Below are positions 1 through 64,000 of a stretch of DNA of 64,000 nucleotides, piece after piece. A model generated the notes under the pieces. It was not told the DNA's origin, made no database searches, and saw only the letters and a list, made by a program, of their open reading frames with translations. Numbering within the stretch: the stretch's first letter is position 1; every line of letters starts with the position of its first letter. Origin of the DNA: Fimicolochytrium jonesii (Eukaryota); NCBI RefSeq assembly GCF_025526975.1, contig NW_026515670.1, positions 744,001 through 808,000 of the forward strand, given 5' to 3'. Made by a program: the position numbers and the translations under genes.

Positions 1-1
1 A

Positions 2-376
2 ACACCACCGGCCAACCCCGTCGACGACACCACCGGCAAATCCTTCGACTCTTCCCCCGAGGTCTGGGACGTTGGCTACTATAACGAGACATTAAGCACA
101 CCCGTTGCGCCTGCCGGTCAGGTCCGTCTCCAGTCCGACGTCGGCATCTCCCGTGACCCTCGTACCAAGCAAGAGTTTGCCAAGTACGTTGGCCGTCAGG
201 ATGACTGGAACAGGGATTTCACGGAGGCGATGGTGAAGATGGGAAAGAACGGATGGACCAACCTTGTTGAGTGCAAGGGTATTGTGCCGGCGCCCATCCC
301 GTTGCCTGCTGGAACAGGCGACGCATCTTGCCAGGGCAACAACGGAAACGGGAAGGGTAACTGCAAGGGTAACTAG
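2..376 (+). CDS. 3' end of a heme peroxidase, fungal class II-like (peroxidase-catalase superfamily); 5' part outside window
   Basis: Frame 2 is open from the window start to TAG at 374-376: ...GKSFDSSPEVWDVGYYNETL...GQVRLQSDVGISRDPRTKQEF...QDDWNRDFTEAMVKMGKNGWTNLVECKGIVPAP. This matches class II motifs FDSTP..FD, RLQSD..LARD.RT, F..AM.K and L.DCS.V.P. It is absent from the ORF track because its start is outside the window. Confidence 0.8.
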   Translation, partial: TPPANPVDDTTGKSFDSSPEVWDVGYYNETLSTPVAPAGQVRLQSDVGISRDPRTKQEFAKYVGRQDDWNRDFTEAMVKMGKNGWTNLVECKGIVPAPIPLPAGTGDASCQGNNGNGKGNCKGN

Positions 377-2179
377 ATGTTCGTAGAAGGACAGCCCGTA
401 GACAAATCTCCATAGACAACCTTCATACCATAGACAACTCTCCTACATTTGTTGCGGCGTATACTTGAGCCTGTAATTATGTAAATCATAAGCGATTCGG
501 TGATGTACAGATGATTTGGGTCAGATACAAGATTCCACCACACGGACCCATCTCGGTGAAGTGTTCCGATCGTCGCTATGCATGGTGCACGCAACCGTTT
601 CTCGAGGAGCCATTCCAACCGGGGGCCAGGGTGGGAGGGCCGGTGTCAACGATATCTTGACGATAAGAACGGGACTGCCCGCGAACTTGGGAACTGGCGC
701 GCTCCTAGCCTAGAGGGCTAACGTGCCGACCTGCGGCTCCCGCCACGTCCTTTCCAAACATACTTTCTGATCATCATAGCGCGCGCTCGATGCCTAGTAA
801 CCAATCTCTCCCGCTTTTTTCTTCTTCTTGCTTTCCGTCGCAGCACCTCCGAGAAGCACCTAGTGTACCGCTGGTGTATGCGCCTTGCTCAGACCGCGTA
901 AGCCCTTCCCAAAACTAGATCTATGGACAATTGGATATCATGCAGCGAGTCGACGCGTGGGAATACGTAACGTGAGAATAACGCGTATTCGGCCTATGAT
1001 GTGTCAGCACCCGCCGACCCTGTCAAAACGCAGCGCATTTGGCTAGCGCCTGCATCTGAATTGATCTAAGTTCTCCCGGTGGTAGTCTCGATGCTCTGCT
1101 GCGCTAGTTTGGGGCGCCCCGTCAGGAAGCCCCTAAACTCCTGCAGATCCTCCTCGCTCGTTTCCAGATCCACATGCGTGCTCGCCTTCAAGTTCAGTCT
1201 CAGGTGTTGCCCAGCGAAGCAAGCAAGCTGTCGATGAAGTGCGTTTTCCCCGCAGAACTCCCTGCCTCAAGTGACGCGTTTCCAACCTTACGTGTGCCTG
1301 CGGAGAAAGAATCCTACGTTGAAAAGACCGCGGCGGGGTAAGAGGTCTTGACGAAGACACTTTGAAAAGCACAGGGAACCGATGGAAGGCGAATGTGACC
1401 ATTAGGTAAGCTATCCTTGACTTTATGACTCTGAGCATCGAACGGTAGGGAGATACGCAGCCGAGGTACCAATGTAGCAAATTCTTTGAACCGGTGTCCG
1501 CTGTACCCGAATGGTGCTTGCAAGCCACATGTAACACTCAACTCCTCGGAAAAGTTGTGGTAGAGGGCTGAAACCACGATCCCGGGCAGGGAAACAATCT
1601 ATGAAGCGATCACAGATGGACGAAATCCCGGAGGTAAGCGCCCGTAATCATTCCAACGGAGTTAGGGCCAGGTTGATGGTCAAGAAAAAGCAACAGAAAC
1701 ACGTGGAAATATCGCAGAGAACAGTAACGGGAGCGTAATCACAATCGGTTTACGGGAACATGATTAATGGGGATCACAGTTGGACGACATGTCAGGGCGA
1801 AGGCAGGGATTGAGGACGGCGATGCAGGGGTGCAATTGATGGCAAATGTGTGTCGAAGTTCCCAGGGGAGTAACGACGGTGAACGGGCGATATTGGCCGA
1901 GCGTGCTTTTCCGTATGCAAGTATCATGTCTGCCAGAGGAGTACAAGGGGGAGATGCCAAAGAACGAAGTCTAACCCCGTTTCAGAGGAAACCGCATCGT
2001 TGAGAACAGCTGAAAGGAACGCACAGCTCGCAGGGGCTATCCAAGTGATTACGCAATAAAAAATGAAGGAATTGGGGTACAATTCGAAGGAAATCAAACA
2101 CCTCTGCCCGGTTAACCAAAGGGTATATCGATATGTAGATTGCTGCTGATCCCCTCCCGCTACCATGCAACTAATAAGC

Positions 2180-4888
2180 TCACACGTCTTCAGTGATGGG
2201 AAAGACATTCGTTTTGGTAATCTCTTTGGTCGTAGGCGATCCCGCCGTAAATTTATCCTTTTCGGTCTTCTCACCCTTCTCGAGATTGAGAACGCCGATG
2301 GACCCCGTGCGCGTTTTGACGGGGGCGAGGATCTTGAACCGGCTCGAGAACGCCTGAAGCTTGTCGATGTGTTCTTGGAACTCAGTGATACGTCCCGATG
2401 CAGCGGTGTTGTTAATGACGCGGACGAGACCAGCAATGCGGTCGCGGTGCTCTCGAGCCAACTGCTTTCCATCCTGCACGTAGATCGTGGCAGGCGCTGG
2501 CGCGATATGGGCGTTCGACGTGGGGATACCGTTGACGACGGATGCAGCCGCACCAAGGCGAGGGGACAAGTTGGCCATGGATCCGACCGACCCGTGTGAG
2601 GCGAGGGATTGCGTGCCTATGCCTAAACTCATCGACGCCTTCCTGGTATTCTGGCTGAGAGGCATGGGTTTGCCGGTCAAGTCCTGCGACGCCTTCCTCC
2701 CGTTGCCGCTCTTGACGCCAGACGCCTCGTCAGACGAACCCCCTGCGTGTGTCGAACGGTCTGTTCCGCGGAGGAGACGGCGCATGTGCTCGCGGGTGTT
2801 GGTTTGCGGGGAGAACACCGTAACCATCAGTTTGGGGGCGAACAGCGCGACGAGGCAGCCGGTAGCCCCAAGGAAGATGCCCCCGCTGTAGATGACGAAA
2901 CGGCCTTGGAAACTGTTGACCATGCTGTACACTCCCAGGCAGATGGTGAGGATAAACGTGGTAGAGAAGGTGGCTGCGGCAATGGCTTTACTCTGAGAGA
3001 ATGGAAAGACATGCGGACGTTAGCGTACTGAGAAAGGTCATGATGTTAAGCCAGGTCTCTTTCCTCACCTCATTCAAAGCGGAGCTCAAGTCCCTTAACT
3101 TGAAGCAAAAGTAGCCAGCAGCGGACAACATCACATACTTGATAGCCAGAACGACGCCCAGGTACTCAGACGTGTGCTTCCCATCGCAAGTGTAGTAGAA
3201 GGTGCGGTCGCCGTCCAGACTGTTCAACGTGGCAACCATGGGGTCGTGGACAGTCCACACGAGATACACCAGGGCATTCACGGAGCAGATCGCAAACACC
3301 CACTGCATGATCGCCCAGTTTGTCGCCTTAAACTGAATTACCGAGGACGCCGAGAACAGGAACAGACGGTAAAGACGGTAAGACTTGACGATGATTGCGG
3401 CGAAGGTGATATCAAAACCCAGACCCAACACCCAGGGCATCGCGCGACACACTTTGGTCAGCGTCGCGGCCGACACGCCTGGCAGCGGCTGTTGAAGGCT
3501 GTTGACGAGGATGGAGATGTAGACGGTTGCGATACCGATGAGAATCACATTGTTGAAGAAGTAGGAGGACCCTTTGATGATGGGCGTGTTGCGGTAGATA
3601 AGAGCAAACGCCGCCGCTCCGACCGTCAATATCAATCCGATAGCACCGAGAGCTAGTTGCGCACATGGGGAAACCACTCGTCAGCACATCATGCACACAA
3701 GCTGTTATATGTAGAGATAGAATCGCAATCCTCACCTATCATGGCATGCAAAGAACCGCGCGAGATGGCATCTGGCGGGAACAAATCACTGGTGATAGAT
3801 TCTTGCTGATTGGCAATGAACGCTTTCAACGTGGTGCTTCCGTAGGGCATGAAGACCTGCACAGCGCCGGAGTCAGCCACTTTTGAGATGTAGGTCAGGT
3901 TGCGGGTCAAGACATTGAGGTAGTTCGCGACGTCCTATAAATGAGAAGTTTCAGCATACATTGTACGTGGCGAGCATTTTCTCTGTATTCTAATCAATAA
4001 ATTTACCTGCATAACGTTATCAGGTGTGCCAGCAGGAAGCCCCATCCCGCGATAGATACCATCGACATAGTTGATGCCGAGTTCTTTGAAGGTGGGCGCG
4101 TCGATTTGTGGAAACTCGAATTCGGCAGCGATGGCGAGAGTGCGGAGATCCGGGCGGTTGAAGACAGCGGGAGTGGTTGTCCAGGCAGCACGGTATTTGC
4201 CCTGCGAGGTTGGGAAAAGAAGAAATGGGTTAACATAAGAAGGCCTGCCTTAAGCGGGAGTTCCTCACAGATTCGTGAGGTCACGCGTCCCTCCGCTCTC
4301 TCCGCTCACACATTCGACACATACCTGCAACAGAGCAGTGATAGCCACATTGGCACCATCCCCTGCACTCTCATATGCAACATCAAGTCTAGCCAAGCGC
4401 TTCAACCTCAACGTCGCCAAATCAAACACCGTGCCTTTCGCGGCACCGGAAATAATCATGCTCGAGTTTCCAGTACGGCAGGCATCCACGAAATCCGCCC
4501 AGGTCTGGATGGTCGAGTTGGACGGGACGATGAGAGCCAAGGGGGTATACGAATGGATATAAGCAATCTTGATATCATCAAAAGTGTAATTGGCGACGAA
4601 GCCGGGGTATATGGGCTGCAGCATGGTGTGCGGCAGGTTGATAAGCGTAACGACGCTGCCGTCTTTGGGGTCGTTCTTCATGTTGGCCCACGCCGCGGCG
4701 CCGCTGTTGGCGGCATTGTACACGAGCTTGCTGCCGGGGATGAAAGGCGCTTGCAGCTCGGCAATCGAGGCGGAGCCTCCGCCCTTTGCGAATGGGACGG
4801 TGTAGCTGAACGGACCGTATGGCCACGCCGCCAAGGCCGGTGACACGGCCGCCACGGCGAGCGCGAGTTTGAGGAGATTGTAATGCAT
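2180..4888 (-). CDS. Class C (7tm_3, GABA-B-like) GPCR with N-terminal signal peptide and TctC/Bug-type substrate-binding domain, about 784 aa
   Basis: Manually spliced exons 4888-4325, 4201-4007, 3934-3736, 3652-3069 and 2992-2180 (all GT-AG, phases consistent). N-terminal region: MHYNLLKLALAVAAVSPALA|AWPYGPFSYTVPFAKGGGS...DGSVVTLINLPHTMLQP...HSYTPLALIVPSNSTIQTWADFVDA...AITALLQGK...LRTLAIAAE...DAPTFKELGINYVDGIYRGMGLPAGTP. 7TM region: YRNTPIIKGSS, C..MPWVLGLGFDITFAAIIVKSYRLYRLF, LNESKAI, LFAPKL. Confidence 0.9.
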
Positions 4889-6057
4889 GATTGACGCAGA
4901 TATCAGTGAAGGGTATAGGAATAGAAAGCCTGGTAGAGCGAAGTGCAAACAGGTATGTGCGAGGCACAAGAGCGAATAAAGGAAAACGAGAGCGGCTGTC
5001 GTCTGACCACCCAGTTGTCTTTATAGCCCTGGGGATATTCAAGAACGGAGGAAAAGAATGGAATCCACAATTCCGCAATATCAAAATATCCACATTTGGC
5101 ACATACGCTCTAGCCATTCCTGCCTCTCAGTAGTTTTCGAAATCCGCGGACCACATATGTGCACCGTTATAGCCGGAAGGTGAAACACCGACCACCGGAA
5201 AGTGCATAGGTACGAAATCCAGGCGTGGCCAGACGGCGGGAGCTGTGCTGTCTGGAAGGTTGAAGGCTATGCCACATAAGGCGATGCAGAGGGGGGGAAA
5301 TAGCCAATCCGAAGCTTCAGGGCCTTATGGAAGGTCATTTTTCATCCATGGTATATAGAGCACATGACGGAATGCATTGTTTGCCTTCTGAAGGGTTGGA
5401 TCAACATTCCTCGGCGACCTAAGTTTACACACCTTCTAGAAGGTGCCCTTGTTTGTGATGTCATAGTACAACAGGGCTTTTCAGTGCTTTGCCTATTTTG
5501 AAGGCTACTGTATTGTTGGGCAAGGTTGAATCTTAAAATAGGGTCGAAATCGCGGACTTCCCGGAGCAGGCCCTTGAGAGCGTGGGGGAACGCATCCTTG
5601 CGTCAAGCTGCTGTTTACAACGACGCTTGTTTTAGAAGGTTAGGATTAAGCTTATTTTCCCGAGTCGAGCCAAGACGTGTTCCCCTTTCGCATCCCTTTC
5701 GCACTACCGTTGACAGGTTCAAGGTAGGCCTTTCGCCGTTCGCCGTGTATGTGACATCTGGGCTGCCTCATTACCGGCGGTGCCCAGGAGGCATTCCGAG
5801 TGAATCAGAAGGTGTCGGAGAAGTCACAGACGGACATTTGGCATTGCAACAATGTCTCCAGTAATGACAACCGGAGCGTTCCAAGCTGGCCAAATTTGTG
5901 TCCCAATGTTGAGATGCCATACGCAAAGCGTAAGTATGTACAAGAAAGAAACGGTCATTTCACCGGTTCCTACGCCGCTCGATGCAGTAAATTCCATCAG
6001 AAACTCTCTCGCCGCTAGATACACAAGAACGATCTCGCTACATGCTCTATACCTAGT

Positions 6058-7634
6058 TCAATATCCATATCCGTAATGAACGCGGCGCCTAACCCTCCCA
6101 CTTTTTCGCCTCCCTTCGGGGTCTGGCGTCTCGCTCACTCGCTCAAGCTTCCGCATCGGACTCTGGCTTTCGCTCAAAAGCTTAAGCTGTAACCGCGCGG
6201 GCGACTCGTCCGGAGTAGAGGTGGCGATAGATTCCAATTCGGAGGTTAATGGGGATACCGAGGACGTTGAGGCCGCACCGGCTCTTTTGCGTTTGCGGGA
6301 CGCGTCGGGAGTGCTGGTTGGTGAGATGTCCATCATCTCAAGTGGATTTGAGATCGCCGGCGAACCGGGGAAGGAGTCGAACGCCATTTCGACCTCGTTG
6401 TCGGGCGGGTCTGGCGCGGGTGCAACGCGCTCGTAGGTCCTATGCCCGACGGGGATGCCTGGAGCGTCGATATAGTAGAGCGACTTCCCGGGTACTACGG
6501 TTGTCGAGTTTGGGCGGAACAACGGTCGTTGCTTCAGTAATGGGCGACAGCGGAATGCTTTTCGTCGCGCAATGTGCGAAGCGATGCTTTGCTCGATCTC
6601 GCTTTGAAGCTGGGCTTGTGTACTGTGTCAAACATCCTCGAGTGAGTAGGCTTTGGCAAACTTTGATCAACAGAGGTATAGACAACGCCTCACCCATCAT
6701 CGACACCTTTCTGACCGTCCAGATTCTCAACGCTTGGGGCCATGCCCATGAACAGGAACGCCATTTGCGTTCGCACGACCTCAGCACACTCCTCCGGCAA
6801 ACTTGGTACATTGTTCATGAAAACCAGCGTCTTCAACGTCGTGAGGAACGCGCTGTCCTTCACATCATCGTGGTCAAGGTTTAGGCCAAAATACGGAGAT
6901 GGTGATGGCCGCACCAAATTCGCGAACCATTTCGGTTCCGATTCCGGCTCTGGCTCTGCCTGCGGTTCAGGTTCGGCTCCGAATTCAGGCTCAGGTTCGG
7001 GAGAGGCTACTTCGCTGTTGTACTCGGGCGGTGGTGGTGGTGGTGCCTCTACCGCCTCCTGCTCTTCCTGGTTTATGGATTCCCCCAAGCTTTTCTCGAC
7101 GTTATTCTCCCCGTTTTCGTCGTCGACGTTATCCTCTAGGTTTTCCTTCTCCACCTCCATCTGCTCCGGCTCTTGTTCCCACTCCTTCTTACTCTCGTCC
7201 TCTTGCACCAGCTTCTCCTCGTTCTTCTCCAATTCTAATTCCTCTTCCTTTTCCTCCACGGCCTCCTCCTGCGCCGCCTCTTCCTCTCCCTCGCCCTTGA
7301 CTCTCTCCTCGGGCGTAGGCTCCTTTGCCTCTCGTTCCTGTTCTTCCTGTTCCCGCGTCTTGAACACCAGTCTTATGGTACTGGGACGCTGCGGTGGTCT
7401 TCCCCGTGGTCTTCCCCGTGGCCGTCCGCGTCCCCGTCCTCTCCCTGGACCTGACTCTGTGTCTCCTTGTGCTAACCCTCCTCGTCCTGACCCGCGCGGC
7501 CGTCCTCGCCCACGCTTCACCGTGCCCGTGCCGGGAGTAGCAGTCTCGGCGCCGACGGGCGGCGTGCTTTCACGCCTTTCCCTGAGCACCCTACTGGCCG
7601 GTCTTAGAGTGCTGAGGTCCTTGATGTCGGTCAT
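6058..7634 (-). CDS. Hypothetical nuclear protein with AT-hook motifs and acidic region
   Basis: Exons 7634-6694 and 6622-6058 (GTGAGG...CAG intron) join two ORF-track ORFs in frame. AT-hook-like KRGRGRPRG and GRGRPRGRPRGRPP motifs, an E-rich linker and basic NLS-like RKRKR. Confidence 0.7.
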
Positions 7635-8392
7635 AGTGGGATGTATGTGTGTGTGTGTGTCTATGCGTACGGTGATGGGAGCACCTTTAAGGATGAGTGT
7701 GAAATGGAAGCGCCAAGCGTCCTCAGGTCCCATTGCCCATTCATCCTCTGCATCGCACTTCGTCACGGGCCGGCACACAGATACCACAGTCGTAACAGCT
7801 ACTGCCACTAGGGTGCACCTTCATACGAGCGCAAAGCAACAGTATCATATTTGGTGTGGCCAAGAGGGCTTCCGACGTTTCGATACCACAGGATGGCTCT
7901 AGATGGCCCCTTTCAACTGAATACTCCAAACAGCACTTTTCGCGGTGCCTCCCATCAAACGAACACTAGGAGTGACAATCCTGATAATACACATTGTTGC
8001 AAAAGTGCCTGGAAGCAGTTGGAAACGTTTCCAGGTGTGTCATGCGGACCGACAGGACTATCCGCTCGCCAAGTAAGCTTGTCATTCCGATACCTGTTGC
8101 TCAGGCGGATATGTCGGACGGCCACCATCTTTCATTTTTCCAGGGTCAAGCGTATGTCGAAAGAAGATCATTGAAATATGGCGTCCCAACCGCTGATGCA
8201 ATCCCGGCAGCACCTTCCACCAGAAAGTGGCAAAAACCTAATTGATCCCATATTCTTCACTGCTTCTTTTGGCATTTTTGGTTCATTGATCGACTACTGC
8301 ACAAATATACATACTGTACTCCCCAAAAGTCTCGTTTACTTTACATGAAAGATACCTACATGTCTCATTTCAAATTTACATCCACACCATGT

Positions 8393-10805
8393 TCACCGTC
8401 CCGCAACAACACCCCCAGGAACCGCCGGCAACGGCCTCCCAACCCTCATCCCACCCCTCAACCGTCTCACCCAGTCCTCAGCGTCCCCACCACACCCCGC
8501 CCTCGCCGCGCGCTCAAACCATGCCGCCGCCCCGATGAAGTCCCCGTTGCCGTAGAGCATCGCCGCGAGGTTGTACATGCCTTTTGGGTAGCCTGCTAAC
8601 GCGGATTGCCGGAGGTAGCTCAGGGCAAGGATGTGGTTGGGTTGGCGGGGTTTGGGTGGGGGGCTGATGTTGCCGCCTTCGCTTTGGGAAGAGGAGGACG
8701 AGCCGGATGCGGAAGTGGAGGATGTGCGGCGGCCCCTGCCTCGGCCGTGGCCTCGCTGCTGCTGTCGTCCGCGGCTCATCGATGGGCCGCCGTGGGAATC
8801 CTCCTCCTCCTCCTGCTCATCCTCATACACCTCCTCATCGTTGTCCGATGGCACCCCGTCCGCGTCCCCCGACGCAACACCCATCCCCGCCGCATACATA
8901 ACCCCAACATTGCACATCGCCGCCGCATGCCCCAACCTAGCCGCAGAGAGGTAGTACTGCATCGCGCGGCCATGGTCCGGTTCCACTTCCCCTCCATCCC
9001 CCTTCGCCTCGCCACTCCATCCACGCATCCACAAAACCGCCAAAGTGTATGCCGCATCTGCATGCCCCTTCGCCGCCGCGGCATGCAAGTGCGGCACGGC
9101 GAGTGCGACTTGGTCCCGCGCCAGCAAGGCTGTGCCCAGGGTGTAGGAGGTCGCGGAGGAGGTCGGGGTCGGGTGGTGCATGCCGTGCCAGAGAAGTTGA
9201 AGGGGCGTTGGTTGTATGTTCTCATTGTGTTTGGATTTGGACTTGGTGTGGGAGGTGGCAGGGGTGGAAGCTAGGGCGGGTGTAGAAACCGTCCGCCGCA
9301 CCCTTAACGATAAACTCCGTGACCTGCGCGGCAGCGAGGCTGTCACAGCAGGGGTCGTCGTGACGGGATGAGATAACGAATGCAAACTCGTTGTCGACGC
9401 ACAGGGTCTCAGCACCTTCGGGTGGCCACGTTGGTAAGACGATGCATCGGACCCACTTTCCTCCTCGCGAACGCGTCCGAGCTCGACGCAGCTGCGGGCG
9501 GCGAGGGCGGAGCCGTAGGTGAATGTTGCGTACTTTCGAGAGGTTGACGCGGACATGGATGCGCGTCGGCGACTGGTGGTGTTTGCTTTGTTGGCGTTGA
9601 CGACGGATGGGAGGTGGACTGTCGAGCTGCCATGGGTTAGCGCTGCGTCGAAGGCTGAGCGTTTGGTCTGAGAAGTACATGCAAATGGGATGAGTGAATG
9701 GGTCCAGAAAGTCAACATCAAACATAGAAATCAGGGAACGACATACCGAGAACCTCCTCCTAACACTAATCCGCACACTACTCGCCCGTCTCCTCAATGC
9801 CCCAAATCCGCTCTTCTTCCTCTCCTCATCCTCATACCCTTCCTCCCCACACTCAAAATCCTCGAAATCAAAATCCCCAATCCGGGTCTCACTCGGTCTG
9901 CGTCGTACATTAACGGTGCCCGCGACGGACATTGATTCGGAAGGCGCGAGTGAGGCTAGGGAAGGGTTGCTGTGCAGGGTACGTAGGGGTTGCGGGGGTG
10001 GTTGTTGGGGTGTTGATGTCTGTTGTTGACTAGGAAACGCGTACGGGTGATGAGGACTCGGACACGTAGAGTGGTGCTGCTGCGGATGATGCGAATCACT
10101 GACATGGCGACGCTGGTATTGCAGTTGCGGCGGTGGAGGTGGGACGGGGTAGTTCACCGGATCGTACTTTTGCTGCACCGGATGCTGCTGTTGGTAAATA
10201 TGTTGCTGCGCATGCGGGCGGTTACGCGGCGGCGGCATGGGACTGACGGGAGTGTTGGATGCGGGATCGTATCCATGTGCATGTGCATGTGCAGACCCAG
10301 ACACACCGCGGCGGTTGGGATGGGAAGGAAGCCGGCGATGTGGGTAGACTCCCGTCACTGCCGGTGCATCACGGCCCTGCATGTTGTCGGCTTGAGGCCG
10401 CGCATGCACGTTCACGTTCTCCTTGTCCGAGTGATGCAACCTGGCTCCACGCCTGTGGGCACTGACGTCAAGCACACGATGGCTGTTCGTTCGGCGGAGG
10501 ATTCCGCTTGGCTTGCGTCCCAAGGACGACGTGGAGGATGAGGAGAATAGCGATGAAGAAGAAGACGAGGAGGATGGTGGTGGGCAGGAAGACGCGGATG
10601 ACGTGCTGTCGGTCCTGACCTTTGCGCTAGCTTCAGGCTCTGCGTCCGCTGATGATGCAGGTCCGGATTTGCGAGTCGCCGGATGAGCGCCACCCATATG
10701 AGGCTTCCGCTGCTGCGAATTCTGCTGCTGCTGTGAGCTTGAACCCGAGCTGGTTGAGGAGAGCGAGGTTTGGCTGCCGAATGCTTTCCCGAGTGCGCGC
10801 AGCAT
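8393..10805 (-). CDS. Sel1-like repeat protein with long disordered N-terminus
   Basis: Exons 10805-9747 and 9667-8393 (GTATGT...CAG intron). C-terminal SEL1 repeats: AAAKGHADAAYTLAVLWMRG, AMQYYLSAARLGHAAAMCNVGVMYAAGMGV, SALAGYPKGMYNLAAML, AAAWFERAARAG. Confidence 0.8.
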
Positions 10806-11318
10806 GTTTGATGCGATGTTTTCAGGATTGAAAAGTAGCGTTGCGATGTGTGATGAAGTATGCAATGTGATGCGAATGATGGTTCTGTGCGTTGCAGATG
10901 TAGTGCTGTGCGTTCGTTGAGGCGTTGGATCTCCGTCGCAGCTACTATAAACTTCGATCTAAGCGGATGACACTGACGATATTCCTGCTTCTGACAACAA
11001 CCAAACCGACGTCCGGCTCCACCTCCGAGAAGCTTAAGCGTGCGCCAATTCCCGTTTCTCGTTCTCTTTCCTTTCCTTCGTCTTCCGTCCGGCGCTGTGC
11101 TGTGCGGTTATTTTCACTTTTTGGGCGGGAAAACCGGATACGAGAGTGGGCCCCTTTAGGCTTTTGTAGAGATCCCGAGTCACTATGCGACGGAGCGAGG
11201 GAAAGGGCGTGTGCGAGCAGAACACGAGATGTTGGGTGGGAGGGAGCGAGTTGGAGCGGGACGGGCGAACGTTGCTGTGCTTCGCGTACTTTTAATGCAG
11301 AGAAAGCGGTTGCATGTG

Positions 11319-11341
11319 CAGACAGACAGACAGACAGACAG
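11319..11341. repeat. (CAGA)n microsatellite
   Basis: cagacagacagacagacagacag. Confidence 0.8.
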
Positions 11342-13345
11342 GAGACAGGAAGTTCGATATTGCGAATCAGAAGTGTGGAGTGGCGATGGATGAAGCAGGG
11401 AGATAACAGGCGGGCGCTGTGCGGGCCAAGTAGAAGGATTGAGATGAGGGTTGGCAAGGGGAGGAAAACAAGCGCAACGTTGGTGGGTGGGAATTCGCGC
11501 GTAAGCGAGAGTCGTAAGCGCAGCCGCCGTCAATCCTGTCACTTCCTGCAATGCAATTGACAGCTTGCCTGCTGGCCCCAGAACACACTGGGAGAAAGGC
11601 TCAGATACTGTATGGCATGCCCTACATATGCATCGTTATCTTGCTCGCTCTCTCCACACATTCCTGCCGTCCATCGGCCTGTACATATCGATACTGTACA
11701 TATTCCAGTGCAAGCAGGGTTGCTTCACTGCACATCACACGCCGCCCACCATGGGTGCACAAATAGCCCGCCAAGAAGGCGCCCAGCGAGGGAAACAAGC
11801 ATTGCGTTCCACGGGGACGATGGCTTATTTGCAAAGATGCGTGGAGAGAATATACGGGCTCTTTGCGTTGCTGCGTTCCCCGGGTCTTCGTCTCCTCCTT
11901 TCGCTTCATCCCTCCTTTCCATGAAAATCCCTCTAAAGGAGTCGACGCTCCCAAGATGATTTACTAGTACGGTGTGAAGCCGCCCACCGATTCGAAGAGA
12001 TATGGGGGAAGGGATCGACGACAGTGTTCACTAGGACGATCAACGAGGGGCGCAGAAAAGTCGAGAGCCCAGACGGCGTCTTCAAGTTGACCCTCTCTCC
12101 ATGACCGTGACGGCCGTGTTTCGCAGAGCGTATGGATGACGATGACATGCAATGCCTCTTTGCGTCTCTCCGCAGAGCATTTCGCCCAGTGCAAGGGGAC
12201 ATCAGATGAAATGGGCGCCAAAGGAGGCGACGTGATGGATGGATCATCGTGTCGCAAATTCTGCGCGGGCAAACGAGACTTGGCGTCTGTACGCGGGGGT
12301 CGGAGTTGGGCGACTCGGCCCTATGAGTCTGTGCCGTGCCAGCTCCACGTTCTCTTTCAGTTGACCCGCTCGACAGTGCGCACCGAACCTTCCAACCTGA
12401 TTCGGTGAAAGAGGCGATGGATGTCCGACATAGGTTTCATAGGAAAGCGAGACAGTAGGCAACCTCATGGACTTGTCATACACAAAGTATTCCACGCGGG
12501 CCGGTAACTCAGTGGTGGTATACACGGCGTATACACGAGAAAAGCTATGTATACTGCTATGGAAAGCCACCTACATCACGCCTACATAGTGTCGCCGGTG
12601 ACACTGACGCAGGCGAATAAAATGCCATCACGTCTTTGGTGAAGAGGCCGGCGCTGGTGGCGAAATCATATACGCCAAATAAGCCGGATGCTGGGACTAC
12701 GTGATCATGAAAGGATGTCTCTCAGCGGATCCACGGATTTCAAAAAGAGCTGTGCGTTAGTTTGAAGAGATCACACATGTGTCCGTTTTCGTGCGTCCAC
12801 GGATGCAGGACCCGAGGTGAGCCTGGCAATGCCAGCTTGTCGGCATTTCAGGCTGGCGGGCACTGTCCACTTTCCACTCCATGAAGAGCAATTAACGAAA
12901 GCATCATCGATAGGGGTAGCGTGAATTTCGCAATAGAGACTGCGTGGTCGTGCTGGTAATTGCCGCCAAGAGATCCTGCTTGACAGCGAAAACGGTCGGG
13001 TTTGAAGAGGTGATGGGCGATGGCTGCGTGCATAGTGCATATGCATGTTTTGGGCATTTCGATACCCATGTCGGCCGTGCAGCTGTCCTAGGGTCGTCAG
13101 GATTTAGGGTCACCGGACAAGGGCAACCTTTCCTCAGGTAGGTTGAAGCGGTGCATCACTGAGGTCAAGGCCGGCGACAACATTTCGCGCGGCGAGCGAG
13201 TGTGCTGTCCACTCAACACCTACATCGCTGCTGCTGCCGCTGGCACTGGATTCTGCGTTGTACACTCATGTGCGCCAACCTTCACATCCGTCTCTCCGCG
13301 GCAAAGTTGACGGGAAAGAGCACGGCCAATTTGGTTTGCGCTGCC

Positions 13346-14215
13346 TCACGTCTTGCCATCGCTATGTTTTGTCGGTCCGGCACGGCCTCCATCCGCCTTG
13401 ATTTCACTCCCACTCTCCCCCATTGTGAGGCTTCCTTCTTTCCATTCATCCCCGTCACCCTCGAGTAAAACATCATCCTCCCCATCATCCACCTCAGACC
13501 CCCCAGACCCCACACCATGCTTCTTCCGAATCTTCCTCGCCATCTTCTTCTTCTTGACCCTCTCTTTCGCAATTTTGACCTGACGCTTGGAAAGCTCGCC
13601 GTTGAAATGCTCGTCGAGTTTGAGGGTCATGAGTTTGCGTGCTTCTTTGCGGTTGCCTGTTAGGTCGCGGAAGCGTTGGGACTGGGGGATTTTGAGTTCA
13701 CGTAAACGTGGGTTCATACATGTTTGTCATTGACGTAGATTTCATGTGAGTTTTTTTACCTCAACCCGCAAACCGGTGGGGATATGTTTCAACTGCACTC
13801 TGTGTCTGCATTTATTGATTTTCTGCCCGCCGGGGCCGGAGCCTTTGACAAACTCTTCTTCGAGGTCTTGTTCGAGAAGAACGATTTCTTTCCGTGTGCG
13901 AGGGGCTGCCGGTTCCGGTCGTGGTGTGTGTTCTGTATCCAAGGCGTCGGTGACAGTTGCAGATGGAAGAGCTTCTTTGCTCACCGAATCGTAGTGCCCT
14001 TCAGCAGGAGGAAGCGGTGGTACTCGGCCATCTCCACTGGATGGTGCGGTGGAGTTCACTCGACGTCCGTAGGTTGCACTTACTGCTAGCGCGGGCGGTT
14101 GTGAATTCCGAGGCCGGAACACAGCTTTCGGAGCAGACAAGGCGATGTTTCTTCGACCGAGTTGACCTAGAGAACCAGCCGGGAAGCCCCAGGGGAGCGC
14201 CCATCTGGCCGCCAT
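13346..14215 (-). CDS. MTRFR: Mitochondrial peptidyl-tRNA hydrolase / release factor-like protein, C12orf65 (MTRFR) family
   Basis: Exons 14215-13760 and 13681-13346. R/A/S-rich N-terminus consistent with a targeting peptide. [18 protein letters not shown]...[29 protein letters not shown] carries the GGQ motif, followed by a basic tail; no codon-recognition domain. Confidence 0.85.
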
Positions 14216-14443
14216 TCTGCCTTCCTATGGCCTCGGGCGTTGTTCCAACGAAAGCGGTGTTATGCAAGTCTGAATAGCGAGGGAAGAAAGGCCACGGGAA
14301 GAATGCGTGGGGAATGAATGCTCCGCAGCTTTCTCCCGATCTCACACTCCGCTCAGGCTCAGGCCGTCTCGTTAACAGCCCCCCCTCCCCCAACGCAGAA
14401 CCGCTTCACACTCACTCACCACCTCGCAGACCACAACCACAGC

Positions 14444-14926
14444 ATGTCCTACACCGTCCACAAGGTCTCCTCAACAGAGGACTTTGACCGCTGCATACAC
14501 GTCCGCCAGGTCGTCTTTGTCGTCGAGCAGGAGTGTCCCCCAGACACAGAGCCAGACGCAAAAGACCCCGTCTGCACCCAATTCCTCGCCACCTACTCCG
14601 ACAACAACACAGACTCGGCACCGGCCTCTCCCGTAGGAACAGCGCGCCTCGTCCCCGTGGAAGCCGAATCACCAACAGCGACGAAAACAGCAATGCTAGG
14701 CCGGCTAGCCGTCCTAAAAGAACACCGCGGAAAGGGACTCGGGCAACTCCTCGTCAAGGCGGTGGAAGAGGAAGCCAAGCGCTTGGGCGTTCAGCGGATC
14801 GATATGCATGCCCAGAGTTATAAGCAGCGGTGGTACGAGAAGTTGGGATATGCGAGGCTGGAGGGACTGGACGAGTTTGACGAGGATGGGATCCCACATG
14901 TCCATATGGAGAAGTGGATTGTCTAG
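14444..14926 (+). CDS. GNAT family N-acetyltransferase (ElaA/YjcF-like)
   Basis: Single exon: VRQVVFVVEQECP, PVGTARL, LGRLAVLKEHRGKGLG (acetyl-CoA motif A), HAQ...WYEKLGY, FDEDGIPHVHM. Confidence 0.9.
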   Translation: MSYTVHKVSSTEDFDRCIHVRQVVFVVEQECPPDTEPDAKDPVCTQFLATYSDNNTDSAPASPVGTARLVPVEAESPTATKTAMLGRLAVLKEHRGKGLGQLLVKAVEEEAKRLGVQRIDMHAQSYKQRWYEKLGYARLEGLDEFDEDGIPHVHMEKWIV

Positions 14927-15433
14927 AAGGACTACTACGTGGAGGGTCGGACGATGGACGAGATCGATGGGTTGAAGGTGGATTCAGAGACGAAGGGACG
15001 AACCCACTGGACGACCAAATAAGGGAGACGTAGGATGCGGCGTTGGGTAGAAAGGGAAGGATAGGGTAGAAAGGGTGGAAAGGCGGTGGGTTTTCCATCA
15101 ATGACGATGTACCATGTATGCGAGCGGGGACGACAAGGCGATGCATAGATGGCATTCTTCCCATAGTTTGCATAGAAGAAAATGAAGTACTGCCCACAGG
15201 AATACGGGCATGCTTATATTTCCTGGTGGTATGCTCCAAGTGAGAAAACGGAAGGGGAGGTGTCCGAATCAGCGGAACCGCCTGTGAACGCGTCGCTGTC
15301 AACTTGCAAGCCGTGGGGCTCCTCCACTTTTGCTCACGCTACTCTTGCCCCAAGTTCTATTCGCTGGCCACGCTCGATCTCCCCTCCTCCCTACCGAATA
15401 TCTCTCAAACCTGTTAGCTGGAAGAACGAACGG

Positions 15434-17130
15434 ATGGCAACAATACCCGCCCCAATAGACTACTCGTCTTATTCTCCCAAACCGCCACCACAACATCATT
15501 CCCGAAAACGGCCCCGTGACGACCCCGCGCACACCGATAATGACGACAACGACGACGACGACGTTATTGGCACATACCAGAAATACCACCGCCTCGACCA
15601 AGAAGAAGAGCAGCCAGTCGATCAGCTCACCACCCCGTAAGTCCCTTCGCAAGACGAAAGTGCTTAGCTTGCTCTCACCACTAACGAGCAAGTGTTCAAT
15701 TCCCTTGCCATTCCAGAGCACCCCTCCGCTGCACGATAACACCGTCCTGCGCCGCAATATCATTCACTTCTGTTTCGGAGTACGAGGCGCATCATGAGAA
15801 CAATCATGTCAATGTGTGTGACACGTGTAGGAAAACCTTGCCGACGAGGAGGATACTCGAGTTGCATATCATGGAGGTGGGTACTGAGGGAGGAAAGAAG
15901 GCCCGTGCGGGATTTGTGGAAGTGAACCGGGGCGGTGGGTCGACACATTGGTTCAGAAGCGGGCTGTACTTCCGGGCGAAGCTGGGCGAAGCGAGGCCCC
16001 GAGCGGTTTGGGTTAGGATGACTGAGATCAATTGCAGCCAGCTCACGCATCGCACATACTCATCCCTTCAAATCCCCCCTCTCTCCTTTCCCACCCAGGT
16101 ACACGACTCCTACTTTGCAGTCCTCACCTCGCGCGGGCAAAAGATGTACGCATGCCTAGACCCGGCCTGCCCCAAAATGTTCGCCAACCAGAACGCGCGG
16201 CGCCTGCATCTGGTCGCGAAACATGCATATGCGCCCGATTACCATTTCGAGGTTGTTGTGCAGGGGGTGCTGAGTAAAAGGAGGGAGAAGGAGAGGGTTA
16301 AGGGGGTGGAGAGGAGGGCGAGGAAGAGGGAGGCGGAGAGGTGTGGAAAGGGGGGTATGGAGGGGGTGGTGGAAGGGGTTGCGGGTGAGGGTGAGGGTGA
16401 AGGTGAGGTAGCGGGTGAGGAGGATCGAAGGGACGGGGCCACAGGCGGAGACGATCAAGAAGGCGGGATGGACGTCGTGGAACCAGTCGCAACCGAGGCT
16501 AGCAATCAGACTTCATCCGGCAGCGGCGGTCCGAATCGAAAGGAGAGGCGGGCAGCACGGCGGGCGCAGGGAGGTCAGATGGAAGTTGACCGCGGTCAAG
16601 CAACCGAACCTCATACCGCATCAAGACCGCCGTCGAACTCCATCCCAACCGCTACCGCGCAACGCACATCGTCGACTCGAAATCCAGCCATCCAACAACA
16701 CTCACCACAAAACAACTCTCACGCACACGCGGCCTCAACCCAACCCCTCTTCCACCCCAACGCCGCCCATCCTCCAATCACACCCATCGCACGCCTCCCA
16801 ACCAAGACCACCACCCTCTCGTTACCAGACGACACAGAACTAAACTCACTAACAGCCTCCCTAGCCCGCATGCACGTCAACCTCCCGAAAACAGTCTCGT
16901 TTGGATACAATAAGGGACGCGCGCCGGCGTTTTGGAGGCCGCCTGCGCAACCGCACGAGGGCAACCCGGATGGGAAGAAGGGCAAGAAGGGGAAAGGGAA
17001 AGGGAAGGGGGAGGATGCAAATAGGAGTGGTGAGGGTCGGATGGACACGTCGGCGGGCGCAGGTGAGGGACTTCTGAATGCTGAGCAAGGTGCCCCCCTT
17101 TCCTATATACCCCTCACCCAGCCCTTGTGA
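15434..17130 (+). CDS. C2H2 zinc-finger protein, ZNF511-like
   Basis: Exons 15434-15636, 15717-15876 and 16099-17130. Spliced: C....C...F....EYEAHHENNH.NVCDTCRKTLPTRRILELHIME|VHDSYF...MYACLDPACPKMF....ARRLHLVAKHAY..DYHF, the three-finger ZNF511 pattern. Confidence 0.75.
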
Positions 17131-17561
17131 CAAACACTCTCGAGGGCGAAGATAGCGGGGGAGAGACCCATTTTGAAGGGCTCTGTGCATCCCCATGCTG
17201 GTATTCATATGTTATCCTTTACCCCCTGCACGGCGTGTCTATCCGCCCCTCGTACACATACATAAGTACATTGAGCGCCCCCTCACGAGTTACCCCATCT
17301 ATCGAACATGCATCGTTCCACCGCATACCGACATGCCCGCATGGTTGTATGTAGGCAGTGTAGCTGGCGGCATAGAATGATGTATATGTGACGATCGCGA
17401 TGACTACTATATCATGAAGATATTTCGACCGTGGTTACGGACGCGTGTGAGATCCTGTTCGTCGTTGGATATGTACTCAGACCCCCTTGTGTGTAAATAT
17501 ATGGTATATACATAAATGCCCGCCCTTTTTATAACCTCCCCTAAGTGTGTGCTGTGTATGT

Positions 17562-19142
17562 TCATGGCTGCTCAGTGAGGTAGTTGTCGTGCACGAGGCG
17601 CTGGATGAAGGATGGCGGGTGTGTTCCTCTACGATTAATAAGAAAAGGGTTTAGCGCATGGGGTCGTGGATGAATGGAGGGAGGGAGGGATGATACGTAC
17701 ACGTTGGTGATGAAGAGAGAGACGTCTTCGGGACCGATGTAGTCGAAGAGCGGGTTGACTATTTCCACCGAGTCGATTATATCGCCTGCGCAGGTGGGAG
17801 AGTATGGGGTGTTACCCAAGGCTGCAACGTCCGCAGGGGCATCCCAGAAGCATAAAAAGAACGCCCATCCACCCGCAGGGCTCGTCATAAGACTCACCCG
17901 CCTCAAAAGCATAAACCGGGCCCGGCTGCCCCAGCAACCCAAACGCCTCCGTATCATACGGATAACTAGGCGACACCTTATGCAACCCCGTACACACCAC
18001 CACGGGGGTCGAGTACTGTTTCGCAGCCAGTGCGACCACCTTTGTCCCACACACCGCCACACATCCCCCATTGGCCGTAACCGCGTGCGCCCCGAGGATA
18101 ACCTTATTCACACGCGACATGACCGCGAAAATCGCCGAATCGGTAATCACAGTCGTATCAATCCCAGCGCGGGCAAGGGCAGCCGCCATGGTATGTCCAT
18201 CATGTGTCGGAGACGTTTCGGCGACAATGACCTGGAAATCACGCACCTGCGCTGCAACCTCGAGGAAATGTGCGACGGTGGAGGAGTAGCCTAAGGTGAG
18301 AATGATTTCCTTAGAGTGGATATGCTCCCAGGCCTGGTTAGAGATATTGGCGGTAGTGTTTTCGAGCTCGTCAATCATTTCTTCAACGCTCTGTTTGACG
18401 TTTGCTACGAAGGAGCGGCGCATTGCCGGGGTTGTTGTTGTTGAGGTTGTGGAGAATTTGCTGCGGGTTGAGCGCGGGGTGCCGGTGCCGGCTGTGGGTG
18501 TGTCGGAGTCGGCGGCAGAGTCGGGGTCGCTGTTGGAGTCGGATTCGTCGGCGGCGGCGTTGGCTTCTTCGGCGATTAAGTGGAGGACTCGCTGGACCAT
18601 GTTTCCGACGGCGAGTTCTGTGAACGATGGTTTTTCCATCAAATATCGACTTTCAGTCCCCAGGTAACGCCCATTTTTCCTGCGAAGAAAGTATCTCCCC
18701 CATAACTTCAATCCCATACCTATCGGTTGAGCAGCCTGCAACTTGCTTCCCACATCCCGCACCATCTTTGACAACGCCGGGACATCCTTACATCGGGATG
18801 CGGCCACGACGTTCCTCAATAGCCGTGCCGTCGCTATCGCCACCTCGTCGGAGCCCTGTATTTGCCTGGAAGGGGTGTTTGAGAAGGAAGTGTGAGAAGT
18901 GACAAGAAAAGGGTTTGTTCCCTCGGAGACAACACTGGAAGGGTAGCGGGATTTGCATTCCGCACCGAGATGGGGTCGCCTAAGGCATCCACCACAGGCC
19001 TCGCGTGTGGCATACTCGCAAGCCGCTAGGAATTCGCTCGAGATTCCACTCAACCCTCTCATGACCATTGGAACCTTGCGTCTCACCTCCTTCGCAACTT
19101 TGCCGTTAGCGCCTCTATTTGGGCGACGATTTCCTTCAACAT
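17562..19142 (-). CDS. GCD7: Translation initiation factor eIF2B subunit beta
   Basis: Multi-exon. KLRRR|QIQGSDEVAIATARLLR, VGSKLQAAQP.ELAVGNMVQRVL, AWEHIHSKEIILTLGYSSTV, VIVAETSP, DSAIFAVMSRVNKVILGAHAV.ANGG, NPLFDYIGP, THPPSFIQRLVHDNY. Confidence 0.93.
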
Positions 19143-19722
19143 GCTGTATAAGCCCCTCCGAAGTGAGTCTGGGTCCGCGGAATATGCTGCCCGTGAGTTT
19201 ACGTACGTATGTTCGTCCTGGATATCACAGGAGCGATCTTTGCAATTGGCAGAAGTTGAACATGCAGCAGGACCCAAGCAGGACCGTCATAGGAGTCGGA
19301 ACGCGGTGGGACAAGCCACCTCTCGCGCTCCGTTTTCCCCTTTTGCCCCCCTTTTCTTGGACGGACGAACTCGGCGAGTCTGCGGGCATACACATACATA
19401 CAGTACATTGTACATACATTGATGAGCGCTACAGTTTCATGGTTTTGATAGATTGGAGGCTCTCAGCCTGGCCCCTTCCATGTCGTATAATAAGTGCTTC
19501 TCGCGTACTCTGGCACCTGAAGAGTGAAAGCCCAACGCGCTTTGATGCTGGAGGAGGTCGAGCGACAAGCCATAGGGCCAGTTTGGCCTACAATTAGATG
19601 ATTAATCTACACAAGCCCTTGGGGGAAAACTATCGTACATGGTCGAAAGGTGGTATCTACCATCCCATCCCGTTCATCCGTTCATTGTTTCAAACTGTAT
19701 ACTACGCCGTAAGAAGGCGACC

Positions 19723-20418
19723 TCATCCGCTGGTCCAACTCTTGCCCTTCAGAGGAACCTCCTCAAACCCGGCCAATCTGCGCGATGCATTGTAAATAAG
19801 CGTACCGACGGCGATTGCTCCGGCAACGAAAGATACCAAAGAGGCTACAGCTAAGGCCCCAAACCCACTGCCGATGATCAACACAATATTCAAACGGTTC
19901 CAGTAGTCCTGGCACGCCACGTAGTTCCGCCTGGGATCGTCTGGTACAGCGCAGTACACCCTACTATTGTCAACGAACTTGTGCGCGGAAGGGTCGAAGA
20001 GCCAGTCCCGCGCGCAGAGTTCTTGATACCGGACGAAATTGAACGGTTTCGGCGCTTCCTTGATCGCCTCTGTGTCGCGCATTGTCTCCGTTCCCCTGAC
20101 GTAGGTGAGGTCTATCCACGTCGTCTGCACCATCTTCCCGTCGCACAGGCCCTCGAATTGCATGGGCGAATAGCATATGCCGAGCTTGGTATAGAGCGCC
20201 GTCATGTCGTTTTCGCTTATGGCGGGGCAGGGTAGAAAGACGACTTTGTTGTTGAGATTATGCTGCATGTGCACGGTGACGGGGACATTGTGCTGCAGGG
20301 AGTTCGCTTTGTGCACGTTCGGGAGGGCCCAGAAGTAGAGGGGGAGGTAGAAGGTGAAGATGGAGAAGAAGGCGAGCACATGCGTCCCTAATATTGTATC
20401 GCTTATGACTCTGCTCAT
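19723..20418 (-). CDS. Hypothetical two-TM membrane protein with Cys-containing loop
   Basis: 231-aa ORF with coding-like codon use. Hydrophobic segments at both ends (VLAFFSIFTFYLPLYFWAL; IVLIIGSGFGALAVASLVSFVAGAIAVGTLI) flank a loop with 6 Cys. The true start is uncertain. Confidence 0.6.
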   Translation of the reverse strand: MSRVISDTILGTHVLAFFSIFTFYLPLYFWALPNVHKANSLQHNVPVTVHMQHNLNNKVVFLPCPAISENDMTALYTKLGICYSPMQFEGLCDGKMVQTTWIDLTYVRGTETMRDTEAIKEAPKPFNFVRYQELCARDWLFDPSAHKFVDNSRVYCAVPDDPRRNYVACQDYWNRLNIVLIIGSGFGALAVASLVSFVAGAIAVGTLIYNASRRLAGFEEVPLKGKSWTSG

Positions 20419-20756
20419 GACTGGCCTTTGTCGTTGCGTCCGTCACGTCGTAACGTCGCTTGGTGGGGGCGCTGAGGACCGTGGGACTGACTTATCACTA
20501 CGTACAGAGAATACAACGAAGGCTTTTGAGGATGCTGGAAGTTCACCGGGAATGGAAGAGGATAGTCCTGGCCATTTGCTCGTTGAACTTTTGAAGGCAG
20601 GCTTCATGGAAGTTGCGGAGTGCGGCTTCTCAATTGTGGCTTCATCAATCTCATCACGCGGGGAAACTTGGCTGCTCCTCGGACCCCAGGAACTTGGCAG
20701 GCGTTCAGGATAACGCGCGGTCGAAAATATGATTCCGGAGGCTCCGGAAATATGGT

Positions 20757-20829
20757 TGTCCCGTAGTGTAGTGGTTTAGCACATTAGACTTTGAATCTAA
20801 TAACCCGAGTTCGAATCTCGGCGGGACCT
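20757..20829 (+). tRNA. tRNA-Gln (anticodon TTG)
   Basis: Cloverleaf: acceptor TGTCCCG/CGGGACC, D stem GTGT/GCAC, anticodon stem TTAGA-CT TTG AA-TCTAA, T arm CCGAG-TTCGAAT-CTCGG, discriminator T. A T-run (Pol III terminator) follows at about 20839. Confidence 0.95.
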
Positions 20830-22704
20830 GGAAATTCGTTTTTGCACCTTCCGGGCTCCGCACGCTCCATACCCTCACCGGCCACCTTCTTATCATTTTC
20901 GCCCCGCTTGCATGCGGCAATGAGCGTTTCTTCCCTCTCCGTGTCTGTTGCCTCAAGGATGCCACATAGCACGGATGTGCCAAAGTGAAGTTCGAAGACT
21001 CATAACTGCCTCCCCGTACCTCGCACGAGCCCGTTGGCCACTACCCTCCCTATCTCGCGGCGGGCCAATTGGTGGAAAAGCATAGACATGGTATCCCATT
21101 CCATACATGAAACGAAGCCCCTACCTGTTAGGAAAAAGCACCCGTGCATAAGCTGCTGACGGCAGGCAAACATTGCGCGTCAATAGGTTGGATGAGTGTC
21201 GCGGACGTGTTTTGTTCATCGTCTCCACTCGAACCAGTTTCTCCGATATAAACAGCCCTGGTCCTCGCTGCCCCGCTTCTCCCGACCGTCAGCACAGAAA
21301 GGCGAGAGGCTCAGAAAGGCGAGAGCCCATTGACGCTTCTGCGAGGTCACGCGTCTGAATCCGATCGCGGGTGTGCGGATTGTGCATTGCCTGCCGTCCG
21401 AAAACGCGTCGGAGTTGGGCCTACGCGCTGGGCTACGCGTAAGCATGCAAGATTAGGTAACCGTCTTCTCCAGTCATATTGAATTCTGCTACACGCAGGC
21501 CCGGAATCTACTCGCTTCCTTGGCCCTCGGGAGAAAGAGCCTTATGTTGAGATTCCACCACGTCCACAGGGAACTCTCGGTCACAAAACAGGAGGTGTGG
21601 AAAGTTCCGTCTCAAGCGAGCATCGGGATCCAGCTCGGAGGTCATACAGAAGGCGTTTTTGGACGCACATTGGGCTTCTTGCGCCATCACCCATACGGAA
21701 TATACCCCAACTGAACTACTGCATCCTTAGAGTCTGTTGATAACTCAGTCAGCGTATGTGCCGTTTGATTCCATCGGCTTGCACCGCACAAGCGGGTCCA
21801 AGAAGCCCGGGAACGCGTTTCAGCAAAGGATTTCGCCCCCAGTTCCGCAGAGAGTAACCTCAGCAGTTGCAGGGGTATTTGAGTTTTTGCATGGACAAGG
21901 GATTTTAAGTGACCGGCAGCAAGCTATTGTGTCGAGGGCCAGAAATGACGAGCGCTTGAGTGAACTCGGTTAGTAAGCTGTGCATTCAGGCGTTCGGGTC
22001 TCAGAAACGACACGGAATCCAAAGGTAAATGAGAAACCGTCCAAAGCCCTGATATCGCATGTCCGGCTTTCCTACGCGCAAGTCGCCCACTGCGCAGGTG
22101 TGTGCAACGCCCTTTCGCGACGGGAAAGGTTTGGAGGGAGCAGACGAGGACGAAGAGAAGATTTCGGGGCGATAGAAGATCTTGTCCCGTTGGACCTTCG
22201 CGCTCCCATCTTTTCGACAGATCCTGCGACTTCCGAGCTGGCAGACTTTGGTACATATTTCCAGCAGTGGATGAAGGGCGTAAGAGTCCGGCCCCGTTCC
22301 TCTGTGCGGTTATCAATGATCATCATCGTTGCTGAGCAAAGGTTCCGCTTCACCGTAAATTGGAAACACAAACAGCTCGTCGGGGGTGACTTCCCGCCCC
22401 TTTCCTTCGACTAAGGAATGCTTGGACGCGCTCGTTCGTTGTTCATCGTCTCAGAAAATCAAGTGGAGAGACTTCCAAGCACAAAGTGACTGAAGCGATG
22501 CTGCCAGCCAACCTGCTTTGCAAAGCGGCATGCACAAGCAAACCGCCGCCATTTTGGGACAAAGGTGCTTGCTCAAGTCACGATTAAACAATTAAAGTGG
22601 AGCGTCAGGGAACGCAGTGTCATGTGATCTGGGAGAGCGAGATCATCTGCAACCTAATCGCGAGTCAGCAGTCAAACACCCAAACAGGCCAGAATGATGA
22701 CAGG

Positions 22705-23136
22705 TGAGTCACCGCCTATATGTGGACATGATGCGACGGTTGCCTTGGAAAATCTGACTTTGTGGGCAAGTCGCGTCGGAATACCGGTGCGACTCCACGG
22801 GCGGGGGTTGGGGCCGGTGACTTGCAGGGCCTCTCGCTTAGGAATGGACGAGAAAGCTCGGGGATGTTCGGAAGTGAGCGGCTGCCGAGGGAGTTCAATA
22901 ATGGCAAACAAGGAAACACCCGCCCCGCCCACCCGCCATGAAGCCAAAAGCAACGCCAAAAGCAAAGCGCAAGCAAGGCCAACGCAAAAGACAAAGGCCT
23001 TATCCTCGTCCTCACGCTGATAATCCTGCCTATTCCCACCACGTATATCCGCTTGCCCCCCCCCCCCCCTCTTCTCCCCCCACTGCCACCAACCCCACGA
23101 ACATATCCCCAGACACATAACGAACAGCTTGACTCA
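22705..23136. promoter_or_regulatory. Two TGA(C/G)TCA (Gcn4/CpcA/AP-1 consensus) sites upstream of the Pcl5-like cyclin
   Basis: TGAGTCA at 22705-22711 and TGACTCA at 23130-23136. Confidence 0.35.
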
Positions 23137-23598
23137 GTGCCCCGAACTGCTCTTGCAACGTATCCGCAACCCACCACCACCCCACTCGCGTGCCTGTCCT
23201 ATTTGAACGAACGATTTGTATTAGCAGCCGGGAAACTCGCTGGCAGAGCTTTTCGGAATTTGCGCTCGCAAAACGGCGCCGTCACAGTCAACGCAACCCC
23301 TCATATCATACCCACCACCTTGTGGACTTGCAACCGTCCACACTCTTGCTCGTCTCGCCTTTGTCAGCCAAATACCCGCGCTGCCGACTTCGCCATTGTG
23401 ATCGACGTCCTTGTATTGACTGAGAAGGTTTCCTAAACCGGCTCACAACCGCCTCGGATTTGCAAGCGGTCATTCCGTCCCAACTTCATACCGACTATTC
23501 TTGTTCGCCGCCTGCCTATGCGTCAAGCAGTTTAAGCGAAACTTGCTTCGTTTTGTTTCTGTCATTACCTGCTTCATTTCTACTCCTACTTTCCCAAC

Positions 23599-23640
23599 AT
23601 GTACTCCTTCTCCTGCAACGCCGCCAAGGGCCGGTTCTGA
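23599..23640 (+). promoter_or_regulatory. Candidate uORF (MYSFSCNAAKGRF*) in the 5' leader of the Pcl5-like cyclin
   Basis: caacATG context; all 12 post-ATG sense codons end in C or G. It lies upstream of a probable 5'UTR intron (GTGAGT 23870 ... CTAAC 24080 ... AAG 24107). Confidence 0.45.
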
Positions 23641-24131
23641 GCGCTTCTTTGCCGCTTACGCCGAACCATCACATACACTCGCTGTGTGCTGCTGGATCAC
23701 TCGTCAATCGACATCGACCGCTAGTTCCCCCTCTTGGAAATCGAAAAATTAAATTCAACATATACTCCGACTCCCACACACCTCGCGTGGCTCTCAAAGT
23801 GCAGTACAGCAGATCGAACACGACTTGCCTCTGGTACTTTCACATCTTTGGATTTCCCGGACCTCCCTCGTGAGTTCGAAGTAATAAGTGAGTAGCCCTG
23901 CGAGTACGACCGAAGTGAGCAGGAGCGCGAGCGGAGCGAACCACATTGCGCCAAAGGCGCAATCCTCTGGCTCTTAGCAAGCCTCAGCCAGCGGTCCCGC
24001 CCAATGACAACTCGCGGACGCTCGGATACCGCCTTCGGCTTTTTGCGTTCTTTTTCCCGGTTCGTCGTCATTCACCCATCTAACTAGTTTTCCCACTCTC
24101 CCTTAAGACAACCGCGCATACCTTCGCCACA

Positions 24132-25739
24132 ATGGACACTCCAGAGTCTGTGATTGCGGATGATGGCTGCAGACTGCCTCCTTTTGAGGAGGCGTTTGCC
24201 CAGCCGTCCCGTGGTCAAGAAACGAAGCCCATTGCCCACACCGACTCGCACATTGCCTCTTTTTCGACAAAATGTGCGATGAGGTCAATCCCCATCGCGA
24301 GCTCACTTAATATCGCTGCTCCAGGTACATCTCGTCTCCCGTGCGAAAAATGCTTGTTGTTTGTAGACCGTGTGTTGACAGGATCTCCTTAGAATTTTCC
24401 CCAGTTAAGCCCGCCCTTGGGCTCCTAAAGGAACAGGGCTGCCTTCCCCCAGCCCGGCAATCCGTACTCTCAGACCTGTTTCCCCGCAAAGAGGATTTTG
24501 TTGAGAGCTTAGTAGGTTCGTAAACTGTGCCACCTTGCTCGACGACGCATACCTTTTCCCGAGAAACTTCCGCTCCCCTGAGTTGCGCTCTGGCCTCCAT
24601 CTCGCCCCTTGTCCCGCGTTGCATCTCCGTCGCTCAGCTCGAAATGCATTTTCACGGAAACGGTTCGAAATGTTCTGGTGTTTACACCCTATGCGGATTC
24701 AGAAACGCAGAACAGTGAAACACCGTGAAAGTGCGCGGGTAGTCTTGCAATGTGGCTGGGAAAGAGATGATCGGGTCGGAAGGGAGAAGCGTATCGGGAT
24801 ATGGTAGTCGCCGAGCAATATGCTATTTGTCGTCAAAGCTCCGCATCTTAACCTCTTGCCTCATCGCGCTACACAGAAATCGCTGCGAAAATCGTCGAAG
24901 CACCATCGAGACAACTCTCATGTGCCGAGAATGCCAGCAAACGACTGGTTCCCATGAAGCTTTTCATCAGCGAGCTCCTCAAGCGCTCCCGAACCTCGTT
25001 CTCCACCCTCCAGCTCACGCTCCTCTACTACGTGCGTTTCAAGCAAAACGTTGCGTCCCACACCTCCGCCGCCAAATCATGCCCAACCTCCTGCGCCCGC
25101 AGGATGTTCCTCAGCGCCCTCATCACCGCCAGCAAATATCTCCAAGACCGTAACTATAGCAACCGGGCGTGGAGCAAGCTTTGTGGCTTACCCGCGACCG
25201 AGCTGACGAAGAACGAGTCGAGTTTCTTGGATGTTATCAAGTGGAACCTGTTTGTTTCAAAGTCGTGCTTTGCGAAATGGAGCACGATGCTGATGACCGC
25301 ATCTGCGCATCTGGCTAGTACCAAGCAGCAAAAGGGCGTTGTCGTCGGGGGCGCTGGTGCCGGTGTCTCCGGATCCGCCGTATTACCCATCCACGCCTCT
25401 TTACCCCGCCCGCAGAACGTGCACGTTAACGTCAACGTCAGCAAACTGCACCCTGCCGCTGCCGCTCCTCGTCTGCGGATTTCCCAATCATGGAGATTTC
25501 CAGCCGACACAGGCGACGCACCCCTGACTCCGCCCGTAGACGAACCTTTCTGCGGGAAAATGGCGCCCTGGGCTCCCCTTGAGGACGCCCAAGCCACGGC
25601 GACGGCGGTCGCGTCGTACCTGCCATCACCGGACATGGCGCCTATCGCGGACAAGAAACGGTCCGCTGACCATTTCGAGCCAATTCATACCCTGCCGGTG
25701 AAGCGAGTGGCGAACTATTTGGGTTACGCGCGGGCTTGA
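24132..25739 (+). CDS. PCL5: Pho85-type cyclin, Pcl5/Pas1-like
   Basis: Exons about 24132-24324, 24393 or 24405-24515, and 24877-25739. FVESLV|EIAAKIVE, FISELLKRSRTSFSTLQL.LLY, CARRMFLSALITASKYLQDRNYSNRAWSKLCGL, ESSFLDVIKWNLFV. The first exon is less certain. Confidence 0.8.
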
Positions 25740-26800
25740 TGGAAGGAGGTCATTGTTTGACTTCCATGCTGATGTGCGCGGTTGAATGGATGCCCCACTG
25801 TCGGGCATGCATTCACATCGGGCGAAGGCTGTCGGTCGACTGTCCGCCATCCCATTCCAAACGCTCGCACGCGTCGATCCCTACCCTTCTTAGCGTTAGC
25901 TCCCCCCCATCCCCACCTCTTTTCCCCTGTATCTTCCTTCCTCCCCATCCATTAGCCCACGTCGAAGCCATCATATTCTTCTGTCTCCGGCGTCCCTTCT
26001 TGTGTTTTTTTGTATGCTTTGTGGTGTGTTGGTGTTGGGTGTGTGTGCTGAACACGATTTTTGTCCGACTTTAACTGTGGGGGTTTAGAAGGTATCATTT
26101 TTTTTTTTCGAGTGGATTTGGATGATGATACCTGTGTGCCCTGTTTGCTTGATGGGTTGATTTGATCAGTGGCATAGGGTCGGTGAATGGTGATTGAGCG
26201 GCACGTACTGTATGGATGGTTCTGGACGGCGTAGACGGGCTTGACGTGGGGAAAACAATCTGAGAAGGGAACGTCAATGAACTGGATATCGGAGGTCGGC
26301 GGTCGACATATCTCACCCATCACATCGAGCGCCTTGTCCTTCTTTCTTCCCGAATCCATGAATGCCAACAGCGAGGCAACTGGCGAGTTTGCGGGCTAGC
26401 GGTGCAGACGTTGGATGTCCTTGGTCCTTCACGAGAACAAGCGAGGGAGTAGGGAAAAAGTTCAGAAGCTGGGAAGATGTCGAGGAACGAGGAAGCGCGC
26501 GGGGGGTTTGAGACGGGTGGCGCAGTTGTTCATTTGCATATGGAGGTTGCTGCCACCGCCCGCTTTCGGACACTCGCTCAACCAGCGACAGTCGGGCTCA
26601 GCATCGACTCCGTTCTCCATGCTTTGCCCAATATACTGCTACAGTTCGAAAAGTTGCAAACGTCTTAGAGCTGGGTGGTCAGTAACACACATACACTCTC
26701 TGCACAGCGTGGTCAACAGGTCAAGGCATAGGGCTGCTTGTGAGACAGGCCGTCCGACATCTATCTTGTCGACAGTTTTGGTTAGCGGTGTTGGTTGAAG

Positions 26801-31283
<4,483 letters not shown>

Positions 31284-32324
31284 GGTCGAAAAGCGGGAAT
31301 TGTAATCATCCGCTGTAGGTTAGCCCAGCGCCAGAAAACTGGCCTGACATCCTTCGTTAGATCTGTTCCAGACGCCTTGGCCCGTAAGCCTCTGGCCTTT
31401 TTCTTTTGTTTCCTGCCCACCTTAGGTGCGAGGGGTGGTGAGTTGTACATAGTTTTCTTCTTACATTATTCACTTTATCGCTGCTCCAATAAATGTCCAC
31501 ACCCCGCCTTGTGGGTCCGCCGCGGTTTTTGGGTGATTTTTTTGGAACTCGATTCAGTAAAACAGTAAAGGCAGAGTGTCAAGCATGCTGCCGGGAACGG
31601 ATACTGCAAAAGGAAGACGCCTGCAATTGCAGCAATTGCGGGCCATTAGCCGAGGGATGCACTTACCTTCCCATCTGGGATGCATTGATCCTGCAACGTA
31701 CAGTACACAATGAGGAACTGCCCGAGATGGGCAGAAATCCAAAAGAAAAGCGACCCTGGAAGAAAGCTGGAGTCTTCTATAGGTTTATAGGAGAGCGAGA
31801 GGGCAGCGCGGATGAGGGCGAAGAAGCGGCGGCAGAGCCAGGCCAGCCGGGGCAGATTTGCGGGACGGGTTTAGCAGGAGAAAAAATGAGCAAAAGTTGG
31901 ATACAAAAGCGGCGACACGCGTGCTTATGACATCCCAACGCGTTCCAAACTCCGCTAGGCCATTGATTTACGCGCACATTGGCCCCCATCAACCCCCGGG
32001 ACTTCCACCCGGATCAGAATGGCCTGTGGTCAGGAAATCCAGTAATGGCTGGCCGATGTTAGACGCTCTCCTGACATACATGCAGGTCATAAAGATGGTA
32101 AGTGGCCAAGTTTTCCAGGGTGGCGGCATTGCAAACTCCTTCCATATTATTTTGGCTCTTCGGTTGAAGTTCCTTCCACAGACGATGTGCATTCTGCACC
32201 GATGCAGCCGACATTTCCGCCGGATTCCCGATTCCATTGCTGAGTGAGCGGGGCCGGCGGCATGAAACTCTGCCGGGCAATCAGACTCTGACCAATGGAC
32301 GCAGACAACACTTCTTTTTTGCAT

Positions 32325-32344
32325 CCCCCCCCCCCCCCCCCCCC
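32325..32344. repeat. poly-C tract (20 nt)
   Basis: Direct reading. A second poly-C tract (14 nt) is at 23056-23069. Confidence 0.8.
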
Positions 32345-33078
32345 AGCCCATAGCGTACAGCGAAGATACCTATTTCCGCTAAACAACTTTGTGCGTTCAT
32401 GATCGGTTCAGTGAGACCGAGGAAGCAACGCCCATGATTCATCGAGCAGCGTTCTCCCTTTTCAACCCGTTATCTCGACATCCGCACATCATGGTTGGAT
32501 TTGCTTCTCTTCTATTTGGCGGCTGCCAAAAGCCGGGGATAGTGCAATGCGGGGACACCAGTGCCGACGCCGTGAGCAAGCCCACGGTGACTCAAGCAGG
32601 TTCAATTCCTAGCGATACCAAGCAAATGCAATGCAATCGCTTCTAAATACAGAGAAGGTATTGACCATGTTAGTAGAGAGTGGCGGCAAGCCGAATGCGG
32701 GGGCATCTTTCTGATTAAATGCACTGGCACTTCAGCTTGAGCTAACGCAATTGCTTATGCAATCATGTCCTGACGCGTAAATCACGCGTTACGGAGCAGG
32801 TCAACGAGAACCCGACCATGCATTGGACGACCGTTGGTAGTGCTTTATCCGTAAGTCAGTTCGTCAGAGTTGAGTAATGCACAAATGGGAGTTGGATATC
32901 CGAAAGCGCCTTTAATTGGAACAGTCAACGAGAACCCCGCATCCAAAACTGCCGGGTTGTTGTTCTGAACCCGCACTTTGTTTCCAATTCTCCAGAGGCC
33001 GTAACTGTCCCTCGCCAGTGCCGATTCCGCCGGTGGGGAGTGGGAAGGCATTTCGCGGTGACCACTTGCTAGACATGA

Positions 33079-34104
33079 CAGAATCCAAACGTACCTGGCG
33101 TATTTCAAGGGAATAGAGGAGACCGTAAACGTGACACCAATGACGACGAGCATACCTCTGCTGATCACGATGCCATCGGGGCTATACAGAATCTCGTTGA
33201 CAGAGACTACTCTTCGAATGAAGAGGTAGAATCAGACAGCTCTACCAATACAGATAGTGACAGTGATGATGATGAAGTTAACGTGAGACCAGCTGGCACG
33301 ACAACAGAAGCAGATAGCCACTCCGAGAAAGAAGACGAAACGATATCCACGTCCGAAGATGAGGCAACGATGACTCTCAGTGATCTCAGTGACGCGAGAG
33401 TTAGAACTGAGGTCGCTCACTTAAGCGCACGGGTGGCCGCCCTTGAACGAGCGCTCAATGCCATGGTGCATGCATATATGTACGTACAGTACAGTAGGAA
33501 ATGATGCTGCGCCACATTATAGAGGACTTGACAATGATCTGGAAGGTGCCCGCAGTTCTTTTGGTGCATCGACGCAGCAACCACCTACGACCGGACATCC
33601 AATGTAGGAGGGACTTTTGAGAGCGAGAAATCCATTGATGCTCACGCGTACCTCTCTTTCCAAAAGATGATCCGTAAATGGCGAGACGGACGCCGTTCGT
33701 TCCACGTGGATAGCACCGTACTTAGCAGTCCGCTAAGCGAAGCAATAGAAAAGCATGTCGAAGCTATCAAGGCAGCCGATCCGTCCGATCTGCTCAATGC
33801 AGAGATGGACTGTGTGTGGAGGAGTTATGGGACATACGGCGGATCGTTCGAGATACCTATAGCAGATCTAGAAAAGCATGTATCGAGCCTAAAATGTCTC
33901 AACGGCGACCAGATGTCGAGCTTCAAGGCGGTGATATTGAGAGACATGAGAGACATGAAAGACACTCAAGCTTCCATGTGGACGTACGTCCGATATTCAG
34001 CCGCTAGGCGTTCACAAAAGGCCTTCTCTTTTTTGGGCCTTAGTTTTGACGAGCAGGACGGGATTGTATCCGTACGTACTGTAGAATGGTTTGGCCAGTG
34101 GTAG
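33079..34104 (+). CDS. Hypothetical protein (partial model): acidic region, short coiled coil, globular-looking C-terminal part
   Basis: Same-frame ORFs 33079-33465 (D/E/S-rich, then VRTEVAHLSARVAALERALNAM) and 33556-34104 can be joined by a plausible phase-0 intron GTGCAT...CCCGCAG. No start exon identified and no recognisable family. Confidence 0.4.
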
Positions 34105-35681
34105 CACGTTGACTAGAGACCAATATACACAGACAACCTAGGCGCCCACTTGCTAGGTCAAATGGGGTGGTTTAGGGGCTGCGGGCGCCTCAACGGGAAA
34201 GTTTGCAGCTCTAGGCCAGGCGACGTGCAGTTGCTGCGTACACAATTTGGGTCGATGCGACTGCAGACGATATTCACTGGCGGTTCAAATACGAAGCTTG
34301 TGATTGAAGCCTATTTCGAAACGGAAATCCTATGGCCCACTTCCGCACAACCCTTCAACCGCGACGTCTTGTGTTTAGCAGTGGTAGTGATCTTGTAGCG
34401 CAGGTTCCTAAACTGCCCAGGCTCAATGACGGCGTACATTCGGTCGCTGCGCCCCGACACCATCCCGGGCGACCGAATCTACACCGTCAAGGAGCCTGAA
34501 GGGTCGAAGGGAACATTGGCAGGACGACGCGATGATGCAGCCGAAGAGGTTGTTAAGCGATGGCGCCTCCAATGCACGCGAAGACAATTTCCCAGAGTCA
34601 TACGCCATACGACGAGCGCTTACCTTCACGGTCAGCCTGCACAACCAGAGCCAAGTGCAGACACAGGTCGGTCCTTCCTCGGAGGTTACTGTACAGTATA
34701 TATAGCAGGTGGCGATAGTCGCGCATCTTGCCTGTGCGTACTGTATGCATGCGGAGCCGGGGACGCGTGTTTTGGCGGTCAACTCCGCTTTTCGACCCCT
34801 TGAAGTCTCCTGTCGCGCCGTCTTGGTTACGTGCTGACACTCCCTGAGGGGCAGCACAGGGGTGAACACGGAGCACGGCCCAGCAATGCAGTATCCCAAT
34901 CCATCTTCTCGTTACCATTGGTGTGCTGACGCTGGATATCGCCCGGTAATCGATATTGCCGACCCACCGTCAAGACGACAGATCTATCGACCTACTTGTT
35001 CGTGTGCGGGCATCGTACGAGCAGTGGAAGAAATGATTTGGAGGAGCTGTGGAAAGAGATGAGGAATCATATGCATAGGCTGTGGAAGGAAATGGGGGCG
35101 GCTGAGGAAAAGGGCTCCAGTAAGGTTCCTGGGGTTGGTGGTAGTGCAACCTAGAACTTCCAGTCAATATGGATCTAATTCGTAAAGCGGCGGATGCAGA
35201 GTCGAAGTGCCTTGCAAATGGCCTAGGAGTCGGCCAGGAATCTTGATCAGCATAGGAACATGGGATCCCGGTCTATCCCCCCGTTGAGTCGCGCGCATCG
35301 GCCAACGGCAGACGAGGTGTCCGCAAAAGAAGCCCAATCTCACCGTCCACCACGATTTCGCTGGATGGGCAAATGATCATGCTATGAGACTGAAGGAGTG
35401 TCACCTCTCCATAGACAGACAGACAGATGGATGGATAGCTAGATACCTCGCCTCGACCGCTGCTGGATGCACTTTTGCTCGCATCACCGAAGAAGTTTGG
35501 GTTTGTGTCAAATTTGCGAGGGGTTGAGATGGCGAAGGATGAAATTTTTGTTGTGGACACACGATGGAACCTTTTGTCAAGCAACGGGGTCACGCCGCCG
35601 CTCACTTCCCTCGAGAGTGCTAGGGAACACGCTGGGTGGCGGCTGCAAGTCAGCGCCCCCCTCACGAGACACGAGAGGAAG

Positions 35682-35713
35682 GGAAGAGAGGGAAGAGAGG
35701 GAAGAGAGGGAAG
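35682..35713. repeat. (GGAAGAGAG)3 tandem repeat
   Basis: ggaagagag ggaagagag ggaagagag ggaag, about 315 bp upstream of the RhoGAP start. Confidence 0.7.
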
Positions 35714-36028
35714 TGGCCGCTGCCTTATTTTGCTTATGGGAACTCACGGCTTTGGCCGCTGAGAACGTCCCAACTTACTCCAACCCACAAAAAGGACCCA
35801 ACCCACAGACCTGTCATCGGAAAGGCCTGCTATCACCGCTTGTCTCCATCTCCATATCGTCTTCGTTGCAACGTCCGATATACCCTCGTTTGCAAACATC
35901 ACAACGTCATCTGCCGGCCTATACGATATTCCCACGCCGGAACGTGGCTTTCTCTCGGTTTAGATAGAATAGATATAGACGCTTTCCGACGCATACTACA
36001 ACTTATATAATCCACGTAGCGCACGACG

Positions 36029-39000
36029 ATGCTCCGGTTCGACGACTGCTTCTGGGGCACTGGCGAGGATGCCACCGCCGGCGTGCGCGCTCTGCACACT
36101 GTGTTCCTGCAGCACCTTGCGGAAGTCGAGGACATGCTGAACATGGTCAAGCTCCGCGTGAAGGGCGAGGAAAGCTATTCGATGAACCTTCTGGAGCTCG
36201 GCCGTCACAGCGGCTCCATGTCCATGGGCAATCCTTCAGTATCTGCGATTCTTGATCGGGAGGGACCAAGTCGCCGCAACTCGAGAGCTTCCACGCCCGC
36301 TATTGCCGCAGGAAACATGATCGGCGCCGGCAACGAAAAGAGCAAGCTGTCGTTGAACAACATTGCACAAGGACTTGGAAACGCTGCCGCTATGCTTCAA
36401 TCGGCTGCCGCTGCATCAGGTCTGCCCGGAACTTCTGGTTGGACCATGACGGCCGAACCGGAGAGCGACACAAGCACTGTTGGTCCCATTGTCGACCAGT
36501 CCAGTGTGTTGCCAGTCATACGGACGATGAGAGAGCAGTACGTCGCCATGGCCGCCGCACATCGTCGTCACGCCGACACCCTCACCCTTGCGGTGATCTC
36601 GCCCTTACAAGCCTTCGTTGAGCAACATCGCAGGTCGATGATCAAGAAGAAGAGCGAGGTGGACAGCAACCACCAACAACTTACACGTCTCGCTGCGGAT
36701 ATCGAAGCTCGTCACGCCGTTTACATTCAGAAATGCAAAATTGCGGAAGAGGAGGACAAAAAATTCAGGGAAGATGGGGAACAGAGGGCTTGCGCTCCTT
36801 CGTCGGCACCTGTCATGGTCGGCAGCCGATCCGTTGGACCAAACGAGTTTCAACGACTCGTAGAGACAATGAGGAAGGAAGTCCGCACGAAAAGCATCAT
36901 GACGGAAGTCGGTCTCTTTGAAGGCTGCTTTACCGGGGAAGACGCATTGGACTACCTCAAGAAGCGATACCCCGGAGTTCCCCGCAACGATTTGAAGTCT
37001 GTGTGTCAGGAGATCCTCGGCAGGCGGTTGATGTCCGTTCTCGTCGGTCCCAACGATCGTCAGTTCAATCCCGAGCTCCCATATCAATTCGGCCGGCCCG
37101 TGCTGAAATCCGGTGAACCGCCACACGTCAAAGCTCGCAAGGACTCTGAGGTCGCCCGTCTTGACTACGATTCGGCCATTAAAACCGCAGAACATACCCG
37201 CAGCGCTTTGGAGTTCCATATCACGGATTACCTCGTTTCGGCACAGGAGGCTGAACGCTATCGATTGAAGGTCTGCAAGGAAGCGGCCTTCGCGCTGGAA
37301 AGTGCGCAAGTATTTGTCCTGAGCGAAAACACACTCTCGTGGAGGCCGCCAGCTCTTGTTGACGCCCAGCTTGAGGCCGAGAAGAATGGACAAACAGAAT
37401 CAGGGCCACCCACCACTTTGCTAGTGTCCCCTGACCCCAAAGAAGGCGTGCAGTACATTGCCCGCACCCATCGTACCGGTCACCTCCGATCGAAGCCATT
37501 CGTCTTTGAATCGTACACCAGCGGCCGAGCGCCCCACCAAGTCTTTGGCATCAGCCTCGAAGAGCTCTCCCGAGCCACCAACGCTTCCATCCCGCCCATG
37601 GTCCGCAAATGTGTCAGCTCACTGTACGAGAGCTTCACCACCGGCCGCTCGGTCGTCGACAACTGGATCCTTCCCAACCCGGATTTGCCATCCGTCCAGT
37701 TCCTGAGGCTCGAGTTCAACTCATCCCCACGAGCCAGCCGGGTCACGACAACCGCTCTGAGGAGGTACCAGCCACCTGTCGTTGCGGGAGTTCTGAAACT
37801 GTACTTGGTGGAGGCGCCTGTCAGTCTGTGTAGCTACGACACTTATGAGACGTTGAGGACGCTGTATTCGGATGATTTTACGACGGTTGAGGATGCGATT
37901 CGGATCAAGTCTATTGTTTCTTTGTTGAAGACGTTGTCTGCGCCGCATTATGAGACGTTGAAGCTGTTCACAGGATACCTGCATGAGTAAGTCACCTTCC
38001 TCTTCACTATACACAATGCACTGGCCGCCGTTCTGATCCATGTCATTCTTTCCCCGCAGATTGATCAAACCCCTGGAGCAATCCGACGAACGCATCACCC
38101 GCCTAGCCTACTCCATCGCCCCCTGCATTCTCCGCCCAAAAACCGAAACCTCCGAAACCCTGCAAGACCAACACCCCTGGCGCTTCTCATTGGAGCTCAT
38201 GGTCCGCTACACCGACTTCTTCGGCCAGCTCGACACATCGACTCTGATCATCGAAGATGCCGACCTTCCGCCCTCCCCGGAGCCCGAGGAAGACGTGCAG
38301 GACGAGGATGCCCTTACAAAAGTCCCCTCCGCGACCACGCTCGCCACCTCGACTACCACAGCGTCGCCCGGCTCGCCCGACAACTCAACACCGACCCCGC
38401 CCGCAACGCCCCCGTTGAGGGAACCCGTCAGCAACAAACGGCAAGGCTCGTGGTTGCTCCGCACCCTCAACACCGCAAGCAACAGCGATTTGAGCAAAGC
38501 CGTCAAGGGAGAAAAGAAACCCGCTGCGCCGAAACCAGCACCGGGGGACACCCGCCCGTCTCGTCCGGCTACCCGCGTGGAAGAACGCCTCACGGGCGCG
38601 GTATCGAAAGCGAAAGCGAGGCCGATAAATTCGGCCAGGAGTAAATCTCGGACGCGAAAACCTGCTGTGAAGAAAGTTGTTCCGGTACCTGCATCCCCCG
38701 TCGTTGAGTCATCCGTCGAGGCACCCCAAATCCCCTCAACGGACAAGAAACCCCTCCTAGATCGCGAAATCACCCCAACCGCAACGACCCACGATTCATC
38801 ATCCCCCCTCCACAAATCCTCCTCCCTAACCTCCCTAACCTCCATCTCCACCTCCGCCAAATCCCTCTTCGGCACCTTCTTCGGCAGCCGGGAAGCGGAA
38901 CACGTCGCCGTTGTGCAGGAGGAGGAAGATGCTGACCAGGCGTCGGATGATGATGACCACGCTGCCGGTGTTTCCCGATCGGCCGGTGAGAAGCAGAAGC

Positions 39001-39656
39001 AGCCGGAGATCCTTATGCAGGCTGTTGAATCCCCCTCCGCTGTAGTCCCGGAGGCGGAGGAACTCCACGCAACCACCGAAGAACATGAACTCCCCACGGA
39101 AGGTCTCGCCTACGAACAGGAGGAGAGCGTGGCGGGTACAGAGACGGAGGTGGAATACGAGGAAGAAGTCGAGTACATCGACGGCGAGGAAGAAGAAGTC
39201 GTTTACGAAGACGATCCGGAACACTACGATGAGGAGGGGAATTACATTGGCCCTCACATCGAAGAAGGCGAATTGGAACACGTTGAGGAGGGAGAGGAAG
39301 AGGTCGTCTACGCCGAATCCTCCACCTACGACGACACCACCTCCCACTACGAGGACGGAGAGGAGGGCTTGGAGGAGGGAGAGGAATACGTCGAGGGCGA
39401 GGAAGAGGAAGGGTATGAGTATGCTGAGGGCGAGGTGGAGTATGTTGAGGAGGGGGAGTATGTGGAGGGAGAGTATGAGGAGGAGACAGAGGTTGTTGTT
39501 GAGGACGGTGAGCATGCGGAGTATGAGGAAGAGGTGCATGTGGAGGGTGCTGAGGGAGAGGACCAGCAGGCGCCGGCTCAGTCGGAGTTGGCGGAGAATT
39601 CGGGGTTGTTCCCGAGTAGTGAGCAGGAGATGAATGAGTACCTTCAGTGGGGATGA
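36029..39656 (+). CDS. RGD2: F-BAR(FCH)-DEP-RhoGAP protein, Rgd2/Rga8-like, with highly acidic tail
   Basis: Exons 36029-37986 and 38060-39656. N-terminal MLRFDDCFWG (FCH start), DEP-like LFEGCFTGEDALDYL, RhoGAP VFGISLEEL...IPPMVRKCV...VVAGVLKLYLVEAP..L...LAYSIAPCILRP. Confidence 0.8.
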
Positions 39657-40064
39657 GTGATGTGGGATACATAGTAGGTAGGACAGGATGTACATGTAGA
39701 GGACTTTGGACATGGCGTAAAGTTTAGCGTAGTTGGCGTAATTTGTAAGGATGTAAGATATGACGTAGAATATAACGTAGAGAACATTGAAATAGCAACG
39801 GCAACCTCGTCTTATCCAATATTCATGATGTTAGAAGGAAGTTCTTGAGCACTTGCTCCTCATAACTGCCGTCCTGACATGGCGTCGTCACACAACGTCC
39901 TCGAGGCAAAAACGTTTACAAAATCTCATTCCAAATGACAAAAAAGAAAGCGACAAATGCATGCAAGCAAAGAGAATCTAAAAGAAGATTGTACGAAGGA
40001 TCAAAACAAAAAAGAGAGTCCGGGGAACGAAACTTGTCCGTGAAGAATGTCTGGGTTGGTTGTC

Positions 40065-43000
40065 TTAGACCGTGCCATTGGGGGTCTTTTGCGACACTTT
40101 AGTGAAGTAAGGCGCCATGAATTCGAAGAAGGCGAATTGGCTGGGTTCTCCGCCGTATTTGTAGACTAGAGGGGAGAAAATCGTGTAAGTGAGAATACCG
40201 TTCGCATGGGAGGGGTATGCGAGGTACGCGCGGAAGGGCATGAATACTTACTGAATCGACTGGCCAGGTAACTTCCAAAGATAGCCTTGACATACTGCTC
40301 CGGCACACGCTTCAGCAACGTCTCCAGACCCAGCTTCTCCAGCAATATGTTGGGGAACGCCTCAGCGAGGACAATCAGCCTCAACGGCACATTGTTCCAC
40401 AGCGTCGTCTGCTGCAGCTCCGCGTTGAGCTTGACGATAGCGGTACTCAGCTGATCGGAGATGATGGATTTCGCGCGGCCGGTGCGGGCCGCCTCCTTCC
40501 AGATTGCTTCAAACTCCAATTCGGCGTTCTTTTCGAGGATGGTGTGCACAGCTTTGACGTAGTCGAGGTAGAACTGCGGGGTGTGGTTGGGCTTGACTTG
40601 CATGTTCTCTTCGAACTCATCGTCGGCGAAGGCGAGGGCGGCGAGGACTTCGAGGGAGGAAGAGGTCACGCCGCCTTTGTTGGCGGAGGCGTCCTTGAAG
40701 ACGATTGCGCCGGCTTTCTCGAGGCGGAGACGTGCTTCCTGTGATTTCGGAGAAAGAAGTCATTAGTGTACGGAATCTCGAGTTTCAGAAAGTGTGGTAA
40801 ATCTCACCTGAGTGAAGAACAAGTTGGCACCTTCGACAATGTACTTGTAACGAGGCGTGCCATCCTCGTTGATCAACTGGGCGACGTTGCTGAGATCCAC
40901 AGCCTCAGGACGTCCACCACATGGCACAAAGACGTCAGACGCAGCAAGCGGGTTGAGGTGGAACTCGTTGCGGAACTTGACACCGCTGTCAACGATGGAT
41001 CCGTCAGGGAGCTTCACATTGTTCTCATCGACCAAGACGCGGAACCCATTCGAGCTCAGCTTGGCGATATCGAACTGGCTGATCATCAAGCGCTTGGTGG
41101 CGAGGCGCAAAAGCTCCTCGCGGTTGAGACCCTCGGGGTCGTAAATGACACCGGAACCATCGACGATACCGATTGTCTTGTCTTTCGAGATCTTGATTTC
41201 GTTGGATCCCAAGTCACCGTCCGGACCACCCGTTTGGAGCTTCTTGCAGGCTTCCTCCTTGATGCCGAGCTTGCGGTAGATTCCGAGCACGTACTGATGT
41301 ACAGAGCGCGTTGTCATACCGAAAGTGTCGTGGGGAATTCCTCCGAGGGACTGGGACTTGCCGGTGGTGAAGGCCTTCCAGAAGGAAGCGCCACGTTTGC
41401 GGGCATGCTGGCTCGCCCAGTCCATGTAGTCGGCGGTTCCCTCATCGGGGCCGAAGAAAAGGATCTCGGGTTTGCCGTATAAGTCGACAATCTTTTCCTT
41501 GATTCCGGGAGTCTCGCCGAGGATCAAAAGGTCGAGGATGGCATCGACATACTTCTCGAAGGCAACGCGGGGCTTATCTTGTTGGTCAAAGTTCAACAAG
41601 ATCGTACCCTTCGAACCACTTTCGGGGATATCCTTGTTCTTGCGGTGCTGAGTGGCGGCCAAGTTGTAGTTCTCGTCCATCAAACTACGCAAGTTGATTG
41701 AGTAGGCTTCCTTGTTTCGGGATCGCACGAGACGGATACCACCACGAGCGACATCGTCGAACCGCAGGTGGAAACCGCGGAACTCGCTTCCAATCACGAA
41801 GAACATTCCAAAAAGACGGGTGGGGTATTCAATTTCGGGAAGGAAGGCAGGGTCGAGGCGGAAGGAAAGAGCCACCTTGGTAGGTTGGTAAAAGTTAGTC
41901 TTCAAGACGTGACGGTTGAAGGTAAGGTACGACTGGAAGATCATCAGCTCGTGCGTGTTGGCAACGGTTTTCCTGATCTTGTCAAGAAGCTCGTCCTCAG
42001 AGAGGACCGGGGTGGTTTGGAGACGCTGGTATGAGAGCGAAATCTTCATGTCGTCGTGCGGTGGGTTGATGTAGTGCATCATGGCGAAGTTGGTGTAAAG
42101 CAACTTCAGAAGCTCGGGGTACAGCTTGATTATGTCGAGGATATATTCGCGTGTGAAGGTGTCAGACCTCAGCCTCTTCTTGATCTTTTGCAACACCTCG
42201 ACGTGCAGTTGATTGTTCATATCAAGAGCGGACGAGAGCGCAACATATTCGTTCCCGAGACGGTTGAGGAAATGCTGTGCGAATATCCATCCAACGTATC
42301 CATAAACGGTTTCCTGTACGCTGAGCTGTCCAGTTTGGAAGAACGACTGCAGAGGCGATGAAGGAAGGCAGTATATCAAACTGGCCTCCTTCATGACTTG
42401 CCAGATGGAGGCCTCGATCGGAGGAGCCTTGCTGCCCGGAAGCTGGTCGAGGTACATGCAGTGAATAGTGATGCCGTTGGAGAAGTGCTCCACATACTTG
42501 CGAGTCGAGTACAACTCGTAGTAGTGGTACAGGTCGGAAATCGCGGACAAAACGCCCTGCGTAGTACGGTGCTTGAAGGCCATGACCAACCGCTTGACAC
42601 GACTCCGTGGAATGTCGTAAACTTCAATCACAGGCCCAGTCCGCAACAAGGCATGCTTCATGACCGTGGAGTAGATCTCGAGGGTGTTCTCCGTGGCCTT
42701 TTCCAAAAATGTCTTGTCACCAACAAGCTGGATATTGTTGACTTCGTCGCCAGTAGGCTCGGGCTTTGCGAAAGAGCATTTGCGAACAAAGTAACAACGC
42801 AGTTGAGTGGAAAGGGAGCTCGAAACAGTGCCGGTCGAGCGGTAACTTTCCAAACGGTACGCGGAGTTCTTTGTGCTCTGGTCAAGGTAGCGGGTATCAA
42901 TCCTATGCGAAAAGGGGAGAATCGTCAGCAACGTGGGTACCAAACGCCCAATCGCCGCCAGGCACCATGGGCCGCCATGCAATGCCTTACGCACCTCTTT

Positions 43001-43472
43001 TCGTGTTGCGGGCCGGCCAAATTCGAGACACCCGGGGCGGACGTGTTGATGTAAACAGCGCCGTCATCGGTTTCCCTTTCCAACTCTATATCTAACGCCT
43101 TCTCGTTCTTAATGAAGGCAGAGATTTTCGCTCCGTAAAGAGCCATGATATGCTGAGCGATCGTATCTATGCTCTCCAGCTGGAAATACATGTCGTCGAT
43201 ACCCAAGTTTCTGAACATGGAAAAAGTTGAGAAACGGTCGCGGTTTGACGCCACTGCAAATGACGAAGGCTATGCTCGTCTTGTCTTCCTTACCCGTAGA
43301 ACCAGGACACTTCGTTGAGCACGAGTTCGCTGGGAATAAAACCTTTTTCTTGGACATACGCGCAAACTTTGTGCAGCTGGTCCTGCTTTCCGGCAAAGAC
43401 GTTGCTCGTGTATCCGTCGGTGGCACCCGCTGGGGACGCCACGGGCTTTTGGCCGGGAACTGATAGAGACAT
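40065..43472 (-). CDS. GDH2: NAD-specific glutamate dehydrogenase (large fungal type)
   Basis: Multi-exon. EVSWFY.NLGIDDMYF, VLKTNFYQPTKVALSFRL, FRGFHLRFDDVARGGIR, KNKDIPESGSKG, FFGPDEGTA, GGIPHDTFGMTT, QTGGPDGDLGSNEI, IVEGANLF. Last exon YKYGGEPSQFAFFEFM...TAA at 40067-40065. Confidence 0.96.
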
Positions 43473-44708
43473 GTTTACTCTTCTGTTATGCGGTTGAGGA
43501 GGCGGTGGGTCGAAGACGATGCTGGTGATTGACCAAGATGGTGGTGGGTAGATGTGCGTGCAATATCTGCCCTAAACTGTTGTGATAGGAAAGACGTGAG
43601 CGAGAGTTATGAAAGAGTTCCGGGTGTGGGGTTGTGAAAGGTCCAGTTGCAACGCCACTTCCGTGGGAAAACCGGTAGCAGTCTAAGTGATCTTGAGTCT
43701 ATCTCTATATGCGCGCAAGCTATCACCACCGGACTTACCTATGAAATAACAATAAAAAGGACCCAAAATGGAGAATGAGAATAAGGAAGGACCGATGCAG
43801 AGGAGAAAAAGACGAGCGAGGGCCCGACGGACGTACCTCCAGCTTATATGCCCCACGGGTGGTTCTATGGAATGGCTGCTTCCACTTCTGAGAGCCCAAA
43901 AAGCGGTGGGAATATTGCACAAACTCCTCAGTCAGTCAGTCCGTTCTCACCAGGGCAAGTCGTGACTAGTCACCCGTCAAGACGCGCTCCCACCACAGAA
44001 ATCACGCGCCCCCCCCCGCGCTCTCATCATCCGTCAACAGACTCAACACATAGCCGCTTGCAATTGGCCGTCCATCATTCCGCCTCATCTCGCAATCAAC
44101 GTGTTTGGCCACCATGAACGTCATGCACTCTGCATTATGACCTTCTGTTTTTTTCTTTCCCTTTTTCTTTTTTTTTTTTTTTTTGCTTTTTCCCAGCCGC
44201 CGTTTGCCGCTAATAACAGGGGTCTATTACCAGGAGTGGTGGAGGGGCTGCTCTACGCCGTCTCGGGAGATGCCTCACGCTTCGGCCTGGCCTGAAGGAG
44301 GAATACACTTTGTCGTTTCGGATATCTGACAATTGATTGAGCTTCACACACATTCTGAGGAAGCCAGCATTGGTGATGGCACAATGGGTGTTGTGGGCCT
44401 TTCCCCCCGACTTCACGGCGTCATATTCGTTGTGGCCCGCGGACTTGAATGTCGTCACTCGTGGGAAAAACGACCTCTTTGCGTGTGAGAGCAACATAGA
44501 GGCGCACGTTTTTAACAAGCGCTTCGCCGGTTCCAACCCAACCGGGTCTCCTGCTGCAGTCCCTTCCTCTCCCGTCATCCCGTTGGCCCTTGACAACGCA
44601 GGCGAATGAGCGACAAATCGCAACCACACATAATCATACGCTCATGACATATCCATTCCAAAATAAGTATGTGTACAGAGATGGGTTGTATGGCTACATG
44701 CAGGGCAA

Positions 44709-45974
44709 TCAAGCGGCGTGCTTCTCGTTGACCAGCACATATCGGTACTTGGCCTGACCATCCTCCATGTCAAGGACAGCCTGGTTAGCGTCCTTCAATG
44801 GGCGGGTCTGGATCCAGGGCTTGACATGACCCTTAGCAGCCGTTTCCAGCATCTCGTTGATTTCGTGGGTACCGCCGATCGCGGAACCACCGATGAACAC
44901 GTTGTTCATGACCAATGGCACGGCCTTGAGAGGTGGGAACTCCTCCTCGGGCAAACCGACAAGGATGATCTTGCCTCCGGGCTTCAGCAGACCGGCATAC
45001 TCGTAGAGAGGCATGTCGTGGTTGTTGGCGGTACAGACGATACCGTCAAGTGTGCGGCGGTGAGTCTTTGCCCAGTCCTTGTCATCCTTCGTCGAGATGA
45101 ACTCCACGGCGCCCATCTTCGTCGCATCCTCCTTCTTCTTGGAGCTGTGGGAGATGGCGACGGGCTCGGCGCCCAATGCCTTGGCGAAGAGGAGACCGAA
45201 ATGGCCGAGACCGCCGATACCGACGATACCGATGCGCTTGCCGGGTCCGGCTTCCAATTGCTTGAGCGGAGAGTAGACCGTGACTCCACCGCACATAAGG
45301 GGAGCCGCGACCTCCGAGGGCAGGCCATCGGGGATCTTGAAGGCAAAGTGCGAGGGGACACGAGCGTAGTCGGCGTAACCTCCAGAGCTGGAGTGTGGGG
45401 TGAGAAGAAGATCAGAATCATCCTCCATTGACGCCGGCGCAATGAAGCGCCGCTTTCCAGACAGAGTGTCGGTCCAACTCACCTCTTCGACTTGTCGGGG
45501 TAACGGCCGTTGTAGGTGCCGATTTGTCCCTCGTCACAATAGGGCTCGCGACCCTCCTTGCAGTACTTGCACTTGAGGCAAGACCCAGATTGTGCACCGA
45601 CACCGACACGGTCACCGACGGCGATGTTCTTGACGTTCTTTCCGGCCTGAGGGTCAAGAAGTTCACAACGCATCAGTCCGATGCTCTTTTCTTCGAACTG
45701 ATTGAAGCAATAAAGTAACTTGAATAATCACCTTCACGACAGTCCCAACAATCTCGTGTCCAACGACCTGGGGGTAATCCGTTGGGCCCCACCCAGAGCG
45801 CAGGGTGTGGAGGTCAGACGCGCAGATCCCACAGTGGGTGATCTTGATATCGACGTCGTCCTCTGTCCAGGTCTTGGGCGAGTACTCCTCCCACGTCATG
45901 TTGCCGAGCTTCTTGTCCTTCTGGACCCATCCTTCGAACTTGTAGTCCTTGGCGGATTCGTTGGTGGAAGGCAT
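44709..45974 (-). CDS. ADH6: NADP-dependent zinc alcohol dehydrogenase (ADH6/cinnamyl-alcohol dehydrogenase family)
   Basis: Three exons. HCGICASDLH, VGHEIVG, GVGAQSGSCLKCKYC..G.E.YC (structural Zn), APLMCGGVTVYSPL, GIVGIGGLGH, KYRYVLVN. Confidence 0.92.
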
Positions 45975-47428
45975 GATTGTGGTTTTGGTGTGTGGTTTGG
46001 ATATGCGAGTGTGGTTTGATGCGTTCTTGAAGAAGGCAGATGTGGAGACGAGGGGAGCGAAGGACCGGTAGCAGCTTTTATATCCGCCCAAGGTTTCGGG
46101 GAAGCCTCCACCCGAGTCGGATCCCCTGCCCCGCCCGCCTGCGACAGCCGTAATAACAGCCTGTCATTCGGTATGCGCTAGGAGATATTTACCCTGCGGA
46201 AGAAAGAGGTGCACACGGCTTTGATGAAGACACGCTGACTCGTATACGGTATTCTGCTGTGGCGGAGGGGGGGCGGGGGAGGGCGGGGGGTTTGGTTGAA
46301 TTCTGAAGGAAAGCCATAACACCAGAAGGCCGAAATTTGGGTAAATCTTACAAATGTGTGCTGTGAAGTATGACGTAGAACATTGCCTACGGACGCGTTC
46401 TCGGACAGAGGAGCTCGGGGTTTGTGTGTGGGGGAAGCCGTGGGGTTACGTTGCCCTAATCAGACGCGTATCGCGTTTTCTTCGGTCTTGATCACCGTTG
46501 ATAAGAACACCGCATTGAAACCCAACTGTTCGTATGGCTGAGGCGATTGATGACTATAGAAGCACATCGGACGTAGAAAACCGCCCGCTTCGCCGCCCTC
46601 CTCAATACCCCTTCGTCCCTCCTTTCCCCCTCCAAGCCACAACCTTCAAGCCATTGGGGTTCAACTGTGCATGGATTCTTCGATTCTCCGATTGCAGAGC
46701 ATTGTGCACACGCAGTTCACCGTCATTTGCCGCGGTTTTTATTGTGTATCGTGTGCCATATACTGTACTTCATGCACGCGTCCTGGAGCAGGACAACCCT
46801 TTGCCCCATGGGGTTATTGCTTGACAATGTGACATTCGCTTCTCTAGCCTAAAAGCAGTCAGCTCACCAGTCTGGCCTGTTGAAAGCCCATCCTACATCC
46901 GACGGTTCATTCTAACGGTCAGCGGCAGCCTCCTTTCTATTGGGAGCTAGATGCAGGCTCTGAGGTCTCGTCTAGCAACATGGTCGGACCACCAAGTGTT
47001 AGGTCCCGTAACCGCTCTAATGCTTACTGAAAGATTTGTCCACTTTCCAGCGCATAGCCTGGAAACGCCTTCGGGACGGCGGATGGGCCGAAGTTATGGC
47101 GAGAGGGACGGGGCAGTTAGGGTTACGCACAGGTCTTTCGGACACGCGCGCTTTTGCACCCCTTGCACCAGTGTGAAATTCGAGTGGGACGGGACCGCTC
47201 TTCCTCGCCTCTTGCTTCCACCGACATCTCCCCGGCCAAACTGACGCCAGATAAAGGCTCGCTCATCTTCTTGCTCGTCTCTGCATCCGCTGTGTTCGCT
47301 CGTCCGCATAGTCGCGGCTTGTACTATCGCGTCAAAGAAAAACTGGAGAGAAGCACATGTTGGTGAGGCGACCTTGAATCGTGGCTTGACTTGACGTCCT
47401 CTCCAATCTTGCATCATTGACACCTCAA

Positions 47429-49612
47429 ATGCAGGCAGCGAGCCCTTCCGGATCTCCACGAGCCCTCCGTGGTGCCCTCTCACGCCGCTCCGTATCCAGC
47501 CCCATAACAAATGTCGGTGGCTCGCCACATGTCAAATCGGGGCTGAACGGACAGACGCGTCGAGATGGGCTTACGGTGACAGCCGCAGGGAATGCGGATG
47601 CAGGCGAAGTGCAACCGTCACTGGACACTCTCCATGAAATTGGGAAGGAGGTGGCGAGGCAGATTGTAGCTCACATTGGGAAGGACCTAGTGAGGCTGGA
47701 AGAGTTGTACCGGCTTGTCCCGGAGGAAGGCGAAACGAATGCGGCGGGTCCCGTCACACCGCTGGACGGCGAATGGGCTGACAGAGCGCGAGACCTCCAA
47801 CCGCTGAAGGAATGCCTTGCGGTGGCCATTCAAAAGGAGACCGAGAGGCACGAAAAGGTCCAGATCGAAATCGAGTCGCTGTTGGAGGAGATCCGTCAAC
47901 AACGGGACAAACTCAAAGAGAGTTTGGAGAAGCATGAAAAGTCCAGTGAAGCCCAAGAACCTTCTCCATACGTTCGCCGAAGGAAGCTGCGCGAGATGAG
48001 AGCGAAAATCGGACGAACAATAGAGGAGCGAGAGGAGGTATTTTGGAAGCTGAGAGAAAAGTGGACGGCATTGCGGGCCGAATTGATGGACTTGTCGAGC
48101 GATGAATACCCACTACCCGACGCCGACCTGTCATTGACATCACTCGATGGATGTATACAGGTTGTACAGCGACTGGAAGAGGAGAAGGCGGCAAGGGTGA
48201 ATGCGCTTGCCCAATCCGCGTGCTCGCTTGTACGGCTGTGTGTGGAGTTGGGCGTAACCATTCCCGAACCTTTCCTTGCATCGCTGTGTTCGACCGTTCC
48301 AGAGTTTGCGCCTGAATATGCGACCGACGAAGCTATCCGCACCGCGATCAGCTCACGCTCAGAAGAAACCATGATAGCATGGCCGCTCTCCCGTGACTAC
48401 CTACAGCAGCTGCGGGATTCGGAAGGTGCTGTTCGATCACAGTACGAAAAGCTCTTGGAGCGGCTGCGCCACTACATAGCGGAAATCAAACTATTCTGGG
48501 AACATCTCGAGACACCTGCGGAGGAGCGGCAACATCTTGAAGAGAATATCAAACACGTCGGAGCGTACAAAGAGCTCGCCGACTCCCTTCGTACCCGCTG
48601 GAAATCTCAGATGGAGGAGACGATCAACGCGCTTTTCGAGCAATTGGAGGAACTGTGGGATCTCTGCCACACTTCCTCAAATCAACGCGACGCCTTCACA
48701 GCGCGGATCGGCGATACAATGTACTCCCCCGTGACACTACAGCTCCTCAAAGACGAAGTCGCCACGCTACAACTCCGCTACGAGCGTTACAACGCTCTCT
48801 ACAAGCTCATGGACGCCCGCACGGCCTTCCTGAGCAAAATGCGCGAGTTCGAGAAGACCGCGTCGGATCCAAAGCGATTGTTTAGGCCCAGTTTCCAGTT
48901 GGTTGAGGAGGAGAAGTTCCGTAGGACGTGTGTGCCTACCCTTTTGAAGATGGAGGAGACGTTGAGGAAGAGGGTGGCTGCAATGGAGGCCGAGGATGGA
49001 TCGGCGTTTGTGGTGGGTGGGGAGCGGTTCCTTGAGCGCATGGCGCGGGAGGTTGAGGGGAGGTTTGTGAATGGCGCTGTTTTTGTGCTGCCGGAGGGTG
49101 CGACAACGACGACAACGACAGGGCAACAGGCCGTCGCTGTCAGTGAAAGCGTCACGTCTCCAACGGATAAAAGGAGAGATGTCACACAAAAACGCACGGC
49201 TTCACCAACATTTACGCGACGCCGCCAGTCCAGCATCCCATATCCACCTACTCCCACCACCACCACGTCCCGGAACCCACCTCAAGCCAGGCGTCTCGGC
49301 CTCCAGACAACACCCTCCGCCCTCCCTCGCCGGCCGTCGTCGGCTTCCACACAAATCTTCACCGCCACTGCCGCGGCTCCGGCGTCCACGTCTAGACCGG
49401 CGTCCAGGCAAGCTACAGCTACGCCGCCGCCACCAGCACCGACGGCATCGCGACGGGAATCCTCGATCAGTGCGCTTGCTAACGACCAAAAAGGTGGGAA
49501 GGCTGGCGGTCGGAATGGGGCTAACGGGGCTGGGGCGAATGAGAGTCGGTTGCCGCCTTCGTTGAGGTTGCCAGGGGAAGTGGTGAGGAATAAAGTACCC
49601 GAAGCTGGATAG
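47429..49612 (+). CDS. ASE1: Microtubule cross-linker Ase1/PRC1/MAP65 family
   Basis: Single exon. Helical rod region followed by LEELWDLCH, EFEKTASDPKRLF....QLVEEEKFRR, EDGSAFVVGGERFLE, and a basic S/T/P-rich tail. Confidence 0.9.
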   Translation: MQAASPSGSPRALRGALSRRSVSSPITNVGGSPHVKSGLNGQTRRDGLTVTAAGNADAGEVQPSLDTLHEIGKEVARQIVAHIGKDLVRLEELYRLVPEEGETNAAGPVTPLDGEWADRARDLQPLKECLAVAIQKETERHEKVQIEIESLLEEIRQQRDKLKESLEKHEKSSEAQEPSPYVRRRKLREMRAKIGRTIEEREEVFWKLREKWTALRAELMDLSSDEYPLPDADLSLTSLDGCIQVVQRLEEEKAARVNALAQSACSLVRLCVELGVTIPEPFLASLCSTVPEFAPEYATDEAIRTAISSRSEETMIAWPLSRDYLQQLRDSEGAVRSQYEKLLERLRHYIAEIKLFWEHLETPAEERQHLEENIKHVGAYKELADSLRTRWKSQMEETINALFEQLEELWDLCHTSSNQRDAFTARIGDTMYSPVTLQLLKDEVATLQLRYERYNALYKLMDARTAFLSKMREFEKTASDPKRLFRPSFQLVEEEKFRRTCVPTLLKMEETLRKRVAAMEAEDGSAFVVGGERFLERMAREVEGRFVNGAVFVLPEGATTTTTTGQQAVAVSESVTSPTDKRRDVTQKRTASPTFTRRRQSSIPYPPTPTTTTSRNPPQARRLGLQTTPSALPRRPSSASTQIFTATAAAPASTSRPASRQATATPPPPAPTASRRESSISALANDQKGGKAGGRNGANGAGANESRLPPSLRLPGEVVRNKVPEAG

Positions 49613-49701
49613 CATATTTCGTAGGGGCTTGTTATGAGCCACGGTCTTGGTGTGACTGGGACACTGGTGGAAATGCTGGAAACATAGGCTTGAGAGAGAA
49701 G

Positions 49702-49829
49702 AATGGATACCCACTTCTTTGGCTTGCCGCTCGGAATAGAAAATTGGATACCACTTCTGTGGTGAAACGCCATACTTGCCGCTCGCAATAGAAAAATGGA
49801 TACCCACTTCTTTGGCTTGCCGCTCGGAA
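49702..49829. repeat. Three-copy imperfect tandem repeat
   Basis: Exact 35-mer AATGGATACCCACTTCTTTGGCTTGCCGCTCGGAA at 49702-49736 and 49795-49829, with a degenerate, insertion-bearing copy between them. Confidence 0.9.
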
Positions 49830-50074
49830 CGAAGAGCAATGGAACAATCTTTCCGGCTATATACAGCGGTGAACCTTTTGCAATACTCAATATGTGTAGG
49901 AAAACATGCCGCTCCGGCCAAAAACCACCATCCAACTCTTAAGTCCACATCCTTCACATCCTTTACATAGTCCATATCCCCAACGCGGGTCCATATCTCC
50001 ATGCGACACTTCGTCCCCGTTTTCCCCCAATTCGATGCCATACAAAGTGTCGCTCCCAAAATGATACCGTCCAC

Positions 50075-51478
50075 TCAAAATTTGAGATCAGCTTCTAAGC
50101 TGTGCACAAGCAGCTCGACTGCCTGTGCCGCCTGCGCTTTCTCCATCTGTCTAAAACACGGCGATGGAGGTTCCGGAAGGTGGACACCGCCAAACGCAAG
50201 CTGCGAGTCCTCATCGTCAGCGGCGGGGCTGGCCATCGCGTGCGGAGAGGACCATTTGAGCGAGAATGAAAAGTAGTCGTTTGGCTGCTGTTGTTGCTGG
50301 GTCGGGGTAGCTGCTGAAGCCGGCGCGGTGTAGGGTATAATTGGTTGAGCGTGAGCTGTGTTTGAACTTGTTCCGGTTGTTGAAGAGCTTCCAAAAAAAT
50401 ACGGTGCAGGCGTTGGGAGTAGCCGACCGTGGAGCGAGGGGTCTAGAAGAAAGACGTTGGCCTCCTCTCCTTGCGTCCCTTCTAATTCTCCCATCGTCGT
50501 TGACCGGTCTAAGGTCAAAGGCATCATCGACGCAAGGGGACCGGGATCCGACGGCCTGGGCATGTATCTGCGGACCTTCTCTTTGAGGTCCGTCTCGCTT
50601 CCGGTCCGGCGTACACGCTTGTTGGAGCTTTCTATGACGGTGTCTTGAGGGTCTTCGTTTGGGAAAGAGGAAAGGAATCTATCAAAATCGAGTCGTTTTA
50701 TCCTGGTGGGCACGTCGATGTTTGTCGCTGTTCGGCGTAAACGTTTCGCAGGTGCCCGTGGAAGCTTCTTGAGCAGGGTGAGCTGGAACTGGTGCATCTC
50801 CTGCCGCGGACAAGAACTCGCCAGACAGTGGCTGGGCGATCGAGAAGGAGGTGTCATGCACGGCCGTTTCGTTCCCGCCAGTTGTCGCATTGATGACGCT
50901 CCCTTGTCGCGATGCGGGCTGCCTTTCGGACTGATGGCGGATGCTGCATGTGCGGGACGGGTTATCGACATGCTTCGTGTGAGAGGATCCGTCTGCGTAC
51001 GTGCGAAGCGACGACGTGGGTCAGGTGTGCCGGGCGCTGTATCTGTAGATGAACTTGGCCCAAGCAGCATCGCTTCATTATGTCCGCTGCTGTATCCGGT
51101 CGATTCGACGTGAACAGTCGCACTCCGTTTGAAGAAGGCTCGAGGACGGGCAAGGGGCTTTGTGGGGCTCTTTCCAGGGAATCCACGAGCAGCCCAATGC
51201 GACCCTTGCTGCACAGAATCCGAAGCACCAACGCCAAACAATGCTGCAGCCCGTTGCCCAGCCGTCAGTGAGCTGGCGGCCCGTTTCGGCGGACTTTCTA
51301 CCTCCATTGGCGAAGCGTCTGTGAGCGGACCCAATGACTGTCGCGGAAATGCCCTCCTGCCTGGCGAACTGGCCCTATCATCAGTTACTATGGCTGACAG
51401 GTCCATTGAAGCCAGCATAGCGACCAGCTCGGTGGAAGCCAGCGGGCTGTGCTGTTCCTGCAGGTCATCTGGGGCCAT
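50075..51478 (-). CDS. Hypothetical S/P/R-rich disordered protein
   Basis: 467-aa ATG-initiated ORF with many SP/TP and RxxS/T motifs; no recognisable domain. Confidence 0.65.
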   Translation of the reverse strand: MAPDDLQEQHSPLASTELVAMLASMDLSAIVTDDRASSPGRRAFPRQSLGPLTDASPMEVESPPKRAASSLTAGQRAAALFGVGASDSVQQGSHWAARGFPGKSPTKPLARPRAFFKRSATVHVESTGYSSGHNEAMLLGPSSSTDTAPGTPDPRRRFARTQTDPLTRSMSITRPAHAASAISPKGSPHRDKGASSMRQLAGTKRPCMTPPSRSPSHCLASSCPRQEMHQFQLTLLKKLPRAPAKRLRRTATNIDVPTRIKRLDFDRFLSSFPNEDPQDTVIESSNKRVRRTGSETDLKEKVRRYMPRPSDPGPLASMMPLTLDRSTTMGELEGTQGEEANVFLLDPSLHGRLLPTPAPYFFGSSSTTGTSSNTAHAQPIIPYTAPASAATPTQQQQQPNDYFSFSLKWSSPHAMASPAADDEDSQLAFGGVHLPEPPSPCFRQMEKAQAAQAVELLVHSLEADLKF

Positions 51479-52118
51479 CTTGACGTCCGAACGCGTATAA
51501 ACCGCACGTTATGGAGCTGGAAGCAATGAAAGCATTTACTATCAGGAGAGCTGAGCGGAATAAGCAGGAGTATTAAGCGTTCTCGGCCTCAGAAACACTA
51601 ACTTCACCAACCTGCACTTGGTAATAACCGCCCACAATGTCCGAGTAAAAAGCGTTCTACCGACCATATGCAAATGGCGTTTTGCCAAACTCGCATTAGC
51701 CAGCCCAAGCACACACTCGTCAAGAGGTAATACGGTTTGCACCAGAGCCGCACGTAGGTAGACGATTGGAGCCTTTTCGCAGTTAACTGAGTGCGTATGG
51801 TTGCCTGTGTTGACGGAATGGTACGAAGTGTGCGTGTCGGAAGGAGCAAGAGAGTCCAGGTCCATTTGGTCGGACTTCTGAAAATGACGGCGCGTTTTTT
51901 GCTCGCAGACAACTCCCTCGGTATATGTATTGCAGAGAGAGAGATATATATATTCCCCAAAACACCCGCATGACTTTCTGATAGGGAATATCTGCGAACG
52001 TAGGTCATAGTCTGGCAAGATATGCTCCGCGCTGATAGCCTCATTTATTCCCAAAAACCTTCGTTCACGGACGGTCTACGAAATTTAGCCCACCTTTCGT
52101 GCCTCCGCAATGAATTGC

Positions 52119-53363
52119 TCATACATCTAAGTAACGCGAGCCAGTGGTTTCGCTGGAATCTGCGTCCACCGGCGATCGGCGGTAGTGGGTTCTGAGCGTA
52201 CTGGTTGTCCCGACTTGGGTCCTTGGTTTCTCTCCGCTTTTGTCAAGGTCCGCATCCAGGCTCCGGGCAAGCTCTCGTAGCCTGGTAGAGCCTTCGACAG
52301 ATCTGCGGGGGCCCTTTGCCCTACTGGGTCGCTCATGTGTGCGCTGACCGGGAATCACTTCGCAGGTGAATGTAGATTTTCCAGCGTGTCTGATCAATCG
52401 GTCGAGCTCCTCTGCATGGGCATGTTGCGAACCAGTCGCCTTATTTGAATCGGTGCCGATGCGAGCCATTTGTTGCCCTGAAGTCGACGTGCGTTCGTGC
52501 TCGAGCTCGCTGGATGGTGACGATGGTTCACGGTTGTAGATATCCGCAAACTTGAGATGCTCGCCGCTTGTCTCATCGTTTAGCGCAATACCTTCTTTTT
52601 CCGTTTCTTTCAAAGTTGCGAGTACCTCCTCTGCTCCCTTTTCAGCACTACATGAGACCTCATCCTCCTGCCCAGCTGCCTGATGGCTCTCCCATGCCGC
52701 CGCACGTTCAATCCTCGCCTTTCGCCTCTCTTCTTTCCGAACAGCTCTCCCTTCCCGCCACTCCCTTCTCTTTTCCTTCCTCCCGCGTTTTTCCTCCCGT
52801 TCCCTCAGCCGTGCGCTCAGCCTCTCCCTAAATTCCAACTCATACGCCTCCAAACTCAAATCCTCCTCATCCAAAAACACCCTCCCGCTGTCGTCCACAT
52901 ACATCCCATGCACAACTCTGCGGGTCCGGTTCAGCTTCTCCTGCTGCGCCTGCAACCCCAACCGCGTCTTCGTTGTCCATGCCTTGTCGGCAAGCTCAAA
53001 TATCGCCTTTCTGCGGAGGGATTCCAGTTTTTGCTCCTCGAGCGAGATGATCCGCCACAGTTCTGCGACGCACTCCTCGGTGGACAGGTGTTTGAGCCCC
53101 CAAGCTTCTTCGAGGGCTGAGGTTGTCTCTGTTGTGAGGTAGCCGGTCTGGGAGTGTACGGGATCCAGGCCTGGTGTGGTGGGGCTGGGACGGACGGGAA
53201 AGCCCTGGCGCCGGCGAGAGCTGCTGCGGGACGGTCGAGGTGTGGAGATTGCAGGGAACGGGCGAAGGGTTATTTGCGTTTCTTTCTCAACCGTTTCTGC
53301 TGTAAGCGGCGGGCGATTGACGGACCATCTCAGAGGTGTGAATGTCCGATTCGGGCTGGCCAT
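52119..53363 (-). CDS. Hypothetical protein with central charged coiled-coil
   Basis: About 414-aa ORF with a helical segment (EECVAELWRIISLEEQKLESLRRK) and an R/E/K-rich stretch; no recognisable family. Confidence 0.6.
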   Translation of the reverse strand: MASPNRTFTPLRWSVNRPPLTAETVEKETQITLRPFPAISTPRPSRSSSRRRQGFPVRPSPTTPGLDPVHSQTGYLTTETTSALEEAWGLKHLSTEECVAELWRIISLEEQKLESLRRKAIFELADKAWTTKTRLGLQAQQEKLNRTRRVVHGMYVDDSGRVFLDEEDLSLEAYELEFRERLSARLREREEKRGRKEKRREWREGRAVRKEERRKARIERAAAWESHQAAGQEDEVSCSAEKGAEEVLATLKETEKEGIALNDETSGEHLKFADIYNREPSSPSSELEHERTSTSGQQMARIGTDSNKATGSQHAHAEELDRLIRHAGKSTFTCEVIPGQRTHERPSRAKGPRRSVEGSTRLRELARSLDADLDKSGEKPRTQVGTTSTLRTHYRRSPVDADSSETTGSRYLDV

Positions 53364-53895
53364 GTTGTTTGTCTTGTTGCAGCAGCTCATAGCCAGTCAG
53401 TTGAAGGAAGATCACTTGAAACTTCGGCCAACGCCCGTTTTGTCATTGCCGTGTGAAGCCTGGGGGTAAGGGCTCCGCACAAAATGACAGGATCGGAGTT
53501 TGCACTTCCAAGCCAAACCATGATGATGGGCGGCTTACTAATTGATGGATTGGCCGTGACGCACGCACGCCCCGACTCGCGCGTCTTTTTCTCTGCTCTG
53601 ACTCGCCGTTTTTTCCAAGACACTTCTTTTTTTTTGACCGGGTGTGCCACTGGCTTTTTCCACGTTTTGGAGTGAGTGTATCGCTCGCTCGGGACATATG
53701 TTGGTGCTGCTTCTCACAGCGGGCAGCTCAACTACAGTACTTCGAGCTGCAGGCTGGGTGAAGTACTGTACTTCCCAGTGTAAGTCGTTAAAGCTACCCG
53801 TCAGCGGACTTTTGAAAAGAAGTGTTCATTCAAACGAAGCTTGAACGCACTTGTCCTCCTCCCGGCATCTTTCCAACAACGAGTTCACGACAGTC

Positions 53896-56298
53896 ATGGC
53901 GTCACCACCGTCCCTCTTCGACGAGCTATTCCTGCGGCGCAGGCCGTCACAGCCCGGGTCGGTGTTGCATCCGTTTCTCAGAGAGCCAGGAATCATTGGA
54001 ACCGACGAAGAAGACCGTTTTGAAGGGTCACCCCTTTCTCGCAAGAGCTCACTGGCAAAGAGGAGTGCAGAAGATGCTGCAGGTGTCATTAGAGAGGGAG
54101 GGCGCAGGCCGAGTGCGACGCCGGCAAGCCCGGCCAGCTCTGGAAACGGCGAAGTGCGACGACCTAGTGTCATTGACTCTCGGAAGGGGAGCTTATCGCA
54201 CATAATAACTGTACGTCCATCAGTGGGAGCCTCTCAGCGACTGTCGCCGGTCGATGCGTCGGAAGAGGGAGCAGCAGAGCGAACAGCTGCGGATGCTCTA
54301 GGCGACTTGGGTCATGTGCACCACCACCACCACTTCCCGCAACCCCATGTCCCCGTACGAAGTCACAGTGCAGATGAACAGATTGTCACTCCTCCGGTCC
54401 CGGCTCGCACGCCAACTGTTCAGTGGGTGGATCAATCATCAAGGTCGCCACCGTTACCCACCCGAACCCCCAGCAATGAAAGTAAAGAAAGTAAAGGCAC
54501 ATCGACAGCAGATCTACCATCCAGCCCTACAGTCGCGAGGCAATTCGGTGTAATTGGAACACAGTGGGACCCCTCAACAGCGAAAGCTCGTCCTCAGATG
54601 ACTTCAATTGCGCGTATCCTCGCTTCTGGGACAAGATTTGGGAGCACCGCTGCTGATAACGATCTGACCGTGCGGACGGCTCCGCCGGGGTTTGACATGG
54701 AAAGGAGGGGAACAACAGCGTCGTGCTCTACTTGTGATGGAAAGGGCGGAGAGCCACCAGCGAAGGAGTGGAAGGACCAAAGGTCCGAACATACCATGAT
54801 TAGCGGCTTTGTCAACGCGGATATGGTAAGCACACGTGAAGGTTTCTGATGCCCGATGAGTGCAAGGCGGTCCACTAATCGACTCTGTTGAACACGCCAG
54901 CTCAAACTCCGCGACTTCCTGATAAAACTCTCCCGCGCCTTCGCCATGTACGGCGCCCCATCCCACCGCCTCGAATTCCACCTCCGATGCGTCGCGGACG
55001 CGTTGGAAGTCGAAGGCAACTTCTTCGTCATGCCCGGAATGATCCTCATCAGTTTCGGAAACGACGACCACTCATCCAGCACCCACCTTGTCCGCGCGCC
55101 GCAGGGCTTCAACATGTGGAAGCTGTCCGCTATCAACATGTTGTGTCGGCAACTGACAGAGGGACAGGTTCTCATCCAGGAAGCACTCGACCGACTGGTG
55201 GAGATCAGATCACAGAAGGAATACAAATCTTGGGTGTTCCTGTCAACCTTCCCGGTTTCGTCGTGGGGTATTGCGATCATCGGGTTCAACGCCAACTGGG
55301 GCGAGGCGCTGATGGCTGCTATTTTGGCGACCATGGTTGGCCTGTTTTCGTTGGCGGCGGAGCGGTTGCCGTCATTTACGTACTTGCTGGAGTTCTTCTC
55401 GGCCCTCGTGGTTGGCATCTTGGTCAGGGGCTACAAGCACCTGTCGGGAGATGGATGTGTGGATGAGACGGTCGTAACTTTGTCCGCTTTGGCTATCTTG
55501 CTACCGGTACGTTGCTTCCCATGCTTGGCCCGGTCAGCGTCGAAGGCTAACTTGGTTTTTCCCTTCTCTTTCTTCCAGGGATTGAGCTTGACGATCTCCA
55601 TCATCGAAATCTCCACACGTAACATGGTTTCTGGTAAGTCAGCTTCTAGCCGTTGTTATACTCCAATTCGGTGCCAACAGACTCACCGATCGATCCCCAT
55701 CTGTTTCTCCGAAGGCTGTGTACGTCTCTTCCACGCCCTCTTCACAGCCATGCTCCTAGGCTTCGGCATGTCAGTCGGCCCCCTCCTTATCGACTCCGAA
55801 AACAAGGACATGAACCGCTCCGCCACATGCACCAACTTCCCCTCCCAATACTGGTTCTTCCTCTTCTACCCCATGATGGCCGTCGCCATCTGCATCTTCT
55901 TCCAAGCTCGCCCCAAACAATGGCCTATCATGATCTTCGTCTCCGTCCTCGGCTTCGTCACTTACTTCTTCCTTAACAAGGTCGACTCGATGAAGAATAA
56001 CGGTGGGCAGATACCTATGGTGCTCTCCGCACTCGCTATCGGTCTTGCGTCCAATATCTACGCCCGAATCAGCCACGACCTCGCCGTCGCGCCGATCCTG
56101 TCCGGTATCCTGCTGCTGGTGCCCGGAAGTTTAGGCGTCAGGAGCACACTGGGGTTCTTGGGAATAACCGCTGGCAGCGGAACAAATTTCGCCTTCCAGA
56201 TGCTGATTATTGGCTTGAGCATCACTATCGGGCTTTTCGTTGCCACGCTGTTGGTGTGGCCCATTCGTGGGCCGAAGCTCAAGTATATGACGTTTTGA
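53896..56298 (+). CDS. PRM10: PRM10-like / ThrE (DUF1212) threonine-serine exporter family membrane protein
   Basis: Disordered first exon, then LRDFLIKLSRAFAMYGAPSHRLE, AILLP|GLSLTISIIEISTRNMVS|GCVRL, PKQWPIM, GILLLVPGSLG, MLIIGLSITIGLF. About 10 TM segments; introns at about 54826-54900, 55507-55578 and 55634-55714. Confidence 0.88.
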
Positions 56299-56861
56299 GT
56301 TAGCTGGGGGTTTTGTTTCCCCGCTAATAGACACTAGAAAAGGAGTACCCATTTTTGGAAAAGCTCTTTGGCGTAGAGGTTGAACCGGCGTACTTTGTAC
56401 ATGTAGCATATCTGACGCTTCATCACTCCCTCACTCTCACTTTTTTATTTTACTGGGTGTAATGTTATCCTGTATATAGAAAAGCGGACACTCTCGTAAA
56501 ACACCGATGAGTCGAATTGTGGAGAGTTCAGGATCTCTTATATTCGATGCGTTCAATATAGGCTTGCCCAACATCTAGATCCGAAAGATATCTCCCACTA
56601 CTTCAAAGCAAGCTCGTCAACTCGAGGGAGGTACCCACTTTCCAAAGCGACTGATCGCGTGGGGGGGTTCAAAAAGGGCATGCAAAAAGGGTGTGTTTAA
56701 CTTAACCAAAAAAATGTGGGGAAACGTCGTGGATAAGGAGCGTTTCTGGGTCACTACGCGGCTTTGGACAGTGGTATATATCTCGTGGTGTCAAAAAGGG
56801 GGTCCAAAAATGTTGCGTTTGCGGGCTTGAGCTTTTCTGTCGATGAAATGGAGGGATCATC

Positions 56862-58824
56862 CTACTTGGATGGGCGACGGATGGGATTGTGGCGAAGACT
56901 CGGTCGGCGTGCGGCGTACGAACGGTGGTTGCGGCCCTTATCAGGGCTTGCTGCACCCTCTGCGGGTGTCTCGCTTGGTACTTCCAGCAGTGCCACTTTG
57001 CGGATAGGAGTGGAAGGTTCTGTCTTCGACGGGGTGACCTTGGTTTCCGGTCGCTCGCGTTTCAAATCTTCGAGCGACACTCTCCTTACGTCCTTTGGTG
57101 GGGGAGACAGCGATGCACGGGAGTTGCGACGACCACGTCCGTGATTGCTTCTTCGATAGGGATGTTGCCGGTGATCACGATTATCACGGTGTGCGTCTCT
57201 GTGCCGGTGGGTGGGCGCGGGAGAGGTGGGCGAAGGGAGTGTAGGTTTCTACAAATAACCAAGAGTTGCATATTGGGATTCGTAAGAAACAGTTCTCATT
57301 CAGGGAGTAGGAAAACATGAACAATTCGAAAGAGGTCATTTATGCGGCGGGAGGAGAAACATACCGTGTTTGGCTGCGATTGCTGTGTTCGCCTTGCCAC
57401 CTTACGGGAAGGAGGACGCACCTCCTCTTCCTCGATTTCCCCTGGTTCCACGTCGTCACCTGCACCACGCTTCCGAACAATGATGTTCTCTTCTTTGTTA
57501 CTGTTTGCAACGTTCTTTTCGACTGCGAGCTCTGATCCTGATTTCCTGCGGACAGCTTCTTTGGGTTTGATTGAATCCTTTTGTGTTGCCTTGACTTGCG
57601 AGTGCTCTTGAACTAGAGGAGCCTGGATTTGCTTCGTCCGCTGCTCGATAAAATCCATAGTCTTTTGCATATGCCGAGCGTTGGAGATCTCTTGGGCAAT
57701 TACTGCGATAGATGGGAAGCATGAGCCACGAGCCCTTGACCGTGTTATGGAAAGGTTGGTGAATACATACCATCGAGACGATGCTTGTCGAGCCCTTCTT
57801 CCTGATACCAGCGCTTTTCTCCGACGAGTAGCTTCGTCTTGGTCTTAAAACATGCCAAGAGCACGGCGCCTTGCGCTATCTCGTCGGGTGAGGCACGAAT
57901 GGCCAGCGTAGTTATCAGACTGTGATTGGCCAGGTTGAGACATGCTGCATCAGGATGAGACCTTTGGCAAACTTCGTGAACTTACGCGTCACTACAGCAT
58001 TTCTCGACACTCTCTCGAAGCTCCTTGGAGCCTGATGCAGAAGGTCCGTCATGAACATTTTTCACACCACTGTTTCCAGGGCTCGATGCCTTACCTCCGT
58101 ATGTTTTGATGAGCTTGCGGGCCCTTCCATGCGGGAGGTCAGGCCAGAGGTCAGCCCCAACGGATGCCATGATTTCAATTTCGTTAAAAATCATCCTCTT
58201 GACCCAAATATCAATATCCTGGATAACCGAACCGAGAGCGTCGTTAGTCACGAGGTTCCCCTTCTTTCGAGAAGAAGTTTTACTTTACCTCTCTTCTCGG
58301 AATCGCCTTCACTAGCGCCGCCGCGAACACCTGGGCTACGTGCTCCACACGCTTGAATTGCGGAAGCTCCGCCAGCTTTCCGACCATGTATATTAAGGTA
58401 GCACAAATCTCCCACCGGTGTGTGTCTTGCATTGGACGTGTCATAAAAAAGCGATGCATAAGTATTTTAGCGGCATCTAAAAGCTCGGCGTCTCTGGCGA
58501 TGCAAAGTTTTAGAAATCATCTGAACCTCACTGGAGCCTCATGTACAAGGGAGAGACTAAGACTCACAAAGCCAATCCTTTCATCGTGAGTTTCTCGTTC
58601 ACCCGAAAGTCGCCTTCGACTGACACCTTGTCCATCAACATGGCCATTTGGTGGTTCTGCCAGATGGCGACTTTCGGGACCCATTTGACGGGGTCTTTCC
58701 GCGTGGCGGGGTTATCGAACAGGACCTGGTAGTCCGTGAAAGTCCATTCGTTTTTGATTGTACAATGACTGAAGTCCGGTAGGGGTCCCGGTGCAACAGC
58801 GGGTTCCTCTGACTTTCCGCTCAT
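56862..58824 (-). CDS. Divergent transcriptional cyclin (cyclin T/K-like)
   Basis: Multi-exon translation by hand: NEWTFT, AAKILMHRFFM...HRWEICATLIYMVGKLAELP, WVKRMIFNEIEIMASVGADLWPDLPH, LITTLAIRASPDEIAQGAVLLAC...KRWY, then an R/S/P-rich tail. The pattern fits two cyclin folds of the T/K/L class. Confidence 0.65.
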
Positions 58825-59649
58825 ATCTGAGATTGGTATTGTAGATACGTTTAAATATTGAAACGGTGTATAAGGACTGCTCAACCTGCCAGAAAATTAC
58901 ATAACGTCAGATGAGAACAGAAGCCAACAAGAGAGGTCCCACGGCACCCATTGCCTCACCGTCTGACGTTCGGTGGGCGAGCCTGGCTTGAGATAAAGGA
59001 AGTGTATCTCAGGTAAGCTGCTAAGTGTGGTGCAAGTGAGTACGCTCAAAGTAGATGCGATGGATGAGTTGTTGCGCGGGATGAGAAGGAAGAGTCGGAG
59101 CAGGATGCCTTCTTGGTCTTGTCTGTTTTCCGGAGATTTTCGACACCGCGCTCGCTCTCGGTCCGACATGTTAAGCTTACTCGATTGACGGCTTCCCCAC
59201 AACAACGCAGCGCACCAAAGCCAACCCTCCTCGCCATCCTTAAGGCCATTTGCGGACAACTCTACTTTCGTCACACGGGCTAAGCCTATTTGCCTTTACC
59301 TTTTCACTCTATCCCTTGAAACTGGGCACACGTACGTACAGCATCCGCGAAAAGAGCGCGTTCTCGGACGGGTAGGTGTCCTGTTACCTTGATGATCTGA
59401 CGGAAGCGTCACTGACATAGTACGTTCAGTATATATATTCTGACATCCGCTCATTCTCAATATCGTCTACTGTGTTTCATTTCTCTCGCGTTGATCCGTC
59501 CTCAAAACGAACAGGCGGCGTCGAAGATCCAATCAAGATTGGAGATTGCATCTCAACATTGTAGTTGTGCAAAGAAGTCTTGTCGACAATCGGAGATAGT
59601 TGCCATTTGGTGATCAGCACTTTTTTGAAGGGGTTAACAACGCCAAAGG

Positions 59650-62600
59650 ATGACGGCGGAATACTGGGCCGACCATTTGCTGGCGCTCACCGCGCATGGG
59701 GATCGTATTCTCAACGCTTTGTATTGCGCACGTCATACTTTGATTCCGCACGAGGGTGAAAGATCGCCCGTATCCGCCACGTCCTCTCCGTCCGCTGCTG
59801 ATGTTTATTCGAAGGGCGGCTCACCAGATGTCGCATACACGTACAATGGAGCTGCTGTCACGCCCTCATCCCCTTCCCGGCCGGCATTGGAAAGAATCAA
59901 GATCTTGAACGATCCGGCTATTGCCGAAGTTCTGAGGAAGCTGGTGAAAAAGTTTCCTGAATCCATCGACCTTACGAAAGATCCCAAACACCAGGCTTTT
60001 CGTGATGCCCAAGTGCAGATTCTTGCGGAGTTGAAGGTCTACTACAAGGTGCTCGTGGCGTCGATGGAGTACATAGAGACTGGATTGAGTGCACTTCAAG
60101 AATCAATCAATCTCGTGAGCTTGAGCGTAAGTGCCAAAGAAGAGGGCCGGTCCACTGCTATCCTGACTGCTGCAAAATCTCAATCTCGAATCCACCAATA
60201 GTTTGATACAAATCCCGAACTTGTCGACTACTTCCTGGACCTCCTGGTGTCGCACGTGTCTGCAGTCTACATGCTTGCCGCCTTTGGGCAGGATCGGAAG
60301 ATCATTGCCGCGGTATACGGAAAAGCATACCAGATTGCGCATGGAATGCAAGATCCGGATTACGCAAAGTAATGAGATGCTCGCATCATGTGTCGCAGAC
60401 TCGCCGCTGACTTTCATTTCATAGGCTAGCCAAACATATTCTTTACTATGACAAGCCGCTTTTTGCGATGCAAGAGAGTCTGGGACTCCTTGCTTCAAAG
60501 ATCCTCACCCTTTTGCTGGAGATGAAGCCCGACCTGGAACTCCGCCTCTGCGTCAAAGCAGATAGTTTCCGAAAAATGGCGATTCTCAGTCTGACACCTG
60601 AGATGAGCGGAATCAAGGCGCCTGATCCAGATGAACGACATCTGCAAAAATTGACGGAGATGGGCAGGCAACACAGAATTTTGATCTTGGGATTCTTGGT
60701 GGCGGGCCCGGAGATGGTGAAGCTGCCGGCGTACATGGATGTCTTGAAGCAAACTTTGACGTATGGGCATGTGGTGCCGCTGGTTCGGAATGAGGTATGT
60801 CTCGTTGAGTGGGATCACTTTCCGTAACGCGATCATTAACGCAGACATCTGGAAGTAGATGCTGAACATCGCAGGCGAGTTCGAGGCCTCATTCAAAGCA
60901 CTAAAAAAGTTTCCGGGATCGAGAACGATCGTCAGGTAGATTCGCCCCCACGGAAAGACGAAGGTGATCACTAACCCCTCACTAATGTTTTCCGTTCTGC
61001 TACTCCAGCGAGACCGTAACCGCAAATGCTGCAAGCAACCAGTTGTTACATAAGGACAGGAGAGATTACCTACGGCATCAGTTGAAACAAATGACGTGCT
61101 TGACAAGCGACAGCGCTATCTTATGTCTGAAGTTCCCAGTAAGTGCCCGACCCCACAGTGCGCTTTCGACAACTGCCACAGCCTCACACAGATACGTTGC
61201 GTAGGTGGTTACCAGCGCGCTTGGATTTGCACGCGACGAAATTCTGTGGTATTTCAACCATTTGGAATTGGACACGGGAAAGAAGAGAAGCAAAAAGGAC
61301 GTGCGAACGCTGGACGTTGGCATTTTGGAGCTGATATGGCTGATGAAGGATCTGGCCAACAAGGTTGCCGCCAAAGGAGATGGTAAATAAGATGAAGGCG
61401 CTCTGAACGAAACCACGTGGCAAGATTCGTTTACCAATTCTCTGCCCGCAGCCATCAAGGACCACATCGCGGATCAAATCGTCCAGTTCTACGGACCGCA
61501 GCTTCTGCGTATCCTCGACAATACACTCACGCCCGACATTCAGGAGGAGCCTTATGGAATTCTGCTGGCGGACATACAACGCGTGATCACTGATTTTGTG
61601 AACGGACATTTCGTACATGTTCTCGAGGCCGGAGATCTGCAGGTTGGAGGGGTCCAATTCTCACGGGGGGATGTCGCACCATTGCTTACCCCCGTCCTAG
61701 AGTCTTCGAGTGAATTGGCTCCGCTTCCAGGTCGCTTCTTCATTGCCATCGGCTGGTGGTGTAGCCAACATATCCGACATCAGCTGGTTTATGACCAACA
61801 TTTGCGATCGCACAAGGTAAGTTCCCACTCTCGAATGTCTCTCCAATCGGGGCCTCACCAAAGTTCCACCATTTAGATGGCTCGATCAATTCGAGGTGTC
61901 TCTGGTCAGGCTCTCGGGATTGAAGGAACTCTGTTTCTACCAGTCGGCCCTGCATGAGCATCTGAGGGATTGCTTGGACAACGCCCCAGAGCTCGTCCGT
62001 TATGTGGGCGCTTTGGGATTTGTAGCTGAGGAGTTCTTCAGCAACGTCACTGTAGCGTGGCCACTCGAGGTCAGTGCGTCAACTTTCTGTAATGGATTGT
62101 ATGACTTTGAAAATCGGCGTTGAACGCTTCCACAAAACTGCAGGCCAAGCATTTGTCGGTGCACAGCATACTGTTCGCAACCGAGATATACTCGGTCCTC
62201 GGGCAATCAGCAGCATCTCTCGCCCACGAGATCGCATTGCACTCCGTCGGTTATCACAGCCAAGTTCTCACATGTGAGGCAATACCAGCGTATCAGAAGG
62301 CGACAGGCGCAGATAAGCTGAAGAAGAAGAAGAACGCGCCAGAGAGGCCGATAATCAATCCTGGATTTGAGAGCATTTTGAATGGGACTGATGCTGGAGC
62401 TAGGAGGTAAACTCATCATTTTGACCGTGACAAAGAACCGGTTCTGTCTCTGACGGCATGCTTTGTGTGTAGTCTGGAGAGAAAGAAGCACCTTATGCGG
62501 AACTTCCTCTTCGCTCTCACAAATCCCGTGGTCGCGACCGTGTATGATTCTGAGTTCCATCCGTTCGAGTTCTTTCTGGAAGCTTTTGCCGAACGGATAT

Positions 62601-64000
62601 CTGCGTAAGCCACAAATGCCTCTCGCCTACGCTCCGCCTCCATACTCACATATGCCTTCCCTTCCATCAGATATCTCCTCTCTACGGTCTACAAGCCGCC
62701 AGACCCATCCGCGCAAACGTCGCTGTTCGGCGGTTCGTCGGAGGACATCCTCTCCTTCGACCTCAAGCGCCCATCAGTGTATCTGCAGGAGATGAAAGCG
62801 TATATGGCCGCTATCCGCTTCTTGGACTCGATGGGTAGGTCATCAATGAGTTTGCAATACATTCTCTGTGACTGCGTTGGCTAATCTTCAAAGTATATTC
62901 AACGTAGTCCCGATCAGCTGTACATCTGCCATTCGCGACATCCTTCTGGAGAAGATCAGCGACGCAAAGTAAGCGTGTTCTCCTTGCCGTCTTTCCAGTT
63001 TCCGTGAACGCTTGCTTACCGTTCGCACGCTCAAAGTGCCAGAGAATACGCAGCCACGCAGCCGGACAGCATGGTGTACCAAGTGACGCGGGACACCAAA
63101 AAGTCTCGAGGGAACAAGCCAAGTCTCATCAACACGACCGTCTCCCCACCTGTGCTTGCGCTCTATGTGGCTTGGTATGGCGCCCAATGCACAGGTTGGA
63201 GAAGTGGATCTGTCTTGTAACTTCCTTCTTTTCGTGTGTTAGGTACTCTGAGCTTCTGGGATCGAAAGCGACATCCGGCACCGTGTGCTTTTCTCCCAAC
63301 CGACGTGCTTTCGTGAGCCGGAATCAGCAAGTGCTGCAAGCCGAGACGTATACAGATATCAACGGTGAGCATTTTACAACCGACTTTCGGGGATCGTCCG
63401 GATTGTGCTGAATGTCTCATGATTCAGAGTTGTCCGCTTTATGTGAGATCATTGGGCCCGCCGGCGTCAGGTTTTTCGATGAGCAGATTGTGGGCATGAT
63501 TGGCAGTCTGGGGAATAGCATTAAGGTGGGAGCAGTCGCAGTCTCGTCGATGAGGTATCGAAACTTTTCTCATCTCATTCGGGCTTCTGCAATAGGACCT
63601 TATGATGCAACATCAAGCGTTCCTCGAAGCGTTTCGGCTCAACTGGACCGACGAGGCGAAGGTCTTTGAACCCTTGAAAAAGCTGAAAGGTGAGCTCCGG
63701 ATCTGGATCAGCTCATCAGCTTCTGAAGATTGGTTGCTCATGTTGTATATCATCACAGGTGTAAAAGATCTCACCACAAGAGCCATCCAGCTTGGGTTCA
63801 TCATCGAATTCCGCACAATACTCGCAGATGCCAGCAACAAGGTAAGCACACCACATCCGTCCACATGCGCCCACCCTCTGGACTGACCACAGGACACCCC
63901 ACTTCACAGGTGTTTGGAGAAAAGTGCCCGCACGCGTTAGCGAGTGTAGCAACGGCGTATACCCACTTCCCGCGAACCGCGGAGGCAAAAGCGAACCCTA
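59650..64000 (+). CDS. NCKAP1: Nck-associated protein 1 (Nap1/Hem, WAVE regulatory complex subunit); 3' end outside window
   Basis: Many exons. FLDLLVSHV...DRKIIAAVY..AYQIAHG..DPDYAKLAKHILYYDKPL, HKDRRDYLRHQLK, ALGFARDEILWYFNH, PGFES, AETYTDINELSALCEIIGPAGVRF all parallel conserved NCKAP1 segments. Confidence 0.88.

What the first reader, a model, noticed from the sequence alone, without database searches (positions are those of the whole stretch)
2180..4888. Class C GPCR whose ligand-binding domain is a bacterial TctC/Bug transporter receptor
Seen in sequence: one spliced ORF of about 784 aa. It has a signal peptide, a domain of about 290 aa with TctC/Bug hallmarks (P.F..GGG, DG...NLPH..LQP, YTP.ALIVP.NS..QTW.DF, TALL.G, LR.LAIA, PTFKELG...G.YRG...PAGTP), a short linker with no cysteine-rich domain, and a class C 7TM (TP.IK.SS, C..W.LGLGF...K.YR..F, NESK.I, FAPK). 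Two spliceosomal introns lie inside the TctC-like domain, so it is an integrated eukaryotic gene, not contamination. Established: TctC/Bug proteins are type II periplasmic binding proteins of bacterial tripartite tricarboxylate transporters that bind carboxylates such as citrate, amino acids and aromatic acids. Canonical animal class C GPCRs instead use a type I Venus flytrap. Non-animal class C receptors with other bacterial-type binding domains are known, but I do not recall a TctC fusion. Inference: a horizontally acquired transporter receptor was recruited as a GPCR sensor, possibly a carboxylate or amino-acid chemoreceptor for zoospore chemotaxis or germination.
Basis: partly seen in the sequence, partly recalled or inferred. 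Interest (0 to 1): 0.92.

Follow-up and report, generated by a model that had tools for sequence, protein, structure and literature searches.

The report
Chytrid receptor with bacterial TctC sensor
A chytrid fungus gene joins a bacterial transporter-type binding domain (TctC) to a GABA-B-like seven-helix receptor body and likely senses a small organic acid such as malate or tartrate; this domain pairing was already catalogued in 2012-2014, so it is a new member of a known kind.

Summary
Confirmed: five minus-strand exons (four GT-AG introns) give a 784-aa protein with signal peptide, complete TctC/Bug domain, roughly 8-residue linker, class C 7TM and long tail. All four junctions align without gaps to 10 chytrid relatives. 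Profile, PDB and fold searches agree on TctC plus a GABA-B-like 7TM.

Not new: de Mendoza 2014 (supplement) lists 'TctC//7tm_3', and Krishnan 2012 lists the ortholog SPPG_00031. This scan also found the fusion earlier on another genome (e1-7175211).

Added here:
(i) The public model of this gene is cut short by reading into intron 2.
(ii) The best-scoring bacterial TctCs sit beside malate racemase or tartrate dehydrogenase (13 of 40 loci vs 0 of 40 controls, post hoc); some sit in sulfolactate-type clusters. This points to malate-like hydroxy acids.
(iii) The fungal pocket is conserved but has lost the family's signature Asp, so the ligand may have changed.
(iv) The tail holds an unassigned, conserved 55-aa folded module.

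Bacterial origin is inferred; two AU tests did not fix a donor. No RNA, binding or signalling data.

The parts
4325..4888 (-). Exon 1 (aa 1-188): signal peptide (aa ~1-20) and first two thirds of the TctC/Bug domain, with pincer loop 1 (PFAKGGGSA), NLPH, YTP and pincer loop 2
4202..4324 (-). Intron 1, 123 nt, phase 0, GT..AG, two in-frame stops; also spliced out in the public model P0010
4007..4201 (-). Exon 2 (aa 189-253): TctC domain with WTTTP, PTFKELG and GIYRG
3935..4006 (-). Intron 2, 72 nt, phase 0, one in-frame stop; the public model P0010 reads into it and ends at 276 aa
3736..3934 (-). Exon 3 (aa 254-320): last helices of the TctC domain, short linker, start of TM1
3653..3735 (-). 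Intron 3, 83 nt, phase 1; an in-frame alternative AG at 3677 would insert 8 residues that none of the 10 relatives has
3069..3652 (-). Exon 4 (aa 320-514): class C TM1-TM5, with invariant C388, C475, K409, R412 and E514
2993..3068 (-). Intron 4, 76 nt, phase 0, inside the NESK motif
2180..2992 (-). Exon 5 (aa 515-784 and stop): TM6-TM7 with FAPK, then the cytoplasmic tail, whose middle part is poorly conserved
2324..2488 (-). Conserved C-terminal module (aa 683-737), predicted strand-helix-helix-strand, no family assigned

Best explanation
The gene encodes a class C seven-helix receptor whose outer domain is a TctC/Bug binding protein, likely taken from bacteria, and it likely senses a small organic acid, most plausibly a malate-like hydroxy acid (malate, tartrate, sulfolactate). 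Shown: gene structure, domain order, conservation across about nine chytrid species, and conserved pocket-loop and 7TM residues. Inferred steps: (1) the ligand binds in the cleft and the two lobes close, as in solved Bug proteins; (2) the last TctC helix joins TM1 through about 8 residues with no cysteine-rich spacer, so closure would pull directly on the 7TM, as the GABA-B stalk does (recalled), probably within a dimer; (3) the TM3 Lys/TM6 Glu pair (K409, E514; ionic-lock role recalled from mGlu and GABA-B) would open and a heterotrimeric G protein be activated; (4) the folded tail module would dock a partner or control trafficking. Odds: architecture 0.97; a ligand-binding pocket 0.8; an organic-acid ligand 0.55; malate-like hydroxy acid 0.35; a zoospore chemotaxis or germination role 0.3.
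For: Gap-free junctions; 52-66% identity in the ectodomain and 58-69% in the 7TM against 10 relatives. All 11 PDB sequence hits at E<=0.001 are TctC/Bug proteins. Foldseek on the ortholog model lists 14 TctC/Bug rows first (best E 1.3e-17), then GABA-B (E 1.4e-10), GPR156 and CaSR. The ectodomain is as conserved as the 7TM (90 of 285 vs 82 of 261 invariant columns), and 28 of 36 pocket-loop columns are invariant vs 62 of 249 others (loops chosen after seeing the alignment). C388, C475, K409, R412 and E514 are invariant in 11 of 11 rows. Context: of 40 genome loci with TctC scoring >=100 bits on the fungal profile, 9 have a malate racemase and 7 a tartrate dehydrogenase above NCBIfam cut-offs, 13 with either; 0 of 40 loci with lower-scoring TctC do (Fisher p 8e-5). 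Of the four best plasmid hits by E-value, two lie in a UxaA-pair/TctC/TctA/hydroxyacid dehydrogenase/Ldh cluster matching the published slcHFG-slcC-comC-suyAB sulfolactate layout, one lies beside two tartrate dehydrogenases, and one beside an enolase-family acid dehydratase. TctC proteins act as signalling sensors in bacteria (BctC-BctDE; PMC5812351 passages).
Against: No transcript, ligand or signalling data. The near-universal motif P-F-x-A-G-G-x-x-D (PMC5812351) has Ala for Asp in 10 of 10 fungal rows with a residue, against Asp in 28 of 35 near and 96 of 106 other bacterial rows. The following Arg is Glu/Gln (alignment-dependent, near a short deletion) and the loop-2 His/Gln is Glu/Asp. 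The fungal stem is long (1.7-1.9 changes per site). Two AU tests did not reject trees with the fungi outside the near subfamily (p 0.39; p 0.71 with the constrained tree 12 log units better than the free one), so nesting and donor are not shown. My first ligand idea, sulfolactate alone, failed the control (SuyB-like >=55%: 4 of 40 vs 3 of 40). The malate/tartrate signal was found post hoc among 34 gene families. The 13 loci form about 7 related groups and come from two phyla only, and 27 of 40 loci have neither marker. The fold model used an alignment with 78 bacterial TctC rows, so its fold is partly given.
Confidence: 0.55

Rival explanations
1. Ligand switch: the receptor works the same way, but after the fusion the pocket was rebuilt for a non-carboxylate ligand (a polyol, an amine or another neutral or cationic solute).
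For: Loss of the signature Asp and Arg, a new acidic residue in loop 2, a fungus-specific invariant WTTTP and a long stem branch.
Against: The glycine backbone of both pincer loops, the docking Phe (F33), NLPH, YTP and G-x-Y-R-G are kept as in the bacterial relatives. The review notes that Bug proteins can replace loop residues with hydroxyl-bearing ones and still bind carboxylates.
Confidence: 0.27
2. The ectodomain binds no ligand and serves as a structural or dimerisation part, like the GABA-B2 flytrap (recalled); the receptor is constitutive or activated through a partner subunit.
For: The signature Asp is lost. S. punctatus has 14 class C receptors that could be partners (PMC3251606).
Against: Conservation is concentrated in cleft loops (28 of 36 vs 62 of 249), which fits a used pocket.
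Confidence: 0.12
3. In this species the locus makes a short secreted TctC-only protein (intron 2 retained), as the public annotation has it, and the fused receptor is not the main product.
For: P0010 (276 aa) equals the model for 253 aa and then reads into intron 2. The Gaertneriomyces semiglobifer record P0009 also stops early, at 360 aa.
Against: The short product lacks the last TctC helices (aa 254-300). Ten relatives run straight across the junction. A full 781-aa protein lies in P0009's own 90% cluster. P0004 is cut in the same way at intron 4, which points to gene-calling slips. P0001 (722 aa, longest contig 2419 nt) leaves almost no room for introns and is probably an assembled transcript of a fused ortholog (inference; contig not fetched).
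Confidence: 0.05

Closest known systems
Fungal class C GPCRs with type II periplasmic-binding ectodomains; TctC//7tm_3 architecture (de Mendoza 2014, PMC3971589 supplement); SPPG_00031 (Krishnan 2012, PMC3251606)
   Same: Same domain order. SPPG_00031 is a likely ortholog, 60% identical in the ectodomain and 61% in the 7TM.
   Different: Those papers only list the architecture (Krishnan as LysR_substrate). In the parts I read they give no subfamily, pocket analysis, ligand or tail module. The species behind the 2014 column cannot be read from the text of the figure.
Bacterial TctC/Bug binding proteins (PF03401: BugD, BugE, Bug27, AdpC, MatC, TphC, SlcH)
   Same: Whole-domain homology (best pairwise 35% over 287 aa, P0026), predicted type II fold (TM-score 0.72-0.84 by target length), both pincer loops.
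   Different: Fused to a GPCR, no TctA/TctB seen in the window, introns, and the signature Asp replaced by Ala.
GABA-B receptors and GPR156 (class C without a cysteine-rich domain)
   Same: Closest solved 7TM folds; TM3 and ECL2 cysteines, TM3 Lys/Arg, NESK and xPK motifs; no nine-cysteine domain.
   Different: The ligand domain is type II TctC (about 280 aa), not a type I Venus flytrap, and the tail carries an unassigned small module.
Anaerobic gut-fungal class C GPCRs with type II sugar-binding domains (Seppala 2016, PMC5168858)
   Same: Same design: a bacterial type II binding protein on a class C 7TM in zoosporic fungi, with repeated fusions proposed.
   Different: Their domains resemble ABC sugar-binding proteins; 'TctC' has 0 occurrences in that paper's main text.

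Membership tests
Class C GPCR (PF00003) | 7tm_3 profile above the curated cut-off, seven hydrophobic helices | tested here: met
   114.7 bits vs 33.5 on exon 4 alone; seven segments; GABA-B closest fold
Class C GPCR (PF00003) | TM3-ECL2 cysteine pair and TM3 Lys/TM6 Glu pair (roles recalled) | tested here: met
   C388, C475, K409, R412 and E514 invariant in 11 of 11 rows
Class C GPCR (PF00003) | Couples to a heterotrimeric G protein and works as a dimer | not testable with these tools
   Needs a cell assay; no full-length dimer was modelled
Canonical animal class C (mGlu, CaSR, T1R) | Type I Venus flytrap (ANF_receptor) plus nine-cysteine domain | tested here: not met
   No ANF_receptor or NCD3G hit on the exons or on 9 relatives; one ectodomain Cys
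TctC/Bug (PF03401) | Whole-domain homology to TctC | tested here: met
   7 of 9 relatives above the cut-off; P0010 carries precomputed PF03401; 11 of 11 PDB hits are TctC; 216 bits on a bacterial profile. Single exons are under the cut-off, and SPPG_00031 has no Pfam TctC hit.
TctC/Bug (PF03401) | Type II periplasmic-binding fold | tested here: met
   Ortholog model, ectodomain pLDDT above 90, Foldseek E 1e-17 to 1e-12 against Bug structures; the alignment used held bacterial TctC rows
TctC/Bug (PF03401) | Loop-1 signature P-F-x-A-G-G-x-x-D | tested here: not met
   P, F and the glycines are kept, but Asp is Ala in 10 of 10 fungal rows with a residue (motif from PMC5812351). This lowers 'canonical Bug pocket', not 'TctC-derived domain'.
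TctC/Bug (PF03401) | Binds a carboxylate | not testable with these tools
   Only the gene context of bacterial relatives was examined
Tripartite tricarboxylate transporter (TctABC) | TctA and TctB membrane partners encoded with it | tested here: inconclusive
   None among the window ORF pieces scanned (21 pieces, not every ORF); no whole genome held
LysR_substrate ectodomain (2012 label of the ortholog) | LysR_substrate as best profile match | tested here: not met
   No LysR_substrate hit at E<=0.1 in 9 relatives including SPPG_00031 or at E<=1 in the exons
SlcH (sulfolactate-binding TctC) | Nearest bacterial relatives lie specifically in sulfolactate clusters | tested here: inconclusive
   2 of the 4 best plasmid hits do, but 4 of 40 vs 3 of 40 in the controlled sample; no characterised SlcH sequence was compared

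The most novel reading that the evidence does not exclude
A single ancient capture of a bacterial malate/tartrate/sulfolactate-binding TctC gave one chytrid lineage a hydroxy-acid chemoreceptor in which a type II binding protein drives a class C 7TM through a near-direct helix link, with a rebuilt pocket and an undescribed folded tail module. It would be a small, soluble, easily screened sensor domain that could de-orphanise a chytrid class C receptor and show how such receptors swap sensor modules.
Probability: 0.3. Interest if true: 0.58.

Novelty: new member of a known kind. Interest (0 to 1): 0.3.

Why it matters
The fusion itself is in print, so the claim of a new receptor type falls. What remains useful is a short, testable ligand list for an orphan chytrid receptor, a corrected gene model, and a compact model for how a type II binding protein can switch a class C 7TM without a Venus flytrap or cysteine-rich domain. 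My paper searches listed no study that assigns a ligand to a chytrid class C receptor; the library lacks most subscription journals. If the ligand is confirmed, it would name a chemical cue for soil chytrids and offer a swappable sensor module for engineered receptors.

Tried and rejected
No whole genome is held, so paralogs and G-protein genes were not examined. No RNA holder was listed; this is no evidence either way.

Scans with the ectodomain alignment found nothing in metagenome, genome or viral contigs. The scan with P0001 returned 58 loci at 25-36% identity and not its own contig. Phage records gave no match, although the Atlas listed viral TctC clusters among its nearest hits.

Sulfolactate as the specific ancestral ligand was not supported by the control. 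Nesting inside the near subfamily, and any named donor, was suggested by starred branches of quick trees but not upheld by AU tests; the careful tree did not finish. Rows were thinned before the trees: 187 to 152, 63, 86.

Tail module: no Pfam hit for the window's copy and only two single weak hits among 10 members; no PDB sequence hit under E 0.1; no usable Atlas hit; no Foldseek hit at E<=0.001; best VIA Z 6.1, to generic helical hairpins. The two-copy complex job on the module gave no answer. Alignment A4 had a wrong window coordinate and was replaced by A5.

The search 'TctC'+'GPCR' listed 30 papers, none on this topic by title. In the 2025 eLife GPCR paper, 'tctc' had 0 occurrences in the main text and in the 1 supplement held. 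PMC13267403 was not relevant. Supplement file 1 of PMC3971589 could not be searched and may name the species. Contamination was rejected (introns, GC3, eukaryotic neighbours, orthologs).

Full report
Observation. The minus strand holds five exons, 4888-4325, 4201-4007, 3934-3736, 3652-3069 and 2992-2180, with four GT..AG introns of 123, 72, 83 and 76 nt. Hydropathy shows an N-terminal signal-like segment and seven membrane segments from aa 310 to 575. No genome and no RNA run were available, so the junctions were tested by homology: all four align without gaps to 10 related proteins. A public protein, P0010, labelled Fimicolochytrium jonesii, equals the model for 253 residues, so it uses intron 1. 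It then reads into intron 2 and stops at 276 aa. I read this as a gene-calling slip, because the short form lacks the last TctC helices and two other records are cut in similar ways while a close cluster-mate is full length.

Domains. On single exons Pfam gives 7tm_3 at 114.7 bits; TctC is the only family on exons 1 and 2, each below the cut-off. Of 9 relatives, 7 pass the TctC cut-off (35-56 bits vs 27) and 8 carry 7tm_3; none hits ANF_receptor or LysR_substrate at E<=0.1. A profile of 8 fungal ectodomains finds 11 PDB sequences at E<=0.001, all TctC/Bug. The spliced model scores 216 bits over nearly the whole of a bacterial-only profile, and the two Spizellomyces proteins that Pfam misses score 213 and 193 (partly circular). 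An AlphaFold2 model of the Powellomyces ortholog (mean pLDDT 78.8, ectodomain above 90; alignment with 78 bacterial rows) matches Bug structures first and GABA-B next.

Distribution. Relatives come from Powellomyces, two Geranomyces, two Spizellomyces, two Gaertneriomyces, Phlyctochytrium arcticum, Borealophlyctis (two copies) and one environmental record; their placement in Spizellomycetales and Rhizophlyctidales is recalled. The search of 1.84 billion representatives found 6242 proteins at E<=0.001. The best three are this fungal family (406-542 bits); then there is a drop to 170 bits. Most of the other 147 listed have the length of a free TctC or a fragment, and the five longest that I read are not GPCR fusions. 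A second, more distant TctC-GPCR lineage below 72 bits would not have been listed. The gene is resident: introns, GC3 close to its neighbours', ordinary eukaryotic neighbours.

Origin. The best bacterial matches form a subfamily sharing NLPH..QP, YTP and G.YRG, separated by a score gap from generic TctC in two phylum samples (301 and 401 genomes). The best pairwise identity is 35%. Quick trees put the fungi, on a long stem, inside or beside that subfamily, but AU tests did not reject placing them outside it (p 0.39; p 0.71 with the constrained tree more likely than the free one). A bacterial origin is therefore inferred from the narrow fungal range against a very large bacterial family; neither donor nor nesting is shown.

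Ligand. The first named relatives lay in clusters resembling the slcHFG-slcC-comC-suyAB sulfolactate pathway. I tested this on 40 loci with TctC >=100 bits and 40 with lower scores (15-kb regions, chosen mainly for room on the contig; three of the high loci repeat earlier ones). Sulfolactate-type genes were not enriched (4 vs 3). An unbiased clustering (34 families in four or more loci), followed by NCBIfam cut-offs, showed malate racemase in 9 and tartrate dehydrogenase in 7 high loci, 13 with either, and none in the controls. A plasmid locus outside that sample has two tartrate dehydrogenases beside its TctC. Malate, tartrate and sulfolactate are all short 2-hydroxy acids with a second acid group (established chemistry). 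The signal is post hoc and the loci are related, so it is a lead. Against simple inheritance of the ligand, the fungal pocket has Ala for the signature Asp, acidic residues at two normally basic or His positions, and its own invariant WTTTP. Cleft loops are much more conserved than the rest of the domain (28 of 36 vs 62 of 249, loops chosen after viewing the alignment), which favours a pocket in use.

Mechanism. By analogy with Bug structures (PMC5812351 passages), ligand would close the two lobes. In the ortholog model the last TctC helix ends at residue 301 and TM1 starts at 309, so closure could act on the 7TM directly. The class C cysteine pair and the TM3/TM6 charged pair are invariant (roles recalled). 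G-protein coupling, dimer formation and any zoospore role are inferred. The tail is poorly conserved and predicted disordered, except for a 55-aa module that folds with high confidence and matches no family.

What is known. Krishnan 2012 (PMC3251606; passages and a supplement search) lists SPPG_00031 among fungal glutamate-family receptors, with a LysR_substrate domain, beside OpuAC, PBP_like_2 and SBP_bac_1 fusions. De Mendoza 2014 (PMC3971589; passages and part 1 of supplement 3) names TctC//7tm_3 as an architecture; the species cannot be read from the figure text. Seppala 2016 (PMC5168858; passages) describes type II binding domains on about half of gut-fungal class C receptors. Rosa 2018, PMC11452294, PMC10507020, PMC12716839 and PMC13267403 were read as passages only.

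Verdict. A real, conserved chytrid class C receptor with a TctC-derived sensor, in an architecture already catalogued: new member of a known kind, interest 0.3. The added value is the corrected gene model, a short ligand list, the altered pocket and the unassigned tail module.

Noticed in passing
window 2324-2488 (-): Conserved 55-aa tail module, 38-64% identical across 9 relatives while the flanks are 9-47%; predicted strand-helix-helix-strand with mean pLDDT 88.6; no family found.
   Followed up: yes
window 3935-4006 (-): The public protein record for this gene (P0010, labelled Fimicolochytrium jonesii EV422DRAFT_516998) reads into intron 2 and loses the whole 7TM. No separate record of 341 aa or more holding exon 4 was listed; shorter lengths were not searched.
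   Followed up: partly
P0004 and P0009: Two more public records are cut short: P0004 just after the position of intron 4 (suggesting a shared intron), P0009 within TM1. Counts of this architecture from annotations are probably too low.
   Followed up: partly
P0006 and P0025: Borealophlyctis nickersoniae has two copies of the receptor.
   Followed up: no
window 2-376 (+): An open frame running off the window's start resembles the C-terminal part of a heme peroxidase (recalled resemblance; no Pfam hit at E 1e-5).
   Followed up: partly
window 54892-56298 (+): ThrE-family putative threonine/serine exporter.
   Followed up: no
L066 2459-13977: A Paracoccus seriniphilus plasmid carries a compact cluster resembling DHPS/sulfolactate catabolism (HisD-like, SDR, ADH, GntR, UxaA pair, TctC/TctA, two dehydrogenases, exporter). 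Its second TctC scores only 35 bits on the fungal profile vs 158 for the first.
   Followed up: partly
ESM Atlas result: Three of the four clusters shown as nearest to the ectodomain were mostly viral (Uroviricota) TctC-like proteins; the phage and viral-contig searches found no close relative.
   Followed up: partly
PMC3971589 supplement, page 3: The same figure also lists a TctA//7tm_3 column, an odd pairing that was not examined.
   Followed up: no
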